Source: Spirochaetaceae bacterium (lineage in GTDB: Bacteria; Spirochaetota; Spirochaetia; DSM-2461). Taken from it: DNA of 64,000 nt. Below, one piece after another: positions 1 through 64,000 of the stretch. Under the pieces are notes generated by a model that did no database searches, was not told the origin of the DNA, and worked only from the letters and a program-made list of their open reading frames with translations. Positions within the stretch are counted from its first letter, which is position 1; each line of letters opens with the position of its first letter. Position numbers and translations under genes: made by a program. Location of the stretch: positions 128,001 through 192,000 of the forward strand of contig JAOPTT010000003.1 in NCBI GenBank assembly GCA_051531975.1. Reading direction: 5' to 3'.

Positions 1-1021
1 TTTTATCTAATGAGTCTAAAAGTCTAGAAAGAGGAAGTGCAATATCACCACCACCAATAGAGTCAAAGCCTGTATCAGCTCCTAACTTTTTAAACATCCT
101 AGAATTATTATTTCTTATTGCACCAATGTGTAACTGCATAGTCCAATTTTTCTCAAAGTTAAGTTTACCAAAAAATTGTAACAGCGCAGTGTTTAGCTGA
201 GCATTCTGTTTAGCGGTTACACTATTATCAGTTAAAAGTTCAGATAAAATCTGATCTAACTCATCTTTTGTAAATGACTCATATTCAGGTATTCTAATTG
301 CGTGGTCAGATAATCTACAACCCAACTCATGGAAAAACTGGTGTCTCTGGCCTAATGCAGCACAAAGAGAGTCGAAAGTAGTAATAATAATACCTGAAAC
401 CTCTGATAGTTTTGTTAAATATTCAATATAAAGTTTAGGATCGTCGGTGGCCCCTGCTTTATCCGGTCTAAAGGTTGGATACATATTAAAACCTAAATCG
501 TCTCTGTTTTTTAATGATTTATGATGTTCTAAACTATCGACAGGATCATCTGTTGTACAGATAACTTTAACTTCCATCTGCTTAATTATTCCCCATGCAG
601 AGAACTCTGGATTTTTTAACTTTTCATTGGCCTCTTCCCATATTGAATCAGCTGTTTCACTGTTTAATAGTCGATCAGTTATTCCAAAAGGTCTTCTTAA
701 CTCTAAATGAGTCCAGTGATATAGTGGGTTTCCAATAAGTTTAGGAACACATCCTGCCCACGCTTTAAACTTATCGTAATCGGAAGCATCACCAGTAATA
801 TATTTCTCGTTAATACCTAAACTTCTCATGGCTCGCCACTTATAGTGGTCACCTTTTAACCAGATCTCAGTTAGGTTTTTAAACTGTTTATTTGAAGCCA
901 CATCCTCTGGAATCAAGTGGCAGTGATAATCAATTATCGGTTGTTTTTTTGCATAATCGTGGTATAGAGTTTTTGCTGTATCTGAAAACAGTAAAAAATC
1001 TTCTGTTAAAAATGTACTCAT
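1..1021 (-). CDS. uxaC: Uronate (glucuronate/galacturonate) isomerase, 3' part runs off the window
   Basis: Not in the ORF track. Manual translation from ATG at 1021 gives MSTFLTEDFLLFSDTAKTLYHDYAKKQPIIDYHCHL...WLKGDHYKWRAMR, the UxaC N-terminus; GGAG RBS upstream; follows uxaA. Confidence 0.95.
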   Translation of the reverse strand, partial: MSTFLTEDFLLFSDTAKTLYHDYAKKQPIIDYHCHLIPEDVASNKQFKNLTEIWLKGDHYKWRAMRSLGINEKYITGDASDYDKFKAWAGCVPKLIGNPLYHWTHLELRRPFGITDRLLNSETADSIWEEANEKLKNPEFSAWGIIKQMEVKVICTTDDPVDSLEHHKSLKNRDDLGFNMYPTFRPDKAGATDDPKLYIEYLTKLSEVSGIIITTFDSLCAALGQRHQFFHELGCRLSDHAIRIPEYESFTKDELDQILSELLTDNSVTAKQNAQLNTALLQFFGKLNFEKNWTMQLHIGAIRNNNSRMFKKLGADTGFDSIGGGDIALPLSRLLDSLDK

Positions 1022-1055
1022 ATATCTTTGCTCCTATGTTGTATTTGCGCTATAT

Positions 1056-2519
1056 CTAAAGTGTTACACCATCTTTAAAAATGGAAATTTCTCTATAATT
1101 GTTTCTCTCGTTTAATGTCTCTTTTCCAGATGATACTTCTAAAATGTAGTCTAAGAAGTTCTCTGAAAGAGTTTCCATGTCACCATCATCTACTAATGAA
1201 CCAGCGTTAAAATCAATCCAGTTACTTTTTCTTTCTGCTAAAGAGTTATTTGTTGATATTTTAACTGTTGGAACTGGCCCTCCAAGAGGAGTTCCTCGAC
1301 CTGTAGTAAATAATATTAAGTGAGCTCCTGCAGCTGTAAGATTTGTGACTGCTACAATGTCATTCCCAGGTCCATTTAATAAGTTAAGTCCCTTTTTAAT
1401 GGCTACTTCTCCATAATCTAGGACTTCCTGAACCTCTCTCTCGCCACCTTTTTGGATACAACCTAAAGATTTCTCTTCCAAAGTAGTAATTCCACCATCT
1501 TTGTTTCCAGGGGATGGGTTTTCGTATACTACCTGGTTATACCTTTGGAAATATTCTTTAAAGTTATTAACAAGGTTTACTGTCTTATCAAAAGTTTCAG
1601 AATCTTTAGCTCTATTCATTAAGATAGTTTCTGCACCAAACATCTCAGGAACTTCAGATAAAATAGATATACCACCCATATCGATAAGTCTATTTGAGAT
1701 CTGACCAACAAGAGGGTTAGCAGTAATTCCTGAGAGACCATCTGATCCACCACATTTTAATCCGATGGTAAGATTAGATATAGAAACTTTTTCCCTTTTG
1801 TCCTTAGAAGTAATCTCTTTTAAATCATCTATAATTTTTAAAGCGACCTCTTCTTCATCATTTACAGATTGAGTTTCTAAAAATCTAACTCTAGACTCAT
1901 CAAATTCCCCAAGGACCTTTTTGAACTCTTTAATATTGTTATTTTCACAACCTAGACCAAGAACTAATATTCCACCGGCGTTAGGATGTTTTACTAAGTT
2001 TTTAAGAATTAACTGAGTATTTTGATGGTCGGTCCCTAATTGGCTACATCCAAATGGGTGAACAAAAGTATAAACACCCTCCCCTGCCCTTTTAACTATA
2101 TTTTCAGCAGTCCTATTAATACAACCAACTGTGTTAATAATCCAGATTTCATTTCTAATACCAACTAAACCATTAGGTCTTTTATATCCCATAAAAAACT
2201 TGTCACTTTTTACAAACTTATCAGTAGTACTCTCTTTTAGATATTTGTACTCTAAAATACCATCTAAATTTGTTTTTACATTATGTGTATGTACTAAAGA
2301 ACCCTTTTTAATGTCTTGGATAGCATGGGCAATAGCAGAACCGTACTTAATAATTAGCTCTCCTATTAAAATGTCGTTTAATGCAAACTTATGTGCCTGG
2401 CCAATATCCTCTAACAGTGTAATATCTTTGTTACTCACAGTTACAACATCACCCTTAAATAGCGGTTCTAGTGCAACACCAACACTGTCTTTAGCATTAA
2501 TTTGTATAACTTTTTTCAT
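1056..2519 (-). CDS. uxaA: Altronate dehydratase
   Basis: N-terminal SAF domain (GHKFAL...IIKYG...HTHNV); HPFGCSQLG, GLGCENN, KCGGSDG and ENPSPGNKDGG motifs. Confidence 0.95.
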   Translation of the reverse strand: MKKVIQINAKDSVGVALEPLFKGDVVTVSNKDITLLEDIGQAHKFALNDILIGELIIKYGSAIAHAIQDIKKGSLVHTHNVKTNLDGILEYKYLKESTTDKFVKSDKFFMGYKRPNGLVGIRNEIWIINTVGCINRTAENIVKRAGEGVYTFVHPFGCSQLGTDHQNTQLILKNLVKHPNAGGILVLGLGCENNNIKEFKKVLGEFDESRVRFLETQSVNDEEEVALKIIDDLKEITSKDKREKVSISNLTIGLKCGGSDGLSGITANPLVGQISNRLIDMGGISILSEVPEMFGAETILMNRAKDSETFDKTVNLVNNFKEYFQRYNQVVYENPSPGNKDGGITTLEEKSLGCIQKGGEREVQEVLDYGEVAIKKGLNLLNGPGNDIVAVTNLTAAGAHLILFTTGRGTPLGGPVPTVKISTNNSLAERKSNWIDFNAGSLVDDGDMETLSENFLDYILEVSSGKETLNERNNYREISIFKDGVTL

Positions 2520-3964
2520 TATAGACTCTCCATTACAGGCTTTATTCCTTTAGATTCTATAGCATTAAAATATGTTGTAACCTTGTTATATAAAGAAGTA
2601 ACTTTAGTTAAATCCTGACCCCAAAAAGCCTCATTAGACAATATTGTATTTGTGAATTTCTTTCCTGAATCCTCAGAGCCATCAAAGTGATCATATGCAG
2701 ATGCAAAGAATTCAAGAACGTCATTATTGTCTTTTCCTAATGTTTTATAAAAGTGCATTAAAGAAGCTAAAGAGAATGATAATAACTCAGGAGCATCTCC
2801 ACTATTTAATTCGATATATTCTAAAACCGTAGGTAATACTCTAGCTCTATATTTTGAAACAGAGTTTAAAGATATTGCTAATAGCTCATGTTTAATAAAT
2901 GGATTTGCAAATCTTTCCATAACATCGTCTGCAAAGTCCTTAAGTTCTTTTTTATCAAAATCGACGCTTGGTATAATCTCAGAATTAACTGCTTTATCTA
3001 TAAAATTTCTAACTGTTTCATTTTTAAGACAATCACCAACTGTTTTTACTCCGTATAGGTATGCTGGAAGGCAAGTCATTGTATGAATTCCATTTAATAT
3101 TCTAACTTTTCTTGTTCTATATGGAGTCATATCATCTGTCCAGAGAACATTACATCCTTCTGTTTCAGCTATTGGGAATTCCGATGAATATTTTTTATCC
3201 CCTTCAATTACCCAAAGGTTAAATACTTCTGCAGTATCAATTAAGTTATCTGTATAACCAAATTCTTTTGTTAACTCATCTATTTCATCTTTAGGGTAAC
3301 CAGTTACAATTCTATCTACTAATGTATTTAAGAAATCACAAGAATCATCTAACCATTTTGTAAAGTCTGGATCTAATTTCCATTCAGAGGCTAATCTATA
3401 GACTATCTTTTTAAGGTTATCACCATTTCTGTCTATTAACTCACAAGGTATTATTATTAAACCTTTGTCTGCAGCACCTTTAAAAGTTGTAAACCTTCTA
3501 TATAAAATTGATGTTAATTTACCAGGATATGAAAGTTGTGGGGCATCGTTAATTGACTCACCTTCTCTATAAACAATTCCGGCTTCAGTTGTATTTGATA
3601 CAATAAACCTTAATTCAGGAAGATCTGCTGATTCTAAGAACTCCCCATGGTCCTTATATGGGTTAATACCTTTTTCAACTGCAGTAATAATCTCTTTTTC
3701 ATTAATTACTTTACCCTTCGATAATCCTCTACTTATTAAAGAATACAGACCATCCTGCTCATTTAACATAGGAATTAATCCACCATCTAAAGGTTGAATT
3801 ATTCTAACACTCCCATTAAATAGTCCCTTTCCATTTGTTTTGTTAATCATCCAGTCAACAAAACCTCTTAAAAAATTTCCTTCACCAAATTGTAATACTT
3901 TTACGGGGTACTCTTTTTTCTCTGCACCTGACAAAGCTTCTAAATTAGTTTTATTTAATTTCAT
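2519..3964 (-). CDS. uxaB: Tagaturonate reductase (altronate oxidoreductase)
   Basis: VLQFGEGNFLRGF, SNTTEAGI, PCELI, TLVDRIV, RKVRILNG and RFANPF motifs; 1-nt overlap with uxaA. Confidence 0.95.
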   Translation of the reverse strand: MKLNKTNLEALSGAEKKEYPVKVLQFGEGNFLRGFVDWMINKTNGKGLFNGSVRIIQPLDGGLIPMLNEQDGLYSLISRGLSKGKVINEKEIITAVEKGINPYKDHGEFLESADLPELRFIVSNTTEAGIVYREGESINDAPQLSYPGKLTSILYRRFTTFKGAADKGLIIIPCELIDRNGDNLKKIVYRLASEWKLDPDFTKWLDDSCDFLNTLVDRIVTGYPKDEIDELTKEFGYTDNLIDTAEVFNLWVIEGDKKYSSEFPIAETEGCNVLWTDDMTPYRTRKVRILNGIHTMTCLPAYLYGVKTVGDCLKNETVRNFIDKAVNSEIIPSVDFDKKELKDFADDVMERFANPFIKHELLAISLNSVSKYRARVLPTVLEYIELNSGDAPELLSFSLASLMHFYKTLGKDNNDVLEFFASAYDHFDGSEDSGKKFTNTILSNEAFWGQDLTKVTSLYNKVTTYFNAIESKGIKPVMESL

Positions 3965-3980
3965 ATCTATATTTCTCCTA

Positions 3981-4075
3981 AAATGTAACCGGTTACATTT
4001 CTTGTTGACTCTATAATAGCACTAGAATTGATTTTTTGGCAACTTCTAAATTAGTAAATGTATGCGGTTTCATTT
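3981..4075 (-). promoter_or_regulatory. uxaB promoter flanked by two LacI-type operators
   Basis: Perfect palindrome AAATGTAACCGGTTACATTT at 3981-4000 and a 17/20 copy AAATGTATGCGGTTTCATTT at 4056-4075. Between them on the minus strand: TTGCCA-18 nt-TATTAT with an extended TG. Confidence 0.8.
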
Positions 4076-4084
4076 AAAAACTTA

Positions 4085-5194
4085 TTATATATCTTTCTGA
4101 AGATATGCTAAAAGAAACGGTGCGATACCTTTTGCTTCATTTGAGACGATGGGTTCTGACATATAATAATCAAAACTTCCATCTCTCTGGTCTTGCCCAC
4201 CTAAACCTGCAACTAAACATGTCCCCCCTAGATTCATATTTCCATCTTCTTCATATAGATATTTTTCACAGATACCATTAAATGCTTTTAGACCAAAAGG
4301 CCTGAACTTTTCTGAAATTATTCCTAAATTGACAGCCTTTAAAATTGCATAGGTTATTATACTAGAACCACTAGTTTCTAAATAATTCTGAGGTTCATCT
4401 GTCTTATCTACAACTTGAAACCACATTCCACTTTTATCCTGATATTTAAGAAGTGATATTATCAAATCCAATAAGATTTTAGAAACAAACTTGTGTAATT
4501 GTTCATCTTTGTCATCGACTATTTCTAAAATATCAACAAGAGCCATTAGAAACCATCCCTCTGCTCTTAACCAAAAGTTCTGAGATAATCCACTTATATC
4601 ATTAGACCAAAAGCTCTTTCGGCTTGAATCATATGCATGATAATACAGTCCACTTACATCATCTTTCATCACCGTAAAAACGACTTTTATCTGTTTCAAA
4701 ATATCTGGGTAATTTTTTTTATCATTAAATCTTTTATCATATTCTACATAAAATGGAAGTGCCATATATAAACCATCTAACCATACTTGGTTTGGGTATA
4801 TCTTCTTATGCCAAAAGTTCCCCTCCTTAGTTCTTGGTTGTAATTTAATCTGATTAAAAATTGTATCCATTGCTTTTCTATATTGTGTTTTACCAGTATT
4901 GTCATAAAGCTTAAATAGAGATCTAGCCTCATTTATATTATCTAAGTTGAACTCTTCAATCTTAAAAGTTCTAATATTTCCATCTTCATCTATAAAAAAA
5001 TCTATAAATTTTTCTACAAAATTTAAATATTTAATATTACAAGTTTTTTCATATAATGTTAAAAATGCAGTCATCATACAGCCATCTATATAGTTCCAAT
5101 GAGGCTCTTTATTTTGTCTTATCATCTCCTGATTCCATAAAGGTTTTTCAGGGGAACTATCATTTAAAAGTCTATTTATATATCTATCTATCAT
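4085..5194 (-). CDS. GH105 unsaturated (rhamno)galacturonyl hydrolase, YteR-like
   Basis: WNYIDG, NLDNIN, FWHKKIYPNQVWLDGLYM, FWLRAEGW and YLETSGS motifs; no signal peptide. Confidence 0.9.
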   Translation of the reverse strand: MIDRYINRLLNDSSPEKPLWNQEMIRQNKEPHWNYIDGCMMTAFLTLYEKTCNIKYLNFVEKFIDFFIDEDGNIRTFKIEEFNLDNINEARSLFKLYDNTGKTQYRKAMDTIFNQIKLQPRTKEGNFWHKKIYPNQVWLDGLYMALPFYVEYDKRFNDKKNYPDILKQIKVVFTVMKDDVSGLYYHAYDSSRKSFWSNDISGLSQNFWLRAEGWFLMALVDILEIVDDKDEQLHKFVSKILLDLIISLLKYQDKSGMWFQVVDKTDEPQNYLETSGSSIITYAILKAVNLGIISEKFRPFGLKAFNGICEKYLYEEDGNMNLGGTCLVAGLGGQDQRDGSFDYYMSEPIVSNEAKGIAPFLLAYLQKDI

Positions 5195-6036
5195 ATTTTC
5201 CCTCCTATATGTTGTATAAATTTTAAACTCTGGGTTATTGTTTCAGGTCCACTATTTTCTAATAAAACATCGATATAAGGCCTGTGCTTTTTTATAAGGT
5301 TTAATAGAAGTTCATAATTAAGCAGCCCTTTCCCAGAAGGAATAGTTCCATCTTTTTTACCATCTTTAATAACATAATCTTTAACATGAATACTAACCAT
5401 TTTATGGGAAAAGAGTTCAAATGCTTCTTTCATTAAATCATCACTTTTATTTAGGTTATCGTTTGATAAAAAGTTAACAGGATCGTATATAATTCCTAGA
5501 TTTGGTGATGGAATATACTCTAAAACTCTCATCATTCGTTCATGATTGTGAATTACATGTTTATCTGCAACACCCTCGATTGCAACAATAATTCCAAACC
5601 TCTCTGCTACATCTACTAAAACCTTTATAGACTCTATAAAATCAATGAATGTTGTTTCTAAATATATATCCTCAGTGAATCCACAATTAGGAAGAGTAGA
5701 CCCTGTTTCTGTCCCTACAACTTTGCAACCAAAGCTACTTGCAAACTTTATATGGTCTATAAAACTATTTAAGTGTTCATTTCGAATATCTTTATCAGGA
5801 TGTACAGGATTAATATAACAACCTAAAACACTTATGTTTATATTGTTCATTTTAAATGTATCCCTAATATAATTCCCCATTCCTGGACTTAAAATTCCAT
5901 TTGTTTTATCTATTCCTAGAATTGCTTTTTTTAAAGCCAATTGGATGCTGTTAAATCCATAACCAGATAACTTATTAGAAAGATCAACAACGTTTCGTTT
6001 ACCAAAATCATGAGCTCTAACCCCAATATTAATCAT
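5191..6036 (-). CDS. Sugar-phosphate isomerase/epimerase (xylose-isomerase-like TIM barrel)
   Basis: IGVRAHDF, GCYINPVHPD, VGTETG; metal-ligand motifs AIEGV, IYDPVN, HVKD, LLEN. Confidence 0.8.
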   Translation of the reverse strand: MINIGVRAHDFGKRNVVDLSNKLSGYGFNSIQLALKKAILGIDKTNGILSPGMGNYIRDTFKMNNINISVLGCYINPVHPDKDIRNEHLNSFIDHIKFASSFGCKVVGTETGSTLPNCGFTEDIYLETTFIDFIESIKVLVDVAERFGIIVAIEGVADKHVIHNHERMMRVLEYIPSPNLGIIYDPVNFLSNDNLNKSDDLMKEAFELFSHKMVSIHVKDYVIKDGKKDGTIPSGKGLLNYELLLNLIKKHRPYIDVLLENSGPETITQSLKFIQHIGGKI

Positions 6037-7369
6037 TACAAATCCTTATAAAACTGTTGTTTATTTTAATATTTGAAGACTTAAAACCAGATATATTCTT
6101 TAAAAAAATATCATTTTCAGGCTGAGTATCAAAAAAATCCATAGCAGGTGTTGACTTAGACAGCTCTGAATCTGTTTTTATATTAAAGTTTCTAAGAGTT
6201 AAGTTCTTGATATAACTTTCTGGTAATCCGTAAAAAAATGCTGCAGAGGATCTAATATTTGTTGCAATAATATTTGAAACCGATATATTTTCAATTACAG
6301 GAGTTGCATCCTGTATAAACTCTTTTTCATCTGTAGATTTAAGATATTCTACCTGGTCCTTGGAGGCACCACATCTATAATACATATTCATTACTAATGG
6401 ACAAATAACATTATCCATCTTTAAATTATCAATATTAATATTTTTTATGGTCCCACCACGTTTTCTTCTTGTCTTAACTCTAATACCTCTATCAGTTCCT
6501 GCCATAACACAATCTCTTATATCTATATCATGAATCCCACCTGAAGTTTCTGAACCAATAACAATCCCGCCATGACCACTAAACATGGAACATCCTGAAA
6601 TTCTTACATCGTGTGTACTCTTACCAACCCTAATACCATCGGCATCCATCCCAGACTTTAGACATAAGCAGTCATCCCCAACATCAAAATGACAATCTGT
6701 AACATCTATAAATGAGCTCGAATCAATATCAAGTCCATCAGTATTTGGAGCATCATTTGGGCTCTCAAATATAACTTTTTTTAATCTAATATTATCGGAA
6801 TATAAAATATGTGTATTCCAGAATGCAGAATCTTTTAAAGTAACTCCCTCAATTAAAACATTATTGCAATTTTTTATCTGTATTAGTGAAGGTCTTAAAA
6901 AATCTGTATCTATACCACCACCACCTGAACCAGCATCTATATTTGCATTTAATGGACGTAATAGATTCTGGACCTTAATTACTTCGGAGGATAAAATACC
7001 ATTACGAATATTTTTATACTCAGCCCACCACTTCATTCCGAGACCATCAATTGTTCCTGCACCAGTTATTTTAACGTCAGTACAATTTACTGCAAATATC
7101 ATAGATCTTAATGCGTGACACTCCGTGCCTTCCCATCTTGTAAAAACAGACTCATAATCACTAAAATTATCACTAAATAATAGAATGGCTTCATCTTCTA
7201 AATGAAGCTCAATATTTGATTTTAAAATGATGGGTAAAGATTTATGTATACCGGTGTTTAATATAATTTTACCACCAAGTTTATTTGAACATTCATCAAT
7301 TGCAATTTGAATATCATTTGTAAATTCATTTTTATTATTTGCATCTATAAAAATTTTGATATTATTCAT
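6029..7369 (-). CDS. GH28 (exo)polygalacturonase, cytoplasmic
   Basis: GH28 catalytic motifs NTDG, GDD, GHG, RVK; start reassigned to ATG 7369 after GGAGG; no signal peptide. Confidence 0.9.
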   Translation of the reverse strand: MNNIKIFIDANNKNEFTNDIQIAIDECSNKLGGKIILNTGIHKSLPIILKSNIELHLEDEAILLFSDNFSDYESVFTRWEGTECHALRSMIFAVNCTDVKITGAGTIDGLGMKWWAEYKNIRNGILSSEVIKVQNLLRPLNANIDAGSGGGGIDTDFLRPSLIQIKNCNNVLIEGVTLKDSAFWNTHILYSDNIRLKKVIFESPNDAPNTDGLDIDSSSFIDVTDCHFDVGDDCLCLKSGMDADGIRVGKSTHDVRISGCSMFSGHGGIVIGSETSGGIHDIDIRDCVMAGTDRGIRVKTRRKRGGTIKNINIDNLKMDNVICPLVMNMYYRCGASKDQVEYLKSTDEKEFIQDATPVIENISVSNIIATNIRSSAAFFYGLPESYIKNLTLRNFNIKTDSELSKSTPAMDFFDTQPENDIFLKNISGFKSSNIKINNSFIRICND

Positions 7370-7378
7370 TAAACCTCC

Positions 7379-7409
7379 AAAAAATAGAAGCCGCAATTTG
7401 CGACTTCTA
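7379..7409 (-). terminator. Intrinsic terminator or stabilising hairpin after the binding-protein gene
   Basis: Minus strand TAGAAGTCGCA-AAT-TGCGGCTTCTA (11 bp with one G-U pair) followed by TTTTTT, which runs directly into the GH28 RBS. Confidence 0.7.
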
Positions 7410-7432
7410 AAATGTTACTATTTTAATGTTTA

Positions 7433-8863
7433 TTATTTGTTTAATTCAGCTATAACTTCCTGAAGACCTAATGCATTAGCTTTCTTTTTATATTCTGCTA
7501 ATCCTTCCTCAATAGTCAAAGTTCCAACAATCATTTCTGCAAAAATCTCTTGCTTCAATGATAATATTTCTCCATTTCTTTTAGTAAACATAACATCACC
7601 TTCTGGTAAGAAAAGTTGAACACCATTATCTTTTTGAACTTTTTGTGATTGTGAAATAATAGTTGCAGGCTTAACTAGTGGTTCCCATCCATTCATAATT
7701 AGTGAAGGGTCAGAATATGCCTTAGTAACTAAAGCCTCTGGGTTAGAAGGTAGAGGTAACATAGAATGAACTCCATCTTTAATTTGGTAATGAAGACCCT
7801 CAACGCCGTAAGTAAACAATGTCTGACCCGCACCTTTATCTAACATTGTATTAACAACGCTATCAAAAATAACCTCGGGATTTTTTGCTCCAGAAGTAAT
7901 TGCAAAAACGGGTCCAACTCTATTGATGTAATAAGCATTTTCAATTGGTTCTAATGCTGAAATTACTGCTTTAGGGTTTTGTGCCTTAGCTCTATCATCA
8001 AATCTTTGAGCCCAGATTCCTGACCAATACTCCATAACACCAGACTGACCAGAAATTACTTTACTTCTAGCTGTTGATGTTTTATTAGTAAAAAATTCAT
8101 TATCAAGTATTCCTTCGTCATATAAACTTTTAATTCTTGCTACAGCATTAAACATTGCAGGTTGTGTAAAACCATCAACCCATTTAGAACCTTTTCGATC
8201 CCAACCAAACCAAGCATCTTGCATTAACATTCTATTGTAATAGTCAAACTCATATCCTGTTTGGAATGGTAAAGTAATACCTACAGTATCATTTTTACCA
8301 TTTCCATCGGGATCATCAAATGTAAATGCTTTTAATACTTTGTAATATTCATCCCAGTTTTTAGGTGCTTTTAAGCCAAGGTTATCAAGCCAGTCCTGTC
8401 TAATATATGTAACACACCCTCCACCGTTATACATTGGTACAGCATAGATATGTCCATCATTTAGTCTATATGCTTCAAGCAGATCTTTGTCCACACTTTT
8501 TAAAACATCTGAAGAGTCAATATAATCTTCAATTGGTAATAAGTTCCCAGATTTTGCAAATGCTAAATAATCATTTGTTTGTAACTCAAGGATATCTGGT
8601 GCATCTCCTGCAGCAAACATTGTTGATACAATCTGAGAATATTGATTATGTGCAGGTTGAGTAACATCAATCGTTGTTCCTGTTAACTCATTAAACTTGT
8701 TAACCCATTCGTCTCTTCCATCTTCAGCTAATATTATACGGTCAAAAACTGCTGTAAATTTCACATTTTCACCATTTGCTGATTCCTCTTTATTACCTTC
8801 AGCACTTAATACCACTGGTAATAAAACTAATAAAACCATAACTAACCATGTTTTAGATTTCAT
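7433..8863 (-). CDS. ABC transporter solute-binding protein (LplA/YtcQ-like, oligogalacturonide candidate)
   Basis: Signal peptide ending ...VLSA-EGNKEE; YIRQDWLDNLGLKAP and DPDGNGKNDT motifs; start 8863 after GGAGGA. Confidence 0.88.
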   Translation of the reverse strand: MKSKTWLVMVLLVLLPVVLSAEGNKEESANGENVKFTAVFDRIILAEDGRDEWVNKFNELTGTTIDVTQPAHNQYSQIVSTMFAAGDAPDILELQTNDYLAFAKSGNLLPIEDYIDSSDVLKSVDKDLLEAYRLNDGHIYAVPMYNGGGCVTYIRQDWLDNLGLKAPKNWDEYYKVLKAFTFDDPDGNGKNDTVGITLPFQTGYEFDYYNRMLMQDAWFGWDRKGSKWVDGFTQPAMFNAVARIKSLYDEGILDNEFFTNKTSTARSKVISGQSGVMEYWSGIWAQRFDDRAKAQNPKAVISALEPIENAYYINRVGPVFAITSGAKNPEVIFDSVVNTMLDKGAGQTLFTYGVEGLHYQIKDGVHSMLPLPSNPEALVTKAYSDPSLIMNGWEPLVKPATIISQSQKVQKDNGVQLFLPEGDVMFTKRNGEILSLKQEIFAEMIVGTLTIEEGLAEYKKKANALGLQEVIAELNK

Positions 8864-8910
8864 AAAATCCTCCATTTTTCTTTCCAGACCATAAGATCCG
8901 GTTTATTAAA

Positions 8911-9783
8911 TTATCCCTTAACTCCGCCTAAATTTACCCCTTTAACAAAATGCTTTTGAACAAATGGGTATAGGATGAGAACAGGTATAATAGATACTGT
9001 AATTGCTGAGTTTTTTAGACTCTGGGTTCCGAAGGAAAAACCTTCCATTCCCTGGGTATCAGATTCCATAACAAGACTTCTTAAGAAAACTTGAAAATTG
9101 TGGAACTCTGGTTTTGTTTGAATATAAAGAATGTAGTCAAAAAATTGATTCCAGAAAAATACTACATAAAAAAGACCAATTGCTGATAATCCTGCTTTTG
9201 ACAGAGGTAATACTATCCGTAGAAATGTCTGAAGAGGTGAACAACCATCAATCTCTGCAGCATCAAAAATACTTGATGGGATGCCTTCAAAGAAGTTTTT
9301 TAATAATATTAAGTAGTAAGCATCCATAGCATGAACAAGTAATACTGAAAAAATAGAGTTCATAAGCCCTAAATTTCTAACCACTAAAAATAGTGGAATC
9401 ATACCAGCTCTAAACACCATTGTTATAAGTGCAATATTTAATAGAAACTTTCTACCTGGAAGTCCTTTTTGTGCTAATCCATAAGCGTACAAAGATGTAA
9501 CTGTCATTGAAATAATAGTTCCTAAAATTGTTGTTATGAAACTGATAACTAAAGGTCTTAAAATTGCAGGCCTACTAATAATTAACTTATATGCATCTAC
9601 TGAAAATTTAGCAGGTATTAATCTAAAGATTGTTTCAGATGCTTTACTATCAAATGAATCAATAACAATTTTTAATAAAGGAATCATTATTGTTATTACG
9701 ATTAATACCATAATGGTAACATTTACTATTTTAAAAATATTGTATGAAATTGAATCATGATGTAACGATTTATTCTTAGCCAT
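8911..9783 (-). CDS. Carbohydrate ABC permease (LplC/YtcP-like)
   Basis: EAA loop DAAEIDG and C-terminal YPFVQKHFVKGVNLGGVKG; start 9783 after AGGAGA. Confidence 0.92.
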   Translation of the reverse strand: MAKNKSLHHDSISYNIFKIVNVTIMVLIVITIMIPLLKIVIDSFDSKASETIFRLIPAKFSVDAYKLIISRPAILRPLVISFITTILGTIISMTVTSLYAYGLAQKGLPGRKFLLNIALITMVFRAGMIPLFLVVRNLGLMNSIFSVLLVHAMDAYYLILLKNFFEGIPSSIFDAAEIDGCSPLQTFLRIVLPLSKAGLSAIGLFYVVFFWNQFFDYILYIQTKPEFHNFQVFLRSLVMESDTQGMEGFSFGTQSLKNSAITVSIIPVLILYPFVQKHFVKGVNLGGVKG

Positions 9784-9793
9784 TAATTCTCTC

Positions 9794-10732
9794 CTATAAT
9801 ACTGATTCGCCACGAAGACGTTTTACAATCTGGTCAGTTCCTTTAACCAGAACAAATGCTATAACAGATCTTGCTAAACCAACTGCCGTTGCATAACCAT
9901 ACCTAAAATCCGAAATACCAGCCCTAAAAACATATGTCTGTATAACATCAGAAACCTTATAGACAAGAGGATTGTAGAGAACAAATACTGACTCAAAGAG
10001 ATTAAAAATCTTTGCAAGATTCATTATTAAAACAATGATAATAACTGGTATTAAATGAGGTAGAGTGATATTAATCATCTGTTGAAATCTATTTGCACCA
10101 TCTATTTTTGCAGCTTCATATAGTTGTGGGTCTATGCCAGACAGTGCAGCTAGAAATATTACAGTTCCCCAACCGATCTCTCTCCAACTCAAAATAAATA
10201 GATATGTCCCTCTCCATAGTTTTACATCACCTAAAAAATATAGAGGATCGTGACCTAATAGTTGAATAATCTGATTGACCATTCCTCCCTGTCTAGACAG
10301 TAAAAGGTTAAAAACTGCTCCCACTACAACCCATGATAAAAAGTGAGGCAAATATATTACAGTCTGAACTGTTTTCTTAAAAGCCTGGTTTTTAATCTCA
10401 TTAAGTAACATTGAAATCGTAATAATTAAAGACATCTGTATTACGATATTAAGTGAACTTAAAATCAGAGTATTTCTAAAAGCTCTAATAAAACCATCTG
10501 TATTAAATGCATCAATAAAATGTGTTAGACCAATAAAGTCACCCACTCCTCTAAGGTCATAGTCATAAAATGCATACCGAAGACCTATCATAGGGATGTA
10601 TTTAAAAAGAACTAAATACACAAATCCCGGTAACATTAATAGATAAAACATTTTGTATCTGCTTATTCTATTTAATAAATTGTTTCTGTTGGTAACTCTA
10701 CTGGATTGTCCAGTTGTAACACCACGTTCCAT
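9794..10732 (-). CDS. Carbohydrate ABC permease (LplB/YteP-like)
   Basis: YLPHFLSWVVVG and LYEAAKIDGA motifs; start 10732 after AAGGAG. Confidence 0.92.
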   Translation of the reverse strand: MERGVTTGQSSRVTNRNNLLNRISRYKMFYLLMLPGFVYLVLFKYIPMIGLRYAFYDYDLRGVGDFIGLTHFIDAFNTDGFIRAFRNTLILSSLNIVIQMSLIITISMLLNEIKNQAFKKTVQTVIYLPHFLSWVVVGAVFNLLLSRQGGMVNQIIQLLGHDPLYFLGDVKLWRGTYLFILSWREIGWGTVIFLAALSGIDPQLYEAAKIDGANRFQQMINITLPHLIPVIIIVLIMNLAKIFNLFESVFVLYNPLVYKVSDVIQTYVFRAGISDFRYGYATAVGLARSVIAFVLVKGTDQIVKRLRGESVL

Positions 10733-10927
10733 AAAACATCTCCTTCGTTTTATTTTGTTGTGAGTTATTATCTCTCTGGTTTTGTAAAATTGCATAGTGC
10801 CCAATAGTTTAGGAATTGTCCCCTTTTCTTAGAATTGAATTAGGACAAATTTTATGATTAGGTTCATTTTTTTGGAATATATCTTTAGAATTTGCTTTTA
10901 ATTAAATAGGTTGTATCCTTTAATTAG

Positions 10928-13216
10928 ATGGAAAAGAAAAACAGAATATTTTATAATTTTATTATTGCATATAGCATATTAATTTTAATTCCTCTCCTTT
11001 CAGGAATTTTTTTGAATAGCAAAATAGTTAATGAATATGAGGGACATGTTAAAAAGACTCACTTGGTACAATTAAAAAAAACTCAAGAGATTCTGGAGAG
11101 TTTTGTAGAAGATATAAAATGGTCTACCTATCAAATTGGTAATAATACTAAGATTCTTAGGTTAATTTCTGACCAACACAGCCAATTAAGTATTATGGAA
11201 AGGTCTTTGTTAATTAGAGAAACGATGGATGAACTAAGTCAGTCTTTGTTATACAATACATCTTTCAATTCTACATTTTACATATACTTAAAAAACCAAG
11301 ATATGATAATAACTCCTTATTCTGTCTATTCTCATTCTGACTTTAATAGATCGTTTACTTTTTTTAAAATGGATAATATAAGTTCAGAAGATTGGCACAG
11401 TTATATATCAAATAAGTACCTTCCAGGTAAAATATTAAAAGCACGAAATACTATTATAGAAGATTTTAAAAACAAAAAAATGATCCCATATGTTCAGTCT
11501 CTTCCACTAAATAAAACACTAAATAATGATACGATAGAAGGAGCAATTGTATATCTTATTGGTGAAACAGATTTTAATAGGTTCCTAGATTATAAATCTA
11601 TACCCGCTGGAGGATATTCATATATTGCAGATGATGATAACAATATAATCTCATCAGTCTCAAATTCTACAAAACAAATTATACCAATAGATTTAAAAGA
11701 AGACGAAGGGCTCATTGATTTAGAAATCGATGGAGAAAAGATGTTTGTTATCTATACAACAAGCAGTAAAAATAGTTGGAAATATGTTTCAGTGTTACCT
11801 GAAAAATGGGTTCTAACAAAAGTTACATTTTATCAATTCACTTCAATTTTAGTAATGTCAATTGCACTGATATTTTGTTTATTTGTTGCATATAAGTTAT
11901 CTCAGATTTGGTCGAAACCAATTACAAGTAGTATAAAAACACTGGGAGATTTCCTTAATTCTGAAAAAGATGAAGAGCAATCATTTAAAACACTAAATCT
12001 TCATGTAAATGAACTTGTAGATCAAAGTGAAGGAATGCTAAATGAACTTCTGAGTCAAAAAGTTTTTGTTCATAATGCTTTTGTTAATAGATTAGTTAAT
12101 GGGTTTTTTAAAGATAAAAAAGGATTAGATTCTTACCTTTCTCATTTAGGGTTTAACCTTACTGAAAATAGTTTTAGTGTAGCCATAATCTCTTTTTCTG
12201 GATCAGAAATGGAAGGATCTACAGAATATTTTGATAATCAAAATAAGATTAAAAATATATTAAAAAGTAAAATTCAATCTGAATTTCCAATGAGAATTAT
12301 GGTATCTGAACAAGAAAACAGTGATATTGTTTTAATATTGATGACGGATAATTTAACTAAGCATAAAAAAATAGTTAGAACCTCATTAAATAACTTTTTT
12401 AATGACATCCCGAGTACCTATAAAAACAATCTTATAATTGGATTAGGAGACACTGTAAAATCGTTAATGAATATTAACAAATCTTTTATACAAGCAATAG
12501 ATATATTATCCATACCTACTAACGATAAAGGTCTTTTAATAATGGATACAAAAAGTGTAGATAAAAAGATTGAAGAGTTCTATTACACTATAGAAGTAGA
12601 ATCCAGATTAATAAATACAATAAAATCTGGTAATATTGAAAATACAGAATCCCTAATTGAAATGATATATTCAGAAAACCTTAACAACAGACAACTAGAC
12701 TCTAGTAACTTAAAAGCTTTCTATTTTAATCTTAAAAATACTTTCAATAGAATTATCAATCAGGTAAATTCAAATATAAAGCAGGATATGGAAATAGAGT
12801 TAAATAAAATAGATGAAAGTGACTTTGTTAGTATAAAGGCACTTTTTATCCAAATAAGTACCCTACAACATCGTAATAAAAGAAGTCATAATAACCTTCT
12901 AAGTGAAGAAATAAAAGATTTTTTAATGAATAATTATCAGGATAAGAACTTGGGTCTATACTCTGTTGCTGATCACTTTTCAATTACAGAATCCTATCTT
13001 TCATTCTTTTTCAAAGAGCAAACAGACATTAATTTTTCTACATACCTTGAACAACTAAGGGTAAGCGAGGCTCAAACGTTATTAACAACATCAAATGAGA
13101 CAATACAATCTATAGCTTATAAAATTGGTTATAATAGCGATAAAACTTTTAGAAGAGTATTTCAGAAAAACTTAAATATGAGTCCAAGTAAATATAGGTT
13201 AAATAATAAGTTATAA
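10928..13216 (+). CDS. Membrane-anchored AraC-family regulator with extracytoplasmic sensor domain (YtdP-like)
   Basis: Two hydrophobic segments flank a ~270-aa Cache-like region; C-terminal AraC double HTH (GYNSDKTFRRVF...SPSKYR); divergent from the ABC operon. Confidence 0.85.
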   Translation: MEKKNRIFYNFIIAYSILILIPLLSGIFLNSKIVNEYEGHVKKTHLVQLKKTQEILESFVEDIKWSTYQIGNNTKILRLISDQHSQLSIMERSLLIRETMDELSQSLLYNTSFNSTFYIYLKNQDMIITPYSVYSHSDFNRSFTFFKMDNISSEDWHSYISNKYLPGKILKARNTIIEDFKNKKMIPYVQSLPLNKTLNNDTIEGAIVYLIGETDFNRFLDYKSIPAGGYSYIADDDNNIISSVSNSTKQIIPIDLKEDEGLIDLEIDGEKMFVIYTTSSKNSWKYVSVLPEKWVLTKVTFYQFTSILVMSIALIFCLFVAYKLSQIWSKPITSSIKTLGDFLNSEKDEEQSFKTLNLHVNELVDQSEGMLNELLSQKVFVHNAFVNRLVNGFFKDKKGLDSYLSHLGFNLTENSFSVAIISFSGSEMEGSTEYFDNQNKIKNILKSKIQSEFPMRIMVSEQENSDIVLILMTDNLTKHKKIVRTSLNNFFNDIPSTYKNNLIIGLGDTVKSLMNINKSFIQAIDILSIPTNDKGLLIMDTKSVDKKIEEFYYTIEVESRLINTIKSGNIENTESLIEMIYSENLNNRQLDSSNLKAFYFNLKNTFNRIINQVNSNIKQDMEIELNKIDESDFVSIKALFIQISTLQHRNKRSHNNLLSEEIKDFLMNNYQDKNLGLYSVADHFSITESYLSFFFKEQTDINFSTYLEQLRVSEAQTLLTTSNETIQSIAYKIGYNSDKTFRRVFQKNLNMSPSKYRLNNKL

Positions 13217-14629
13217 AGAGCCTAGTTCTTCAATTATTTTGTTAATAAATAAGTCCTGAGATTTCTTTTTATAGAGAATAATTCCCTCATCTATACTTAA
13301 TTCATCATTTATTATTTTACTTATTATCTCTGGCTTTAATTTAGTTTCTATCTCCAAATAGTATTGGCTATAATAAGTTCCTCCATGCTTTAAACGATCT
13401 TGCTTAGAGTTATTGTTTAATATATTTAGTGCAGGGACAATAATATCATCAATCTTCATTGGTTGTTCCCAGTCATTTAAGATGGCTACAGGAGGCACAA
13501 ATGCTTTTGTAAATGCTACTTTATATGGATCATCTTCGTTAATTAAGAACTTTATTTCCCCTTCATCATCACTCCAGTGAAAGCCTTTAACACCATATGT
13601 AAAAAGAGTTTGAATATCAGCTTTGTCATACTGTTTATCAATAAAGTTTGAAAATACAAGTCCTGGGTTATTAGACTTTTTAGTAATAACTAATAAAGGG
13701 GCCACACGTTTAATATAATACCCACCATTAAGTGGTTGAATAGGTATAATTTCTGCATTATTACCAGATATAACTTTTGTTCGATCTTCTAAATTTCTCG
13801 CCCAATGATTTGCCCAATAGGTAATAACTCCAACATCGCCATTTATAAATCGATTTCTTGCAGTAAAAGTTGTATTATTTGTTATATTTGAGTCTGTTAA
13901 GTTCTCCTGGTAAATTCTTTTTAATCGCTTTAGAGCTCCTATCATTTGCACTTCAGTGAAACCATCAACCCATTCACCATCTTTATAATAGATTTCAACT
14001 CTAGCATCTAACATAACAGCTCTATTATACCAATCTTGACTTGCAGAATTTATATCTGTATAACCTTTAGTATCATCTAAACCATTTTGGTCTGGGTCGT
14101 TATGTGTGAATTGATATAATACGTTATAGAACTCATCCCATGTTGTTGGAACTTTTAAACCTAGGTTGTCTAACCAATCCTTTCTAATATATGTTACACA
14201 TCCCCCACCATCTCTAGTAGGGAACCCATATATCTCACCTTTTGAGTTTCTGTAATTATCTAAAAAAGAAGGATCAAAATCCTTAATATAAGTAGACGTT
14301 TTTATAAATGGATCTAAATTAATAATATTATTATGAGAAATAAAAAGAGATAAATACTCTGGAAGGATTTCACAAATGTCAGGTGTATTTGGCTCTGTAA
14401 AACTAATAATTAATTTATCCATATATTGTTGATGAGGAGGTTGAATTATTGTTAATTCAGTATTTGTTAATCTATTATATTCTTCAATAAACTCATCTGG
14501 ACCTTCCCAGTCTTGTATAATTGTATCAAGATAGGCAGTTATCTGAACTACCTCTTTTTCTATTGGCAGATCTTCTTTGCATGAAATAATAAGGATTATT
14601 AGAAGTGGAAGTAATTTGTTTATTTTCAT
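13211..14629 (-). CDS. Second solute-binding protein (lipoprotein), paralogue of 7433-8863
   Basis: Lipobox IIISC; shares GGGCVTYIRxDWLDNLGLK and DPDxNG with the first binding protein. Confidence 0.85.
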   Translation of the reverse strand: MKINKLLPLLIILIISCKEDLPIEKEVVQITAYLDTIIQDWEGPDEFIEEYNRLTNTELTIIQPPHQQYMDKLIISFTEPNTPDICEILPEYLSLFISHNNIINLDPFIKTSTYIKDFDPSFLDNYRNSKGEIYGFPTRDGGGCVTYIRKDWLDNLGLKVPTTWDEFYNVLYQFTHNDPDQNGLDDTKGYTDINSASQDWYNRAVMLDARVEIYYKDGEWVDGFTEVQMIGALKRLKRIYQENLTDSNITNNTTFTARNRFINGDVGVITYWANHWARNLEDRTKVISGNNAEIIPIQPLNGGYYIKRVAPLLVITKKSNNPGLVFSNFIDKQYDKADIQTLFTYGVKGFHWSDDEGEIKFLINEDDPYKVAFTKAFVPPVAILNDWEQPMKIDDIIVPALNILNNNSKQDRLKHGGTYYSQYYLEIETKLKPEIISKIINDELSIDEGIILYKKKSQDLFINKIIEELGSL

Positions 14630-14687
14630 ATTTAATCTATTATATGGTTCAATTAAAGATGTCGCAAGATAATATATATATTACATT

Positions 14688-16019
14688 TTAAATATCACGA
14701 TCCCGCCATTTACCTTTTATAAAACCGATTCTTAATATTATTAAACTTACATACTTATCTATCAATGTTGCAACCCATGCACCATATAGTCCAAAGTTCA
14801 AATAATTAACAAAAAGCAAAACAAGTGGTATTCGTATAACTAATAAACCTATTAAAGATGTTAATAAAGGCCACCTTGTTTCTCCAGCTCCTTTTAATGC
14901 CCCACTTAATACAAGAACACTATTTTGAGCAGGATTAATTAAGGATAATATAATCATAATTGGTACTAGTTTATTAATTATTGCATTGTCATTTGTATAA
15001 ATAGATGCAACAGATTGCCCTTTAAATATAAATAGAATACTTATTAAAACTGATATTATTAATCCAATGGTTATTAGTTTTTTAATATATTCTCCTAAGA
15101 TATCTCTTTTATTTGAGCCTAGTAGTCTACCAGTAAATGATGTTGATGCCATTCCAAGAGCATGCCCAAAATTAGTAGATAAACCTGAGATGTTTAAACA
15201 TACTTGATGTGCTGCAAAGTCTATAGTTCCAAGATTAGCAATAGTTCTAGTATATAAAAAAAAGCCTACCCTTAAAATTATTTGTTCAATGGCTGATGCT
15301 GAACCTATATTTATTATTTTTGATAATATTCTTTTATCAAGCCCTAAATTTATATTAACATCTAATCTTATTTCCATTTTGGTTTTAAACAATAATACCA
15401 GTGCAAGAACTGTCTGGATAATTTTAGCGATAGTTGCAGATAAACCTGCGCCATAAATCCCTAACCTAGGGAAACCCATGTTCCCAAAAATTAAAAGGTA
15501 ACCAAGAATTACATTTATTATGTTAGCGATTATGTTAATCATCATAGGACTTTTAGAATCACCAGCACCTCTAAATAGGGATGATATAGATAAGGGAATA
15601 ACTTGAAAAATTATACCTAAAGCCATAAATTTCATATATATTGTTGCATTAATTACAGATTCACTATTAGCACCAATTAATAAAACAATATTTCTAGAAA
15701 AGATATAAACTGGAATTGTTAAAACAACACCAATTAAGAATGAAATTTGCAAAGCTTGTATTACGACTTTTTTAGCCAAATCATAGGATTTTGAGCCTAC
15801 ATATCTTGCAATTAACGCTGTAGCACCTATATTAAAAGACTGAAAAACAGCAAGACTCATATTTACTGGCTGGCTGGTCAAACCAACCGCACTAATTGCT
15901 TCTGGTCCTATCTTTCCTACCATAATTAAGTTAACTACAGATATCATAGAAAACAACATTAACTCTATTATGCATGGTAATATAAATTTACTAATCTCAT
16001 AATACTGATTCTTTTGCAT
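14688..16019 (-). CDS. MATE-family transporter
   Basis: About 12 hydrophobic segments; FRGAGDSKSPM and LKGAGETRWP motifs; start probably ATG 16019. Confidence 0.9.
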   Translation of the reverse strand: MQKNQYYEISKFILPCIIELMLFSMISVVNLIMVGKIGPEAISAVGLTSQPVNMSLAVFQSFNIGATALIARYVGSKSYDLAKKVVIQALQISFLIGVVLTIPVYIFSRNIVLLIGANSESVINATIYMKFMALGIIFQVIPLSISSLFRGAGDSKSPMMINIIANIINVILGYLLIFGNMGFPRLGIYGAGLSATIAKIIQTVLALVLLFKTKMEIRLDVNINLGLDKRILSKIINIGSASAIEQIILRVGFFLYTRTIANLGTIDFAAHQVCLNISGLSTNFGHALGMASTSFTGRLLGSNKRDILGEYIKKLITIGLIISVLISILFIFKGQSVASIYTNDNAIINKLVPIMIILSLINPAQNSVLVLSGALKGAGETRWPLLTSLIGLLVIRIPLVLLFVNYLNFGLYGAWVATLIDKYVSLIILRIGFIKGKWRDRDI

Positions 16020-16099
16020 ATTATTATTATATAAAACCACAACATCATAAACTGCTCAGATATTGACATAATTCATAAAAACAACCCATATTATGATAC

Positions 16100-16876
16100 A
16101 TGAAGAGTGATTATAAATATATTACAGCGGATAATAAAGTCTCTCTTGGGTATAGAAAATGGATAAAGGGATCGCAGAGTAGACACCTACATGATGGATA
16201 TGAAATTCTATACGTTGTAAGTGGGAAAAGAGATATGTTTATTGAAGACAAAGTATTACATATGACAAGTGGTGATATTGTACTTATTCCACCTAATACA
16301 TTACATAAGTCTTTTAATAATTACGATGGCTCTGAGATTTATTCTCTCTATCTGAACTCGATAAGTGGTATATCTATTGAAAAACTCTTTTTATTAAGAT
16401 CAACTCAAATCTCAGATATAATATTAAAAATTGACAAAGAATTTAAGAACAATGAAATAGCAGCAAATCAGTTAATAAATGCTCTAGGATTAAAATTATT
16501 TATATATATACTAAGAAAAAGTTTTCAAAATGAAGTTTTAGACATCAAAGTAGTAAATTGTAACAAAACAATCCAACAAATTGTTAAATATATAAATCAA
16601 AAATATCAGGAAGAATTAAACTTAAAGTTCTTATCTAAAGAATTTAACTTGAGCCAAGGACATTTAAGTAGATCATTTAAAAAACATACAGGGTTTTCTC
16701 TTATAGACTATATAAATCATATACGGATTCAAAAATCTAATGAGTTATTATTAAAATCAAACCATACAATTAGTTATATATGTTATTTCTGTGGTTTTGG
16801 GAGTTTAACTAACTTTGGCCGCCTATTTAAAAAATTAAATGGAAAATCACCTAGAGAATATAGAAAACTTAAATAG
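16100..16876 (+). CDS. AraC-family regulator with cupin domain
   Basis: HLHDGYEILYV cupin motif; C-terminal CGFGSLTNFGRLFKK...SPREYR. Confidence 0.9.
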   Translation: MKSDYKYITADNKVSLGYRKWIKGSQSRHLHDGYEILYVVSGKRDMFIEDKVLHMTSGDIVLIPPNTLHKSFNNYDGSEIYSLYLNSISGISIEKLFLLRSTQISDIILKIDKEFKNNEIAANQLINALGLKLFIYILRKSFQNEVLDIKVVNCNKTIQQIVKYINQKYQEELNLKFLSKEFNLSQGHLSRSFKKHTGFSLIDYINHIRIQKSNELLLKSNHTISYICYFCGFGSLTNFGRLFKKLNGKSPREYRKLK

Positions 16877-16947
16877 AGTTTTTTTATAAATAAGTTGATT
16901 TTATTGACATTCAGATTAGCTGACTTATTATTTATATAGGGATACAG

Positions 16948-19900
16948 ATGAAAGGATCAGATGATTCAGATCAAAAAGACATTATAGACCAGAAATTACA
17001 GACTCAGATTTTTGATATTATGGATGAGATGTTTCAAGTTATTGAGCTAATATATGACGATAATGGAAAAGCTATTGATTATATTCATCTTCAGGTTAAT
17101 CCCGCTTTTGAAAAGCTTGTTCAAATGAAAAAAGAGGATTTAATAGGGAAAAGAGTTAAAGATATATTTGGAATTATCGAAGATTATTGGATAGAGATTT
17201 ATGAAAGGGTTGAGTCTACAGGAGTTACAGAAAATTTTGAAAATTATGGTGCTGAACTTGATAAATATTACGCAATTAAGGCATGGAAAATAGGTGAGAA
17301 TAAAGTAGCGGTTCTGTTCACAGAAATTACAGAGAAATATAAAATGGAATATGCATTAAAAGAGAGTGAAGAACGAATTAGGTTATTTACTCAAAACGTC
17401 CCAGATTATTTGTTACAAATCGATAGAATGGGGAAAATTGAATATATTAATAAAACGTTTGAAGGTTTAACACAAAAAGATGTTATAGGAACTTCAGTAT
17501 ATTCTTGGATCCCTGATGAGTCTTTGCAAAAGTTTAAAGATAAAGTAGAAAAAGTTTTTATAAATGGATGTAATGAAATTATTGAATATCCGTCAGAAGG
17601 AGCAAAAGGGGAACCTGTATGGTTTGAATCCCAAATAGGACCACTTGAAAATTCTGGTATCATAAATCATGTGATAATTGTCGCAAGGGATATAACAGAA
17701 AAGAAAAATGCAGTAGAAGCCTCTTTAAACAGTGATAAACGATTTAAAATTGTTGCAGAATCAGCAGGGAAATGGGTTTGGGAAATTAATGCAGAAGGTT
17801 TATATACTTATTCAAGTCCTTTGGTTAAGCAAATATTAGGTTATACACCAGAAGAAATAGTCGGTAAAAAACATTTCTTTGATTTCTTCCAGAAGGATGT
17901 TAAAGAGCAATTAAAAGAAGAAGCAATTAATGCTTTTAAGCAAAAGCTTATTATTAAGGATTTTGAAAGTCCTAAAGAACATAAAAATGGTGAAATAGTT
18001 ATTCTAAATACATCAGGCAGTCCTATTCTTGATAAAGATGGTAATTTAATAGGATATCTCGGTGCTGATAGTGATATTACTGAGCGTAAAATTGCAGAAA
18101 ATGAAATTAGATATCAGGCATCTTTAATTGAGCAAATGGATACAGCTATAATAACAATAGGCTTTGATAATAAAATACTTTCCTGGAATGAACATGCCAA
18201 AAGTCTTTATGGGTGGAGTAAGGAAGAAGTTATAGGAAAAGATATTATTGAACTATTAGGCGCTGAAGAATCGAAAGAGGAAACCTTAAAATCATTTGTT
18301 GATCTGAATAGAGATGGGCATTGGGAAGGAGATTATTTAGCTAATAAAAAAGATGGTACTCGAGTTCCAATCCATGTTATAAATTCATATTTAAAAGATT
18401 CAAATGGAGAAAATATTGGATTTATAGGACTGAGTACTGATATTACATATCGTATTAAGGCAGAGATTAAATTAAATCAAAGTACTCAATTACTTGAAAC
18501 ATCTCAAGCAATAGCAAAGCTTGGTGGATGGGAACTGGATATTGTGACAAATAACTTATTCTGGACTGCAGAGACCTATCGTATTTACGATACTTCTACA
18601 GAAGAGTTCAACCCAACAGTGGATGCAGGTTTTGGCTATTTCTTACCTGAGTCTCGTCGTATTATTTCTGATGCATTGAAGGCAGCAGTAGAGAATGCAA
18701 AAGGTTACGACCTTATACTAGAAACCCTGACTACAAAAGGCCGACGAATTGACATACGTACTACATGCGAAGTAATACTACTCGATGGAAAACCCATAAG
18801 GTTAACTGGGATTTTTCAGGATATAACTGAACTTAAGCAAGTAGAAAACAAAATACTTGCTGCTGAAGAAACGGCAAGATTAAATGAACAATATTACAAA
18901 AATATCATCAACAAAATGGGAGACCCAGTTTTTGTAAAAGACAACCAAAGCAGGTTATTACTGGTTAATGATGCTTTTTGTAAAATATTTGATCTCCCAA
19001 GGGATTCAATAATAGGAAAAACACTTGCCGAAGATGTTCCACCAAATGAACGGGAGCATTTTTTGAGAGTCGATAAACAGGTGATACAAGATGGAAAAGA
19101 TAATATTAGTGAGGAGTCGCTTACTGTAAGAAACGGTAAAACTCGTACAATTTCCACAAGAAAGTCGCGTTTTACTGATAATAGTGGTAAAAACTTTTTA
19201 GTAGGAGTTATTCGCGATATCACTGAGATACAAAAATCAGAAGAAGCACTAAGAGAAAGTGAAGAGAATCTTTCAACTATACTCAATTACATTGGGGAAG
19301 CAGTAATTGCAACAGATGGTGAAGGGAAAATTACTCAAATGAACCCTGTTGCACAAAAGTTAACCGGATGGGCACTTAAAGATGCAAAAACAACTTTACT
19401 ACCAAATGTTTTAAAAATCACGAATGCAATCTCGGGAGAAACGATTCCAAATCCCGTAGAAGGGATGATCACCAGCGGGACCATTTATAAACTAACAAAC
19501 AATACCATTCTCACCTCCCGAGATGGTGTAAAGAGACAAATTGCTGCTAGGGGTGCACCTATTAAAAACTCAACAGGTGAAATTGTTGGTGTGGTCCTGG
19601 TATTTCGGGATGTAACAGAACAATACAAACTGGAGGAGCAGTTCAGACAATCTCAAAAAATGGATGCAATCGGTCAACTTGCCGGTGGTGTTGCCCACGA
19701 TTTTAACAATATGTTAACAGGTATAATGGGATGTGCAGAGATAATTTCCAGCAAAGTCGCCGAGGATGAAGCATTAAGCCAGTTATCTAATTTGATTTTG
19801 GATACATCGATGCAGGCTGCAGAACTAACCAAGAAATTATTATCATTTTCCCATAAAGCAAAATCAGTTAACGAGATATTTGATATTCATGAATCTATTA

Positions 19901-20769
19901 CAAAAACCTTATCTATGCTGAAAAGAAGTATAAACAGATCAATTATTATTAAATCTAATTTAGATGCCCCCAATTCATATATTAATGGGGATCAATCTTT
20001 AATACAAAATTCACTTTTGAATTTAGGTTTAAATGCAAGGGATGTTATGCCTAAAGGGGGCACATTAACATTTACAACTAGGAATGTGATTTTTGAACAG
20101 AAAGACATAAATTCTAACTCAGATATTGCCCCTGGTAATTATATAGAAATAGAGGTGGAGGATACAGGTTGTGGAATGACACAGGAAGTACAAAGCCGCC
20201 TTTTTGAACCGTTTTTCACAACAAAACCAATGGGGAAAGGAACCGGCTTAGGACTCTCTACTGTCTACAATACAATTAAGGGGAATGATGGCAATATCTC
20301 TATAAGTAGTGAAATAAATCGTGGCTCTATCTTTAAAATTTTATTACCAATAATTTTGGATATAAATGAAAGCAAAGATATTGTGGCAAAAAAAACTGTA
20401 CCTGGGATTGGCACTATTTTAGTCGTCGACGATGAAAATATTGTACGATTGGTCCTTGGTCAAATGTTAAGTGAACTAGGATACAATGTCCTGTTTGCAG
20501 AAGAAGGTGAAGAGTGTATTAAAATCTATAAAGAAAAAGGAAATTCTATTGATATGATTATTTTAGATATGGTTATGCCAAAGATGAATGGCCGAGATGT
20601 CTTTTACGCATTAAAAGAAATCAATCCTGATATAAAAGTCTTAATTTGCTCTGGGTTTTCTAAGGATATAAATATCGAAAAATTAATTGAGGATGGGGTG
20701 TCAGCTTTTATGCAGAAACCATATAAAAAAATTGATATATCAATGAAAATCAAAGAGATCTTATCTTAG
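16948..20769 (+). CDS. Cytoplasmic multi-PAS hybrid histidine kinase with C-terminal receiver
   Basis: About 7 PAS/PAC units ending in DITE-like motifs; H-box AHDFNNML; N-box NARD; DTGCGM; FTTK...GTGLGL; receiver with ILDMVMP and KP. Confidence 0.93.
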   Translation: MKGSDDSDQKDIIDQKLQTQIFDIMDEMFQVIELIYDDNGKAIDYIHLQVNPAFEKLVQMKKEDLIGKRVKDIFGIIEDYWIEIYERVESTGVTENFENYGAELDKYYAIKAWKIGENKVAVLFTEITEKYKMEYALKESEERIRLFTQNVPDYLLQIDRMGKIEYINKTFEGLTQKDVIGTSVYSWIPDESLQKFKDKVEKVFINGCNEIIEYPSEGAKGEPVWFESQIGPLENSGIINHVIIVARDITEKKNAVEASLNSDKRFKIVAESAGKWVWEINAEGLYTYSSPLVKQILGYTPEEIVGKKHFFDFFQKDVKEQLKEEAINAFKQKLIIKDFESPKEHKNGEIVILNTSGSPILDKDGNLIGYLGADSDITERKIAENEIRYQASLIEQMDTAIITIGFDNKILSWNEHAKSLYGWSKEEVIGKDIIELLGAEESKEETLKSFVDLNRDGHWEGDYLANKKDGTRVPIHVINSYLKDSNGENIGFIGLSTDITYRIKAEIKLNQSTQLLETSQAIAKLGGWELDIVTNNLFWTAETYRIYDTSTEEFNPTVDAGFGYFLPESRRIISDALKAAVENAKGYDLILETLTTKGRRIDIRTTCEVILLDGKPIRLTGIFQDITELKQVENKILAAEETARLNEQYYKNIINKMGDPVFVKDNQSRLLLVNDAFCKIFDLPRDSIIGKTLAEDVPPNEREHFLRVDKQVIQDGKDNISEESLTVRNGKTRTISTRKSRFTDNSGKNFLVGVIRDITEIQKSEEALRESEENLSTILNYIGEAVIATDGEGKITQMNPVAQKLTGWALKDAKTTLLPNVLKITNAISGETIPNPVEGMITSGTIYKLTNNTILTSRDGVKRQIAARGAPIKNSTGEIVGVVLVFRDVTEQYKLEEQFRQSQKMDAIGQLAGGVAHDFNNMLTGIMGCAEIISSKVAEDEALSQLSNLILDTSMQAAELTKKLLSFSHKAKSVNEIFDIHESITKTLSMLKRSINRSIIIKSNLDAPNSYINGDQSLIQNSLLNLGLNARDVMPKGGTLTFTTRNVIFEQKDINSNSDIAPGNYIEIEVEDTGCGMTQEVQSRLFEPFFTTKPMGKGTGLGLSTVYNTIKGNDGNISISSEINRGSIFKILLPIILDINESKDIVAKKTVPGIGTILVVDDENIVRLVLGQMLSELGYNVLFAEEGEECIKIYKEKGNSIDMIILDMVMPKMNGRDVFYALKEINPDIKVLICSGFSKDINIEKLIEDGVSAFMQKPYKKIDISMKIKEILS

Positions 20770-20829
20770 CGTTACTGTTTTGGTGGTGCTACACCAATAT
20801 ATCATGCTCCTTTTGAAGTAGAGTTTTTA

Positions 20830-21750
20830 TCACTTTATGCCTATCCATTTAATAATGTCTCTTTTAAGTATATTAAATTCAAAAATATTCCTTGGACCAT
20901 GCTCCATTTTTCTATAATACTCAAATGTAAAATTCTCTTTATTATATTGGTCTTCAATTATTTTTGTCGACTCGACAGGACAAGACCAATCTCTCTCTCC
21001 ATGTATAAATAAAACAGGGATATTTATTTCTTTAATATACTCAATTGGATTATAGTCGAAAAAGCTACTCCATCTGGTATAAGGGTGACCTAAAAAAAAT
21101 TCTGTAATTGAATCTGGGTTTTCTTTTATATCTTTATAAACTTTTTCAGTTTTTACTAACATGGATCTATATTCTTTTGGCATTTTTACAGAAGAAGTTG
21201 CTAAAGTTTTAAACTCATCTAACTGAGTCATACCACCACCACCTGCAAGAATTATAATCTTATCAATTTGATCCTTAACTTTTAAATTATTATAAATAAG
21301 TGGTACTAAAGCACCACCATCAGATGAACCCATAAGTATAACTTCAGAAAACTTATTGTTAGATAAATAACTGTTTATGCTTTTAGTATAACTATCAACA
21401 AAGCCTTGGACTGTTGAGTTTTTTAAAGCTTTAGGGTCAGAATTGTACTCTTGTCCAGCTTCATAAAAGAGCTTCTCTGGTACAAGAACATTAAAGTTCT
21501 TTCTAAACTGGTTAATTACGATACTAGCAGAACTTACTGTTTCCCAAGAACCATCATCATCCTTAGTTCCTAATACAGATTTGTAACCACTACCTTCAAT
21601 ATATATTAATAACTTATCCGATCTGCTATTAGGGAAGACATAGTAGTTTCCATCTGTTTTATATACTAACATTCCTTTATATTTTACTGTTGAGCATGAA
21701 CTCAATAAAACACCTACAATTAATAAACATATTACATTTTTAAATTTCAC
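20830..21750 (-). CDS. Alpha/beta-hydrolase lipoprotein
   Basis: Lipobox LLSSC; GSSDGG nucleophile, HGERD acid and MEHG histidine; likely GTG start at 21750 after GGAG. Confidence 0.75.
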   Translation of the reverse strand: MKFKNVICLLIVGVLLSSCSTVKYKGMLVYKTDGNYYVFPNSRSDKLLIYIEGSGYKSVLGTKDDDGSWETVSSASIVINQFRKNFNVLVPEKLFYEAGQEYNSDPKALKNSTVQGFVDSYTKSINSYLSNNKFSEVILMGSSDGGALVPLIYNNLKVKDQIDKIIILAGGGGMTQLDEFKTLATSSVKMPKEYRSMLVKTEKVYKDIKENPDSITEFFLGHPYTRWSSFFDYNPIEYIKEINIPVLFIHGERDWSCPVESTKIIEDQYNKENFTFEYYRKMEHGPRNIFEFNILKRDIIKWIGIK

Positions 21751-21853
21751 TTTATTCTCCAATAAAAAATATTATAGAGAATATAAATTGCTAATAAATT
21801 ACAATCTGGTTACATATAAGTAATACATTAACTTTATTAGAATATAGAGGGAT

Positions 21854-22222
21854 TTATTGGTTAATAATTTTATTAATCTTACCTGTTAATACATCCAAAT
21901 CAAATATTGGTTTAAGTATAATGTTATTATTTGTTAAACCTAAAGAAGTCAATGTTTGCGGAATAGAATAATTATAATCTCCAGTGTGTATTAGAAATTT
22001 CATTTCTGGTTTAATCTTATTAATTTCTATTATTAGTTTATCACCTTCCATATCTGGAATATGAAGATCAACAATAACAAGGTCGATATCACTTTTTGTA
22101 GATATGGATAAACCTTCTGATGCAGTTGAGGAACAGTATATTTTAAAACCTTCATCTTCCAATAACATTTCTAATGATATACGAATGGATTCATCATCAT
22201 CAATTATTAAAATATGTTTCAT
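21854..22222 (-). CDS. Single-domain response regulator (receiver only)
   Basis: IIDDD, VDLHIP (phospho-Asp), HTG and KP motifs; no output domain. Confidence 0.9.
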   Translation of the reverse strand: MKHILIIDDDESIRISLEMLLEDEGFKIYCSSTASEGLSISTKSDIDLVIVDLHIPDMEGDKLIIEINKIKPEMKFLIHTGDYNYSIPQTLTSLGLTNNNIILKPIFDLDVLTGKINKIINQ

Positions 22223-22323
22223 TTTGTCCCCCTAAATGTATTATAAACTAAAACAAACAATTATTATCATTAATTTTTAATTAATTTACATTTAATTCAC
22301 AGGGGGACTATTTTAATACAATA

Positions 22324-24264
22324 TTAAAACTGAGATTTATGTTTTATAAAAAAATCTACTCTAGGCTCAAGCCATTTAAGTTTATGGTCACTAGGGTTTT
22401 CTGTAAAATAGTAGATATCTTTAAATAGATAATCCCAATTAAAGAAGTCATCGTTAACATTTAGATAATCCTTAACCAGCTCTGTTCCTGTAGGGGCAAC
22501 AGGATGTAAAAGAAATATAGCGGTTCTTAACATATGGAAAATATCTATAAGTACCAATTTTATATCATCTTCATTTATATCTTTTACCATTCTTTTAGCC
22601 CACTCTTTACTTATGCCTCTAATATATTTTTCTATATTAAACATAGCTTTATGGAATTCGTTATTATAAACCCTTCTTTCCCACTCTAATATTATTCTTT
22701 TTGAACCCTCTAAAACTTCACTTGATATTTCCCCATATGGTAAAACTCCATCAAAGTATTTTTGAGTTGTGTAAAAACAGGAACGACAGATTCTATTTAA
22801 AACATTACTTAATAGATTACCCTCTTTTAAAACCGGATCTGCATCTTTCTCTTTTGCTTCTTTATTAAAAGGCTTAGGGTTAAAATTTATTGGTCGCATA
22901 CCAAGACCTAGGGCAAAAAAATGAGCTCGCAACTGGTCTGGGGTATAATGCTCTAATAAGTCCAGAGCCATTATTGGTTTTATCTCGCCAGAAGATGAAG
23001 CTTTTCGATTACCTTGAAGAAGATGACAATTGGCTATTAATTTTGGAAATTGTAACTTTCGACCTTCTAAGCCCATAAATAAAGACATCTCAGCAAGACT
23101 ATAAAAAAAGATATTATCCTCTCCCATAAACTGATAAACAGTAGAATCTTCTGAAGACCACCAATCCTCAACCTTATTTGAACTAAGACTATGAGACTCT
23201 AGATAACATTTTGTAAATGAAATTGGTGCCCATAAAGATTCAGGCCAAACCCAAAATGTTAAATCCTTTAATCCATCAATCTCTGGGACATTTATACTCC
23301 ACTCTATATTTCCTGTTATTCTAAATGGAGTAAGGGTTTTTCCTGCTCTAAAACGTAACCCCTCCCTGTTTAATATTTCTACTGCTAACTCTCTTTGTTC
23401 TAGTGATGTGAAAATTAAAGATATTGATTTTTTATCTTCCTTTGTTTCATGGCCTGGAAGTTTACCTTTAATTAGTTCTAGTGCTTCTTTACTTTCGTTT
23501 TTAATATAAACAACAGGAGGTTCTAAGAACTCTTTAATTGTAGAAATTACATGTCGCCTACTATCAGATCTATTTTCTATTTTATTAACCCACTGGATTA
23601 ATTCGTTTTTAAAGTTATTAGGATCAATATACCAGTTAGTAACCTCCTTCATTTCTGGAGGTTCCCCAGATAATATACTTGTTGGATTAATTAAATCTTT
23701 TGGATCATAGGGGTGCCCCATTTCACACTCATCAGCATATGCCTTTTCTGACTTACAACCTGGCACAGGACACATCCCTATAACCTGTCGCCCATTTAAA
23801 AATGAGTTTAATTTTTTGTCAAAGAATTGAGCAGCTGAACGTTTATGTAGGTGCCCATTTTGATATAACTCAGTTAAAACATCAGAGCTTAATTGTTTAT
23901 GTATCTCCCCAGGTCTTCCAAAAGCTGAAGTATAATAGGATTCTGTAGAAATGTTAAAAGCTTCTAAAGCTACTTTCTGATTATTATGATTAAACAAAAT
24001 AAACTCTTCTAATGAACCACTGAATTCACCGCTTTTTATCTGTTTTTTGTAATATTCAATAATTGGAGAGCCGTAACAATCTGTTCCAGAGACAAAAATT
24101 ACATTATCTTTACCTAATCTATCCTGGAGAAACCTTTTATATATGTCTGCATGTACAAAGACACCTCCAATGTGCCCTAAATGTAAACTTTTATTGCCAT
24201 ATGGCATCCCAGCTGTAACTACTGCTCTAATAGGAAATTCTGGTCTAGAATTATCTACTCTCAT
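22324..24264 (-). CDS. Class I aminoacyl-tRNA-synthetase-like protein, divergent methionyl-tRNA synthetase paralogue
   Basis: TAGMPYGN...HLGH (HIGH motif), SGTD, Zn-knuckle CPVPGC...CEMGH, FWVW, GEDNIFF, KASSS in place of KMSKS, helical anticodon domain; AGGAG RBS. Symbol withheld because its specificity is doubtful. Confidence 0.85.
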   Translation of the reverse strand: MRVDNSRPEFPIRAVVTAGMPYGNKSLHLGHIGGVFVHADIYKRFLQDRLGKDNVIFVSGTDCYGSPIIEYYKKQIKSGEFSGSLEEFILFNHNNQKVALEAFNISTESYYTSAFGRPGEIHKQLSSDVLTELYQNGHLHKRSAAQFFDKKLNSFLNGRQVIGMCPVPGCKSEKAYADECEMGHPYDPKDLINPTSILSGEPPEMKEVTNWYIDPNNFKNELIQWVNKIENRSDSRRHVISTIKEFLEPPVVYIKNESKEALELIKGKLPGHETKEDKKSISLIFTSLEQRELAVEILNREGLRFRAGKTLTPFRITGNIEWSINVPEIDGLKDLTFWVWPESLWAPISFTKCYLESHSLSSNKVEDWWSSEDSTVYQFMGEDNIFFYSLAEMSLFMGLEGRKLQFPKLIANCHLLQGNRKASSSGEIKPIMALDLLEHYTPDQLRAHFFALGLGMRPINFNPKPFNKEAKEKDADPVLKEGNLLSNVLNRICRSCFYTTQKYFDGVLPYGEISSEVLEGSKRIILEWERRVYNNEFHKAMFNIEKYIRGISKEWAKRMVKDINEDDIKLVLIDIFHMLRTAIFLLHPVAPTGTELVKDYLNVNDDFFNWDYLFKDIYYFTENPSDHKLKWLEPRVDFFIKHKSQF

Positions 24265-24281
24265 ATTATTCTCCTAATTAT

Positions 24282-24316
24282 AAAATAAAAAAGCCCCACT
24301 TTAATAAGTGGGGCTT
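24282..24316 (-). terminator. Attenuator terminator upstream of the MetRS-like gene
   Basis: Minus strand AAGCCCCACTT-ATTA-AAGTGGGGCTT (11-bp stem) followed by TTTTATTTT, ending about 6 nt before the RBS. Confidence 0.92.
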
Positions 24317-24333
24317 CTAAAATAAACAATGTT

Positions 24334-24405
24334 TTAAGCAGCCCCATAATAAAGTTGTTGTTGTTGAGTTTGTTGCTGTTGTTCCTGTCTACTTAAATTA
24401 TTCAT
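24334..24405 (-). CDS. Gln-rich attenuator leader peptide MNNLSRQEQQQQTQQQQLYYGAA
   Basis: ATG AAT AAT TTA AGT AGA CAG GAA CAA CAG CAA CAA ACT CAA CAA CAA CAA CTT TAT TAT GGG GCT GCT TAA. Its 3' TGGGGCT is complementary to the terminator 5' arm AGCCCCA. Confidence 0.85.
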   Translation of the reverse strand: MNNLSRQEQQQQTQQQQLYYGAA

Positions 24406-24412
24406 TAACTGA

Positions 24413-24441
24413 AGTATTACATTAAAAATTTAGAAAGTCAA
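24413..24441 (-). promoter_or_regulatory. Putative sigma70 promoter of the leader/MetRS-like transcript
   Basis: Minus strand TTGACT-17 nt-AATACT with an extended TG, 7 nt before the leader ATG; no SD, so essentially leaderless. Confidence 0.6.
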
Positions 24442-24476
24442 ACATAGTAAAGGGATTGTAATTGAAAGGTTTTAAG

Positions 24477-25280
24477 CTAAATCTTCCTAACATTTACCAA
24501 TTCAAGATATTCTGAAATCCACATTTTATATGCAGGTGGAATTACTTCCTGATCGAATTTAATAATTATTGAAAGTAGGCTTTCATCTTCGTTGACTACC
24601 TCGATTCTTTCTATATGTCCTATCATCTCACCAATACCTTCAAGTCCTTTGTATTTCATGATTAACATAGCACTACTATTTCTTAATATTTTTGATGTGC
24701 ATCCAACAAGAATAACTTTAGCACTAAACATCGAAAGTTCAGTTAATATGCATCTTTTACCACAGCCAGAAACAAAAAGAAAGTTCTGATGGTTTTTACT
24801 TTTTGAGGAGCTGTAGAGGTCTTTATTTAAAATAAATCGCTCTTCTGCTCGTTTATGTAAATTTAACTGTTTTATTATATGGGAGCCTAGAATGTTTATA
24901 AAATCGTCAGGAACTCTCTTTGAAAAATCAACTAAAAAGAAATATAGGTCTTTTTTTTCTTGATTATACTCAGTTATTTCTGAAATTTTTGAATGTATAT
25001 AAAAACAGATCTCTTTATGTTCATATTTATCATTGAAAGAAAACATTATAGATATTTTCTGTTGTTTTCTTTTTATGTAATTTAACTGATCGATTGATAG
25101 ATTTATCAGAATCTTTGCACCACTTAAGGATGAAGAATATATTATGCATGAGAGCTTCATCCCACTACATTTTAGTGTTATATCAGCAGGACGTAGCCCT
25201 AATTCTTTAATAACACTCTGATTAAAAGTAATACTATGATCTTTATGATCATCATAGATCTGATTTAGTCTTCTATCCAT
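24477..25280 (-). CDS. PilZ-domain protein, spirochaete PlzA-like
   Basis: 267-aa two-barrel layout with CIIYSSSL in the N-half and RAEER (RxxxR) followed by ELSMFS (degenerate D/NxSxxG). Confidence 0.65.
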   Translation of the reverse strand: MDRRLNQIYDDHKDHSITFNQSVIKELGLRPADITLKCSGMKLSCIIYSSSLSGAKILINLSIDQLNYIKRKQQKISIMFSFNDKYEHKEICFYIHSKISEITEYNQEKKDLYFFLVDFSKRVPDDFINILGSHIIKQLNLHKRAEERFILNKDLYSSSKSKNHQNFLFVSGCGKRCILTELSMFSAKVILVGCTSKILRNSSAMLIMKYKGLEGIGEMIGHIERIEVVNEDESLLSIIIKFDQEVIPPAYKMWISEYLELVNVRKI

Positions 25281-25341
25281 TTTTACAGTATACCGTGTTA
25301 TTATGATATTACAATTAAATAATTAATTATCTATAAAAACA

Positions 25342-25391
25342 TTAAGTCAACTTAACTTTCTATTGACATAAAACTTAAGTCAGCTTAATAT
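25342..25391 (+). promoter_or_regulatory. TetR promoter with two palindromic operators
   Basis: TTAAGTCAACTTAA (25342-25355) and TTAAGTCAGCTTAA (25375-25388) around TTGACA-17-TAATAT. Confidence 0.75.
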
Positions 25392-25397
25392 TTAAAC

Positions 25398-26009
25398 ATG
25401 GACAAAACATTTGGTTTAAGAGATGAGAAAAAGGGTATATTAAAGTTACGAATTTTAGAGACCACACTTAAGTTATTAAAAAAAAGAGATTTTGATAAAA
25501 TTAAAGTCAAAGATATTTGTAAGATCGTTAATACATCTGAGGTTACTTTTTTTAAGTATTTTGTGAAAAAAGATGAAATACTTCAATTTTTTTTACAAGT
25601 TTGGAACTATAAACGAGAACTTAATATCTCAAAAAATGGCCGCCAATTTGGAAAAGACGCTATCTATAAAATATTTTCTGATATTTGTGAAACAGATCAG
25701 CCTACAAAAATTATGTTAACAATATATAACTATATTTCTCATCTTAAAGAGCGCCCTAAAACATTAGTTTTAAAAGATTATGAAAAGTATCTAATAGATA
25801 ATGAAAACCGCCTGGAATATATTTTGACTCTAGATGACCAGATTATTAAACATTTAAAAGAAGCCAAGGAAGATAATATTGAGGAAAAAGCTAAACTTAT
25901 TGGAGCCATATATTACGGAACACCATTAATATCTCATATAACAAGAGAGCCTTTAGGTGAATTATATATTAAAAACTTAGACCTACTATTTAGTAACAAG
26001 GAGAATTAA
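25398..26009 (+). CDS. TetR/AcrR-family regulator
   Basis: N-terminal HTH ...FDKIKVKDICKIVNTSEVTFFKYFVKKDEI. Confidence 0.9.
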   Translation: MDKTFGLRDEKKGILKLRILETTLKLLKKRDFDKIKVKDICKIVNTSEVTFFKYFVKKDEILQFFLQVWNYKRELNISKNGRQFGKDAIYKIFSDICETDQPTKIMLTIYNYISHLKERPKTLVLKDYEKYLIDNENRLEYILTLDDQIIKHLKEAKEDNIEEKAKLIGAIYYGTPLISHITREPLGELYIKNLDLLFSNKEN

Positions 26010-26954
26010 ATGATAAAAGAGTACTTTCAAATGGATTTAAATGGGTGTAGACAATGGATATCTATTACAGGAAACACAGATAAGCCAGTTTTATTATTAT
26101 TACATGGAGGACCGGGCACACCAAGTATGAATTTATTTAGAATGTGGAACAAACCTCTTCTACGAGATTTTTTAGTAATAACCTGGGATCAGCGTGGAAC
26201 TGGACGGTCTAATATTAAAACCTTAGATCCAAATACTTTAACTATAGACCAGCTAGTTTCAGATACTAACCAACTAACACTCTACCTAAAAGAGAGATTT
26301 AATAGAGAGAAAATATACCTTATGGGTCACTCCTTTGGGGCTACGCTAGGTCTGAAAACAGTTGCTAAATATTCAAAGAACTATGAGGCATATTTTGGAA
26401 TATCACAGTTTGTAAATACTACAGAAAATGAGAAAAGTTGTTATAATTGGGTTAAAGCTGAGGCAGAAAGACGTAATGATAGTTCAGCTCTAAAGCTTCT
26501 GAATATTATAGGGGAACCTGTTGAAGGGTTTTATATAAATGGTTTAAAAGACACCATGAAAGTAAAACAATTGGTTGGCAAGTATAAAGGAGATTCTGTA
26601 GGTAAGAGTTCCACAATAACAGTTTTATTAAATTTACTTTTTTGCAAAGAATACAGAGGACGATACCTGAAGGCGTCAATATCTGGCATATCACTCTCCT
26701 TGAATAAATTAGGAAATGATCTTAAGGGAATAGATTTCCAGACTCAAGTTAAAGAGTTAGAAGTACCAGTTTATTTTTTCTCTGGAGACTACGATCAATT
26801 AACACCACAACATCTGCTTAGAGATTATTACAAACAGCTAATAGCACCTAAAAAAGAACTGTTTATATTTAAGAACTCAGCCCACAGTCCATTATGGGAG
26901 GAGAGTGAAAAATTTCATGATATTGTACATAATATTATGACTGTAAAGAATTAA
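26010..26954 (+). CDS. Alpha/beta hydrolase (proline-iminopeptidase-like)
   Basis: LHGGPG, WDQRGTG, GHSFG, GDYD and SAHSP motifs; coupled to TetR. Confidence 0.85.
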   Translation: MIKEYFQMDLNGCRQWISITGNTDKPVLLLLHGGPGTPSMNLFRMWNKPLLRDFLVITWDQRGTGRSNIKTLDPNTLTIDQLVSDTNQLTLYLKERFNREKIYLMGHSFGATLGLKTVAKYSKNYEAYFGISQFVNTTENEKSCYNWVKAEAERRNDSSALKLLNIIGEPVEGFYINGLKDTMKVKQLVGKYKGDSVGKSSTITVLLNLLFCKEYRGRYLKASISGISLSLNKLGNDLKGIDFQTQVKELEVPVYFFSGDYDQLTPQHLLRDYYKQLIAPKKELFIFKNSAHSPLWEESEKFHDIVHNIMTVKN

Positions 26955-27070
26955 TAGGATCGTAGATAATAAACATATATACGAAAAAGTCCATCTTTAA
27001 TCAATTTTTCTACATTGTTAAACCAAGCGTCCGTGATAAAATATATATTATTAAACACGGAGGATATTAA

Positions 27071-28099
27071 ATGAACCATATAGAGAGATTTTTTGCAACA
27101 ATTGAAAGAAAACCAGTAGATAGACCGGCAAGTTGGCTTGGATTACCAGTACCAGATGCACACCAAGCTCTATTAGACTATTTTAAAATTGATAATATAG
27201 AGAAAATGACTCATGCAGTAGATGATGATATATTCCCTGTAGAATTACCATACCACTCGCCAACAAGTAATGCAATTTATACGGCATTAAATTTTGCTAA
27301 GGATTTTGAAGGCACTGAAACAGAGAGAACTTTGACAGCTGCCGGTTTTTTTGAAGATTACACAGACCCATCAAAAATAGATGATTTTAATTGGCCAGAT
27401 CCTAAAAAATACATAGACCAAAAAGAGTGTTTAAAAGCTGTAGAAGATGCACCAAAAGATAAAGCTGTTGTAGGTATTTTATGGTCAGCACATTTCCAAG
27501 AAGCTTGTGCTGCATTTGGGATGGAAGAAGCTATGATGAAAATGATAACTGAACCCGGTATGTTCCAAGCTATAATTGATAGAATCCTTAATTTTTACCT
27601 AGAGTCTAACGAAATTTTTTATAAAGCTACAGAAGGGAAAATACATGCTGTTTTAATTGGTAACGACTTAGGTAGTCAGACTTCCTTAATGTTATCTCCA
27701 GATATGATTAGAAAATTTGTACTACCTGGAACTAAAAAACTTGTTGAACAGGCACATAAATATGGATTAAAAGTAATTCATCACTCTTGTGGTGCAATTA
27801 GAGAGATAATTGAGGACTTAATTGATGTTGGTTGTGATGTTATACACCCTATTCAAGCTTTAGCAACAGGAATGGAACCAAAAAGTTTAAAAGAAGAATT
27901 TGGAGATAGGGTTACATTTTGTGGTGGTGTCGATGCACAAAATCTACTTGTAAATGGAACAAACGAAGAAGTTTGTATAAAGGTAAAAGAGTTAAGAGAG
28001 ATTTTTCCTACAGGGTTAATAATTTCTCCAAGCCACGAAGCAGTATTACCAGATATTCCACCAGAAAACATAAAAGCACTTTTTAAAAGTGTTCATTAG
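27071..28099 (+). CDS. Uroporphyrinogen-decarboxylase / MtaA-CmuA-like family protein
   Basis: GNDLGSQ, HHSCG, HPIQ, GGVDAQ and SPSHE motifs; GGAGG RBS. Confidence 0.8.
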   Translation: MNHIERFFATIERKPVDRPASWLGLPVPDAHQALLDYFKIDNIEKMTHAVDDDIFPVELPYHSPTSNAIYTALNFAKDFEGTETERTLTAAGFFEDYTDPSKIDDFNWPDPKKYIDQKECLKAVEDAPKDKAVVGILWSAHFQEACAAFGMEEAMMKMITEPGMFQAIIDRILNFYLESNEIFYKATEGKIHAVLIGNDLGSQTSLMLSPDMIRKFVLPGTKKLVEQAHKYGLKVIHHSCGAIREIIEDLIDVGCDVIHPIQALATGMEPKSLKEEFGDRVTFCGGVDAQNLLVNGTNEEVCIKVKELREIFPTGLIISPSHEAVLPDIPPENIKALFKSVH

Positions 28100-28114
28100 A
28101 GATAATATGATTTT

Positions 28115-28957
28115 ATGAAAGTTATTAATTATGATAATCAGATAATTGCACAGATAGAATATTTTGACTTCTTAATTAATAACTTAAATATTCAGAGCCT
28201 AATTCATGGCTTCTCCACTATAAAAAGTGACTGGCGCCATAAAAATATAACTTCCCCTTTTCATAGACTATACTTTATTTTAGATGGAAAGGGAGTTCTC
28301 CAGAATTCAACAACCCAGATTGATCTAGTTCCAGGACAAATATACTTAATACCTGCAAATTCAACCTGGACTTATTCCTGCGATAGTACAATGGATCAGT
28401 TTTTTATTCATCTAAGAATAAATCTAATGGATGGGCTAGATATATTTGATAATTGTTCTGAGTGTCTAATTTTACCATATTCATTAGATAAAGTTAAATA
28501 TACTATTAATAAAATGAATATGGATTCTGTTGCTAGTATTATTGGCTTTAAAAGTTTCTTATATGAGATAATTTCTAACTTTATTTTAATGAATAACATT
28601 GAACTTATTTCCCATATTAAACGAACTATAAAATACAAGGACCTTTTTCAGTTTATTGAAAAAAATAAGTCAGCTCAGCTAAAGGTTTCCGATGTTGTAA
28701 ATTACATGAGTACATCCCACTCAACTTTGTATAAAGATTTACGCCTAGATACTGGTTATTCAATAAAATATTATATTAATAAAAAAATTACTGAATCAGC
28801 TTGCGAATTATTACTATTATCAGGACAAAGTATTAAGCAGATCGCATTTAGTTTAGATTTTAAAGATCAATACTACTTTTCAAGGTTTTTTAAAAAACAG
28901 ATGGGTTTATCTCCCTCAGTTTACAGAAGTAGTAATAACCCTACAAAACTTATGTAG
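28115..28957 (+). CDS. AraC-family regulator
   Basis: SPFHRLYFI N-domain; C-terminal IKQIAFSLDFKDQYYFSRFFKK...SPSVYR. Confidence 0.9.
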   Translation: MKVINYDNQIIAQIEYFDFLINNLNIQSLIHGFSTIKSDWRHKNITSPFHRLYFILDGKGVLQNSTTQIDLVPGQIYLIPANSTWTYSCDSTMDQFFIHLRINLMDGLDIFDNCSECLILPYSLDKVKYTINKMNMDSVASIIGFKSFLYEIISNFILMNNIELISHIKRTIKYKDLFQFIEKNKSAQLKVSDVVNYMSTSHSTLYKDLRLDTGYSIKYYINKKITESACELLLLSGQSIKQIAFSLDFKDQYYFSRFFKKQMGLSPSVYRSSNNPTKLM

Positions 28958-29099
28958 AAAGTATCTGTCTATATTAATCCTAATGGGTGTTTTTCTAAAT
29001 AGTTTAACAAATTACTGGTTTTTCACTAACTTCTTTTAGAGTATATAAACAATTTCCTACTTCAGATAAAATATAAAAGTAGTTAATTTAGGGGATAAA

Positions 29100-29687
29100 A
29101 TGAATATAATAGTACTTTCAGATGATAAGTGGCACCCAAAAAGTGTTGTTAAAGATGGTCTTACCCATTTAGTAAAGGTACACAATGTAGCATGGGCTAC
29201 AGATCTAAAAGGTATTAATTTATCAGACTTTTCCCTTATAATATTAGCAAAGATAAATCATGTATCATCGGTTATAGATAAACCATGGATGACAAATGAG
29301 ATAGAAACTCAGTTTTGTGACTTTGTAGAAAATGGTGGAACTCTATTTGTTATACATGCAGGAACAGCTGGTTATAACAACTGTAATAGCTTTAGAAACA
29401 TAATAGGTGGAGTTTTTGATCACCACCCAGAACAATGTCTTGTAACCTATAAACATAAAAACAAAGAACCATACACAGTTAAAGACGAACACTATTTTAT
29501 GACTTTAGATCAACAGGATCTAGATATTTTTATGACTTCAGAATCAGAACATGGTATACAACCAGCTGGTTGGACTAAAGATTATGGTAGTGGAAAGATA
29601 ATTGTGTTTACACCAGGGCATAACCTAGACGTTTGGTTAAATAAAATAAACAGAGAAATCATAGAAGAGGTAATTAATGCCCTATAA
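29100..29687 (+). CDS. ThuA-like (class I glutamine-amidotransferase fold) protein
   Basis: FVENGGTLFVIHAG, GGVFDHHP, DEHY and WTKDYGSGKIIVFTPGH motifs. Confidence 0.8.
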   Translation: MNIIVLSDDKWHPKSVVKDGLTHLVKVHNVAWATDLKGINLSDFSLIILAKINHVSSVIDKPWMTNEIETQFCDFVENGGTLFVIHAGTAGYNNCNSFRNIIGGVFDHHPEQCLVTYKHKNKEPYTVKDEHYFMTLDQQDLDIFMTSESEHGIQPAGWTKDYGSGKIIVFTPGHNLDVWLNKINREIIEEVINAL

Positions 29688-30372
29688 CATTTTAATAACC
29701 GGTGCAGACAGAGGTTTAGGTGCTTCTATGTGTAAACAACTTCTAGAAATGGGTCACACTGTCTTTGCAGGGCAATTTATGCCTGAGTGGAAAGATCTAG
29801 AAAACCTTAAATCACTTTATTCAAATAATATTTTTTTAATACAATTAGATGTAGGTTCTTTAGAGTCAGTAGAAAAAGCAAAAGAGATGGTAAATAAGAT
29901 TACACCAACATTAGATGTTTTAATAAATAATGCAGCATTTTTCTCTGATAAACATAACTATAAAGACATGCAACTTATGTACAATGTTAACAGTCTAGGT
30001 CCTATTAGAGTAACTGAAACTTTCCTACCTCTATTAGAAAAAGGAAACCTAAAAAGATTATGTTACCTGTCATCGGAAGCTAGTAGTATAACTGAGTCTA
30101 AAAGAGATTCTTGGTTTGGTTACTCAATGTCAAAAACATCTCTAAATATGGCAACTAAAATACTATTTAATGGTTTAAGACCTAAAGGCTATACATTTAG
30201 ACTACACCACCCAGGGTATCTAAAAACCTATATGAATGGGTTTCTAAATACCGATGGTAAGTTCACAGCAGATGAAGCAGCACAAATGGCTTTAGATATA
30301 TTCCTAACAAAGAAAGAAAATGAAGATGAGTTAAGACTTATAGACTACGATAAAAATACCTGGGAGTGGTAG
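29677..30372 (+). CDS. Short-chain dehydrogenase/reductase
   Basis: TGADRGLG, NNA, YSMSK and HPG motifs; overlaps the ThuA-like gene. Confidence 0.88.
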   Translation: MPYNILITGADRGLGASMCKQLLEMGHTVFAGQFMPEWKDLENLKSLYSNNIFLIQLDVGSLESVEKAKEMVNKITPTLDVLINNAAFFSDKHNYKDMQLMYNVNSLGPIRVTETFLPLLEKGNLKRLCYLSSEASSITESKRDSWFGYSMSKTSLNMATKILFNGLRPKGYTFRLHHPGYLKTYMNGFLNTDGKFTADEAAQMALDIFLTKKENEDELRLIDYDKNTWEW

Positions 30373-30440
30373 TTTAACGGACCTTTTTAACCGGTATATA
30401 AATCTGAATAATGTCTTTACCCTTAACATCTGTAATATAT

Positions 30441-31133
30441 TCAATATGATCGTGATAGTGAAGCTGTTAGCCCTATCGACCAGATTAAGATTGCACTAAT
30501 ATTTATTAAACGCAAATAAACTCCAACGGATTCAAGAAATGGAAAAAATATAGCAAGCCATATTATACCCGATAATCCACCTACGATTCCAATACCATTT
30601 ATCCATTTAGATCCAATAGAAAATCGAAATGCATTTATAGCGAATAACAAAGTCCCTAGGCCAAAAACCAGAAAGCTGCCTATAAACCAGTTTACTTCAA
30701 CCGCTTCACCCATTATTAATACAGCTGTGCGCATCTGTTGTAGAATCTCAGTATTTACTTCTATTCCTAAAGGAGCAATAAGATATACAATTGTTAATGG
30801 CTTTGCAAATCCGATAACAGCAAGTACAACTCCAATTATAGATACTACTAATATTAGTAATGCAATAGAAGTTTTCTTCTTCAATGATGAATAAAACACT
30901 AAAATATAAGGTACTGTAAATAATGTTCCAAAAACTCCTCCCCATCCGTACATCAGAAATGCTGTTCTGGAATCCTCGATTGCCTTAAAAAATAATCTGG
31001 GATTTTCAATACTTCGTAAGCCCGGATTACCTGTGCTACCAAGAATAAATAGTATCCAACAAACCGCTGACAATATTGCCGAATACAGACCAATTTTGTA
31101 TAAATTTTTGTTTGATGTTCTTTCAATCTGCAT
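30441..31133 (-). CDS. Uncharacterised integral membrane protein (about 6 TM)
   Basis: Multiple hydrophobic segments; AAGGA RBS. Confidence 0.65.
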   Translation of the reverse strand: MQIERTSNKNLYKIGLYSAILSAVCWILFILGSTGNPGLRSIENPRLFFKAIEDSRTAFLMYGWGGVFGTLFTVPYILVFYSSLKKKTSIALLILVVSIIGVVLAVIGFAKPLTIVYLIAPLGIEVNTEILQQMRTAVLIMGEAVEVNWFIGSFLVFGLGTLLFAINAFRFSIGSKWINGIGIVGGLSGIIWLAIFFPFLESVGVYLRLINISAILIWSIGLTASLSRSY

Positions 31134-31242
31134 AATTAATTCCTTATTTTGAGTACTGATTTAAACAATCATAGGGTAATAATAATTCGTAAAAAAGCTT
31201 AAAACAAGTAATTTATGAGAATGCTATATTTAAGGAAGTTAT

Positions 31243-31299
31243 ATGGCTGTTAATTTTAGAAACATTGATAAAACAAATTATGAAGATTGTTTAATATGA
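31243..31299 (+). pseudogene. Truncated N-terminal fragment, probably of a GNAT acetyltransferase (MAVNFRNIDKTNYEDCLI*)
   Basis: AAGGAAG RBS then an 18-codon ORF resembling GNAT N-termini; no continuation before the next promoter. Confidence 0.4.
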
Positions 31300-31365
31300 G
31301 GTTACAACCATATTTTTACACAAATAACATTTGATAAGTTCCTTATGAAGTTCTACTATTAGTTT

Positions 31366-32649
31366 ATGAGTATCAGATCCAGAATTATATTATACATATC
31401 TATATTATTTTTTGTTGCAATTGGTAATGTGCTATTCACATTCAACTTGGAAAATAAAAGTGAAGAAAAATTATACTGGGTTGTTCATACCCATGAAGTT
31501 ATTCATTTGACCGACTTATTCTTAAGTGCATTACAAGATGCCGAAACCGGCCAAAGAGGTTATCTATTAACTAACAACTCTACTTACTTAGAACCTTATT
31601 ATGTTGGATTAAAAGATTCTAAAGATATTCTATCTGAACTTAAGGTTATTGTTAGTGATAATATTAAACAAATTAAGGTCTTAGAAAAAATAGAAAATGA
31701 TATGTCATTAAAATTTGAAGAGCTAAATTTTACAATTAAACTAGTAGATACTGATAAACTTGAACAATCACTTCAAATTGTAAGAGATAATAAGGGTAAA
31801 GAGTATATGGATAGAATAAGGGCTAATATAAAGGACTTTATCTATACAGAGAAACTTTTATTAGAACAAAGAAAGATAGAATATGAGAAAAATAAAATAC
31901 AATTAAATACCCTATTTATTACAGAACTAGTCATATTTATTTTTTTAGGAATCCTAACAATAACATTTATAAACAGAACACTTTTTAATCCTTTAAAATT
32001 ACTTTTAAATAGTACAATTGAAATGGAGAAAGGTAATAAAATTGATGTTTCAAATATAACAAATAAAGATGAAATGGGGTACTTATTATCTAGCTTTTAT
32101 AAAATGAATCACAAGATAACTTCACAGGTTGATTTACTAGATTATAAAGCTCATCATGACGAATTAACTGGTTTACTAAATAGAACTACCTTGAAAAATG
32201 TATTATCTGAATCAATCAGATCGTCTAAATCCAAAACAGCTATAATTTTTATTGATTTAAATAATTTTAAAAAGTTGAATGATACATACGGCCATGATAT
32301 TGGTGATGAAGTTCTAAAAATGACATCAAAACGTTTAAGTAATTCAATCCGTTTAAATGATAGTGCATTTAGACTTGGTGGTGATGAATTTGTATTAATT
32401 ATTACTAACATCCCTGATATAAAATCTTTAGATAATTTAATCTTAACTATAAATAATGCTTTTAATAAAGATATGGAAATTTTAGGTAACAATATTCATA
32501 CATCTTTGAGTATAGGAGTTGCGATCTCTCCTGATTATGGTATGAACCCTTCAGAACTTCTAAAATATGCTGATATTGCGATGTATGAATCAAAGAGCTC
32601 AAAAGAAAGAAAATATTCAATTTACGATCCTAAAAATTGTATTGTATAA
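31366..32649 (+). CDS. Membrane diguanylate cyclase (CHASE3-HAMP-GGDEF)
   Basis: DAETGQRGYLLT (CHASE3), KDEMG (HAMP), DELTGLLNR, RLND I-site and intact GGDEF. Confidence 0.93.
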   Translation: MSIRSRIILYISILFFVAIGNVLFTFNLENKSEEKLYWVVHTHEVIHLTDLFLSALQDAETGQRGYLLTNNSTYLEPYYVGLKDSKDILSELKVIVSDNIKQIKVLEKIENDMSLKFEELNFTIKLVDTDKLEQSLQIVRDNKGKEYMDRIRANIKDFIYTEKLLLEQRKIEYEKNKIQLNTLFITELVIFIFLGILTITFINRTLFNPLKLLLNSTIEMEKGNKIDVSNITNKDEMGYLLSSFYKMNHKITSQVDLLDYKAHHDELTGLLNRTTLKNVLSESIRSSKSKTAIIFIDLNNFKKLNDTYGHDIGDEVLKMTSKRLSNSIRLNDSAFRLGGDEFVLIITNIPDIKSLDNLILTINNAFNKDMEILGNNIHTSLSIGVAISPDYGMNPSELLKYADIAMYESKSSKERKYSIYDPKNCIV

Positions 32650-32650
32650 A

Positions 32651-33550
32651 ATGATAGTAAAGATTGCTTATTTTTCAGGTACTGGTTGTACACAATTTGT
32701 TGCTGAATCATTTAAGAATGAAGTTGAAGCTAGAAATAACTCCGTTTTAATGATTAAAATTGGCAAGGATATTTCTAATAATAAGGAATATGATTTGTTA
32801 ATTCTTTGTTATGTAGTTCATGCATTTAATGCCCCAAAGCCAGTGCTTGATTGGGTTAATAAAAATAAAGCATTAGATAATGTTCCAACAGCTATTATTT
32901 CTGTTTCTGGTGGTGGAGAAGTCAGCCCTAATTTAGCTTGTCGTTTATTATTAAAGAAGAAGTTAACTAAGAGCAACTACTCTGTATTTTATGAAAAGAT
33001 GATTGTAATGCCATCAAATTGGATAGTATCTACAAAACCAAAACTTGTTAATAAATTATTTGATATATTACCATATAAAATATCATATTATGTAAATGAT
33101 ATTTTGAATAAAAAAATAAGTTTATATAGTCCTGGAATTGGAAATCGTTTTATTTCAATGGTTGGTAAGTTAGAGCATTATGGTGCAGTTCAATTTGGAA
33201 AAAAAATTAAAGTAAATGAGTTTTGTAATGGTTGTGGACTTTGTGAAAAAAAATGTCCAGTTGGAAATATAGTATTACAAAATAACAAACCTCTATTCAA
33301 AGATAATTGTTCTCTTTGTTTACAGTGTATATATTGTTGCCCTGGGAAAGCATTAGTTCCTGGTATTGCTAAATTTGTTATTATTAAAGAAGGATTTAAT
33401 TTTCCTGGGTTACTTAATAATAGAAAGAAAAATGTACTGCTTGATATTAAGAAAGAGACAAAAGGATATTTATGGCTTGGTGTCCGAAGATATTTATTAG
33501 ATAACAAAGAGATGCATGAGCCAAGTTATAAAGAGCCATCTGACATATAG
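32651..33550 (+). CDS. EFR1-type flavodoxin-ferredoxin fusion
   Basis: YFSGTGCT flavodoxin loop; CNGCGLCEKKCP and CSLCLQCIYCCP 4Fe-4S motifs; start reassigned to 32651. Confidence 0.85.
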   Translation: MIVKIAYFSGTGCTQFVAESFKNEVEARNNSVLMIKIGKDISNNKEYDLLILCYVVHAFNAPKPVLDWVNKNKALDNVPTAIISVSGGGEVSPNLACRLLLKKKLTKSNYSVFYEKMIVMPSNWIVSTKPKLVNKLFDILPYKISYYVNDILNKKISLYSPGIGNRFISMVGKLEHYGAVQFGKKIKVNEFCNGCGLCEKKCPVGNIVLQNNKPLFKDNCSLCLQCIYCCPGKALVPGIAKFVIIKEGFNFPGLLNNRKKNVLLDIKKETKGYLWLGVRRYLLDNKEMHEPSYKEPSDI

Positions 33551-33590
33551 TTAATTTTATTTAGGGTATAACTCTACTGGAGCACTATGT

Positions 33591-34928
33591 TTAATCTGTT
33601 AACTTTGCAATCCATACACCTTTTCGCATTTTGTAATAAGATATTGAAAGTCTAACAATCTCTTCAAAAGAGACAGCCAAGAAGACAATATGTAGTGGTA
33701 GTTTTAATAACAATGCAGCTATAATTCCTGCAGGGATTCCAATCGCAGTTAGTGTTAGTAGCTGTATTTTAATTAAATATCCAGTCTCTCCACCTGTTCT
33801 TAAGACACCTTCGTAAATAACCATATTCATAATTTGAATTGGTAATATAATCATGGCTACAAAAATAAGAGTATAAGCTTGGGTTTGTATATTAGTTTCA
33901 AGTTGAAAAAGTTCTAAATAATATGGAAGAGCCATTAGTAAAAGTAGAGAAAAGCTTATAGTTAAAATTAATGTATACTTCATTATCTTTCTTGCTAAAT
34001 GTTTTGCTTTATCAAAATCACCTCTGCCTAAGGATTGTCCAATAAGTGTCGAAGCTGCTGTACTTAAACCAGCAAATATTCCAAAAGCTACATTCTGTAA
34101 AGGGACAAGTACTGTCATTGCAGCCATCTGGCTTGTTCCCATTCTTCCATATAAAACAGCATAAAATGTTATACTACCAATAAACACTATTTCTGAAACA
34201 ATAAGTGGGTATGCAACTTTACGGAATTTTGAATGAATCTCATTTTTACCATCATTATCATCTTTCATTTTAACTTTTTTGTTAATTATCCCCAACTTAA
34301 AAAAGCAGATAATAATAATTGCAGCCTCAATAACTCTTGCGGCAACAGTTGCCATCGCGGCACCTTCTATACCAAAACCCTGAATATTACCTACACCATA
34401 AATTAAAATATAATTTAGGACTGTATTTGATATAACAGCAGTTACTCCTGCAATAACTGGAACCCGGATCATACCACAGGACTTAAGTGCAGCACTAAAA
34501 ACCATTACTAACATCAATGGAAAAAATGACATCGATAATATTTTTAAATAACCTATACCATACTCTATAACCTCTACATCTTTAGAAAAAAGCTTCATCA
34601 CAGAACCAGGGGCAATAATGGAAAATAATAAAACTGGAATAAGTATAATAAAACCATAAATTACACTTAATTTAATAACTGGCTTTATTTTATCATACTG
34701 TTTATCACCCCAAAACTGGGCAACAAAAATTGTTAAAGCACCGGATATTGCCATAAAGGTAAAAAATAGAATTGTAAGTGGTCTTAGTGCTAGTCCAGCA
34801 GCAGCCATTGCTGATCCACCAAGTCGAGATACCATTACTTGATCAATTATAGATAATGAGCTCTGAATTAAACTCTGGAAAGCTATGGGAATTGCTAATG
34901 AAAATACTAATTTAAATGTTTTGCTCAT
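33591..34928 (-). CDS. MATE-family transporter
   Basis: IDQVMVSRLG, NYILIYG...GIEGAAMAT and LRTGGET motifs. Confidence 0.9.
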   Translation of the reverse strand: MSKTFKLVFSLAIPIAFQSLIQSSLSIIDQVMVSRLGGSAMAAAGLALRPLTILFFTFMAISGALTIFVAQFWGDKQYDKIKPVIKLSVIYGFIILIPVLLFSIIAPGSVMKLFSKDVEVIEYGIGYLKILSMSFFPLMLVMVFSAALKSCGMIRVPVIAGVTAVISNTVLNYILIYGVGNIQGFGIEGAAMATVAARVIEAAIIIICFFKLGIINKKVKMKDDNDGKNEIHSKFRKVAYPLIVSEIVFIGSITFYAVLYGRMGTSQMAAMTVLVPLQNVAFGIFAGLSTAASTLIGQSLGRGDFDKAKHLARKIMKYTLILTISFSLLLLMALPYYLELFQLETNIQTQAYTLIFVAMIILPIQIMNMVIYEGVLRTGGETGYLIKIQLLTLTAIGIPAGIIAALLLKLPLHIVFLAVSFEEIVRLSISYYKMRKGVWIAKLTD

Positions 34929-35030
34929 AAGATCTCCTAAAAATAATAGACTTTAACAATGTCCTATATATTTTTATGTTAATACCTTATTATTATTAAA
35001 AAGTTGTATAATATTAACCTGGAGGATAAA

Positions 35031-35972
35031 ATGTTTCCATATTATGAGAATGCCATATACGATAATACTAACCTGCCTTTAGTAGTATATAAGTTGTTTT
35101 CAGAGAGCCCAGATAATTCAATAAGTCAAAGTATAGATATAAGTAACAACAGTGAGCCACACCGATACAATAAATATGAATGTAGACAGGTTCATCATTG
35201 GCATAATAGCTTAGAGATACTATATTTCTTTAGAGATGGTGCTGGGATTATTATTAATGGAGAAGAATATTATGCCAAAGCAGGGGATATAATACTTGTA
35301 GATTCTTTTGATATTCATAAAAACCCAAATGAGACCATAGATGGCCATTATGTTTTTTTAATCGACCCAGCACTACTACCAATTAATACTGCAACCCAGA
35401 TACAATTCCCAAAGGCTTATGAAAAAAAGTGGCTTAAAAAAGATAATAACTACGAACCATTTAGAGAGATAATCGCTAGTAAAATGGACCTAATCATAGA
35501 TATATTTGAAAAGCATAATATTGAAAACAAAATAAATTATTATCAACTATATTCAGAGATATTTATGCTTCTTGCAAAACTTGAAGAATATTTAAAAGAC
35601 GTAGATTATGACTATGTAATAAAAATAGATAGTTCCGCACATCAGAGAGAAATTCTTAAACAAATATATAGCTATGTGACATATAATTATCAAAATGATA
35701 TATCCCTCAAAGAGATATCTGAACTTGTTGGTTTTACACAAAACTATTTCTGTAAATTCATAAAATTATCAACTAATCAGACTTTTTTAGAGTTTTTAAA
35801 TAGCTACAGGTGTCAAATTGCCTGTAATACAATGCAAACTACCAATGAATCAATTACAACAATAGCTCTAGATTGTGGTTTTTCATCAATCAGCTACTTT
35901 AGTAAGGTTTTTAGTAAAATATATAAAATAAGTCCGAGGAATTATAGGAATAAGATATTTGATACTAAATAA
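35031..35972 (+). CDS. AraC-family regulator with cupin domain
   Basis: HHWHNSLEILY; C-terminal CGFSSISYFSKVF...SPRNYR; ATG 35031 after GGAGG. Confidence 0.9.
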   Translation: MFPYYENAIYDNTNLPLVVYKLFSESPDNSISQSIDISNNSEPHRYNKYECRQVHHWHNSLEILYFFRDGAGIIINGEEYYAKAGDIILVDSFDIHKNPNETIDGHYVFLIDPALLPINTATQIQFPKAYEKKWLKKDNNYEPFREIIASKMDLIIDIFEKHNIENKINYYQLYSEIFMLLAKLEEYLKDVDYDYVIKIDSSAHQREILKQIYSYVTYNYQNDISLKEISELVGFTQNYFCKFIKLSTNQTFLEFLNSYRCQIACNTMQTTNESITTIALDCGFSSISYFSKVFSKIYKISPRNYRNKIFDTK

Positions 35973-36065
35973 ATTTGCTCTTAATTTATATTTAAAAAGT
36001 TTTAGTATAAGATTATATATATTCGAGGGTGTTCGTAATAATTAAAAATAAAATATGGAGAAGTT

Positions 36066-36833
36066 ATGGTTGGAATTGAAATTATAACATTAGATTCTAC
36101 TAATGTAGAAAAACATGGATGTTACTGCCTAAAAAACAAAAAATTACCTGGATATAAAAATAAACTTGTTTGGTTAAAAGAGAGGTTTGACGAGGGACTA
36201 AAAGTTAAGATCTTATATTCTAAAGATGAAGGGCATATTGGATTTATTGAATATATATCAGGAGATTTTTCCTGGAGAGGATTTTCAGATCCAAACTACC
36301 TTTTTATTCATTGCATTTATATCGCAAAAAAAAATCATAGAAATAAGGATTATGGGAAACTCTTATTAGATGAATGCTTAAGGGATGCAGAAATAGGAGA
36401 TAAAATAGGAATAGCTGTTATTTCAAGTAATACTGCTATGCTTGCCGAAAGTAATGTTTTTTTAAAGAATGGTTTTACTGTTATTGATAAACATCCACCT
36501 AAATATGAGCTATTGGTTAAACAATTAACCAACGGGAAACTACCAAAGTTTGAGAACAATAAGTCTTTAAAGATATATGAAAAAGGCCTGCATTTAATAT
36601 ATGCAGATCAATGTCCATATTTAGAAAAATCTGTTGATACCATAGACAAAATAGCAAAAGAAAAGAAAATTAATTTAAATATTATAAAAATTAAGTCATG
36701 GAAAGATGCTCAAAATGCGCCATCTCTTTATGGAGTATTTAATTTGATCTTAGATGGAGAATTAATTGCTGAACATTATATTAGTGAAAAACGATTTTTG
36801 AATATTATGGATAAAAATTCTAATACCATGTAA
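36066..36833 (+). CDS. GNAT acetyltransferase with C-terminal YoaP-like domain
   Basis: GFIEYI, FIHCI...HRNKDYGKLLL, QCPY and AQNAPS motifs. Confidence 0.8.
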   Translation: MVGIEIITLDSTNVEKHGCYCLKNKKLPGYKNKLVWLKERFDEGLKVKILYSKDEGHIGFIEYISGDFSWRGFSDPNYLFIHCIYIAKKNHRNKDYGKLLLDECLRDAEIGDKIGIAVISSNTAMLAESNVFLKNGFTVIDKHPPKYELLVKQLTNGKLPKFENNKSLKIYEKGLHLIYADQCPYLEKSVDTIDKIAKEKKINLNIIKIKSWKDAQNAPSLYGVFNLILDGELIAEHYISEKRFLNIMDKNSNTM

Positions 36834-36844
36834 AGGAGGAACAG

Positions 36845-37267
36845 ATGAAACAAGATATTATTCATATTGCTTTAGTTATCAAGGATTATGATGAGGCAAT
36901 AGAATTTTATACAAAAAAACTTCGCTTCACTCTACTAGAGGATACATATCAGCCAGAACAAGATAAACGTTGGGTGGTTATTTCACCTCCAAACTCCAAA
37001 GGAACTACTATTTTACTTGCTAGAGCATCAAAACCTGAACAACTAGATTTTATTGGTTCTCAATCAGGGGGCAGAGTATTTCTTTTTCTTAATACAGATG
37101 ATTTTTGGCGAGACTATAATGAAATGATTTCGAAGGGTATTGAATTTGTCAGACAACCAAAAGAAGCTGAATATGGAACAGTTGCTGTTTTTAAGGACTT
37201 ATATGGCAATCTCTGGGATTTATTAGAAATGAATAAAAATCATCCTATAAGCAAAAGACTTAATTAA
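36845..37267 (+). CDS. VOC/glyoxalase-family protein
   Basis: HIALVIKDYDEAIEFY...GGRVFLFL...YGTVAVFKDLYGNLWDL. Confidence 0.9.
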   Translation: MKQDIIHIALVIKDYDEAIEFYTKKLRFTLLEDTYQPEQDKRWVVISPPNSKGTTILLARASKPEQLDFIGSQSGGRVFLFLNTDDFWRDYNEMISKGIEFVRQPKEAEYGTVAVFKDLYGNLWDLLEMNKNHPISKRLN

Positions 37268-37293
37268 AGTAAATATCAAGAGCCCTATAAGTT

Positions 37294-37319
37294 TGGGGAT
37301 TTACAGTTTTAATTCCCCA
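37294..37319. terminator. Possible hairpin between convergent genes
   Basis: TGGGGATTT...TAATTCCCCA imperfect inverted repeat. Confidence 0.4.
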
Positions 37320-37357
37320 TAAAGTACAATGACTAACACAATATGAGGATTAAAATA

Positions 37358-38215
37358 TTAACTTAAACTAGACTTAAGCCCAGTAATAAAGCTTTGTGGC
37401 TTTCGGCCAAGAAGTTTTTCCAAATCGGAACTATTTCCTTCTAAAGAACCAGCATTTATAGATTTTTCAAGAGCTAAAACAAATCCAATAGTACCCTCTT
37501 GTAGACCAGCACTAGTTAAAGATTTTGCTCTTGTTTCTGAACTAACGGAATTAAAAATGATTTTTTTTCCATAGATCTCTGTAGCAAATTCTGCAAATTG
37601 GGAAAAATCCCATGCATCACCAGCAAGTTCATATACTTTCCCAGTATGCCCATCTTCAGTTAATGCTTTAGCAGCAGCTTCAGCATAATCAATTCTTGAA
37701 ACAGAAGATACTTTACCATTTTTTACAGACGATTCTATAAAGCCATCTTTACCTGCTAGTTCCACATCTTTAATATAGTTTTCAGTATACCAGTTATTTC
37801 GTAATATTATTGAAGGTAAACCTGACTCTCTAATCAATTTTTCTGTCTCTTTATGCTCAGGGGCAACAGGATTAGTTGTTGTATCTGCTTTAAAAACACT
37901 TGTATAAGTTAATAATTTAACACCAGCATCGACGGCAGCAATTACAACATTTTTATGCTGTGGAATTCTCTTCCCAACTTCATTACCAGAAATTAAAAGA
38001 AGTTTATCAATCCCCATAAATGCTACTTTTAATGTATTTGGATTATTGTAGTCAGCTATTCTAACTTCAACACCTAACTGCTCTAAATGAAAAGCCTTTG
38101 ATTTATCTCTAACCATTGCAACTATTGAAGAAGCTGGAATATCGAACTCTAATAGTTTTTGAATTACTAAAGTCCCAAGTTGTCCTGTTGAGCCTGTTAT
38201 ACCATATTTTGACAT
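37358..38215 (-). CDS. NmrA-like NAD(P)H:quinone oxidoreductase (YtfG/QorB-like)
   Basis: ITGSTGQLG, LLLISG, YTS, LRNNWYTEN, RIDYAEAAA and YELAG motifs. Confidence 0.88.
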   Translation of the reverse strand: MSKYGITGSTGQLGTLVIQKLLEFDIPASSIVAMVRDKSKAFHLEQLGVEVRIADYNNPNTLKVAFMGIDKLLLISGNEVGKRIPQHKNVVIAAVDAGVKLLTYTSVFKADTTTNPVAPEHKETEKLIRESGLPSIILRNNWYTENYIKDVELAGKDGFIESSVKNGKVSSVSRIDYAEAAAKALTEDGHTGKVYELAGDAWDFSQFAEFATEIYGKKIIFNSVSSETRAKSLTSAGLQEGTIGFVLALEKSINAGSLEGNSSDLEKLLGRKPQSFITGLKSSLS

Positions 38216-38238
38216 TTTCTGATCTCCTATCTTTAATA

Positions 38239-38272
38239 CTAACTTTAAGTTAGCACATACTTTAAGTTAGTG
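38239..38272. promoter_or_regulatory. Tandem operator-like palindromes between the oxidoreductase and HxlR genes
   Basis: CTAACT-TTA-AGTTAG followed immediately by CACATACT-TTA-AGTTAGTG; ACTTTAAGTTAG occurs twice. Confidence 0.6.
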
Positions 38273-38325
38273 CAATCCTTTTGATAGTGACTAAATAAAA
38301 AAATTAAGATAAAATAATATTAATT

Positions 38326-38673
38326 ATGAATAAAGAAGTTTCAAAGCCATATAATGTATTTGCCTCACGTTGCCCATCAAGGAAGACATTTGAGAATATA
38401 TTTAGTAGATGGGGCATACTTGTTCTTGTAAAATTATCTGAAGGTCCGATTCGTTTTGGAGCTTTAAGAAGAGAAATTGATGGAATAAGTGAAAAAATGC
38501 TCTCTCAAACTCTGAAACATCTCGAGTTAGAAGGTTTAGTAAACCGTAAAGAGTGGGATGAGAAACCTCCCCGAGTTGAATACTCATTAACGAAACCCGG
38601 TATTAAGTTATCTAAAACAATGTTTCAAGCTTTACAAGATTTATATGAAGAACTTGGTCATAGAAAAAAATAA
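38326..38673 (+). CDS. HxlR/DUF24 winged-helix regulator
   Basis: N-terminal CP (redox Cys), RWG, RFGALRREIDGISEKMLSQTL and PPRVEYSLT; divergent from the oxidoreductase. Confidence 0.92.
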   Translation: MNKEVSKPYNVFASRCPSRKTFENIFSRWGILVLVKLSEGPIRFGALRREIDGISEKMLSQTLKHLELEGLVNRKEWDEKPPRVEYSLTKPGIKLSKTMFQALQDLYEELGHRKK

Positions 38674-38689
38674 AATATTGTGATCTAAT

Positions 38690-39043
38690 TTGCAAAGATT
38701 AGATACCATAATTAGCTGTTCAGAATTAAAAAGATATGTTCATGGAGAACTATCGACCCCAGATCAAAAAATAGAAGAAGTTAATTATTCTACATTAAAA
38801 AGTAGGATGTCAGTTTCTGCTGTAATCGAAGTAGAAGAGCAAAACTCTGAAGAAGCAACAAGAATATCAAATACATTGATGGCAATGCTAAACAGTAATA
38901 ATGCAGATAGTGTAAAAACCAGGTATGATTTCTTCTACTATCCTGAAGTTCAAAAAGCTAAGTATGTTGTTTATGGTTCACCTAAAACCATAGCTGAAAT
39001 TCTAAGGGTATTTGATCTAATTTCTGGGCAAAAGGAGAGTTAA
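38690..39043 (+). CDS. Hypothetical protein, possibly a 5'-truncated remnant
   Basis: 117-codon ORF with TTG start and no RBS; its 3' end carries the AAGGAG RBS of the next gene. Confidence 0.4.
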   Translation: MQRLDTIISCSELKRYVHGELSTPDQKIEEVNYSTLKSRMSVSAVIEVEEQNSEEATRISNTLMAMLNSNNADSVKTRYDFFYYPEVQKAKYVVYGSPKTIAEILRVFDLISGQKES

Positions 39044-39775
39044 ATGGTTAACAACGTATTCAAAACAGAAGAAGGTGAAGAGATAATAAAGAACTTTACT
39101 ACAGAATTATATAAATCTAATAACGAATATAATTTCAATAAGGTAGAAGTAGAAACTACAGCTGGAAAGGCAAATCTTCTACAAATCGGAGATATAAATA
39201 AGCCTATTATTTTTATGCTTCATGGCACCATGTCAAATAGCGCAACATGGTTATTAGATATATTCAACGAATTGAACATTCAGAAAGCCTCTTTAATAAC
39301 CATGAGTCTTGGTAGTTGGTATGGATTAAATTTTGCGACATTATACCCTGAAAAGATAAAATCAATGTCTATGTTAACAACTAGTGGAATATTTCCAGCT
39401 AAAGTTAGTTTTATTTTTAAAGCTATATTTTTTATGATGTTAGGTGCAAAAGGGCAAAAATTATTGAACAAAGCAATATTTTACAAAACTCCGACAGTGA
39501 AAGATGTTATGTTTGTAAAATATAATGAATATGTTTCTAAATATTTCAAACCGATGCTTGAACCTATTCCTATATTTACTGATGAGAGATTAAAAAAAAT
39601 TGACTTTCCAATACAATATTTTGGTGGAGACAAAGATGTATTATTAAACTCAATTGAAACAGGCAAGAGGATGATTAAACATGTTCCACAAGCTAAAGTT
39701 AATATATTAAAAGAGACTGGTCTTGTAATTATAGATAAGTTTGATGACATACAGAAATTCCTATTAGATATATAA
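39044..39775 (+). pseudogene. Degenerate alpha/beta hydrolase
   Basis: HGTMSNSATWL joins directly to LDIFNEL, so the usual intervening strand and D-x-x-G-x-G-x-S segment are missing. The nucleophile elbow reads TMSLG and the expected catalytic His reads ETGLV. Confidence 0.6.
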
Positions 39776-39857
39776 AATAAAATCAAAAAAGAAGTGTTTG
39801 ACTAATATTTAAAAATAAATTAAAAATTATCTAATTAATAATATAAATGGAGAGAAA

Positions 39858-40748
39858 ATGAAAAAAAATATTTACGTAATGGTAGTGCTAAGTATCCTTT
39901 TATTTAGTTGTGCAACTTTGGATCAAAACTATATCAATGATGATAACAATAAAGTTGAAGTAGACAATTTAGATCTACAAATGGGATATGACATCTACAA
40001 CTTTAAAGTAGACTTAATAAGAAATACAACCACAGAAGTAAGTACATCCACAGATGCCCAGGGGAATACCAGTACATCAACATCTCAAGTTGACGTTCCA
40101 TATCATTATCTTGGTGTAAGATTTGGTAATGGGATATATTATGATTATAACCGAAATCTTTCTGTTGACCTGATAAAATTCTACAATATTGATGAAAACA
40201 GTTTTAATATTAAAACTAAAAGTAAAGGTTTTTTTACCCCTACAATAGTTTATACAAAAACAGAAGAATCATTTGAACATGAAGTTAAATCTCTATTTTT
40301 TGGTGGTAAATTAAAAGCTAACTACGACAAAAACAAAGTTGTTATAGAAGGTGCATTTTTTAGACCAGAAACAACAATAACTATCTTAGATGATAAAATA
40401 ATGTGTGATCCTAAAGGAGTATTTGGATTTTTAAGTAAAGCAGAAATAACCAGTAACAGTTCAAATACAGTTGAGTTTCCAGGATTTTGGAATGATGCTG
40501 TATTTACTCAGACTGATGAAAATACAATATCTTTAGGTAAATATTTCTTTGTAAGAAAAGTTGGTAAAGAGGTTGAATTTGAGTATAATGGTCTGTTTAA
40601 TTCAACTACAACTTATAACTTTATGAAAACAGAAAATGGATTCATATTTTACAATGAATTTTATTATGGCGTAAAAGTTGAAAAGAATAAAAACAAAATT
40701 TCTATATATTCTAATGATACAAAAATGTCGACCTCAGTTATAGATTAA
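39858..40748 (+). CDS. Hypothetical lipoprotein
   Basis: Lipobox LLFSC; beta-rich sequence; GGAG RBS. Confidence 0.7.
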   Translation: MKKNIYVMVVLSILLFSCATLDQNYINDDNNKVEVDNLDLQMGYDIYNFKVDLIRNTTTEVSTSTDAQGNTSTSTSQVDVPYHYLGVRFGNGIYYDYNRNLSVDLIKFYNIDENSFNIKTKSKGFFTPTIVYTKTEESFEHEVKSLFFGGKLKANYDKNKVVIEGAFFRPETTITILDDKIMCDPKGVFGFLSKAEITSNSSNTVEFPGFWNDAVFTQTDENTISLGKYFFVRKVGKEVEFEYNGLFNSTTTYNFMKTENGFIFYNEFYYGVKVEKNKNKISIYSNDTKMSTSVID

Positions 40749-40775
40749 TAATTCATATAATTAAAAAGGATATAG

Positions 40776-40819
40776 AATCTGCTTAGCTTCTTGACAGTTA
40801 AGCAGATTAACTATAATGT
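40776..40819 (+). promoter_or_regulatory. MarR promoter with inverted repeat around the -35 box
   Basis: AATCTGCTTAGC-TTCTTGACA-GTTAAGCAGATT; TTGACA-17-TAATGT-6-ATG. Confidence 0.65.
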
Positions 40820-40825
40820 TAAATT

Positions 40826-41281
40826 ATGGCAAATAGTAAGATAATTGATATTTACAACCAATACCATAGAATACATAACCAGTTTTCTATTATTAAACGT
40901 AAATCAATTATTAAATACAATGACACGACACTGTTCCCTGCAGAGATGCACTTATTAACTGTTATAAACAATAATCCATCATTCACAATATCTGAGATTG
41001 CTTCCCATTTATATATAACAAATAGTGCCGCATCTCAAATTGTTAAAAAGTTATATGCAAAAGGATTATTGGATAAGAAAAGAAATATTGAAAATGAGAG
41101 AGTTGTAATATTATCACCAACTAAGTCTGGGAAAGAGGCTATTAATTATTTTATGAATAGTCAAGAAAGTGCTCTAGGGGAATTATTAAAAGAGATGACG
41201 GAGTTCACACCAGATCAGGTTGAAACTGTAGGTACATTTTTAAGTAAAATGGAAGAAATATATATAAAGAAGTTAAAATAA
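40826..41281 (+). CDS. MarR-family regulator
   Basis: AEMHLL...TISEIA...TNSAASQIVKKL..KGLL...NERVVILSPTKSG. Confidence 0.9.
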   Translation: MANSKIIDIYNQYHRIHNQFSIIKRKSIIKYNDTTLFPAEMHLLTVINNNPSFTISEIASHLYITNSAASQIVKKLYAKGLLDKKRNIENERVVILSPTKSGKEAINYFMNSQESALGELLKEMTEFTPDQVETVGTFLSKMEEIYIKKLK

Positions 41282-41329
41282 TTTTTTTTGAGCTAATAGT
41301 TAAGTTGCTTAAATATAAAGGAGGTAAAG

Positions 41330-42163
41330 ATGAGAATAAAAATTACCTATTTTACAGGATCAGGTAACACAGAATTGGTTACATCAAAAATTGCGGAGGG
41401 GTTTGCTGCATACCATGAAGTAGAAACAATTGCGGTTAATAAAATAATAAATGATGTTGATATCGGTTTTAATGACAGTGACGTCTTAGGGTTAGGATAC
41501 CCTGTTTATGATTACAAACCACCTAATGTTATCTTTGATTTAATAGATAAACTTAAAATTAATAATAAACCAAAACCAACCTTTTTATTTTCAACATATA
41601 CATCAAAACCCTTAGATTGTAATTCTCATTTAATAGAACTACTTAGAAAAAAAAATTATTATGTTATTACACAGAACAATTTCCAAAGTCCTGGTGCCAG
41701 TGCATTTTTATATGGGAATACAAATTTAAAAGTAGTTAAAGATTGCATGAGATTCGAAAATAATATCGATTCAAAGATTAAAAAGTTTACTTTAGATATT
41801 CTTAATTTACTGGAGAAATTTAAAGATTCAACTTTTCATATAGCTCCAGATTTTAATAGATTTAATAAAATACATCAGAGGTTATCAAAAGTACTTTATG
41901 GGACTCTGTTTTATATGAACCTCAAAGTAAATGATAATTGTAGTTTATGTGGGAAGTGTACTAAAACGTGCATAGATTCTAATTTACAAATTGAAGATGG
42001 AAACTTAAAAATTAAAAGTAAAAACCACTGTTCTAAGTGTTTAAGATGTGTCGTAAATTGCCAAAAAAAAGCAATAAACTTTACTAGTAGTGGCAGAAAA
42101 TCAGATTATAATAAAAGTGAAATAATTAGTTGTTATAAAAAATCGACTAAAGTATTAGTTTAA
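41330..42163 (+). CDS. EFR1-type flavodoxin-ferredoxin fusion
   Basis: YFTGSGNT, GYPVY; CSLCGKCTKTC and CSKCLRCVVNC. Confidence 0.85.
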   Translation: MRIKITYFTGSGNTELVTSKIAEGFAAYHEVETIAVNKIINDVDIGFNDSDVLGLGYPVYDYKPPNVIFDLIDKLKINNKPKPTFLFSTYTSKPLDCNSHLIELLRKKNYYVITQNNFQSPGASAFLYGNTNLKVVKDCMRFENNIDSKIKKFTLDILNLLEKFKDSTFHIAPDFNRFNKIHQRLSKVLYGTLFYMNLKVNDNCSLCGKCTKTCIDSNLQIEDGNLKIKSKNHCSKCLRCVVNCQKKAINFTSSGRKSDYNKSEIISCYKKSTKVLV

Positions 42164-42234
42164 TAATATTAGAGTTCTATCTATACAACGAAACTATTCT
42201 AATATGTTTAGAATATAGCTATACTACTTTTATT

Positions 42235-42840
42235 ATGACTACATTTATATCAGCCTTTCTATTAGGTCTATCTTTAATATTAGCAATTGGTGCTCAAAAT
42301 GCTTTTGTTCTAAAACAAGGACTAAAAAAACAGTATGTTTTTATGGTTAGCTTTATATGTGCAGCTTCTGATGCTGTATTAATTACCCTTGGTGTTTCTG
42401 GTTTTGGAGTTATTATCAATAAGTTTCCATTGGTAATAACCTTCGCTAAATATGGTGGTTTCTTGTTTTTAACTATTTATGCAGGTAGGAGTATATATTC
42501 TGCATTTAAAAAGTCAGAGGTAATGGGGACAGATAACAGTATAAAAACATCTAGGTTAAAGACAGCATTAATTTGTCTTGCACTAACTTGGCTTAACCCC
42601 CATGTATATCTAGACACTGTACTACTATTAGGTTCTATATCGACTCAGTTCCCAGGCCAAAAACTCCAGTTTGTTAGTGGGGCAGTAGCAGCCTCGTTTG
42701 TTTTTTTCTTCTCATTAGGTTATGGATCTAGGTTTTTGACACCTCTATTTAAAAAACCTAATGCATGGAAGATATTAGATTTAATTATTGGTCTGGTTAT
42801 GTTATCTATAGCAGTTAAATTATTAATAATGAAACAATAG
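42235..42840 (+). CDS. LysE/ArgO amino-acid exporter
   Basis: LILAIGAQNAFVLKQGL and TWLNPHVYLDTVLLLGS motifs. Confidence 0.93.
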   Translation: MTTFISAFLLGLSLILAIGAQNAFVLKQGLKKQYVFMVSFICAASDAVLITLGVSGFGVIINKFPLVITFAKYGGFLFLTIYAGRSIYSAFKKSEVMGTDNSIKTSRLKTALICLALTWLNPHVYLDTVLLLGSISTQFPGQKLQFVSGAVAASFVFFFSLGYGSRFLTPLFKKPNAWKILDLIIGLVMLSIAVKLLIMKQ

Positions 42841-42849
42841 GTGAATTAA

Positions 42850-43587
42850 ATGAATGATTGTATAGAACTTATTAAAAAGTCATCAAAGATACTAATATTT
42901 ACAGGTGCTGGAATTAGTACAAATTGTGGAATCCCTGATTTCAGGAGTTCTAATGGTTTATACTCCTTTGCTAAACAGAAGTATGGTGTCCCCTACCCTG
43001 AAGCAGTTTTTGATATAGATTTTTTTGATCAGAGTCCTAAACCATTCTCTTTATTAAGTGCAGATCTTTTAGGGAAAAATATTAAACCATCAGCTAGCCA
43101 TAACTTCATTAAAAAACTGGAAGATTTAGGTAAACTAGAAATTGTAGTTACTCAAAATATAGATATGTTACATGAAAAGTGTGGAAATAAAAGAGTACTT
43201 TCCTGTCATGGTACTTACACAACTGGACATTGCAGAAAATGTATAAAAGAGTACGGTTATGACTTCTTTATTAAATATTTATTACTTGGTGAAGTTTGTT
43301 ATTGTGATTGTGGAGGTGTGGTTAAACCAGATATTACATTCTTTGGTGAATCACTACCAGCAGAATTTTACCAATTTGTAGAGAATCCTCCAGTGGTTGA
43401 TCTGGTAATTGTAATGGGGACAAGTCTAGAAGTTCAACCAGCTAACCAAGTTCCACTAATGTATAAAGGTAAAGTTCCATTAATAATAGTGAACAGAGAC
43501 AATACACAATTTGATAGCTATTTTGACTATAAACTTAATATGGACTGCGATGACTTCTCTAATATGGTTATGAAAGAGATCATCTAG
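42850..43587 (+). CDS. cobB: Sir2-family NAD-dependent protein deacylase
   Basis: TGAGIST..GIPDFRS, TQNID, HG, Zn cysteines CRKC/CDC, KPDITFFGE, GTSLEVQPA. Confidence 0.88.
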   Translation: MNDCIELIKKSSKILIFTGAGISTNCGIPDFRSSNGLYSFAKQKYGVPYPEAVFDIDFFDQSPKPFSLLSADLLGKNIKPSASHNFIKKLEDLGKLEIVVTQNIDMLHEKCGNKRVLSCHGTYTTGHCRKCIKEYGYDFFIKYLLLGEVCYCDCGGVVKPDITFFGESLPAEFYQFVENPPVVDLVIVMGTSLEVQPANQVPLMYKGKVPLIIVNRDNTQFDSYFDYKLNMDCDDFSNMVMKEII

Positions 43588-43676
43588 CAATATAAATATA
43601 GATTATTGATACAAAGTTAAGTAATTGATAAGAAATTATTAATAATTAAAAGAATTATAGATGCTACACTACTTAC

Positions 43677-44444
43677 ATGATAACGATGATATATTTTAGT
43701 CCAACTGGTAATGTTAAATACATTACAAATAAGCTAGCAGAGAAGCTAGGTAAAAATGATACAAAGATATTACCACTAGAGTTCACAGAACCTACTGAAT
43801 TAGAATCTGCTGAAAAACTTATTATATTGTACTCAATTCATGCATTTAATCCGCCTAGGACAGTGAGACGGTTTGTTAAGAATTTACCCTCAAATTTATA
43901 TAACAGTGTAGATATAATTGCTGTGGGTTGTGCTGAATCATGGATTAACGATGCCGCATCAGCTGACATAAAAAAAGTATTAGAATCAAAAGGTTATACT
44001 GTTAATTTAACAGAAACCCTAGCAATGCCTCTAACACTAATCATGAATTTTCCTGAAAATGTAGGGAAAGAGACAGTAAAAAATGCTGAAAACAGATTAG
44101 AAGGTTTGGCAAAGTCTATATTAAACTCGGTCAAAACAGATAAGAAGATCGCCTTAAAGTCCAAACTACTACATGTTGTAGGAAAAGCTGAAGACCCAGC
44201 TGCCAGAATGTTTGGATTAGAACTTTTCGCAAATTCAAAGTGTACATCCTGTGGCATATGTGTAAATAATTGCCCTGAGAAAAATATAGTATTTAACAAG
44301 AAGCAAATTCCAAAGTTTAAATCTAACTGCTTAATGTGTCTAAGATGTATTTACGAATGTCCTGTACAAGCGATTAAACCACGTTTTTCTAGATTCATAC
44401 CGATAAAAAACAGTTACAAATTGTCCAACTTTACAGAAGTATAA
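43677..44444 (+). CDS. EFR1-type flavodoxin-ferredoxin fusion
   Basis: YFSPTGN; CTSCGICVNNCP and CLMCLRCIYECP. Confidence 0.85.
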   Translation: MITMIYFSPTGNVKYITNKLAEKLGKNDTKILPLEFTEPTELESAEKLIILYSIHAFNPPRTVRRFVKNLPSNLYNSVDIIAVGCAESWINDAASADIKKVLESKGYTVNLTETLAMPLTLIMNFPENVGKETVKNAENRLEGLAKSILNSVKTDKKIALKSKLLHVVGKAEDPAARMFGLELFANSKCTSCGICVNNCPEKNIVFNKKQIPKFKSNCLMCLRCIYECPVQAIKPRFSRFIPIKNSYKLSNFTEV

Positions 44445-44446
44445 TA

Positions 44447-44479
44447 TTATATATTCCCCTTAATATAAGGGATATATAA
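44447..44479. terminator. Possible bidirectional terminator between convergent genes
   Basis: TTATATATTCCCCTTA...TAAGGGATATATAA imperfect hairpin. Confidence 0.45.
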
Positions 44480-44494
44480 GGTATAGCTACTGTT

Positions 44495-45466
44495 TTAAAT
44501 TGAGTTCCTAAGAATCAAGCTAGGTTTTATTATCTTCTGAATAACAGATTTTTTCTTTGCATAGTTTGCGGCTTCTTGGCCCATCTGTGCAAAGTTAGTA
44601 GATATCGCTGTAAGACCACCAGAGATAAACTGATTAATAGGATTATCATTATAGGAAATTAAGCCAATATCTCTACCTAAAACCCAGTTATTAGATTTAG
44701 ATACTTTAAGAATGGTTAATAGTTCAAGGTCAGACAGTACAATGTAAGATCTATTTTTAACTACATCAGTTGGTTTTAAATCGTTAATAATAGAATATGT
44801 TAGATTAAAATCAGTAGAGAACTGAATAAATGACTGCTCTGTTTTTTGTGGATGTGGATTTTTATTAGAGTAAACATAGGATATGGAATTGTACTTTTTT
44901 ATCTTCTCTATTGTTGATTCTAAACCGCTATAGAAACCATTAGAGAAATCCTGACAGATATAGGAGTATTTAGGGGAGATATATTCGTCCCGGTCTAATA
45001 ACATTACATATTCATCTTCTAGAATATCTAATAAACCAGGCACATCTGGGTGAAGAAATGGTTTTATTACAAAACTTTGATACTTTCCTCTATTCTCTGA
45101 AATTAGAGACTTAAAAACATCAATATTATTATGGTGAAAATATACATCTAAGTTATACTCATCTTTTAATTCGTCTTTAAAAGAGTTATACAGCACTTCC
45201 ATGTAGGGGTTAAAACTATTTAACATTAAAAAGATTGAGGGTTTATAATCTACTGTCTCCCGAATTAAGAAGAAACCTTTTCCTGGCTTAGACTCTATAA
45301 GCCCCTCGTCTTTTAAAAGTTTATAAGCCTTTACCACAGTCTCTCTAGCAGTGCTAAACTGTTTACAAACTGAGTTAATAGAGGGTAAAGGGTCCCCTAC
45401 TTTTAAGTTCCCCTTAATTACCTCTATTTTTATATGTAAAATAACCTTTTCATATTTTAAAACCAT
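44495..45466 (-). CDS. GntR-HTH regulator with periplasmic-binding-protein-like effector domain (candidate glucuronate operon regulator)
   Basis: GDPLPSIN...ARETVVKAYKLL...PGKGFF; C-terminal DIGLISYND...ISTNFAQMG; 3 nt after uxuA. Confidence 0.85.
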   Translation of the reverse strand: MVLKYEKVILHIKIEVIKGNLKVGDPLPSINSVCKQFSTARETVVKAYKLLKDEGLIESKPGKGFFLIRETVDYKPSIFLMLNSFNPYMEVLYNSFKDELKDEYNLDVYFHHNNIDVFKSLISENRGKYQSFVIKPFLHPDVPGLLDILEDEYVMLLDRDEYISPKYSYICQDFSNGFYSGLESTIEKIKKYNSISYVYSNKNPHPQKTEQSFIQFSTDFNLTYSIINDLKPTDVVKNRSYIVLSDLELLTILKVSKSNNWVLGRDIGLISYNDNPINQFISGGLTAISTNFAQMGQEAANYAKKKSVIQKIIKPSLILRNSI

Positions 45467-45469
45467 AAT

Positions 45470-46678
45470 CTACATTAAACTTTTAACAATACCCATTTCA
45501 AGCCCTCTGATTTCAGAAAGACCTCGAATACGACCAATTGCTGTATAACCTGGGTTTTGGGCATCTGGTTTCGATAGATCGTCTAACATTGTATGACCAT
45601 GATCAGGTCTAAATGTAAATCTCCAATCTTTTCGTCCGTTGTCTATCCTTCTTTTTTGCTCTTCTAAAAGATTTTTAACAACATTATACATATCAACAGA
45701 ACCTTCAAGGTGGTTTGCTTCATAAAAGCTGCCATCAGGGTTTCTATTTGTACTTCTTAGATGTACACAGTTAATCCTAGATCCAAATTCTTTTATCATA
45801 GCTGGAAGATCATTATCTTCTCTAGGACTATAAGACCCAGTACAAAAACAGAGACCATTGGCCTGATCATCTACCATATTTAATAGATCTGCAACATCAG
45901 CTGCGCAGGATACAATTCTTGGTAGACCCATTATTGACCATGGTGGATCATCTGGGTGTACAGCCATTCGAACACCAGCTTTAGCTGCTACAGGAACTAT
46001 AGCTTCTAAAAACAGTTTATAATGTTCTTGTAGTTTTTCCTTATTAATATCTCTATATTTAGCCAACATATCTCTTATGTCCTGAATAGTAAAACCAAAT
46101 TTAGTTCCAGGAAATACATCGATTAAAGAACTTTCAAACTCTACCTTTTCAGCTTCTGATAAAGTAGCAATGAACTCTTTAGCTTTAACTAGTTGTTCTT
46201 TAGTATAATCCTGCTCTGCGCCATCTCTTTTTAATAGATAGATCTCAAATGCTGCAAAGTGAACAGGGTCAAAAAACAGACACTCAGCTCCATCAGGCAA
46301 CCTATATTTTAAGTCTGTTCTAACCCAGTCCAAAACTGGCATAAAGTTATATATTACAGTATCAATTCCAGCAATTCCTAAGTTTACTAAGCTCTGTTTA
46401 TAATTAGCTATATACCCTTTATAATTACCAGTTCTTGTTTTAATATCTTCGTGCAGAGGAACAGATTCTACAGCTGCCCATCTTAAACCAGCTTCTTCTA
46501 TTACTCTTTTTCTTTCCATGATATCTTCTAACGGCCATACATCACCATATGGAATCTCGTGGACAGCATTTATAACAGCTGTAGCCCCAGATTGTTTTAT
46601 ATCTGTAAGACTTACACTGTCATTTGGACCATACCATCTCATGGACTCTTCCATTTTAAATTCTTCAAAATTAGTCAT
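45470..46678 (-). CDS. uxuA: Mannonate dehydratase
   Basis: MRWYGPND, VESVP, YNFMPVLDW, HPDDPP, HLR, RPDHGH and PGY motifs. Confidence 0.96.
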   Translation of the reverse strand: MTNFEEFKMEESMRWYGPNDSVSLTDIKQSGATAVINAVHEIPYGDVWPLEDIMERKRVIEEAGLRWAAVESVPLHEDIKTRTGNYKGYIANYKQSLVNLGIAGIDTVIYNFMPVLDWVRTDLKYRLPDGAECLFFDPVHFAAFEIYLLKRDGAEQDYTKEQLVKAKEFIATLSEAEKVEFESSLIDVFPGTKFGFTIQDIRDMLAKYRDINKEKLQEHYKLFLEAIVPVAAKAGVRMAVHPDDPPWSIMGLPRIVSCAADVADLLNMVDDQANGLCFCTGSYSPREDNDLPAMIKEFGSRINCVHLRSTNRNPDGSFYEANHLEGSVDMYNVVKNLLEEQKRRIDNGRKDWRFTFRPDHGHTMLDDLSKPDAQNPGYTAIGRIRGLSEIRGLEMGIVKSLM

Positions 46679-48080
46679 ATAACTCTCCAAAATACTCTAC
46701 AGCATTATTAAAACTTATGTTTTGTACTATTTTTCCTAACATTTCCATGTCATTTGGAAGTTCTCCGTTTTCTACATCGGTTCCAATCAGGTCACAAAGT
46801 ATCCGTCTAAAATATTCATGCCTAGGAAAGGATAAAAAGCTTCTTGAGTCTGTTAACATACCAACAAACCTACTTAAAAGCCCTAAGTTCGATAGAGAAT
46901 TCATCTGGTCTATCATCCCTTTCTTCTGATCTAAAAACCACCAACCGGAACCCATTTGAATCTTCCCTGGGGATGTACCATCTTGGAAGTTTCCAATCAT
47001 AGTTGCTACCATATCGTTATCGGAAGGGTTTATATTGTATAAAATAGTTTTAGCTAGCTGCCCCTCGGTATCAACCATATTTAAGAATTTTCTAAGTGCA
47101 TCACCGTGGTTATTATCAGCAATAGAATCAAACCCTGTATCAGGTCCTAAGCTATTAAACATTCTACTGTTGTTATTTCTAAAAACACCAAAGTGGTACT
47201 GCTGAACCCAACCTCTTCTGTTATTCATTAAAGCTGTTTTGAATAAAAAGGCTGTCTTAAAAATAGCTATTTCAACATCCGTTAAATCTTTCCCATTTGT
47301 AAGTTTAGTAAAAATATCTTCTACTTGGTCATCTTGGTAATCTTCTGCATAAAATGTCTGTATACCATGGTCAGAAAGTCTACATCCATTATCGTGGAAA
47401 TACTGATGTCTAATATCCACAGCTTGGATTAAACTTTCAAAACTATCAATTTTAATTCCAGAACAACTCTCTAATTTAGCTACATAAGTCAGATATACCC
47501 CAGTATCTTCAACAGCCATACCTTTATCTGGTCTGAATGTAGGTAAAACTTTTGTACCTATATCTGATTGTTTTATCTGCTTGTGATACTTTAAATCATC
47601 AATTGGATCGTCAGTAGTACAAACTAAAACAACATTCATCTTTTTTAATAGAGATTGGCACGAGTATTCAGGTGTTTGCAACAATTCTGTACATTTATCA
47701 TAAATTCTCTCTGCACTTTCTGGATTCAGAAGTTCTGTAATACCAAAATATCTTTGTAACTCTAAATGTGTCCAATGAAACAGAGGGTTCCTAATAGTCT
47801 GAGGAACAGTTTCTGCCCACTTTAAAAACTTCTCTTTAGCCGTGGCATTTCCTGTACAATACTTCTCTGATATACCATTACTACGCATACCTCTCCATTT
47901 GTAATGGTCGCCTTCTAACCAAGCCTCAGTAATATTTTTAAACCGTCTATCCTCTGCAATATCCTTAGGATTAAGATGGCAGTGATAGTCAAAAACAGGC
48001 ATATCTTTTGCGTAATCGTGATATAATTTCTCTGCTGTTTTGGTTGTTAAGATGAAGTTTTCATCCATAAATTTCTTCAC
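46671..48080 (-). CDS. uxaC: Uronate isomerase, second copy
   Basis: DYHCHL, GDHYKWR, TTDDP, SDHG, GSGWWFLDQ and GMLTDSRSFLSFPRHEYFRR motifs; GTG start. Confidence 0.96.
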   Translation of the reverse strand: MKKFMDENFILTTKTAEKLYHDYAKDMPVFDYHCHLNPKDIAEDRRFKNITEAWLEGDHYKWRGMRSNGISEKYCTGNATAKEKFLKWAETVPQTIRNPLFHWTHLELQRYFGITELLNPESAERIYDKCTELLQTPEYSCQSLLKKMNVVLVCTTDDPIDDLKYHKQIKQSDIGTKVLPTFRPDKGMAVEDTGVYLTYVAKLESCSGIKIDSFESLIQAVDIRHQYFHDNGCRLSDHGIQTFYAEDYQDDQVEDIFTKLTNGKDLTDVEIAIFKTAFLFKTALMNNRRGWVQQYHFGVFRNNNSRMFNSLGPDTGFDSIADNNHGDALRKFLNMVDTEGQLAKTILYNINPSDNDMVATMIGNFQDGTSPGKIQMGSGWWFLDQKKGMIDQMNSLSNLGLLSRFVGMLTDSRSFLSFPRHEYFRRILCDLIGTDVENGELPNDMEMLGKIVQNISFNNAVEYFGELYD

Positions 48081-48082
48081 GA

Positions 48083-48940
48083 TTAAACTCCAGAATATGC
48101 TGAAAATCCACCATCAACAGGAATAACAGTTCCATTTACAAAACTAGATGCTTTATGATCAACAAGCCATAAAAGTGTTCCAATAAGTTCTTCAGGTTCA
48201 CCAAATCGGCCCATAGGAGTATTAGTTAATATTTTATCTGCTCTTGGAGTAAAACTACCATCACTGTTAGTTAATAAAGATCTGTTTTGATCAGTTAAGA
48301 AAAACCCTGGAGCAATTGCGTTAACTCTAATTCCACATTTTGCCATATGTACTGCTAACCACTGAGTAAAATTACTTACAGCTGCTTTTGCACCACTGTA
48401 CGCTGGTATTTTTGTTAAAGGAGTAAAAGCATTCATTGATGAGATATTTATAATTACTGCTTCATCCTGTTTAACCATAGCCTTAGAAAAAACTTGGGTT
48501 GGAAGAAGTGTTCCAATAAAGTTTAAATTAAATACAAATTCAACACCTTTAGGATCTAGATCAAAAAATGTAGTAAATCCCTCTTTATCTGAATCAACAT
48601 CCTCAGGGGATAAAAATTCATTTGACGTTGTACCTTTAGGATGATTACCACCAGCACCATTAATTAAAATATCACATGGTCCAAACTTTTCTGAGATTAT
48701 TTTCTCTGCATTAAGTAGAGACTCTTTCTCTAAAACATTTGCAGCAACGCCGATGGCTTTACCACCTTCTGCTGTAATTATATCTGCAGCCTCTTTGGCT
48801 TTTTCTTCTCTTAAATCTAATATTGCTACGTTAGCACCACAAGCTGCAAGACTTCTTGCAAAAGATAGTCCTAGGACTCCACCACCACCTGTTATTACTG
48901 CTGTTTTACCATTTAGGTCAACGTTAAAGGGAACTTTCAT
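48083..48940 (-). CDS. uxuB: SDR-type D-mannonate oxidoreductase (fructuronate reductase)
   Basis: TGGGGVLG, INGAGGNHP and PLTKIPAYSGAK motifs; upstream of uxaC-uxuA. Confidence 0.85.
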   Translation of the reverse strand: MKVPFNVDLNGKTAVITGGGGVLGLSFARSLAACGANVAILDLREEKAKEAADIITAEGGKAIGVAANVLEKESLLNAEKIISEKFGPCDILINGAGGNHPKGTTSNEFLSPEDVDSDKEGFTTFFDLDPKGVEFVFNLNFIGTLLPTQVFSKAMVKQDEAVIINISSMNAFTPLTKIPAYSGAKAAVSNFTQWLAVHMAKCGIRVNAIAPGFFLTDQNRSLLTNSDGSFTPRADKILTNTPMGRFGEPEELIGTLLWLVDHKASSFVNGTVIPVDGGFSAYSGV

Positions 48941-48964
48941 TTAATACCTCTTATCTATAATTTT

Positions 48965-49024
48965 ACAGTACTGTACTATACCGTACTGTTATAGATAATA
49001 TTCTGCTTTTCCCAATAACGCAAG
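48965..49024 (-). promoter_or_regulatory. uxuB promoter followed by a pentamer-repeat operator candidate
   Basis: Minus strand TTGCGT-17-TATTAT; at 48965-48989 the plus strand reads ACAGT-ACTGT-ACTAT-ACCGT-ACTGT. Confidence 0.6.
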
Positions 49025-49057
49025 TCCCTTAATCACAAATAAAGTAATTTATATTAA

Positions 49058-50917
49058 TTATGCTACAGGTGTATCAAACTGACTCTGGTACAGATCTGCA
49101 TAGAGCCCCTTTGTTAACAACAGAGAATCGTGGGTCCCTTGTTCTACAATATCTCCATCTTCCATAACTAAAATAGTATCTGCATTTTTAATAGTTGAGA
49201 GTCTGTGGGCAATAACAAAACTAGTTCTATTCTCCATTAAATTATCCATAGCTTTTTGAATTAACCCTTCAGTTCTTGTATCCACAGAACTTGTTGCTTC
49301 GTCTAAAATTAGTATTTTAGGGTTTGCTAATATTGCCCTGGCAATGGTTAATAACTGCTTTTGCCCCTGGGAGAGGTTACTGCTCTCTTCGTTTAATATC
49401 ATGTTATACCCATCAGGCATTGTTAAAATAAAATGGTGGGCATGGGCTGCTTTAGATGCTTCAAATACCTGTTCATCTGTAGCTTCTGGATTTCCATAGC
49501 GTATGTTTTCTAAAATAGTAGAGTTATATAGCCATGTATCCTGTAATACCATAGCGAAGTTTGATCTTAACTCATTACGAGTGTAATCTTTTATATTGTG
49601 GTTATCGACAATGATACTACCTTCCTGAACGTCGTAAAAACGCATCAATAGTTTAACCATTGTAGTTTTACCAGCACCTGTTGGTCCAACTATAGCTACT
49701 TTTGTTCCAGGTTCTGCAATTGCACTAAAGTTTTTAATTACTGGTTTATTAACATCATATCCAAAGTGTACATTTTTAAACTCTACCCTACCCTCTGGGT
49801 TAAACATTTTTACTGGATTTTTTGTTTCAGAAACCTCTTGTTTCTCATCTAAAAACTCAAATACACGTTCTGCTGCTGCTGCCGTTTGTTGCAGAACATT
49901 AGAAATATTTGCTAGTTGTCCTATAGGTTGGTTAAAACTTCTTACATACTGTATAAATGCTTGAATATCTCCAACAGAAATGGCTCTTTTAACTACCAAA
50001 TACCCACCTAAAATACTGATGATCACATAACCAATATTTCCAATAAACATCATTACTGGCATCATCATTCCTGATAAAAATTGAGATTTCCACGCTGACT
50101 TATATAGACTTTCATTATGGGTTTCAAATGTATTAATACTCGCTTTTTCTCCATTAAAAACCTTCATTACTACGTGACCACCATACATCTCTTCAACGTG
50201 TCCATTGGCATTACCTAAAGAAGCTTGTTGTTCTTTAAAATATTTTTGAGACTGTTTAATTATCTTACTTACAATACTCATAGAAAGAGGTAAAACAAGA
50301 AGAGCTGCTAATGTCATCATCCAATTTATTGAGAACATCATTACCATTACACCTATTACGGTGAATACCGATGTTACTATCTGGGTTAAACTTTGGGACA
50401 GAGTCTGATTAACTGTATCTATATCGTTTGTGATCCTTGATAAAATTTGACCATGATTAGTTTTATCGTAATAAGATAAAGGTATTTTATTAATTTTAGC
50501 TGCAATATCTTTTCTTAATCGGTATGTAATATCTGTTGATACAGATGTCATTACCCAACCCATAACATAGGAAAATAGTGCCGAAATAACATATAAAACT
50601 ACGGTTATTGATAGTACCTTTCCAATAAAAGTAAAATCGATAACTCCCGAACCTTTAAGTTTTCCCATTAACCCTGTAAAAAGAGTTGTAGTAGCTTGCC
50701 CCATTATTTTAGGCCCTATTATCATAGAAACTGTTGATAACATTGCTAAAAAGAATACAAAAATTATTTTGACTTTATATGCTGCCATATAACCAACTAA
50801 TCGACTTATTGTTGCTTTAAAGTTTTTAGCTTTCTCCCCAGACATGTTTCTGCCATGGCCACGACCCATACCCATTCTAGGGCTTTCTGTTTTTTTATTT
50901 TTCATGTTTTGGCTCAT
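49058..50917 (-). CDS. Heterodimeric ABC exporter subunit (TMD-NBD) with consensus Walker B and H-switch
   Basis: GPTGAGKT, LSQGQKQ, ILDEATS and IAHRLST motifs. Confidence 0.93.
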   Translation of the reverse strand: MSQNMKNKKTESPRMGMGRGHGRNMSGEKAKNFKATISRLVGYMAAYKVKIIFVFFLAMLSTVSMIIGPKIMGQATTTLFTGLMGKLKGSGVIDFTFIGKVLSITVVLYVISALFSYVMGWVMTSVSTDITYRLRKDIAAKINKIPLSYYDKTNHGQILSRITNDIDTVNQTLSQSLTQIVTSVFTVIGVMVMMFSINWMMTLAALLVLPLSMSIVSKIIKQSQKYFKEQQASLGNANGHVEEMYGGHVVMKVFNGEKASINTFETHNESLYKSAWKSQFLSGMMMPVMMFIGNIGYVIISILGGYLVVKRAISVGDIQAFIQYVRSFNQPIGQLANISNVLQQTAAAAERVFEFLDEKQEVSETKNPVKMFNPEGRVEFKNVHFGYDVNKPVIKNFSAIAEPGTKVAIVGPTGAGKTTMVKLLMRFYDVQEGSIIVDNHNIKDYTRNELRSNFAMVLQDTWLYNSTILENIRYGNPEATDEQVFEASKAAHAHHFILTMPDGYNMILNEESSNLSQGQKQLLTIARAILANPKILILDEATSSVDTRTEGLIQKAMDNLMENRTSFVIAHRLSTIKNADTILVMEDGDIVEQGTHDSLLLTKGLYADLYQSQFDTPVA

Positions 50918-52989
50918 ACTTCCTCCTGTAATCCAAGTTGGGATACAGCAATTTCTCTATATTCTAAACAACTTTTCAGTAACTGCTCATGGGTTCCTTT
51001 TCCTACAATCTTACCTTCATCTAATACTATAATCTGTTCTGCACTCATAATAGTTGCAACTCTTTGAGCTACTAATAAAATAGTACTTTCTCCAGTATTA
51101 GCTTTAAGATCCCGTCTTAGGTTTGCATCTGTTTTAAAATCCAGAGCTGAGAAACTATCATCAAATATATAAACAGGTGCCTTTTTCATTAACGCACGGC
51201 TTATTGCCAATCTCTGCCTTTGCCCTCCTGAAACATTTGTTCCATCCTGGGAAATTGCGAATTTATACTTCTCATCCTTTTCAGATATAAACTCTGTGGC
51301 CTGGGCTATGGAAGTTGCAGTCTCTAATTCTAATTCTGTTCCGTCAGTTTTTCCATATTTTAGGTTTGACTCTATAGTTCCTGAAAATAGTACGTTCTTT
51401 TGTGGGACAAATCCAATTACATTTCTTAGGTCAAATTGGCTAATATCCCTAATATCAGTTCCATCAACTGTAATCTCTCCACCTGTAACATCGTAGAACC
51501 TTGGAATTAAGTTAACAATTGTACTTTTCCCAGAACCAGTAGAACCTATAAATGCTGTGGTTGTACCTGGCCTGGCAGTAAAAGAGATATTTGATAGTGC
51601 ATCGGCTTCACCACCAGGGTATCTAAAGTTTACATTTTTAAACTCTATTAGGCCTTTTACATCATTAGATAAGACTTTCGGGTTTATTGGATCTAAAACC
51701 GATGGTTTTGTTTGTAGAACTTCATTTATTCTGTTTGCAGATACCGTAGCTCTTGGTACTGAAATAAAAACCATAGATAACATCATAAATGACATTACAA
51801 TTTGCATAGCGTACTGTATAAACGCCATCATATCCCCAACCTGCATAGAACCTATTGCGACTTCTTTAGACCCTATCCATATAATTACAACTGCTAATCC
51901 ATTCATTAAAAGCATAATAAGTGGCATTGCTACTACCATTGTTCTGGCAAGGAATAGGTTTGTTTTAGTTAAGTCTCTATTTACTGTATCAAATCTTTTC
52001 TCTTCGAATTTTTGTCTATTAAAGGCTCTAACTACAAGTAGACCTGATAAGTTCTCTCTTGCAACAAGGTTTAATCTATCTATAAACTCCTGAACAATTT
52101 TAAACTTTGGCATAGCTATAGATATAATTGTTCCAATAATACCTAATAAAACTATAACAGCAATCCCAATTAACCAACCCATAGATGGAGCTTTTGACAT
52201 TGCTCTAAAAAATCCACCAACACCTAATATTGGAGCGTAGATTACAATTCTAATTACCATGAATATTACATTTTGTACCTGGGTTACATCGTTTGTAGAT
52301 CTAGTTATTAAAGACGCTGTAGAGAATGTATCAAACTCTGCATTAGAGAAACTTTCAACTTTACTAAATAGATCTCTCCTTATTGTTCTAGCACTTCCGG
52401 CAGAAGTTTTTGCGCCTATAAAACCAACTGAAATTGCACATATGACAGAGACAAGAGTCATAATTAACATTAGACCACCTGTTTTTAATATAAAGACACT
52501 CTGTATAACACCCATATCTGCACCTAGAATCTCATATTCGGTTCTAACCATAGCCATAGCGCCTTGAATAATAAAATTATCATCCATACCTTCTAACTTT
52601 GATGCCATTCCTGTATCAGCAATCAGAGCTTTAGCAAAAGAGAGTTCATACTCTGGATATATTAAGTGTTTATCTGTTAGATAATATACTTCTTCTTTAT
52701 CTAGGTTTGTAAACTTTTCAGCTAAAGTAGAGTCTGCCGTTTTAACATACAGTTTTTTTGTTAAAGATAAGGTACTGCTATCCATAAAAGTTTTTATAGT
52801 ATCTAGTTTAGATTCTCTTATAACAACTGGAATTGTTGTATCAACCCCACCTTGTTGTATACCTGTATTAACTATTTTTGACATATAATCAGGTAGTGCT
52901 AAATCCATATTAGCTTGAAGGAATAGTAGCCCTATAGCCACAATTATTGGCAATGTATAGGGTCTAATATATTTAATTAGTTTAAACAT
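50914..52989 (-). CDS. Heterodimeric ABC exporter subunit (TMD-NBD) with degenerate Walker B and switch
   Basis: GSTGSGKS, VSGGQRQR, IFDDSFSALD (E to D) and VAQR (H to Q); long loop after TM1. Confidence 0.93.
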   Translation of the reverse strand: MFKLIKYIRPYTLPIIVAIGLLFLQANMDLALPDYMSKIVNTGIQQGGVDTTIPVVIRESKLDTIKTFMDSSTLSLTKKLYVKTADSTLAEKFTNLDKEEVYYLTDKHLIYPEYELSFAKALIADTGMASKLEGMDDNFIIQGAMAMVRTEYEILGADMGVIQSVFILKTGGLMLIMTLVSVICAISVGFIGAKTSAGSARTIRRDLFSKVESFSNAEFDTFSTASLITRSTNDVTQVQNVIFMVIRIVIYAPILGVGGFFRAMSKAPSMGWLIGIAVIVLLGIIGTIISIAMPKFKIVQEFIDRLNLVARENLSGLLVVRAFNRQKFEEKRFDTVNRDLTKTNLFLARTMVVAMPLIMLLMNGLAVVIIWIGSKEVAIGSMQVGDMMAFIQYAMQIVMSFMMLSMVFISVPRATVSANRINEVLQTKPSVLDPINPKVLSNDVKGLIEFKNVNFRYPGGEADALSNISFTARPGTTTAFIGSTGSGKSTIVNLIPRFYDVTGGEITVDGTDIRDISQFDLRNVIGFVPQKNVLFSGTIESNLKYGKTDGTELELETATSIAQATEFISEKDEKYKFAISQDGTNVSGGQRQRLAISRALMKKAPVYIFDDSFSALDFKTDANLRRDLKANTGESTILLVAQRVATIMSAEQIIVLDEGKIVGKGTHEQLLKSCLEYREIAVSQLGLQEEV

Positions 52990-53434
52990 TGTTTCTCCTG
53001 TTATTTAATGATTTGGTTAATCTGTTTAATAGACTTGTTACTTCTTCATACTCTGAAGGTTCAAAGTCATCTGCTAAAAGAAGGTTACTCTCTTTAGATA
53101 GATCCATGAACTTCTGTATAAGATCATCACCTTTTGGTGCTAGATCGTGGATTTTAACCCTACGATCTTCTTGGCTCTCTTTTCTTGTTATTAGTTCCAT
53201 TTTTACTAATTTGTCTAACATCTGGCTTGCTGCAGGATTTGAGATTTCAAAGATTTTACCTACATCCTTTACCTGGCATAGACCATGTTTTTTCATTCTG
53301 AATAGACAGTTCATTTGAGGAAAGGACAGACCGTGGTCTTTTGCATAGATATGTAGATTTTTCATAGTTGTATGCATTGATATGTGATACCAGGACTCTA
53401 AACTCTTAACAAATAGCTCTTTATCTTGTGACAT
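52982..53434 (-). CDS. MarR-family regulator
   Basis: GLSFPQ...SNPAASQMLDKL...EDRRVK; heads the ABC exporter operon. Confidence 0.92.
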   Translation of the reverse strand: MSQDKELFVKSLESWYHISMHTTMKNLHIYAKDHGLSFPQMNCLFRMKKHGLCQVKDVGKIFEISNPAASQMLDKLVKMELITRKESQEDRRVKIHDLAPKGDDLIQKFMDLSKESNLLLADDFEPSEYEEVTSLLNRLTKSLNNRRNNV

Positions 53435-53449
53435 TATACCTCCAGAAAC

Positions 53450-53511
53450 TAGTTAAGTTAACTTAACTAATAAGTATGCTTAAGATACTAGGAGTTTAAT
53501 AAATAGTCAAT
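53450..53511 (-). promoter_or_regulatory. MarR operator and promoter
   Basis: Perfect 20-bp palindrome TAGTTAAGTTAACTTAACTA (53450-53469) downstream of minus-strand TTGACT-17-TATCTT. Confidence 0.8.
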
Positions 53512-53526
53512 AATGAAGTATAAGTA

Positions 53527-54711
53527 CTAATCTTTTAAAAGCTCAACAACACAGCGTTTATCTAAAGAGTCATAGCCACCCTTAGTAAACCCATAGGAGT
53601 TTTTATTAGATAAGTCTGATATATTTTTAATATCTTCACCCTCTCCATATACAACTTTCACAAGGTCATATAAATATATTTTGTCTAAGGATCGGCTTGG
53701 AATATAGCCACCTTTTTTACTATTTACACTAACTATTAAACCGTTACTTAAAAGTTCTGATAAAAAATAATCTAATAGGTTATAGGATATACCTAATTTG
53801 TCAGCAATTTGCCTGGATGTTAATCCAACATTATCATCACTCCTAAACTGTTCAGCAATTAATTTAAATGTTTCGAAGATTAAGGTTAATTTATCCTGGA
53901 CTGTTAACTCTTCTGGACTACCACTAAAACAGCCATTTTTATTCTGCATGTAGTAGGTAATTTCTACACCAATTAATACAAAAAGCCAAAATAGATAAAG
54001 TCCAACAAGGAATATAGGAATGATAGATAAAGACCCATATATAACAGAAGTTTGCACAGAGTTAAGTGCCCAAAATTTAAATACTATCTTAATTATTTCG
54101 AATAAAAAAGCGGATATTACAGCACCAATAGCTGCGGATCTTATCTTTACTTTAGTAGAAGGAATTATTAATAACATAATAAAAAAAGTTGTAAATGTAG
54201 ATAAGAATGGAAACAGGATAGATATAGTCTCTTTATAATCTTTAGTACCATAGGCAAAACTAGAGATATAATTCTCGATAGAACCTGTAATACTACTACT
54301 TGCCCCTAAAAGCAGACTTATAAAAACTAAAAGAGCTGTGTAGGTAGTAAACCTCGTAAATAATCCAATCTTATTTTTTACACCCCATATTGCATCGAAG
54401 TTTCTTGCGATGTTATTTATTAAAAATAGAGTTGTACCTAGAAAAAATATTGTACCAAGTGTACCTGTTGCTAAAGAGTTTCTAGTAAAATCGTTTATTA
54501 TTTCCAAGATAGCTTCTTGTTGTACAGGTATAAGAGAGTCAATTATTACCTTCTCTATGGTTCGACCTAATGTATCAAAACTACCAAAGGCAAATAACAC
54601 AGTAATAAAGGGTACTACTGCCAAAAGTGAACTATAGGCTAGACCAGAAGCTCTTACTAAACAGCTATCTTTAACAAATTTACTAACAATTATATTTAGA
54701 ACATTTCTCAT
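53527..54711 (-). CDS. YihY/BrkB-family membrane protein with C-terminal winged-helix domain
   Basis: RASGLAYSSLLAVVP, IWG and IYGSLSIIPIFLVGLYLFW motifs; C-terminal ...GGYIPSRSLDKI. Confidence 0.88.
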   Translation of the reverse strand: MRNVLNIIVSKFVKDSCLVRASGLAYSSLLAVVPFITVLFAFGSFDTLGRTIEKVIIDSLIPVQQEAILEIINDFTRNSLATGTLGTIFFLGTTLFLINNIARNFDAIWGVKNKIGLFTRFTTYTALLVFISLLLGASSSITGSIENYISSFAYGTKDYKETISILFPFLSTFTTFFIMLLIIPSTKVKIRSAAIGAVISAFLFEIIKIVFKFWALNSVQTSVIYGSLSIIPIFLVGLYLFWLFVLIGVEITYYMQNKNGCFSGSPEELTVQDKLTLIFETFKLIAEQFRSDDNVGLTSRQIADKLGISYNLLDYFLSELLSNGLIVSVNSKKGGYIPSRSLDKIYLYDLVKVVYGEGEDIKNISDLSNKNSYGFTKGGYDSLDKRCVVELLKD

Positions 54712-54751
54712 ATAGATATTTTATACCAGATTTACCCATAAATAAAGTTAA

Positions 54752-55858
54752 CTAAATTTTAGAAGAGGAACTTCTAATAACTAACTTAGTTGGAAGAATT
54801 ACCTGTCTAGGTTCACCTATATCTTTAATTCTTTCAATAACAAGTTCAGCTGCAACTCTACCCATTGTGCAAAAATCCTGAGCAACAGTAGTCAAAGGAA
54901 CATGTAAATGACTGGCTAATTCAATATCATCATGCCCAATAATAGATAGATCTTCTGGAACTTTATATCCTAGATTAAGAGCTTCTCTCATGGATAAAGA
55001 AGCGACATAGTCATTTATACATACAAGAGCAGTAATCTTCTGATCCATTAACTTTTTCATTTTTTTGTTATAACAATCACTATAACCATATTGTTTTATC
55101 TCATCTCGAAAACCAGTTTCTACAAAAGATTCATTTATAATAATACCTGCATTTTTAAGTGCTCGACAATAGCCAAAATATCTCTGTCTTACAGAGTGAG
55201 CACTCTCTATTGAAGCATCACTAATAAAACCGATGTTTTTGTGGCCTTGTTTTATTAAATACTCTGTAGCGTTATAACAACTATTCATATTGTCTGAAAC
55301 AACAGAACTTATAGGTATTCCATCAAAATATTTATCTATAGCAACTATTGGATAATTATTAAGAAATAGTTTATTTATAATCTCAAAATTCCTTAAGTCA
55401 GTAATTGGGTAATATATAATACCTTTTGTGCCATCCTGATAAAGCTGAGCTAATAGTTTTCTTTCTGCCTCGGTATCGTTTTGAACACTGTGTATTGTTA
55501 AATAATAGTTATGATGATGAAATACTTCAGAGGCATTCTTAATTACATTAATAATGCCTCCCATTGATTGATCAAATGGAATAATGATAGCAATTCTTTT
55601 AATATCATCATTGGCTTCAGAAGTCTTTACATCTCTGTTTTTATCTTTAATTTCTGCAACAAAACTACCACTACCTTGAACACGGTAGATAAAACCCTCT
55701 AATCTTAATTCCTCGAGAGCTCTTTTAGAAGTTATACGGCTAACATTAAACTCTTTTGCAAGATCCACTTCGGTTGGAAGTTTATCGTTTGGATGTAGTT
55801 CACCCATGACAATAGATTCTTTTATCTTGTTAACTATTTTTTCGTATAATTTTGCCAT
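54752..55858 (-). CDS. GntR-HTH/LacI-effector hybrid regulator (AraR-like)
   Basis: KLPTEVDLAKEFNVSRITSKRAL...QGSGSFV; VSDN, NDYVA, VPEDLSIIGHDD and PLTTV motifs. Confidence 0.9.
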   Translation of the reverse strand: MAKLYEKIVNKIKESIVMGELHPNDKLPTEVDLAKEFNVSRITSKRALEELRLEGFIYRVQGSGSFVAEIKDKNRDVKTSEANDDIKRIAIIIPFDQSMGGIINVIKNASEVFHHHNYYLTIHSVQNDTEAERKLLAQLYQDGTKGIIYYPITDLRNFEIINKLFLNNYPIVAIDKYFDGIPISSVVSDNMNSCYNATEYLIKQGHKNIGFISDASIESAHSVRQRYFGYCRALKNAGIIINESFVETGFRDEIKQYGYSDCYNKKMKKLMDQKITALVCINDYVASLSMREALNLGYKVPEDLSIIGHDDIELASHLHVPLTTVAQDFCTMGRVAAELVIERIKDIGEPRQVILPTKLVIRSSSSKI

Positions 55859-55962
55859 GACGAAACTCCTATAAAACTCAAGCGACTATTATTTTAACAG
55901 AATGATTATTATGTTACTAGTCAGTATAATTCCTTGTAAAATGTACCTATATAAAGACTTAT

Positions 55963-57372
55963 TTACAACCTCCACTCTGGTACGTTCCCATCCTCATCTC
56001 GTAACCAGGGAGTATCTTTATTCCAAGTTATTAGTCTGTTTTTAAGATCTAAAAAATTGGGATCGTTTTTCATTGTTTCAGCCAAATTATTCATCTCAAA
56101 AGGATCATTGGCCAGGTCATAAAAATAGATGTTCTCTATATTGTCATCATTTAGATCTGTAATTACAGGCTCTTCGATTTTAGTATAGGGTGTTTCAAAT
56201 GCAACTTTGTAATGGGGAGTCCTTATAGCAATTTCATGATAAGCCGTTTCAATAAAAGCCTCATTATCACCGATCGTTTCCTTATTACCATTTAATATAT
56301 CTGATAGATTATTTCCCTGAACAGAACCGGGAATTTCTCCTCCACAATAATCTATAATTGTTGGAAATAGATCAATCATTTGAGCTTGCTGTATATTGTT
56401 AATTTTTCCAGCTTCAATATGATTTGGATGGTGGAAAATCATCGGCACCCTAATAGATTCTTCGATAGGACGATCCTTGTTAAAAAGTTGCTGACTACCT
56501 AGGTTATCACCATGATCAGAAGTTAAGACTATAAGAGTATCATCAAGTAAATCATTTTCTTTAATAGACTTTATAATTTCACCTACAATCGCATCACACC
56601 ATGATACTGCCCCATAATAGAGTGCTGTTATATGACGTAGATCAAAATAATCAGGTAGTTCAGAAGTTATTGGCCTATTATTTTGATTTTTATATGACTG
56701 CTGCCATAAATAAACATGGAAGAACTCTTTATCATAGGCTAGCTTTCCATCTTTATCCCATACATTATCCCTCATAGGAATTGTTAATGGATCATACATA
56801 CGAGAATATTGGTATGGAATATCAAATATAGGCATGTGAGGGGGCAGAATATTGTAATACAGAAAGAAAGGGTCATCCCCATTTTCAGCTAAAAAGTCCT
56901 GAGCCTTTAGAATCATATGATCTTCCTGAAATCCGACCTTTTCCTGCTTTTCTCCACCGTTTTCAATTAGTGCAGCACCAGATCCAATTGAACCAGGAAG
57001 ACAACTATAATCAAAACCTATTATATGTGGATCGGGATCTATATGCCATTTACCGATAACACCGGTTTTATAACCAAGATCTTTAAAAGATTCTGCTATT
57101 GTTTTATCTTTAAGTCTTCTCCGTGTTTTATCCTTTTCCTTCCAGGCAGCATTTCCTACCGCTCCAGCACAGGTTCTACTATATTGACCGGTCATTAATA
57201 TCGATCTAGATGCTACACAAACAGGATTATTACTGATGCCCTGTTCAAAACGCATTCCTCCCTCAGCCAAAGAATCGATATGTGGTGTTTTGACAGTTTT
57301 ATTACCATAACACCCCACAGTAAATGACCGCAACTGATCAATATTTATAATTATTACATTTGGTTTTTTCAT
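55963..57372 (-). CDS. Formylglycine-dependent sulfatase (CxAxR variant)
   Basis: KPNVIIINIDQ, CVASRSILMTG, GKWH, PPH, SDHG and YDLANDPFEMNNL motifs; no signal peptide. Confidence 0.9.
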   Translation of the reverse strand: MKKPNVIIINIDQLRSFTVGCYGNKTVKTPHIDSLAEGGMRFEQGISNNPVCVASRSILMTGQYSRTCAGAVGNAAWKEKDKTRRRLKDKTIAESFKDLGYKTGVIGKWHIDPDPHIIGFDYSCLPGSIGSGAALIENGGEKQEKVGFQEDHMILKAQDFLAENGDDPFFLYYNILPPHMPIFDIPYQYSRMYDPLTIPMRDNVWDKDGKLAYDKEFFHVYLWQQSYKNQNNRPITSELPDYFDLRHITALYYGAVSWCDAIVGEIIKSIKENDLLDDTLIVLTSDHGDNLGSQQLFNKDRPIEESIRVPMIFHHPNHIEAGKINNIQQAQMIDLFPTIIDYCGGEIPGSVQGNNLSDILNGNKETIGDNEAFIETAYHEIAIRTPHYKVAFETPYTKIEEPVITDLNDDNIENIYFYDLANDPFEMNNLAETMKNDPNFLDLKNRLITWNKDTPWLRDEDGNVPEWRL

Positions 57373-58937
57373 AATGATTTAAGTATCTCCTCAGTATTAT
57401 GTTCAGGGACATCCCCAATTTCTGCCTGTTTTTCATCGAGAAGTTTAAGCATTTTTTTAACAATCTCTTTTTTATCAACATCAGAAAAGCAGTTGAATAG
57501 CTCTTTTGGGTCTTCCAAAGTATCAAATAATTCCCAGTCTTTTTCCTTGAATGTTCCAGGATTGGCTCCTGGCATATCACATGCTTCGTTATACCAATAA
57601 ATCAATTTGTACCTGTGATCTCTAATTCCATAATGGGCATAAGCGTTGTGATTTTGATCCTGATTCATCCAGTAACGGTGATAAGCTGTTTTTTGCCAAT
57701 ACTCCGGTTCTTCACCTTCTAGAATAGGTCGCATACTGTACCCTTGCATATAATTTGGAATAGTAATACCGGCATAATCTAACCACGTAGGGGCAAAGTC
57801 CACATTCTGAGCCATGCTATCTACTTTTATTCCTGGCTTAATAACCCCAGGATACTGAATTAAAAAAGGCATTCGAAATGATTCTTCATACATAAATCGT
57901 TTATCAAACCAGCCGTGTTCCCCTAGAAAGAAGCCCTGATCCGAAGTATAGATAACCATTGTATCCTCTGTTATGCCCTCTTCATCAAGTAGATCTAAAA
58001 GCCCACCTACACTCTCATCAATAGAAGCAATTGTTTTAAGGTATTTTTGCATATAACGCTGATATTTAAATTTCTTTAACTCTTCCCTGGTTTCAAATGT
58101 AAACTTCTCTCCGGTTCTGCTGCATATTAACTCAAAATCTTTAAGTTCTTCTTCAGTTTCTGGAAAAGGCACCATCATATTAGCTGTCCTTTTACCAATT
58201 AGTTCATACTCCTGATCTTTATATGGAACTTTAGGTTGAACAAGATCAAAGTCGATATAACTCATATCCGATTCTATACGCATCCTTGCATTTACCGCTG
58301 CTTTAGCTCTATTTTTATAATCATCATTAAAAGTTTCCGGATAAGGGATCTCATCGGTGTAAAGATCCTCGTATTTTGGATGATATTCCCATGGACGATG
58401 AGGTGCTTTGTGGTGGCACATAACAAAAAAAGGTTTGTCCTTTTCACGGTTTTTAATAAAACTTGAACATTTTTCTGTGATTATCTCTGTGGTATATCCT
58501 TTCTCTACTATCTCTTTTCCATTTTCTGTCATTGAGGGATCAAAATATTCCCCCTGGCCGTGAACAACAGACCAATAATCAAACCCGGTTGGACAGTGGG
58601 CATCACCTTCCCCCATATGCCATTTCCCCAACATGGCTGTCTGATAACCATCACTTTTTAAGTGTTTTGCTACATGGGGAAGTCTATTGTTAATGCTACT
58701 AAAAAGGGTCGTGACCCCATTCACATGATTATGTGTTCCAGTCAGTATTGCCGCCCTACTTGGAGTACAGATACTGTTTGTCACATAACAGTGATTAAAA
58801 AGTGCACCGTTTTGTGCCAGCTTATCGATATTTGGAGTCTGGTTGATACCAAATCCATAAGCGGATATAGCCTGTGCTGCATGGTCATCACTCATGATGA
58901 ATAGTATGTTTGGTTGTTTTTTCACTCTATTTTTCAT
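57369..58937 (-). CDS. Formylglycine-dependent sulfatase (N-acetylglucosamine-6-sulfatase-like)
   Basis: QPNILFIMSDDH, CTPSRAAILTG, GKWH, HKAPHR and SDQGFFLGEHGWFDKRFMYEES motifs; start probably 58937. Confidence 0.92.
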   Translation of the reverse strand: MKNRVKKQPNILFIMSDDHAAQAISAYGFGINQTPNIDKLAQNGALFNHCYVTNSICTPSRAAILTGTHNHVNGVTTLFSSINNRLPHVAKHLKSDGYQTAMLGKWHMGEGDAHCPTGFDYWSVVHGQGEYFDPSMTENGKEIVEKGYTTEIITEKCSSFIKNREKDKPFFVMCHHKAPHRPWEYHPKYEDLYTDEIPYPETFNDDYKNRAKAAVNARMRIESDMSYIDFDLVQPKVPYKDQEYELIGKRTANMMVPFPETEEELKDFELICSRTGEKFTFETREELKKFKYQRYMQKYLKTIASIDESVGGLLDLLDEEGITEDTMVIYTSDQGFFLGEHGWFDKRFMYEESFRMPFLIQYPGVIKPGIKVDSMAQNVDFAPTWLDYAGITIPNYMQGYSMRPILEGEEPEYWQKTAYHRYWMNQDQNHNAYAHYGIRDHRYKLIYWYNEACDMPGANPGTFKEKDWELFDTLEDPKELFNCFSDVDKKEIVKKMLKLLDEKQAEIGDVPEHNTEEILKSL

Positions 58938-60453
58938 TTTTGTAACTCTCCTCCCACTCTTTATAAAAAGCATGTAACTTCTGTTGTATTTCACTATACT
59001 TTTTATCGCCGTATAGATTATTTAGTTCCAAAGGATCTTCTATCCTATCGAACATCATATTACCAAAATCCCGGAAATCTATATCTTTTCTTCCAACTCC
59101 CGGATCAAGCCATATCCCCAATTTATATCTATCTGTCACCACTGTTGCCTGGGACCGATTTAGACTAACAGTAAAATCTCTGAGAGAACTGGTTTTAGAA
59201 TTAGGTCTCATTAGTGGAACAAGAGATTGTCCTGAAAGTGGAATCTCATAATTAGGGATTTCACCGTCTACTAGTTCAGAAAGTGAAGGATACAGATCAG
59301 CTAGTTCTACAAGTGCCTCACTTACAACACCGGAAGCCAATTCTTTAGGATAATGCACAATAAATGGTATGCGAAGTGTCTCTTCATAAACATTATGACC
59401 CGGGGCACATTTTTCTATCATGCCGTGTCTTCCAACAAAATCACCATGATCCGCGGTATAAATTATGATTGTATTTTCATATAATCCTTCATCTTTTAGA
59501 GTTTTAACGATACTTCCGATGTGAGCGTCAATCTCAGTAACTAATCCGTAATAAGCCGCTAGGTAATCCCGGTACAGTTGCTCGTTTTTCATAGCTTTGT
59601 TTATGCACCAGACTCTATTTTCACCTTCATATTGTGACCGTAAAAGAGGAGGAAGAGTTTTTTTAATTTCATCAAAATCAGTAGGCATAGAAGCCGGTCT
59701 TTTGATACCATCAAAGGGCCTGTTATTATCTAATGAATCTTTTTTACCACTTCCCCAACTCTTTGACGAATACATATCAAAATATTTTTGCAAAGGTGTA
59801 TATGGCTGATGAGGACGATAAAATGATGACCAGCAGAAGAATGGCTTATCACTTTTTTTATTATCTTTTAAAAACTGAATTGTCTCTTTTGCCGTATATG
59901 CTTCCATGGTTTTATCATCTGGTAGCTGAGAAATCCGGAATGAAAAATCAGCATAAGGTATCTCTTTTTCAAAGGTGGAACTTCTATCCGGGCCATGGCC
60001 AAATTCTGCAGACCAGTCGTTAGTGAATTCCTCTAATAATCCCTGCTCTTTTATCCACCGGACATAGTTAAACTCATCCCCTTCTGCAGCCATATGACTC
60101 TTTTTTATATCCCATCCGGTTTCAACTTCAGGACAGAGATGACGTTTCCCAAAAGCTGCTGTTTCATATCCTTTCTTTGAGAAGTATTCACTAAGAGGCA
60201 CAGTATCCTTCACAATAGAAGGGATTTCATCATTATCAAAAACTCCAAGTCCCCGGGGATGAACTCCTGTAATCATAGAAATTCGAGACGGTGTGCAAAT
60301 AGCATCCTGACAATAAGCTCTGTTGAACTTAATTCCGCCTTTAGCTAAGTTATCGAGATTTGGTGTAGATACATCTGGGTGATTTTCGCTACTCATACAA
60401 GCTGCCTGGTGCTGATCTGAAAACAGGAGTAGAACATTTGGTTTACTTTTCAT
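58927..60453 (-). CDS. Formylglycine-dependent sulfatase
   Basis: KPNVLLLFSDQH, CTPSRISMITG, GKRH, RPHQP, ADHGD and DPLELNNL motifs. Confidence 0.92.
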   Translation of the reverse strand: MKSKPNVLLLFSDQHQAACMSSENHPDVSTPNLDNLAKGGIKFNRAYCQDAICTPSRISMITGVHPRGLGVFDNDEIPSIVKDTVPLSEYFSKKGYETAAFGKRHLCPEVETGWDIKKSHMAAEGDEFNYVRWIKEQGLLEEFTNDWSAEFGHGPDRSSTFEKEIPYADFSFRISQLPDDKTMEAYTAKETIQFLKDNKKSDKPFFCWSSFYRPHQPYTPLQKYFDMYSSKSWGSGKKDSLDNNRPFDGIKRPASMPTDFDEIKKTLPPLLRSQYEGENRVWCINKAMKNEQLYRDYLAAYYGLVTEIDAHIGSIVKTLKDEGLYENTIIIYTADHGDFVGRHGMIEKCAPGHNVYEETLRIPFIVHYPKELASGVVSEALVELADLYPSLSELVDGEIPNYEIPLSGQSLVPLMRPNSKTSSLRDFTVSLNRSQATVVTDRYKLGIWLDPGVGRKDIDFRDFGNMMFDRIEDPLELNNLYGDKKYSEIQQKLHAFYKEWEESYKNEK

Positions 60454-60472
60454 ATTTACCTCATATAATGTT

Positions 60473-61279
60473 TCAATTTAATTTTATATAATCGTGATTT
60501 ATTATGTTTGTTCCCATATTTATATCTAATATACGGAAGCCACGTTTTGCAATTTCTCCATTGTAATCATAACCAAGGGGCTCACTTAATGAGCCTGTTG
60601 TAATCAATTCTGTATTTTTATGTTTAAGAATACGATTTCTATGAAGATGCCCGGATAAAACAATTTTTATATTGTATGTTTCTATTAATTTTATCACCCA
60701 ATTTCTCTGAACTGGGGGTAGAAAAAAATAGTCTTGATTTTCATCGGAATCATCAAAACTCAAGGGATGATGCATTAACATAATAATATTTTTACTATCT
60801 CGGTTATTAGATAGTTCATTTTCAATAAATCTCTTTTGTTTTTGAAATTTCTCTGGATAAATTTCTGAATTTTTAAGTAGCTGACTGTTTAATGCAATAA
60901 AAAATTGACCTTTAAGCATAAAGCTGTAATAATCTTCGCCTCTCACTATTGTACTATCGTGGTTGCCTTTTACTTCATAAACTGTTGAATTAATTGTATC
61001 TGTAATATCCTGATAATCCTTCCACGATGTCAGGTTTTCAGGTGAATCAACCAGGTCACCTGTATTAATAACAACATCAGGTTTTGGTTCCAACCGGTTT
61101 ATCTCATTAACTGCAAGTTCATAATATTCTTTATCGGTATTTGTATATAGAAGTTCTAACTCTTCTTCAGGAATACTCTGTTCTTCTGCCAACCGGTATC
61201 TATTTCTACTGTCAGTAAAACCTAATTGAGTATCACTTATATGTACAATTCTGAAGTTTTTACAATTTATATCATCCAT
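60473..61279 (-). CDS. Calcineurin-like metallophosphoesterase
   Basis: SDTQ, GDLVD, GNHD, HHP and GHLH motifs. Confidence 0.88.
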   Translation of the reverse strand: MDDINCKNFRIVHISDTQLGFTDSRNRYRLAEEQSIPEEELELLYTNTDKEYYELAVNEINRLEPKPDVVINTGDLVDSPENLTSWKDYQDITDTINSTVYEVKGNHDSTIVRGEDYYSFMLKGQFFIALNSQLLKNSEIYPEKFQKQKRFIENELSNNRDSKNIIMLMHHPLSFDDSDENQDYFFLPPVQRNWVIKLIETYNIKIVLSGHLHRNRILKHKNTELITTGSLSEPLGYDYNGEIAKRGFRILDINMGTNIINHDYIKLN

Positions 61280-61285
61280 AACGGC

Positions 61286-61957
61286 TTAACTTTGGGCAGT
61301 CACATAAACAACATCAGGAAGAGATTTTGCATGGGACATATCATTTAATGACATTAGACGGAAAACTCCCAAACCTTGATCCACCTCTAATTCAAGCTTT
61401 GTTACACTGGATGGATCTATTCTAAACTGGGAAAAGACAATGGGCAGGGGAATGTGAAGCACATGACTCAATATAGTCAAAATTACCCCCATATGACATA
61501 CGATTGCGATTGTTTCGTCTTTTAATTCATTTACACGGTATAAATGTCCAAATCTTTCCAGCCCGAATGAAGACATACAAGAATCGAAACTTGATGTGAA
61601 TTCCTGAAACACAGGTTCCATATGCTTTCCATATGGAACCTGTTCAGACCATTTGGATTTTGTTATATCATTTCCCGGTGTCAGAACATCACAACCACTA
61701 TAATCCCAGGCATAATCTATATCGTTATAACAGCCATTTAATTCTTTTAGAAACTCATGATGTTTATAATCAAGTTTTTTTAAATTGATTATATATTCAG
61801 CGGTGTGACTTGCCCGTCCTAAAGGAGAAACTAAAAGGTGATCTATAGGAACCTGAAGAAGACTTTCTGCTAAAAGTTCCGCCTGACGATGTCCTTTATC
61901 AGTAAGTGTATCATTTGCATAGTCTGGATCACCATGTCGAATAAGAAGTAATTTCAT
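61286..61957 (-). CDS. Histidine phosphatase (phosphoglycerate-mutase-like)
   Basis: IRHGDP, SPLGRA..TA, LKE and VCHMG motifs. Confidence 0.9.
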   Translation of the reverse strand: MKLLLIRHGDPDYANDTLTDKGHRQAELLAESLLQVPIDHLLVSPLGRASHTAEYIINLKKLDYKHHEFLKELNGCYNDIDYAWDYSGCDVLTPGNDITKSKWSEQVPYGKHMEPVFQEFTSSFDSCMSSFGLERFGHLYRVNELKDETIAIVCHMGVILTILSHVLHIPLPIVFSQFRIDPSSVTKLELEVDQGLGVFRLMSLNDMSHAKSLPDVVYVTAQS

Positions 61958-61974
61958 CTGTTTACCATACCCTT

Positions 61975-63816
61975 TTAAATCTTAAATATATTAATTGCCT
62001 GATCTAATTGAACGGAAGTTGATCCCAATTCGTCAGACATAATCCGTACCTCATTAACACTACTTCCTATCTCCTCTATTCCTGAAGCGATCTCTATTAT
62101 CGCTCCTGAAACAAGGGATGTAACTTCGTGTATTTTGGATGCAGAGTGTTTTACTTTATCTTTACTATCATTAATATTCCTGGAGTTTTCCCTCACGGTC
62201 TGACTGATCTGAGATAAATTCCCCATAGCAGTAAGAACTTCATTTCCACCACTAGATAGTTCATTCATGCTTCTATTTAGCTGTAAATGAGAGTCTGTGA
62301 CATTTTCCACATATTCAGAAATTTGTGTAAAGGAACTTGATGTAACTTTACCTGAGTCCACCGCTTCAGTTATTGATACTGTTACATCTTTTAATATGAC
62401 AGCAATTTCTTTAGAGTTCTTAGAGGCCGCTTCTGCTAGTTTTCTAATCTCAGAAGCTACCACACTAAAACCTTTCCCAGCGTCTCCAGCATGAGCTGCT
62501 TCTATGGCTGCATTCATTGCCAGTAAGTTTGTCTGTGCCGAGATCGCATTAATCATTTTTACAATATTTCCAATGCTTTGAATAAAACTTTCAACCTGAT
62601 TAATATTTTTTATAGTCTTAGATAGATTATTACCACCGGATTTTGAATATTTTGATAATTCATCTGTTGTCTGTTTATTGGTTTCCGTATTATTTCTTAC
62701 ATTATTGATTGAGGTTATCATCTGAGTTACTGAAGCCGTTGACTCTTCGACCATTACAGTTTGGTTTTGAATCTGATCATCCAGGTCGCTAAGGTTAACC
62801 TCGATATTATTAGATGCTGAAACATTTTCATTAACTTCATGACTCAGTGTTTCAACTTGTTTTGTTATTGAACTTGTATTTGCTGAAATTTGTACAGTTG
62901 CTGTAGATGTCTCTTCCATTATATTTAAAACAATATCTTTGGCTTTTATATTTTTCCCAGAAACTTCTTTCATATTGTCCATGGTTGTTCTTAAATTACT
63001 GTTTAATTCGTTAATAAAGATTCCAAGTTTTGTAATCTCATCATTTCCTTTTATTGTTATAAGTTCAGATATATCACCATCTGCCATTTTCTGGACACTT
63101 GATTCCAAAGACTTTATTCTACGTATAATTGTTCTACCGATAAACTGGGCAATAATAAAACTACCAGTAACCATTGCAATTATTATTAGGATAGAAATAT
63201 AGATGGATCTACTATTGATTATATTTATCTCTTCTTCAATGAATTTAAACTGATTGCTTAACTTACTTTCAACAGTATCATATACATCCATCATATCTGT
63301 GATTTGATCCCGCATCCTTGAACTATATAAAGACAATGCGCTATACCCATCCATCTTTTCATAGACTTCCTTTTTATTGAAGATTTCAAATAACTCTAGA
63401 TCCTTTGTACTACCCAATGTGTTTCCTGCGGATTTAACTAAACTCTCATATTTTTTTGTTAATTGCACAGATGAGCTATCCAATAATCCATTTAAATCAA
63501 CAATGGACTGCACAGCTCCAGCTAATTCATCTGATATTAGAGGTAGTGATACAAAACCTTCAATTTTATTAAATAACTCCCTTGTTATTAAATGTCTTTC
63601 TTCCCATAAGGAAAACTGAAGTTCTAAAGGAGCATACATTAATTCTGTAATTTCAATATGCTCTACCATCAGAGCATGTTCCAACTGACCTAGTATTTTC
63701 TCTTCAACTTCTATTTTTTTAATTGGTTGTTGAATTATTATGTAAATTAATAATGCAAAAATTGTCGCTAAAACAGTAACCAATGATACTAGAGTTAATT
63801 TACCTCGTATTTTCAC
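61975..63816 (-). CDS. Methyl-accepting chemotaxis protein
   Basis: Two TM segments, HAMP domain (GNDEI), QTNLLAMNAAIEAAHAGDAGKGFSVVASEIRKLAE; GTG start. Confidence 0.95.
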   Translation of the reverse strand: MKIRGKLTLVSLVTVLATIFALLIYIIIQQPIKKIEVEEKILGQLEHALMVEHIEITELMYAPLELQFSLWEERHLITRELFNKIEGFVSLPLISDELAGAVQSIVDLNGLLDSSSVQLTKKYESLVKSAGNTLGSTKDLELFEIFNKKEVYEKMDGYSALSLYSSRMRDQITDMMDVYDTVESKLSNQFKFIEEEINIINSRSIYISILIIIAMVTGSFIIAQFIGRTIIRRIKSLESSVQKMADGDISELITIKGNDEITKLGIFINELNSNLRTTMDNMKEVSGKNIKAKDIVLNIMEETSTATVQISANTSSITKQVETLSHEVNENVSASNNIEVNLSDLDDQIQNQTVMVEESTASVTQMITSINNVRNNTETNKQTTDELSKYSKSGGNNLSKTIKNINQVESFIQSIGNIVKMINAISAQTNLLAMNAAIEAAHAGDAGKGFSVVASEIRKLAEAASKNSKEIAVILKDVTVSITEAVDSGKVTSSSFTQISEYVENVTDSHLQLNRSMNELSSGGNEVLTAMGNLSQISQTVRENSRNINDSKDKVKHSASKIHEVTSLVSGAIIEIASGIEEIGSSVNEVRIMSDELGSTSVQLDQAINIFKI

Positions 63817-64000
63817 GTATTCCCCACAGTTTATCTTTTAATATGATCTAAACTAAATCTCACAGATCTTTATACTTTCTCGGGAGCTACCCCTCTTACA
63901 ATTGAGTATAATTAATAAGTTCTTACAATCTTGATGATTCTCTAAAAACTTTAGTAAATATTAACATACATTATAATATCCGACAATGAATATATTCAAT

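Follow-up and report, generated by a model that had tools for sequence, protein, structure and literature searches.

The gene at positions 22324 to 24264 on the minus strand of the window (the whole stretch of DNA that was analysed, 64,000 nucleotides of a spirochaete genome) quite probably encodes a glutaminyl-tRNA synthetase (GlnRS) that is derived from methionyl-tRNA synthetase (MetRS) and not from GluRS. Two routes to Gln-tRNA-Gln are found in textbooks, the GluRS-derived GlnRS and the combination of GluRS with GatCAB. As the family to which the protein belongs appears to be regulated by a shortage of charged tRNA-Gln and occurs mostly in bacteria without GlnRS, it probably represents a third way of loading glutamine. 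Three independent lines of evidence tie the family to tRNA-Gln: T-boxes in front of homologues, a leader ORF upstream of the gene described here, and an occurrence complementary to that of GlnRS; it is these that point to the putative Gln-tRNA charging activity. On balance, it also seems likely that this third, so far undescribed bacterial route is a synthetase which evolved from MetRS as the methionine pocket was rebuilt for glutamine, that it took the place of GlnRS across many Clostridia and of GatCAB as well in some lineages, and that it spreads by transfer into Spirochaetota and other phyla as a spare GlnRS under the control of a T-box or an attenuator.

Gene, protein motifs and amino-acid pocket

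The ORF listing contains an ATG-initiated ORF of 646 amino acids at exactly these coordinates, and it is a real gene. The only Pfam domains on the protein are PF00133 and PF09334, the class I MetRS catalytic domain, which matches in two stretches with an insert between them (220.4 bits, gathering score 20.1). The scores for the two metG equivalog models of NCBIfam are far below the cut-offs (NF001100: 235.3, curated cut-off 587; TIGR00398: 184.6, cut-off 336.35), and the Pfam and NCBIfam scans gave no match to PF00749 or to glnS (TIGR00440). The protein is an offshoot of MetRS and not the MetRS of this cell; it does not belong to the canonical GlnRS family either, though it may work like a GlnRS. 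A phylogeny, which the preliminary description had suggested, supports this placement: in a quick tree with SH-aLRT support that included 21 canonical MetRS representatives, the 'KASSS' family is monophyletic and separated from all of these by long branches. A sister group (P0148 and others) has an intact KMSKS motif and lacks the equivalents of E. coli MetRS R395 and W461. The features of the protein are listed below; residue equivalences are taken from an alignment with E. coli MetRS and invariance from 44 aligned members of the 'KASSS' family.

22324 to 24264, minus strand: ORF of 646 amino acids, class I synthetase derived from MetRS and member of the 'KASSS' family, proposed MetRS-type GlnRS (ORF, PF09334 match and tree)
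24172 to 24183, minus strand: HIGH motif HLGH, residues 28-31, kept (H28, G30 and H31 invariant)
24070 to 24084, minus strand: TDCYG, residues 61-65, with the equivalent of E. coli D52 kept and H54 replaced by Y (T61 and D62 invariant)
23713 to 23772, minus strand: single predicted metal knuckle CPVPGCKSEKAYADECEMGH, pattern CPxxGC...YADEC..GH, residues 165-184 (C165, C170, C180 and H184 invariant)
23329 to 23517, minus strand: insert of ~63 amino acids, residues 250-312, where the connective-peptide domain ends, just N-terminal of PFRITGN (alignment)
23224 to 23247, minus strand: WPESLWAP, residues 340-347, in place of E. coli W253-Y260 (W340, P341, E342, S343, L344 and P347 invariant)
23089 to 23124, minus strand: GEDNIFFYSLAE, residues 381-392, with E. 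coli H301 replaced by Y (invariant Y388) and W305 by E (alignment)
22990 to 23004, minus strand: KASSS instead of KMSKS, residues 421-425, second Lys lost (K421, S424 and S425 invariant)
22600 to 22797, minus strand: anticodon-binding helices, in which N490, R494 and W555 correspond to E. coli MetRS N391, R395 and W461 (alignment)
22327 to 22377, minus strand: conserved C-terminal tail KWLEPRVDFFIKHKSQF (alignment)

The changes are not peculiar to this copy but family-wide, as W340, P341, E342, S343, L344, Y388, K421, S424 and S425 are found in 44 of 44 aligned members. They affect H301, W305 and Y260, the pocket residues of E. coli MetRS that contact methionine: H301 corresponds to Tyr, the position of W305 is occupied by Glu or Gln in most of 24 tabulated family rows, and Y260 has become Phe or Pro. 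Judged from the alignment, WPESLWAP is a remodelled wall of the amino-acid pocket. The gapped HMMER alignment places a three-residue PES insertion after W253 and replaces Y260 by Phe; the alignment is ambiguous in this part, being gapped in two comparisons and ungapped against Pyrococcus abyssi MetRS, where Y260 falls on Pro, so that the reading of the pocket is a provisional one here. In addition, the equivalent of R233 is Gly. An Asn in the position of E. coli I297 was considered as a determinant of glutamine recognition and rejected; true MetRS usually also have Asn there, and the residue is therefore not diagnostic.

Among the features expected of a MetRS, HLGH, TDCYG, N490, R494 and W555 are present and the KMSKS loop with both lysines is replaced by KASSS. 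Human cytoplasmic TyrRS carries KMSSS (PMC2813244), and KASSS need thus not indicate a dead enzyme. The knuckle is predicted to bind metal, with His probably being the fourth ligand. The ~63-amino-acid insert is missing from E. coli MetRS and from the MetRS of this genome, is conserved in 33 aligned copies and is hence family-specific; a search of its profile against solved structures yielded no relative (the top match was a de novo designed protein, E = 1.8). N391, R395 and W461 of E. coli MetRS are anticodon-domain residues with known roles. The equivalents of the first two are invariant in the 44 members and that of W461 is conserved in at least 90%; with its anticodon domain retained, the protein looks tRNA-dependent. 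No OB or dimerisation domain follows the C-terminal tail.

The preliminary description, made by eye from the DNA, had recognised a MetRS paralogue with a kept scaffold, and the exact ORF, the PF09334 match and the presence of all motifs it listed in the translation bear this out. Translation and alignment likewise recovered the changes it had named (H301 to Y, W305 to E, R233 to G, KASSS and WPESLWAP), its loss of Y260 holds under both alignments, and the absence of a C-terminal OB/dimerisation domain stands, a short conserved tail being found instead; its insertion of ~55 amino acids before PFRIT measures ~63.

The genes next to the homologues vary by lineage (GH3, sigma factor, ABC transporters, response regulator), and among 32 neighbours scanned there is no partner gene conserved across lineages and no cupin or monooxygenase. 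At four related small-genome loci, a tRNA-Met(CAU) gene lies ~850-900 nucleotides downstream.

A degenerate KMSKS motif and the loss of the R233 equivalent are also what could be expected of a tRNA-independent amino-acid ligase that acts on a glutamine-like substrate, comparable to the cupin-linked MetRS-like hydrazine synthetases or to MshC, and that is under glutamine control because it belongs to glutamine metabolism. MetRS paralogues acting as ligases outside of translation have been published (PMC2922099), and the sister group described above lacks two anticodon-domain residues. We nevertheless regard such a ligase as improbable: the protein has neither a cupin domain nor a conserved neighbour, conservation extends over the entire anticodon-binding domain with its key residues, the gene persists in genomes of 0.8-1.0 Mb, and a ligase would leave the absence of GlnRS from carriers unexplained.

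T-boxes and a glutamine-rich leader

The GlnRS reading draws support from the regulatory elements in front of the family. T-boxes were found directly upstream and on the strand of the gene at 6 of 18 genome loci using Rfam, and at 14 of 80 metagenome loci using an nhmmer profile that was built mostly from glutamine T-boxes; six of these 14 also scored above the Rfam gathering score. One T-box was cut off. The specifier, read from its position in the Rfam alignment, was CAA or CAG in all 19 readable T-boxes, and AUG, which would mark a gene serving tRNA-Met, occurred in none. As a control for this way of reading, the T-box of locus L024, which precedes a class II synthetase of the Lys/Asp/Asn type, gave the specifier AAG. 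In the 76 of 80 metagenome loci that were scanned with Rfam (all except L080-L083), no other T-box was present on the strand of the gene.

Upstream of the gene in the window, control by tRNA-Gln seems to be exerted by a different device, a candidate leader-peptide attenuator, which consists of the following elements.

24413 to 24441, minus strand: promoter-like site TTGACT, 17 nucleotides, TG and AATACT, with 7 nucleotides between its end and the leader ATG (consensus match)
24334 to 24405, minus strand: leader ORF MNNLSRQEQQQQTQQQQLYYGAA followed by a stop codon, 23 codons of which 9 are Gln (7 CAA, 2 CAG) (translation)
24309 to 24346, minus strand: antiterminator hairpin, -13.3 kcal/mol (nascent RNA folded with ribosome masks)
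24279 to 24318, minus strand: intrinsic terminator with a 13-bp stem, a 4-nucleotide loop and a T tract, upstream of the Shine-Dalgarno sequence (-20.4 kcal/mol)
24271 to 24275, minus strand: Shine-Dalgarno sequence AGGAG, 6 nucleotides upstream of the ATG at 24264 (sequence)

Genome-wide, only 214 of 64,561 small ATG ORFs contain six or more Gln codons. The 5' strand of the antiterminator overlaps the final codons and the stop of the leader ORF, and its 3' strand doubles as the 5' arm of the terminator, which is the sole terminator-like site between 21700 and 24600. When a ribosome mask was placed at Gln codons 9-15, the antiterminator was free to form with -13.3 kcal/mol; with the mask at Gln 17 and at the stop, the values were -2.2 and 0, respectively. 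The hallmarks of a leader-peptide attenuator, i.e. a codon-rich ORF, a terminator upstream of the gene and an alternative, ribosome-blocked hairpin, are thus found in silico, and the glutamine-sensing leader claimed in the preliminary description is real in that 9 of 23 codons specify Gln and the ORF overlaps with an antiterminator/terminator pair; translation of the leader and attenuation are predictions from these elements. The promoter-like site is a consensus match only, and such sites are no commoner in the region than in shuffled sequences. The leader ORF is not preceded by a Shine-Dalgarno sequence and may therefore be leaderless. Rfam detected no leader family at threshold (Thr_leader 25.3, threshold 55; PyrG leader and L10 leader at chance level). 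The leader has been seen in this one genome: no Gln-rich leader ORF precedes any of 100 other homologue loci, three of them belonging to the same family of spirochaetes. The lone ORF that passed the leader filter (L102) contains five scattered Gln codons, and the opposite-strand control likewise gave one.

Specifiers and leader also bear on two other functions that a MetRS offshoot could have. Best matches in Pfam and among solved structures that are all MetRS, the retained anticodon residues and the tRNA-Met(CAU) gene downstream of four loci would fit a second true MetRS, for instance a drug-resistant or stress isozyme, whose link to glutamine is incidental. Such an isozyme is very unlikely, given that not one of the readable T-boxes has an AUG specifier, that the positions of H301, W305 and Y260 are replaced family-wide, that all metG equivalog cut-offs are missed by far, that the family forms one clade on long branches and that a canonical metG is present in every carrier checked. 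GluQRS, a GluRS paralogue, glutamylates queuosine in tRNA-Asp, and by this precedent the enzyme might modify or otherwise mark tRNA-Gln without aminoacylating its 3' end. Synthetase paralogues that modify tRNA do exist, GluQRS models are among the NCBIfam matches of GluRS, and the anticodon-binding residues are conserved; T-boxes and leader peptides, however, respond to charging, and where a genome offers no alternative route, an enzyme that modifies tRNA would not stand in for GlnRS, which makes this the least probable of the functions weighed here.

Distribution of the family and the known routes to Gln-tRNA-Gln

The preliminary description had made its reading depend on whether the gene is the only MetRS of the genome and on which glutamine routes exist beside it. 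A separate canonical metG is present elsewhere in this genome (788.5, cut-off 587 for NF001100; 593.9 for TIGR00398), and so is a canonical glnS (699.6, cut-off 425.8); gatB was not found in this genome, which has one tRNA-Gln with the anticodon UUG. Besides this genome, 10 of 10 carrier genomes checked contain a canonical metG. Four of five small-genome carriers reached through the loci have retained metG and lack both known routes to Gln-tRNA-Gln, and the MetRS-like gene itself is retained in genomes of 0.8-1.0 Mb.

Two samples, consisting of metagenome-assembled genomes without completeness figures and including related genomes that do not count as independent, were compared. In the order sample (301 genomes of one Clostridia order, 22 carriers and 279 non-carriers), glnS is missing from 16 of 22 carriers and from 9 of 279 non-carriers. 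Thirteen genomes have neither glnS nor gatB, ten of which are carriers, and the MetRS-like gene is found in 10 of the 12 genomes that lack GlnRS, GatA and GatB. Each of the 13 genomes encodes exactly one protein of the GluRS/GlnRS family; the 12 that were fetched are all bacterial GluRS. In the class sample (20 new carriers and 20 non-carriers), glnS is present in 1 of 20 carriers and in 14 of 20 non-carriers. A known route, glnS or gatB, is present in 12 of 22 carriers of the order sample and in 17 of 20 carriers of the class sample, so many carriers do not need the MetRS-like enzyme. Neither a known route nor the MetRS-like gene was detected in G209 and G330 of the order sample or in the class control G689. 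The tRNA-Gln of three carrier-only genomes (U1-A72, G73, G2-C71, G3-C70) have ordinary identity elements, as does that of one GlnRS genome; the pattern search gave no match in two further carrier-only genomes, and a contig end truncated one control copy.

What the T-boxes and the leader peptide detect is the charging state of tRNA-Gln, irrespective of the amino acid attached. The enzyme could thus act on tRNA-Gln and load it with glutamate, like a non-discriminating GluRS (e.g. GluRS2), leaving it to an amidotransferase to finish Gln-tRNA-Gln, and the presence of gatB in 16 of 20 class-sample and 12 of 22 order-sample carriers would allow for this. Ten order-sample carriers are without gatB, however; none of them has a gatA over the cut-off, and all ten have AsnRS and a single GluRS. 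Three further carriers of the class sample and the spirochaete genome are also without gatB. As Glu-tRNA-Gln without an amidotransferase would lead to mistranslation of every Gln codon, we judge loading with glutamate to be unlikely.

Proposed function and comparison with known systems

We return to direct loading of glutamine by a MetRS-derived GlnRS, for which amino-acid specificity, tRNA specificity and catalysis with KASSS are predicted from sequence. The enzyme keeps the class I core, including HIGH and the Asp for holding the alpha-amino group, together with a putative zinc knuckle and an anticodon-binding domain of the MetRS type. The side-chain pocket would have been rebuilt by the exchange of H301 for Tyr, W305 for Glu/Gln and Y260 for Phe and by PES after W253, so as to accept glutamine, which is, in our own assessment, close to methionine in size. 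The extra module of ~63 amino acids sits by the connective-peptide domain, where the acceptor arm of the tRNA is expected. Gln-AMP would be formed first, and the enzyme would then pass glutamine directly to tRNA-Gln. In reduced Clostridia without GlnRS and GatCAB, it would be the sole source of Gln-tRNA-Gln and looks essential; in this spirochaete, it would act as a second GlnRS alongside the canonical one, induced on starvation and produced only when Gln-tRNA-Gln is short. Here, transcription would start near 24406 with the leader ORF and its Gln codons aboard. A ribosome that reaches the leader stop would cover the 5' strand of the antiterminator, thereby allowing the terminator at 24318-24289 to form and transcription to halt before the gene, whereas a ribosome stalled at the Gln codons would permit formation of the antiterminator and transcription of the gene.

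Some observations count against a GlnRS function. The KMSKS motif has lost its second Lys and the R233 equivalent is missing as well, this genome has a full GlnRS, many carriers retain glnS or gatB, and the Gln leader peptide is found in this genome alone. Furthermore, MetRS reads CAU, and the residues with which it contacts the anticodon are retained here even though tRNA-Gln has the anticodon UUG or CUG and a change would be expected. With regard to the activities that had been suggested at the outset, a supply of Gln-tRNA agrees with the 19 glutamine T-boxes and with carriers that mostly lack GlnRS, and editing or rescue of Gln-tRNA is left unsupported as no editing domain was found. A MetRS-derived route had been thought to be new, and a literature search, the tables of T-box surveys aside, brought up no description of the family or of a MetRS-type GlnRS.

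If true, this would be a new type of synthetase and would account for how gut Clostridia with 0.8-1 Mb genomes and neither of the two routes translate Gln codons. It would offer a natural case of a synthetase that switched both amino acid and tRNA, with a bearing on genetic-code engineering and on the history of glutamine in the code. Class I and class II LysRS are two unrelated synthetase lineages that serve one amino acid, and glutamine would be the second such case. A widespread annotation would also have to be corrected because the family currently goes by 'methionyl-tRNA synthetase' or 'class I tRNA ligase family protein'; in the ESM Atlas it matches solely clusters of the latter name.

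The attenuator resembles the trp, his, leu and thr leader attenuators in its short ORF packed with codons of the sensed amino acid and in an antiterminator that shares sequence with the end of this ORF and competes with an intrinsic terminator. It differs from these in that glutamine is sensed, that a synthetase instead of a biosynthetic operon is controlled and that the leader ORF has no Shine-Dalgarno sequence. To the MetRS of E. coli and P. abyssi (PF09334; PDB 1rqg, 1qqt), the family is homologous along its entire length (9e-75 for the family profile versus 1rqg), and it has in common with them HIGH, the Asp52 equivalent, the connective-peptide knuckle and the helical anticodon domain with the equivalents of N391, R395 and W461. 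What sets it apart from MetRS is a single knuckle with a probable His ligand, the insert of 63 amino acids and a short conserved tail in place of an OB domain; it is controlled by tRNA-Gln and not by tRNA-Met, and a true metG stands alongside it in every carrier checked. The MetRS-like domain of the hydrazine synthetases, the 'paralogous MetRS' of PMC2922099, is likewise a MetRS paralogue with altered amino-acid specificity; in the hydrazine synthetases, a cupin and a lysine N6-monooxygenase are fused or linked to it and no tRNA is needed, whereas the anticodon domain is intact here. In GlnRS-less bacteria, Gln-tRNA-Gln is provided by GatCAB and a non-discriminating GluRS (PMC2494555). GatCAB has three subunits and works indirectly, whereas the proposed enzyme would be direct; of the 42 carriers in both samples together, at least 13 lack GatCAB, as does this genome. 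The reaction proposed here, direct formation of Gln-tRNA-Gln, is that of canonical GlnRS (TIGR00440, PF00749), with which the family shares homology only at the level of the common class I fold, one descending from GluRS and the other from MetRS; across Clostridia, the two are largely mutually exclusive, whereas this spirochaete has both.

Gene organization and amino acid pocket of the paralogue

The paralogue derived from methionyl-tRNA synthetase (MetRS) and the genes surrounding it in the window are the following:

16948-20769, plus strand: ORF of 1273 aa whose C-terminus resembles a receiver domain (by-eye domain assignment)
21854-22222, minus strand: receiver-only response regulator, 122 aa, 101 nt after the synthetase gene
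22324..24264, minus strand: paralogue ORF, 646 aa, ATG start; a Shine-Dalgarno sequence, AGGAG, lies 6 nt 5' of the ATG
24477-25280, minus strand: gene of a PilZN3-domain protein flanking the synthetase gene

The genes at 16948-20769 (+) and 24477-25280 (-) show no evident link to the synthetase. The synthetase gene and the response regulator gene have no terminator-like site between them and may therefore be co-transcribed.

The 646-aa protein matches the MetRS catalytic domain PF09334 with 220.4 bits, split in two stretches, but stays far below the cut-offs of the metG equivalogs NF001100 (235.3 vs. 587) and TIGR00398 (184.6 vs. 336.35). The closest solved structures are all MetRS, namely that of P. 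abyssi (1rqg, 1.6e-38), followed by E. coli entries. Translation confirmed every motif listed in the preliminary description (HLGH, TDCYG, the Cys/His knuckle, WPESLWAP, GEDNIFFYSLAE and KASSS), the insert ahead of PFRITGN, whose size is about 63 aa, and the absence of the C-terminal OB domain. Alignment with E. coli MetRS and the MetRS of the same genome also bore out the changes H301 to Y, W305 to E and R233 to G (E. coli numbering). Y260, which had been described as lost, becomes Phe if a PES insertion is placed after W253; HMMER puts the insertion there too when it aligns E. coli MetRS with the family profile. In E. coli MetRS, H301, W305 and Y260 belong to the part of the pocket that contacts the Met side chain. 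W340, P341, E342, S343, L344, Y388, K421, S424 and S425 (numbering of the window protein) are invariant across 44 aligned members, and the pocket and motif changes are thus family traits. An Asn at the position of E. coli I297 was considered as a marker and rejected; it is usual in true MetRS too and therefore carries no weight. The anticodon-binding domain of the family is kept whole, with the equivalents of N391 and R395 invariant and that of W461 present in at least 90% of members.

T-boxes and a glutamine-rich leader

Of 18 related genome loci, 6 have a T-box directly 5' of the paralogue and on its strand (Rfam); the specifiers, as read from Rfam consensus alignments, are four CAA and two CAG. 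An nhmmer profile made from seven T-boxes, six being the family's own, found an upstream T-box in 14 of 80 metagenome loci, 6 of which are also above the Rfam gathering score; six specifiers are CAG and seven are CAA, two being read by eye, one T-box is cut off, and two of the loci (L104 and L106) are near-identical. Because the profile is biased towards Gln T-boxes, Rfam was also run on 76 of the 80 loci, in which it found no additional gene-strand T-boxes. As a reading control, the AAG specifier in a Clostridium intestinale locus (L024) stands ahead of a class II synthetase of the Lys/Asp/Asn type. Regulation of the family, as read from these specifiers, points to tRNA-Gln. That the paralogue is a second true MetRS is scarcely credible, being contradicted by the specifiers, the pocket residues and the equivalog scores.

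Two loci carry a strong T-box on the opposite strand (L036:801-1027 (-) and L042:594-817 (-); 134 and 129 bits), whose specifier ACC (Thr) precedes a divergent ORF running off the locus. At L044:1276-1356, a Clostridiales-2 RNA (RF02937, 80 bits) separates the paralogue from its Gln T-box, and several other loci have 250-340 nt from T-box to paralogue start. In C. intestinale (G005, region C11:238492-257402), about 8 kb separate the paralogue (C11:247971-249374) from canonical glnS (C11:238492-240060); a GluRS-like gene is close to the paralogue, and the Lys T-box and class II synthetase are about 2 kb upstream.

The window copy lacks a T-box; the stretch that separates it from the upstream gene holds the following elements:

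24405-24334, minus strand: leader ORF MNNLSRQEQQQQTQQQQLYYGAA and stop codon, 9 Gln among 23 codons
24346-24309, minus strand: antiterminator, -13.3 kcal/mol, using the 5' arm of the terminator
24318-24279, minus strand: terminator hairpin of 13 bp and T tract, 3' of the leader ORF

When the nascent RNA minus the 3' arm of the terminator was folded with ribosome masks at chosen codons, the antiterminator was intact with the mask at Gln codons 9-15, at -2.2 with the mask at Gln 17 and at 0 at the stop codon. The predicted leader logic corresponds to classical attenuation in response to Gln-tRNA-Gln. The promoter-like sequence TTGACT, 17 nt, TG + AATACT (a consensus match only) ends 7 nt 5' of the leader ATG, so that the ORF would be leaderless, which would explain the missing Shine-Dalgarno sequence. 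Small ORFs of this kind are rare; genome-wide, 214 of 64,561 small ATG ORFs have at least six Gln. However, a search upstream of 100 other homologues, three of them from the spirochaete family of the window, found no comparable Gln leader, which counts against the attenuator reading.

Distribution of the family and of the known routes to Gln-tRNA-Gln

The assembly containing the window (C3:128001-192000) has 5.46 Mb and is rated 98.5% complete. It possesses a canonical metG on C2 (788.5 bits, NF001100), so the paralogue is not its sole MetRS, a canonical glnS on C14 (699.6 bits, TIGR00440) and a single tRNA-Gln with the anticodon UUG; gatB was not found in this genome.

Among 5.8 billion proteins searched, many full-length relatives of 53-68% identity were found, belonging to Spirochaetales, Clostridia, other Bacillota and Oligoflexia; where the source names them, they go under 'class I tRNA ligase family protein' or 'methionyl-tRNA synthetase'. 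A quick maximum-likelihood tree unites 24 members in a single clade (SH-aLRT 100) with a long stem, apart from 21 canonical MetRS representatives. Near home the family is patchy: 5 of the 38 genomes of the window's order carry the paralogue, as do 3 of the 331 of its phylum, the window's genome counted in each. A small sister group (P0148, P0173, P0185 and P0203; ~640-680 aa) has GMPY, WPESL(I)API and DNxYFY..MQ in common with the family and retains KMSKS and the H54 equivalent, but not those of R395 and W461; the group may represent an earlier stage of this change in specificity. The Atlas cluster nearest to it is commonest in Bdellovibrionota.

The paralogue, glnS and gatB were searched in the same 301 genomes of the order of a small-genome carrier (G045), and glnS is missing from 16 of 22 carriers and 9 of 279 non-carriers, some absences being taken from the genome missing among the listed matches. 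Neither glnS nor gatB is found in 13 genomes, 10 of which are carriers. Each has exactly one gene of the GluRS/GlnRS family, and all 12 that were fetched are bacterial GluRS (9 above the gltX cut-off, 3 just below); 12 of the 13, among them every carrier, have AsnRS. Only one non-carrier (G080) has gatA above cut-off, its gatB probably having been lost at a contig end, which leaves 12 genomes without a recognisable route to Gln-tRNA-Gln, 10 of them with the paralogue. In G209 and G330 of this sample and G689 of the class sample, glnS, gatB and the paralogue were all sought and not found; their assemblies may be incomplete, or a further solution may operate in them.

In the class sample, 23 of 200 scored genomes are carriers (one more was unscored). 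The 20 new carriers (glnS in 1, gatB in 16, neither in 3) were compared with 20 non-carriers (14, 12 and 1). All ten further carriers reached via their loci have a canonical metG, and five (G003, G043, G044, G045 and G047) lack both routes. The sampled genomes are mutually related and mostly without a completeness figure, and the proportions are descriptive and not a test. Charging of tRNA-Gln with Glu by the paralogue is contradicted by the carriers without GatA or GatB and is a quite improbable explanation.

In genome G003, which yielded no glnS and no gatB, the paralogue has a divergent upstream gene of the amidase family (L013:1772-3202 (-); PF01425, 326 bits). The copy at L020:4001-5956 (G046) has VASSS for KASSS, the first Lys being gone too, and G046 alone among five small-genome carriers has gatB. 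In four loci of related small-genome Clostridia, the paralogue is followed after about 850-900 nt by a tRNA with the anticodon CAU (Met or Ile2 precursor; L016:6872-6948, L018:6826-6902, L021:3108-3184 and L026:6799-6875).

A probable MetRS-derived route to Gln-tRNA-Gln

The simplest account is that the paralogue is probably a GlnRS derived from MetRS. The preliminary description had proposed a non-Met, Gln-related MetRS derivative, and this interpretation gains support from the Gln specifiers, the Gln leader, the complementarity with glnS and the separate metG. The catalytic core and the entire anticodon-binding domain of MetRS are retained; Tyr and Glu/Gln stand in the part of the pocket that contacts the Met side chain and could form hydrogen bonds with a carboxamide. 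In Clostridia that carry it without GlnRS and GatCAB, it would be essential; in the window spirochaete, as in Clostridia with T-box control, it would serve as a reserve GlnRS that uncharged tRNA-Gln induces, and it might be useful by binding Gln more tightly or by resisting a GlnRS inhibitor.

Several points weaken the GlnRS reading: the family lacks the second lysine of KMSKS and a counterpart of R233, MetRS-type anticodon residues are retained although the anticodon differs, and a known route is still present in many carriers. Furthermore, no special features were found in tRNA-Gln of the carrier-only genomes. That the protein works as a ligase without tRNA, in the manner of the cupin-linked MetRS paralogues, is as improbable as the charging with Glu; the anticodon domain is intact, no neighbour is conserved, the gene is retained in genomes of 0.8-1 Mb and the paralogue is anticorrelated with GlnRS.

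A full-text literature search found no paper on the KASSS family or a MetRS-type GlnRS. KASSS is in principle compatible with activity, since human cytoplasmic TyrRS carries KMSSS (PMC2813244). TBDB places Gln among the rarest specifiers, and PMC2494555 reports that amidotransferase genes have no T-box upstream and states the two-route view, in which Gln-tRNA-Gln is formed either by GlnRS or by GluRS together with the amidotransferase GatCAB.

Follow-up and report, generated by a model that had tools for sequence, protein, structure and literature searches.

The gene for a 646-aa MetRS-like protein in the stretch of Spirochaetaceae DNA analysed here (the window, 64,000 nucleotides) is preceded by a short ORF enriched in Gln codons, an intrinsic terminator and a competing antiterminator, and its assignment as a leader-peptide attenuator is supported by this layout. 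The explanation that we favour, and consider likely, joins two parts: a ribosome-mediated attenuator that senses charged tRNA-Gln, and the gene of a member of a large MetRS offshoot that is tied to tRNA-Gln. Leader-peptide attenuation is textbook knowledge from E. coli pheST, with its pheM leader, and from the leaders of the trp, his, leu and thr operons, and the pheST attenuator controls a tRNA synthetase gene. The features of the locus, in the order in which they would be transcribed, are these:

24413..24441, minus strand: promoter-like site, composed of TTGACT (24441..24436), a 17-nt spacer and a TG-extended -10 (AATACT, ending at 24413), with 9 of 12 matches
24334..24405, minus strand: leader ORF of 23 codons plus TAA, peptide MNNLSRQEQQQQTQQQQLYYGAA, without a Shine-Dalgarno sequence
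24355..24387, minus strand: Gln-codon tract, the proposed stalling sites
24309..24346, minus strand: antiterminator hairpin from a predicted fold, 5' strand 24346..24332, 3' strand 24322..24309
24282..24318, minus strand: intrinsic terminator, 5' arm 24318..24306, loop 24305..24302, 3' arm 24301..24289, followed by a T-run
24271..24275, minus strand: Shine-Dalgarno sequence AGGAG of the 646-aa gene, 6 nt from its ATG (24264)
22324..24264, minus strand: 646-aa class I synthetase of MetRS descent by sequence comparison, candidate tRNA-Gln enzyme

The leader ORF reads exactly as an earlier, sequence-only reading of this DNA had given it, with Gln at 9 of its 23 codons (7 CAA and 2 CAG, at codons 7, 9-12 and 14-17). 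That reading also held that the Thr and Asn frames over the CAA tract are closed by upstream stops, and indeed neither frame has a start codon past its final stop, so that only the Gln frame can be entered from a start codon. Among 59,449 short ATG-started ORFs (8-45 codons) in the genome we found 16 that are Gln-rich (Gln count of 6 or more, Gln share of 30% or more), and a terminator lies behind just one of these 16, the leader ORF at 24405..24334. Given the absent Shine-Dalgarno sequence, translation of this ORF relies on the promoter-like motif TTGACT-17-(TG)TAATACT, found in a scan that was not significant by itself (14 sites versus 9.5 +/- 3.5 expected). The motif ends about 7 nt upstream of the leader ATG, a position that predicts a transcript start at or beside the A of this ATG and therefore a leaderless mRNA; we infer that the leader transcript begins there.

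The terminator hairpin has a stem of 12-13 bp (13 pairs, 6 of them G-C) and a 4-nt loop, reaches -20.0 kcal/mol when folded alone, and lies 20 nt from the ATG of the 646-aa gene. No other terminator-like site occurs in positions 23800..25600, where shuffled sequences yield 0.4 +/- 0.6. The sequence-only reading was right about a strong terminator with a U-tract before the synthetase RBS, and its 11-bp stem has to be revised to 12-13 bp. The 5' strand of the antiterminator spans the final four sense codons of the leader together with its stop codon, and the 3' strand takes in most of the terminator 5' arm. When the terminator 3' arm is removed from the fold, leader nucleotides 60-74 (TGGGGCT..TTAAAA) pair with nucleotides 84-97 (TTTTAG.AGCCCCA) at -13.3 kcal/mol. 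The energy of this duplex, -14.1 against -5.1 +/- 2.1 for shuffled sequences, was reached by 2 of 2000 shuffles, which bears out the earlier proposal that the last leader codons can pair with the terminator 5' arm. The heptamer TGGGGCT is expected 0.002 times per 87 nt at the genome's own rate. The entire 146-nt leader folds with z = -3.83, a value equalled by none of 200 shuffles, and the folding check that had been suggested recovers both the terminator and the alternative antiterminator hairpin.

In the mechanism that we propose, transcription would begin at or beside the leader ATG and a ribosome would translate the 23-codon leader. When Gln-tRNA(Gln) is plentiful, this ribosome would get to the TAA and cover TGGGGCTGCTTAAAA, the terminator arms would pair, and transcription would end about 20 nt ahead of the gene. 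When Gln-tRNA(Gln) is scarce, the ribosome would stall upstream in the Gln tract, leaving TGGGGCT.. to pair with ..AGCCCCA; the terminator would thereby be blocked and the 646-aa gene transcribed. Switching between the two hairpins is thus predicted from their sequence, and the 646-aa protein would here be an inducible second enzyme next to an ordinary GlnRS. A ribosome stalled at the last Gln codons (16-17) would, judging from footprint size, partly mask the antiterminator arm.

The PilZN3-domain gene upstream stops at 24477 and has no other terminator behind it, and the hairpin may also end its transcript; in transcripts reading in from that gene, the leader would be untranslated and the antiterminator would form by default. 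It is possible to go further and to suppose that the hairpin does no more than terminate the PilZN3-domain gene, that the Gln ORF is a chance CAA-rich low-complexity tract, and that the 646-aa gene has its own promoter. The hairpin is the sole terminator-like site past the stop at 24477, a TATAAT lies within the T-run (24282..24277), the short ORF is without a Shine-Dalgarno sequence, and 15 other Gln-rich short ORFs occur by chance in the genome. However, the distance from the T-run to the ATG is only 20 nt, and the scan accepted no -35 in this place; the antiterminator pairing, matched in 2 of 2000 shuffles, also argues against this account, as do sister units in the same genome and the T-boxes of homologues, both described below. 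We consider it quite improbable.

Units of the same construction were found elsewhere in the genome. Screening 698 terminator-like sites left 22 rows, six of which make up five units: the Gln unit and four others built alike, with a promoter-like site, a short ORF lacking a Shine-Dalgarno sequence, and a terminator. The sister-unit genes were identified by NCBIfam models, all above cut-off:

Thr unit: Thr-rich MIINVKSTTTTTQTTTD, before thrS (614 bits, cut-off 383.65)
Tyr unit: MNISVANTNYYYYYNSLFF.., before tyrS (325.3 bits, cut-off 113.8)
Ser unit: ..SISSSSSEF.., before serS (418.1 bits, cut-off 301.65)
Leu unit: Leu-rich ORF, before leuA (563.1 bits, cut-off 532)
Fifth unit: the Gln leader, before the 646-aa MetRS-like gene

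The enriched codon agrees with the downstream gene in all four sister units (Thr-thrS, Tyr-tyrS, Ser-serS, Leu-leuA). The promoter-like arrangement lies ahead of three of the four sister leader ORFs and is less clear in the Tyr unit. The Thr unit shares the two-hairpin layout of the Gln unit, and its leader is kept in both same-genus thrS loci that we found (TITTTQTTT and ITTTTTQTTT). None of the four sister leaders has an Rfam match at E <= 0.01.

The sister units also bear on the idea that the leader is a small gene in its own right, for an sRNA of about 120 nt or for a Gln-rich peptide of 23 residues, with no control over the gene downstream. The compactness of the unit, from promoter to terminator, would suit such a gene, and the leader shows sub-threshold Rfam matches to many sRNAs and leaders (best 30.8 bits versus a 52-bit cut-off), weak matches that are due to the terminator. 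This idea would leave the 646-aa gene with no promoter of its own, and it does not explain why the 3' end of the ORF repeats the terminator 3' arm (TGGGGCT), a repeat that is required in an attenuator but not in a peptide gene; the thrS, tyrS, serS and leuA units favour control in cis. We regard an independent small gene as very improbable.

Which enzyme the attenuator would control is suggested by the protein itself. The 646-aa protein matches PF09334 (4.3e-65), and its best solved relative is 1rqg_A (E 1.6e-38). It falls below all MetRS equivalog cut-offs (NF001100, 235.3 bits versus 587; TIGR00398, 184.6 versus 336.35). The canonical MetRS of the genome scores 789.2 bits and shares 22% identity with the 646-aa protein across 604 aligned residues. 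All 21 other carrier genomes tested have a canonical MetRS above cut-off alongside the family member. By these scores, the 646-aa protein is not the canonical MetRS of the cell. We also rejected the possibility that it is a drug-resistant MetRS2, because canonical MetRS co-occurs in 21 of 21 carriers and the T-boxes of the family never read AUG. GlnRS and GluRS models, including TIGR00440, gave no match to it at E <= 0.01, and the protein is thus a candidate for one that works like, rather than belongs to, the glutamine--tRNA ligase family.

Its active site, compared in alignments of 120 homologues and of 46 sequences, combines a class I core with altered MetRS positions. The core carries an HLGH motif in which H28 and H31 are invariant, and neither HxGH nor the Asp at the E. 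coli D52 position varies across homologues. KMSKS is replaced by K-A-S-S-S, in which the second Lys is missing and K421, S424 and S425 are present in 120 of 120. E. coli Y260, H301 and W305 are, we assume, residues of the Met pocket; the residues aligned to Y260 and H301 are F and Y, respectively, in all 120 homologues, and at the W305 position 113 homologues have E and 7 have Q. The residues aligned to MetRS N391 and R395, presumably anticodon-binding, are retained.

Homologous loci were scanned for T-boxes at the Rfam gathering score. Among 56 family-gene loci (18 + 28 + 10), a T-box lies immediately upstream, on the strand of the gene, at 14, and in all 14 the specifier is a Gln codon (CAA in 7, CAG in 7, each followed by G; the pattern missed two of these, which were read by eye). 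A Gln signal is therefore expected at exactly the 646-aa gene. The opposite-strand T-box at one locus (L061) belongs to another gene and has a different specifier. The T-box is absent at the other 42 loci, so regulation by tRNA-Gln is not universal in the family. We found no T-box at three canonical glnS loci of Clostridia bearing family T-boxes and no Gln leader at the canonical glnS of this genome, and the T-box (RF00230) is not among the 24 Rfam matches at E <= 10 in positions 23500..25500.

The sequence-only reading had suggested scanning upstream of homologues for Gln-rich ORFs or Gln-specifier T-boxes; the T-boxes were there, and Gln-rich short ORFs were found upstream of 0 of 58 other family loci (part judged by eye). 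The Gln codons were thus not seen to be conserved among orthologous leaders, in a comparison that has little power because the collections searched contain no relative closer than 67% identity. The family gene is missing from the three same-genus genomes. No Gln leader was seen at 18 family loci in a scan of genome contigs (44-54% identity), at 5 in a metagenome scan (45-55%), or in 2 more carriers in a phylum sample of 400 genomes (51-58%). The earlier suggestion that Gln-tRNA(Gln) is the sensed signal draws support from the sister units of the same genome, from the 14 of 14 Gln T-boxes, and from the membership of the gene in a MetRS paralogue family that replaces GlnRS.

This replacement is seen in the distribution of the family. 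Among 399 Clostridia, the 39 carriers comprise 3 with GlnRS and GatB, 1 with GlnRS only, 24 with GatB only and 11 with neither; the corresponding numbers for the 360 non-carriers are 162, 101, 94 and 3. The family is thus present in 11 of the 14 Clostridia with neither GlnRS nor GatB, and the MetRS-derived family occupies the gap left where GlnRS and GatCAB are both missing. Five 'neither' genomes, three of them of 0.8-0.9 Mb, were rechecked at E <= 0.001 and gave a weak GluRS-like match only and no GatB. In 11 further carriers GlnRS occurs in none and GatB in 2. Among 40 relatives of this genome, the family occurs in 5 of the 7 without GlnRS and in 0 of the 33 with it. The census takes in related genomes, so that Fisher values overstate the association, and many of the genomes are incomplete MAGs. 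The data support the conclusion that the family is anticorrelated with GlnRS and replaces it across genomes. We rejected the idea that the family merely follows GatCAB lineages, because 20 carriers lack GatB too. A known Gln-tRNA route is retained in 28 of the 39 Clostridia carriers and in this genome, where an ordinary GlnRS is present as well.

Taken with the T-boxes, this pattern suggests that the family most likely makes Gln-tRNA(Gln) and is tied to tRNA-Gln, not tRNA-Met. It is also conceivable that the Gln attenuator is real and the protein is not a GlnRS. As a MetRS variant it could have some other function connected with tRNA-Gln or glutamine: it might, for instance, load tRNA-Gln with a different amino acid that is converted later, take part in editing, or use an aminoacyl-adenylate outside translation. 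The loss of the second KMSKS Lys, the retention of the residues aligned to MetRS N391 and R395, and the presence of GlnRS or GatB in 28 of 39 Clostridia carriers and in all 5 carrier relatives would fit such a role. It would not account for the 20 carriers with neither GlnRS nor GatB (11 in the census and 9 of the 11 further ones), most of which are genomes of 0.8-2.3 Mb that still possess canonical MetRS; only 3 of 360 non-carriers are without both, and the HxGH motif and the D52-aligned Asp are invariant. We judge this role rather unlikely, and lean, with some confidence, towards the reading that the family is a GlnRS evolved from MetRS, which would form a third, independent route to Gln-tRNA(Gln) and would act here as a second enzyme under a leaderless Gln attenuator. 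Four related small genomes have, about 0.9 kb downstream of the family gene, a tRNA whose anticodon is CAT, an observation that counts against the tRNA-Gln reading.

The accepted routes to Gln-tRNA(Gln) are GlnRS, and GluRS together with GatCAB. If the enzyme charges tRNA-Gln, this two-route picture is incomplete, and a MetRS-derived GlnRS would be the sole route in many small Clostridia genomes. Thousands of genes labelled 'methionyl-tRNA synthetase' or 'class I tRNA ligase family protein' would then be misnamed, and the family would be a natural example of a synthetase switching both its amino acid and its tRNA. Our literature search found no MetRS-like GlnRS and, as the sequence-only reading had supposed, no described Gln-codon attenuator; T-box surveys (RNA 2008 14:717; MMBR 2009 73:36) may mention Gln T-boxes before metS-like genes. 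In the parts covered here, PMC2494555, PMC7778990 and PMC3927822 describe neither a Gln-codon attenuator nor a MetRS-like GlnRS. A 2008 survey table gives 12 of 12 'methionyl-tRNA synthetase' rows as Met-type T-boxes, and Gln is among the rarest T-box specificities according to the TBDB paper (PMC7778990). What is new is a Gln-codon leader, apparently leaderless, that is one of at least five such units in a single low-GC genome; of these units, four precede tRNA synthetase genes. Two unrelated sensors, the Gln-codon leader here and the Gln T-boxes of Clostridia, converge on one MetRS-derived family.

Compared with known systems, the Gln leader resembles the pheST, trp, his, leu and thr leaders in its codon-enriched short ORF, its intrinsic terminator and an antiterminator competing for the terminator 5' arm. 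It differs from them in that it would sense Gln, is without a Shine-Dalgarno sequence and apparently leaderless, and has two hairpins rather than four segments; nor is it a member of the Rfam leaders (Thr_leader RF00506, 25.3 bits versus 55; Phe_leader RF01859, 20.3 versus 55). Leaderless polycysteine short-ORF attenuators are described in mycobacteria (bioRxiv 10.1101/834739); as presented there, they share with the Gln leader an amino-acid-responsive short ORF at the 5' extremity of a leaderless transcript, and differ in amino acid, phylum and controlled gene. The Gln-specifier T-boxes (RF00230) before homologues have in common with it the gene family, the tRNA-Gln charging signal and termination as output, whereas a T-box binds the tRNA directly and translation is not needed. 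Like the zinc-knuckle MetRS of P. abyssi (1RQG) and E. coli (1QQT), the 646-aa protein has HxGH, a Cys knuckle in the CP domain and a helical anticodon-binding half; unlike them, it has KASSS for KMSKS, altered residues, invariant or nearly so in the family, at the positions aligned to H301, W305 and Y260, an SLW insert of 3 residues and a second insert of about 60 residues (251-310), and unlike the genome's own MetRS it is without the C-terminal domain. GlnRS (TIGR00440) and the GluRS/GatCAB route have no sequence relationship to the family, yet their phyletic pattern is complementary to it and the same product, Gln-tRNA(Gln), would be made.

The 646-aa gene, encoding a MetRS-like class I synthetase, is separated by 212 nt from a PilZN3-domain gene upstream on the same minus strand, and the gap holds a promoter-like site, a Gln-rich leader ORF and a terminator (hereafter the Gln unit):

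25280..24477 (-), upstream PilZN3-domain gene (Pfam 2.4e-35)
24441..24413 (-), promoter-like TTGACT-17-(TG)TAATACT (motif scan)
24405..24334 (-), leader ORF of 23 codons, MNNLSRQEQQQQTQQQQLYYGAA and stop (sequence)
24318..24289 (-), intrinsic terminator with T-run (terminator scan)
24275..24271 (-), Shine-Dalgarno AGGAG of the 646-aa gene (sequence)
24264..22324 (-), 646-aa gene, ATG at 24264

The sequence-only reading had proposed a Gln-codon leader-peptide attenuator here. The leader ORF was confirmed with its mix of 7 CAA and 2 CAG codons, and Gln is the frame of the tract as claimed, a start codon being absent from both other frames across it. The strong terminator was also found, with a stem of 12-13 bp rather than 11. 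Folding of the leader, suggested as a check, yielded two alternative hairpins (z = -3.83 for the 146-nt leader). As predicted, the last codons pair with the terminator 5' arm: when the terminator 3' arm was left out of the fold, nt 60-74 of the leader (final ORF codons plus stop) paired with nt 84-97, which take in most of that arm. The computed energies are -13.3 kcal/mol for this antiterminator versus -20.0 kcal/mol for the terminator, and the two pairings are mutually exclusive. The antiterminator duplex energy of -14.1 was reached by only 2 of 2000 shuffles (-5.1 +/- 2.1), and at the genome's own rate an 87-nt stretch would contain the heptamer TGGGGCT 0.002 times; the pairing is therefore not due to chance. 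Throughout G000, the genome holding the window, there are 59,449 ORFs of 8-45 codons that begin with ATG; in 16 of them Gln makes up 6 or more residues and no less than 30% of the peptide, and the Gln leader is the only one of these 16 followed by a terminator.

We propose that transcription starts at the leader ATG, where a 70S ribosome would begin. With sufficient Gln-tRNA(Gln) the ribosome would reach the TAA and cover nt 60-74, and the terminator would form. A ribosome stalled at Gln codons 7-15 would leave this arm free, the antiterminator would form first and RNA polymerase would enter the 646-aa gene; one stalled at codons 16-17 would mask part of the arm. An untranslated leader would adopt the antiterminator by default, so that transcripts reading in from the PilZN3-domain gene, after which the terminator scan found no further terminator, would escape control.

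To find similar leaders, all 698 terminator-like sites of G000 (5.46 Mb, 31.5% G+C) were screened for a short ORF with a one-amino-acid run, ending at the terminator and with an ORF of 250 aa or more downstream of it. Six of the 22 rows returned correspond to five units (Gln, Thr, Tyr, Ser and Leu); the remaining 16, judged by eye to be C-terminal ends of real genes, masked sequence or noise, were left unannotated. The four sister units are listed by extracted locus (L) and contig of G000 (C):

L057:2338-2391 (-), C14 176837..176890, outside the window: Thr leader MIINVKSTTTTTQTTTD before thrS (614 bits, cut-off 383.65), SD-less, with promoter, antiterminator and terminator
L056:1429-1512 (-), C10 76628..76711: Tyr leader MNISVANTNYYYYYNSLFFVRYKLQKL before tyrS (325.3 bits, cut-off 113.8), 5 consecutive Tyr codons, strong terminator directly before tyrS
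L055:1565-1663 (-), C5 435964..436062: Ser leader MILNIFLNNLSISSSSSEF.. before serS (418.1 bits, cut-off 301.65), SSSSS, 8 Ser/32, terminator 24 nt before serS
L058:1560-1652 (-), C14 128759..128851: Leu-rich 30-codon ORF and terminator before leuA, 2-isopropylmalate synthase (563.1 bits, cut-off 532)

None of the five leader ORFs has a Shine-Dalgarno sequence. The Gln, Ser, Thr and Leu ORFs are each preceded by a TTGAC(A/T)-16/17-TAATA-like promoter whose end lies 6-8 nt from the ATG (the Tyr unit is less clear); in the Ser unit it is TTGACA-17-TATATT, 6 nt 5' of the ATG. This spacing, together with the missing SD, suggests leaderless mRNAs, and the Leu unit has the look of a similarly leaderless attenuator of the leu type. 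The Thr unit follows the two-hairpin logic of the Gln unit (antiterminator -16.6 versus terminator -15.8 kcal/mol, the antiterminator arm beginning 4 nt 3' of the stop codon), and the two genomes of the genus with this thrS (L095 and L096) have kept the Thr leader (MNKNIEFTITTTQTTTKI and MINRILITTTTTQTTTGL), the promoter and both hairpins. Folds without the terminator 3' arm gave no clear antiterminator for the Ser, Tyr and Leu units, and none of the four sister leaders matched an Rfam family at E <= 0.01. The recurrence of the same build, and the agreement of the enriched codon with the downstream gene in all four units of known gene specificity (Thr, Tyr, Ser, Leu), argue that this organism uses leader-peptide attenuators.

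The 114-nt spacer between terminator and start of thrS (L094, C14) has two copies of a ~22-nt unit (..CTGCTC.CCTATGCAACCAAGG..) that is missing from the corresponding spacer in these two genomes of the genus. A gene at C18 63623 is preceded by tandem units of a similar kind, which create repeated short ORFs; the unit may be a small repeat element.

The 646-aa gene does not encode the cell's MetRS. Pfam assigns the protein to tRNA-synt_1g, and its homologues are named 'class I tRNA ligase family protein' by NCBI and 'methionyl-tRNA synthetase' by JGI. On the NCBIfam MetRS equivalog it scores 235.3 bits (cut-off 587); the canonical MetRS of G000, 22% identical to it, scores 789.2 bits. G000 also has a canonical GlnRS (699.9 bits), and GatB was not found there. 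All 21 other carriers tested likewise have a canonical MetRS scoring above cut-off. The 120 homologues compared all keep HxGH, and in them KMSKS has become K-A-S-S-S. At the positions aligned to E. coli MetRS Y260, H301 and W305, which we take to shape the methionine pocket, the family has F (120/120), Y (120/120) and E (113) or Q (7), with an SLW insert after the conserved Trp; the Y and E residues could bind a carboxamide. Relative to MetRS, the protein has ~60 extra residues at 251-310 and is missing the C-terminal domain. Downstream on the same strand lie genes for a stand-alone response-regulator receiver protein (21854..22222, -) and an alpha/beta-hydrolase-like protein (20830..21762, -).

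Homologues, mostly 44-64% identical (one partial match 66%), were drawn from species-representative genomes, Clostridia genomes and metagenomes, and the regions upstream of 56 family loci (18 + 28 + 10) were scanned for T-boxes at the Rfam gathering score. Gln-specifier T-boxes, which the sequence-only reading had suggested looking for, do occur: a T-box lies directly upstream on the gene's strand at 14 of the 56 loci, several being near-copies (L085/L087, L046/L091, L047/L092) and the independent cases fewer than 14. All 14 specifiers are Gln (CAA in 7, CAG in 7), with G next in every case; two, with a variant flank outside the search pattern, were read by eye. The neighbouring frames (NCA, AAG/AGG) vary in meaning across loci, and the Gln frame is constant. 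Bacterial tRNA-Gln has a G73 discriminator, and the UGGN bulge nucleotides (C in 7, U in 6, one unresolved) fit it. An opposite-strand T-box at locus L061, belonging to another gene, has a different specifier loop. A 2008 survey lists, in its supplementary table, 12 'methionyl-tRNA synthetase' T-box rows, all Met-type; of its only two Gln-type T-boxes, one precedes a hypothetical protein and the other a glutamyl-tRNA synthetase.

In the Clostridium intestinale DSM 6191 record (G054 C11), a canonical glnS without a T-box (238492-240060) lies ~7.4 kb from the T-box-controlled family gene (247446-249401). The GC-rich relatives (L002, L003, L004, L051) have neither leader ORF nor T-box before the family gene and instead share a motif, ..CTATGG[CT]CTTAA..TCTG.TA.., ~60-110 nt 5' of it; this motif may be a promoter or some other control site.

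The distribution of the family was compared with that of GlnRS and GatB in 399 evenly sampled Clostridia genomes.

Clostridia genomes by GlnRS and GatB content
Carriers (n=39): GlnRS + GatB 3; GlnRS only 1; GatB only 24; neither 11
Non-carriers (n=360): GlnRS + GatB 162; GlnRS only 101; GatB only 94; neither 3

Thus 11 of the 14 genomes in which no known route to Gln-tRNA was found carry the family; the genomes are related to one another, so Fisher values on this table overstate, and many are MAGs of unknown completeness, absence meaning 'not found'. Five 'neither' genomes, three of them of 0.8-0.9 Mb, were rechecked at E <= 0.001: all have a canonical MetRS and a family member, none has GatB, and the GlnRS model gives just a weak GluRS-like match. 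In a further set of 11 carriers (0.9-3.3 Mb), MetRS is present in all, GlnRS in none and GatB in 2. Among the 40 nearest relatives of G000, none of the 33 with GlnRS has the family, which occurs in 5 of the 7 lacking GlnRS, all five with GatB; G000 is the only genome seen among its relatives having both GlnRS and the family. In four related ~1 Mb genomes without GlnRS and GatB, a CAT-anticodon tRNA, which may be of the initiator, elongator Met or Ile2 type, lies ~0.9 kb downstream of the family gene (L038:5372-5448, L040:5326-5402, L043:3108-3184, L048:5299-5375).

We consider it probable that the leader is a genuine attenuator that senses Gln and controls a MetRS offshoot linked to tRNA-Gln and, with somewhat less assurance, we favour the enzyme being a new kind of GlnRS. 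A literature search, with two key T-box surveys outside its reach, found no publication describing an attenuator based on Gln codons or an enzyme for tRNA-Gln derived from MetRS, and by sequence the Gln unit belongs to no Rfam leader family. It would work in the manner of the pheST and trp/his/leu/thr attenuators, and its predicted leaderless start resembles that of the mycobacterial polycysteine short ORFs (10.1101/834739).
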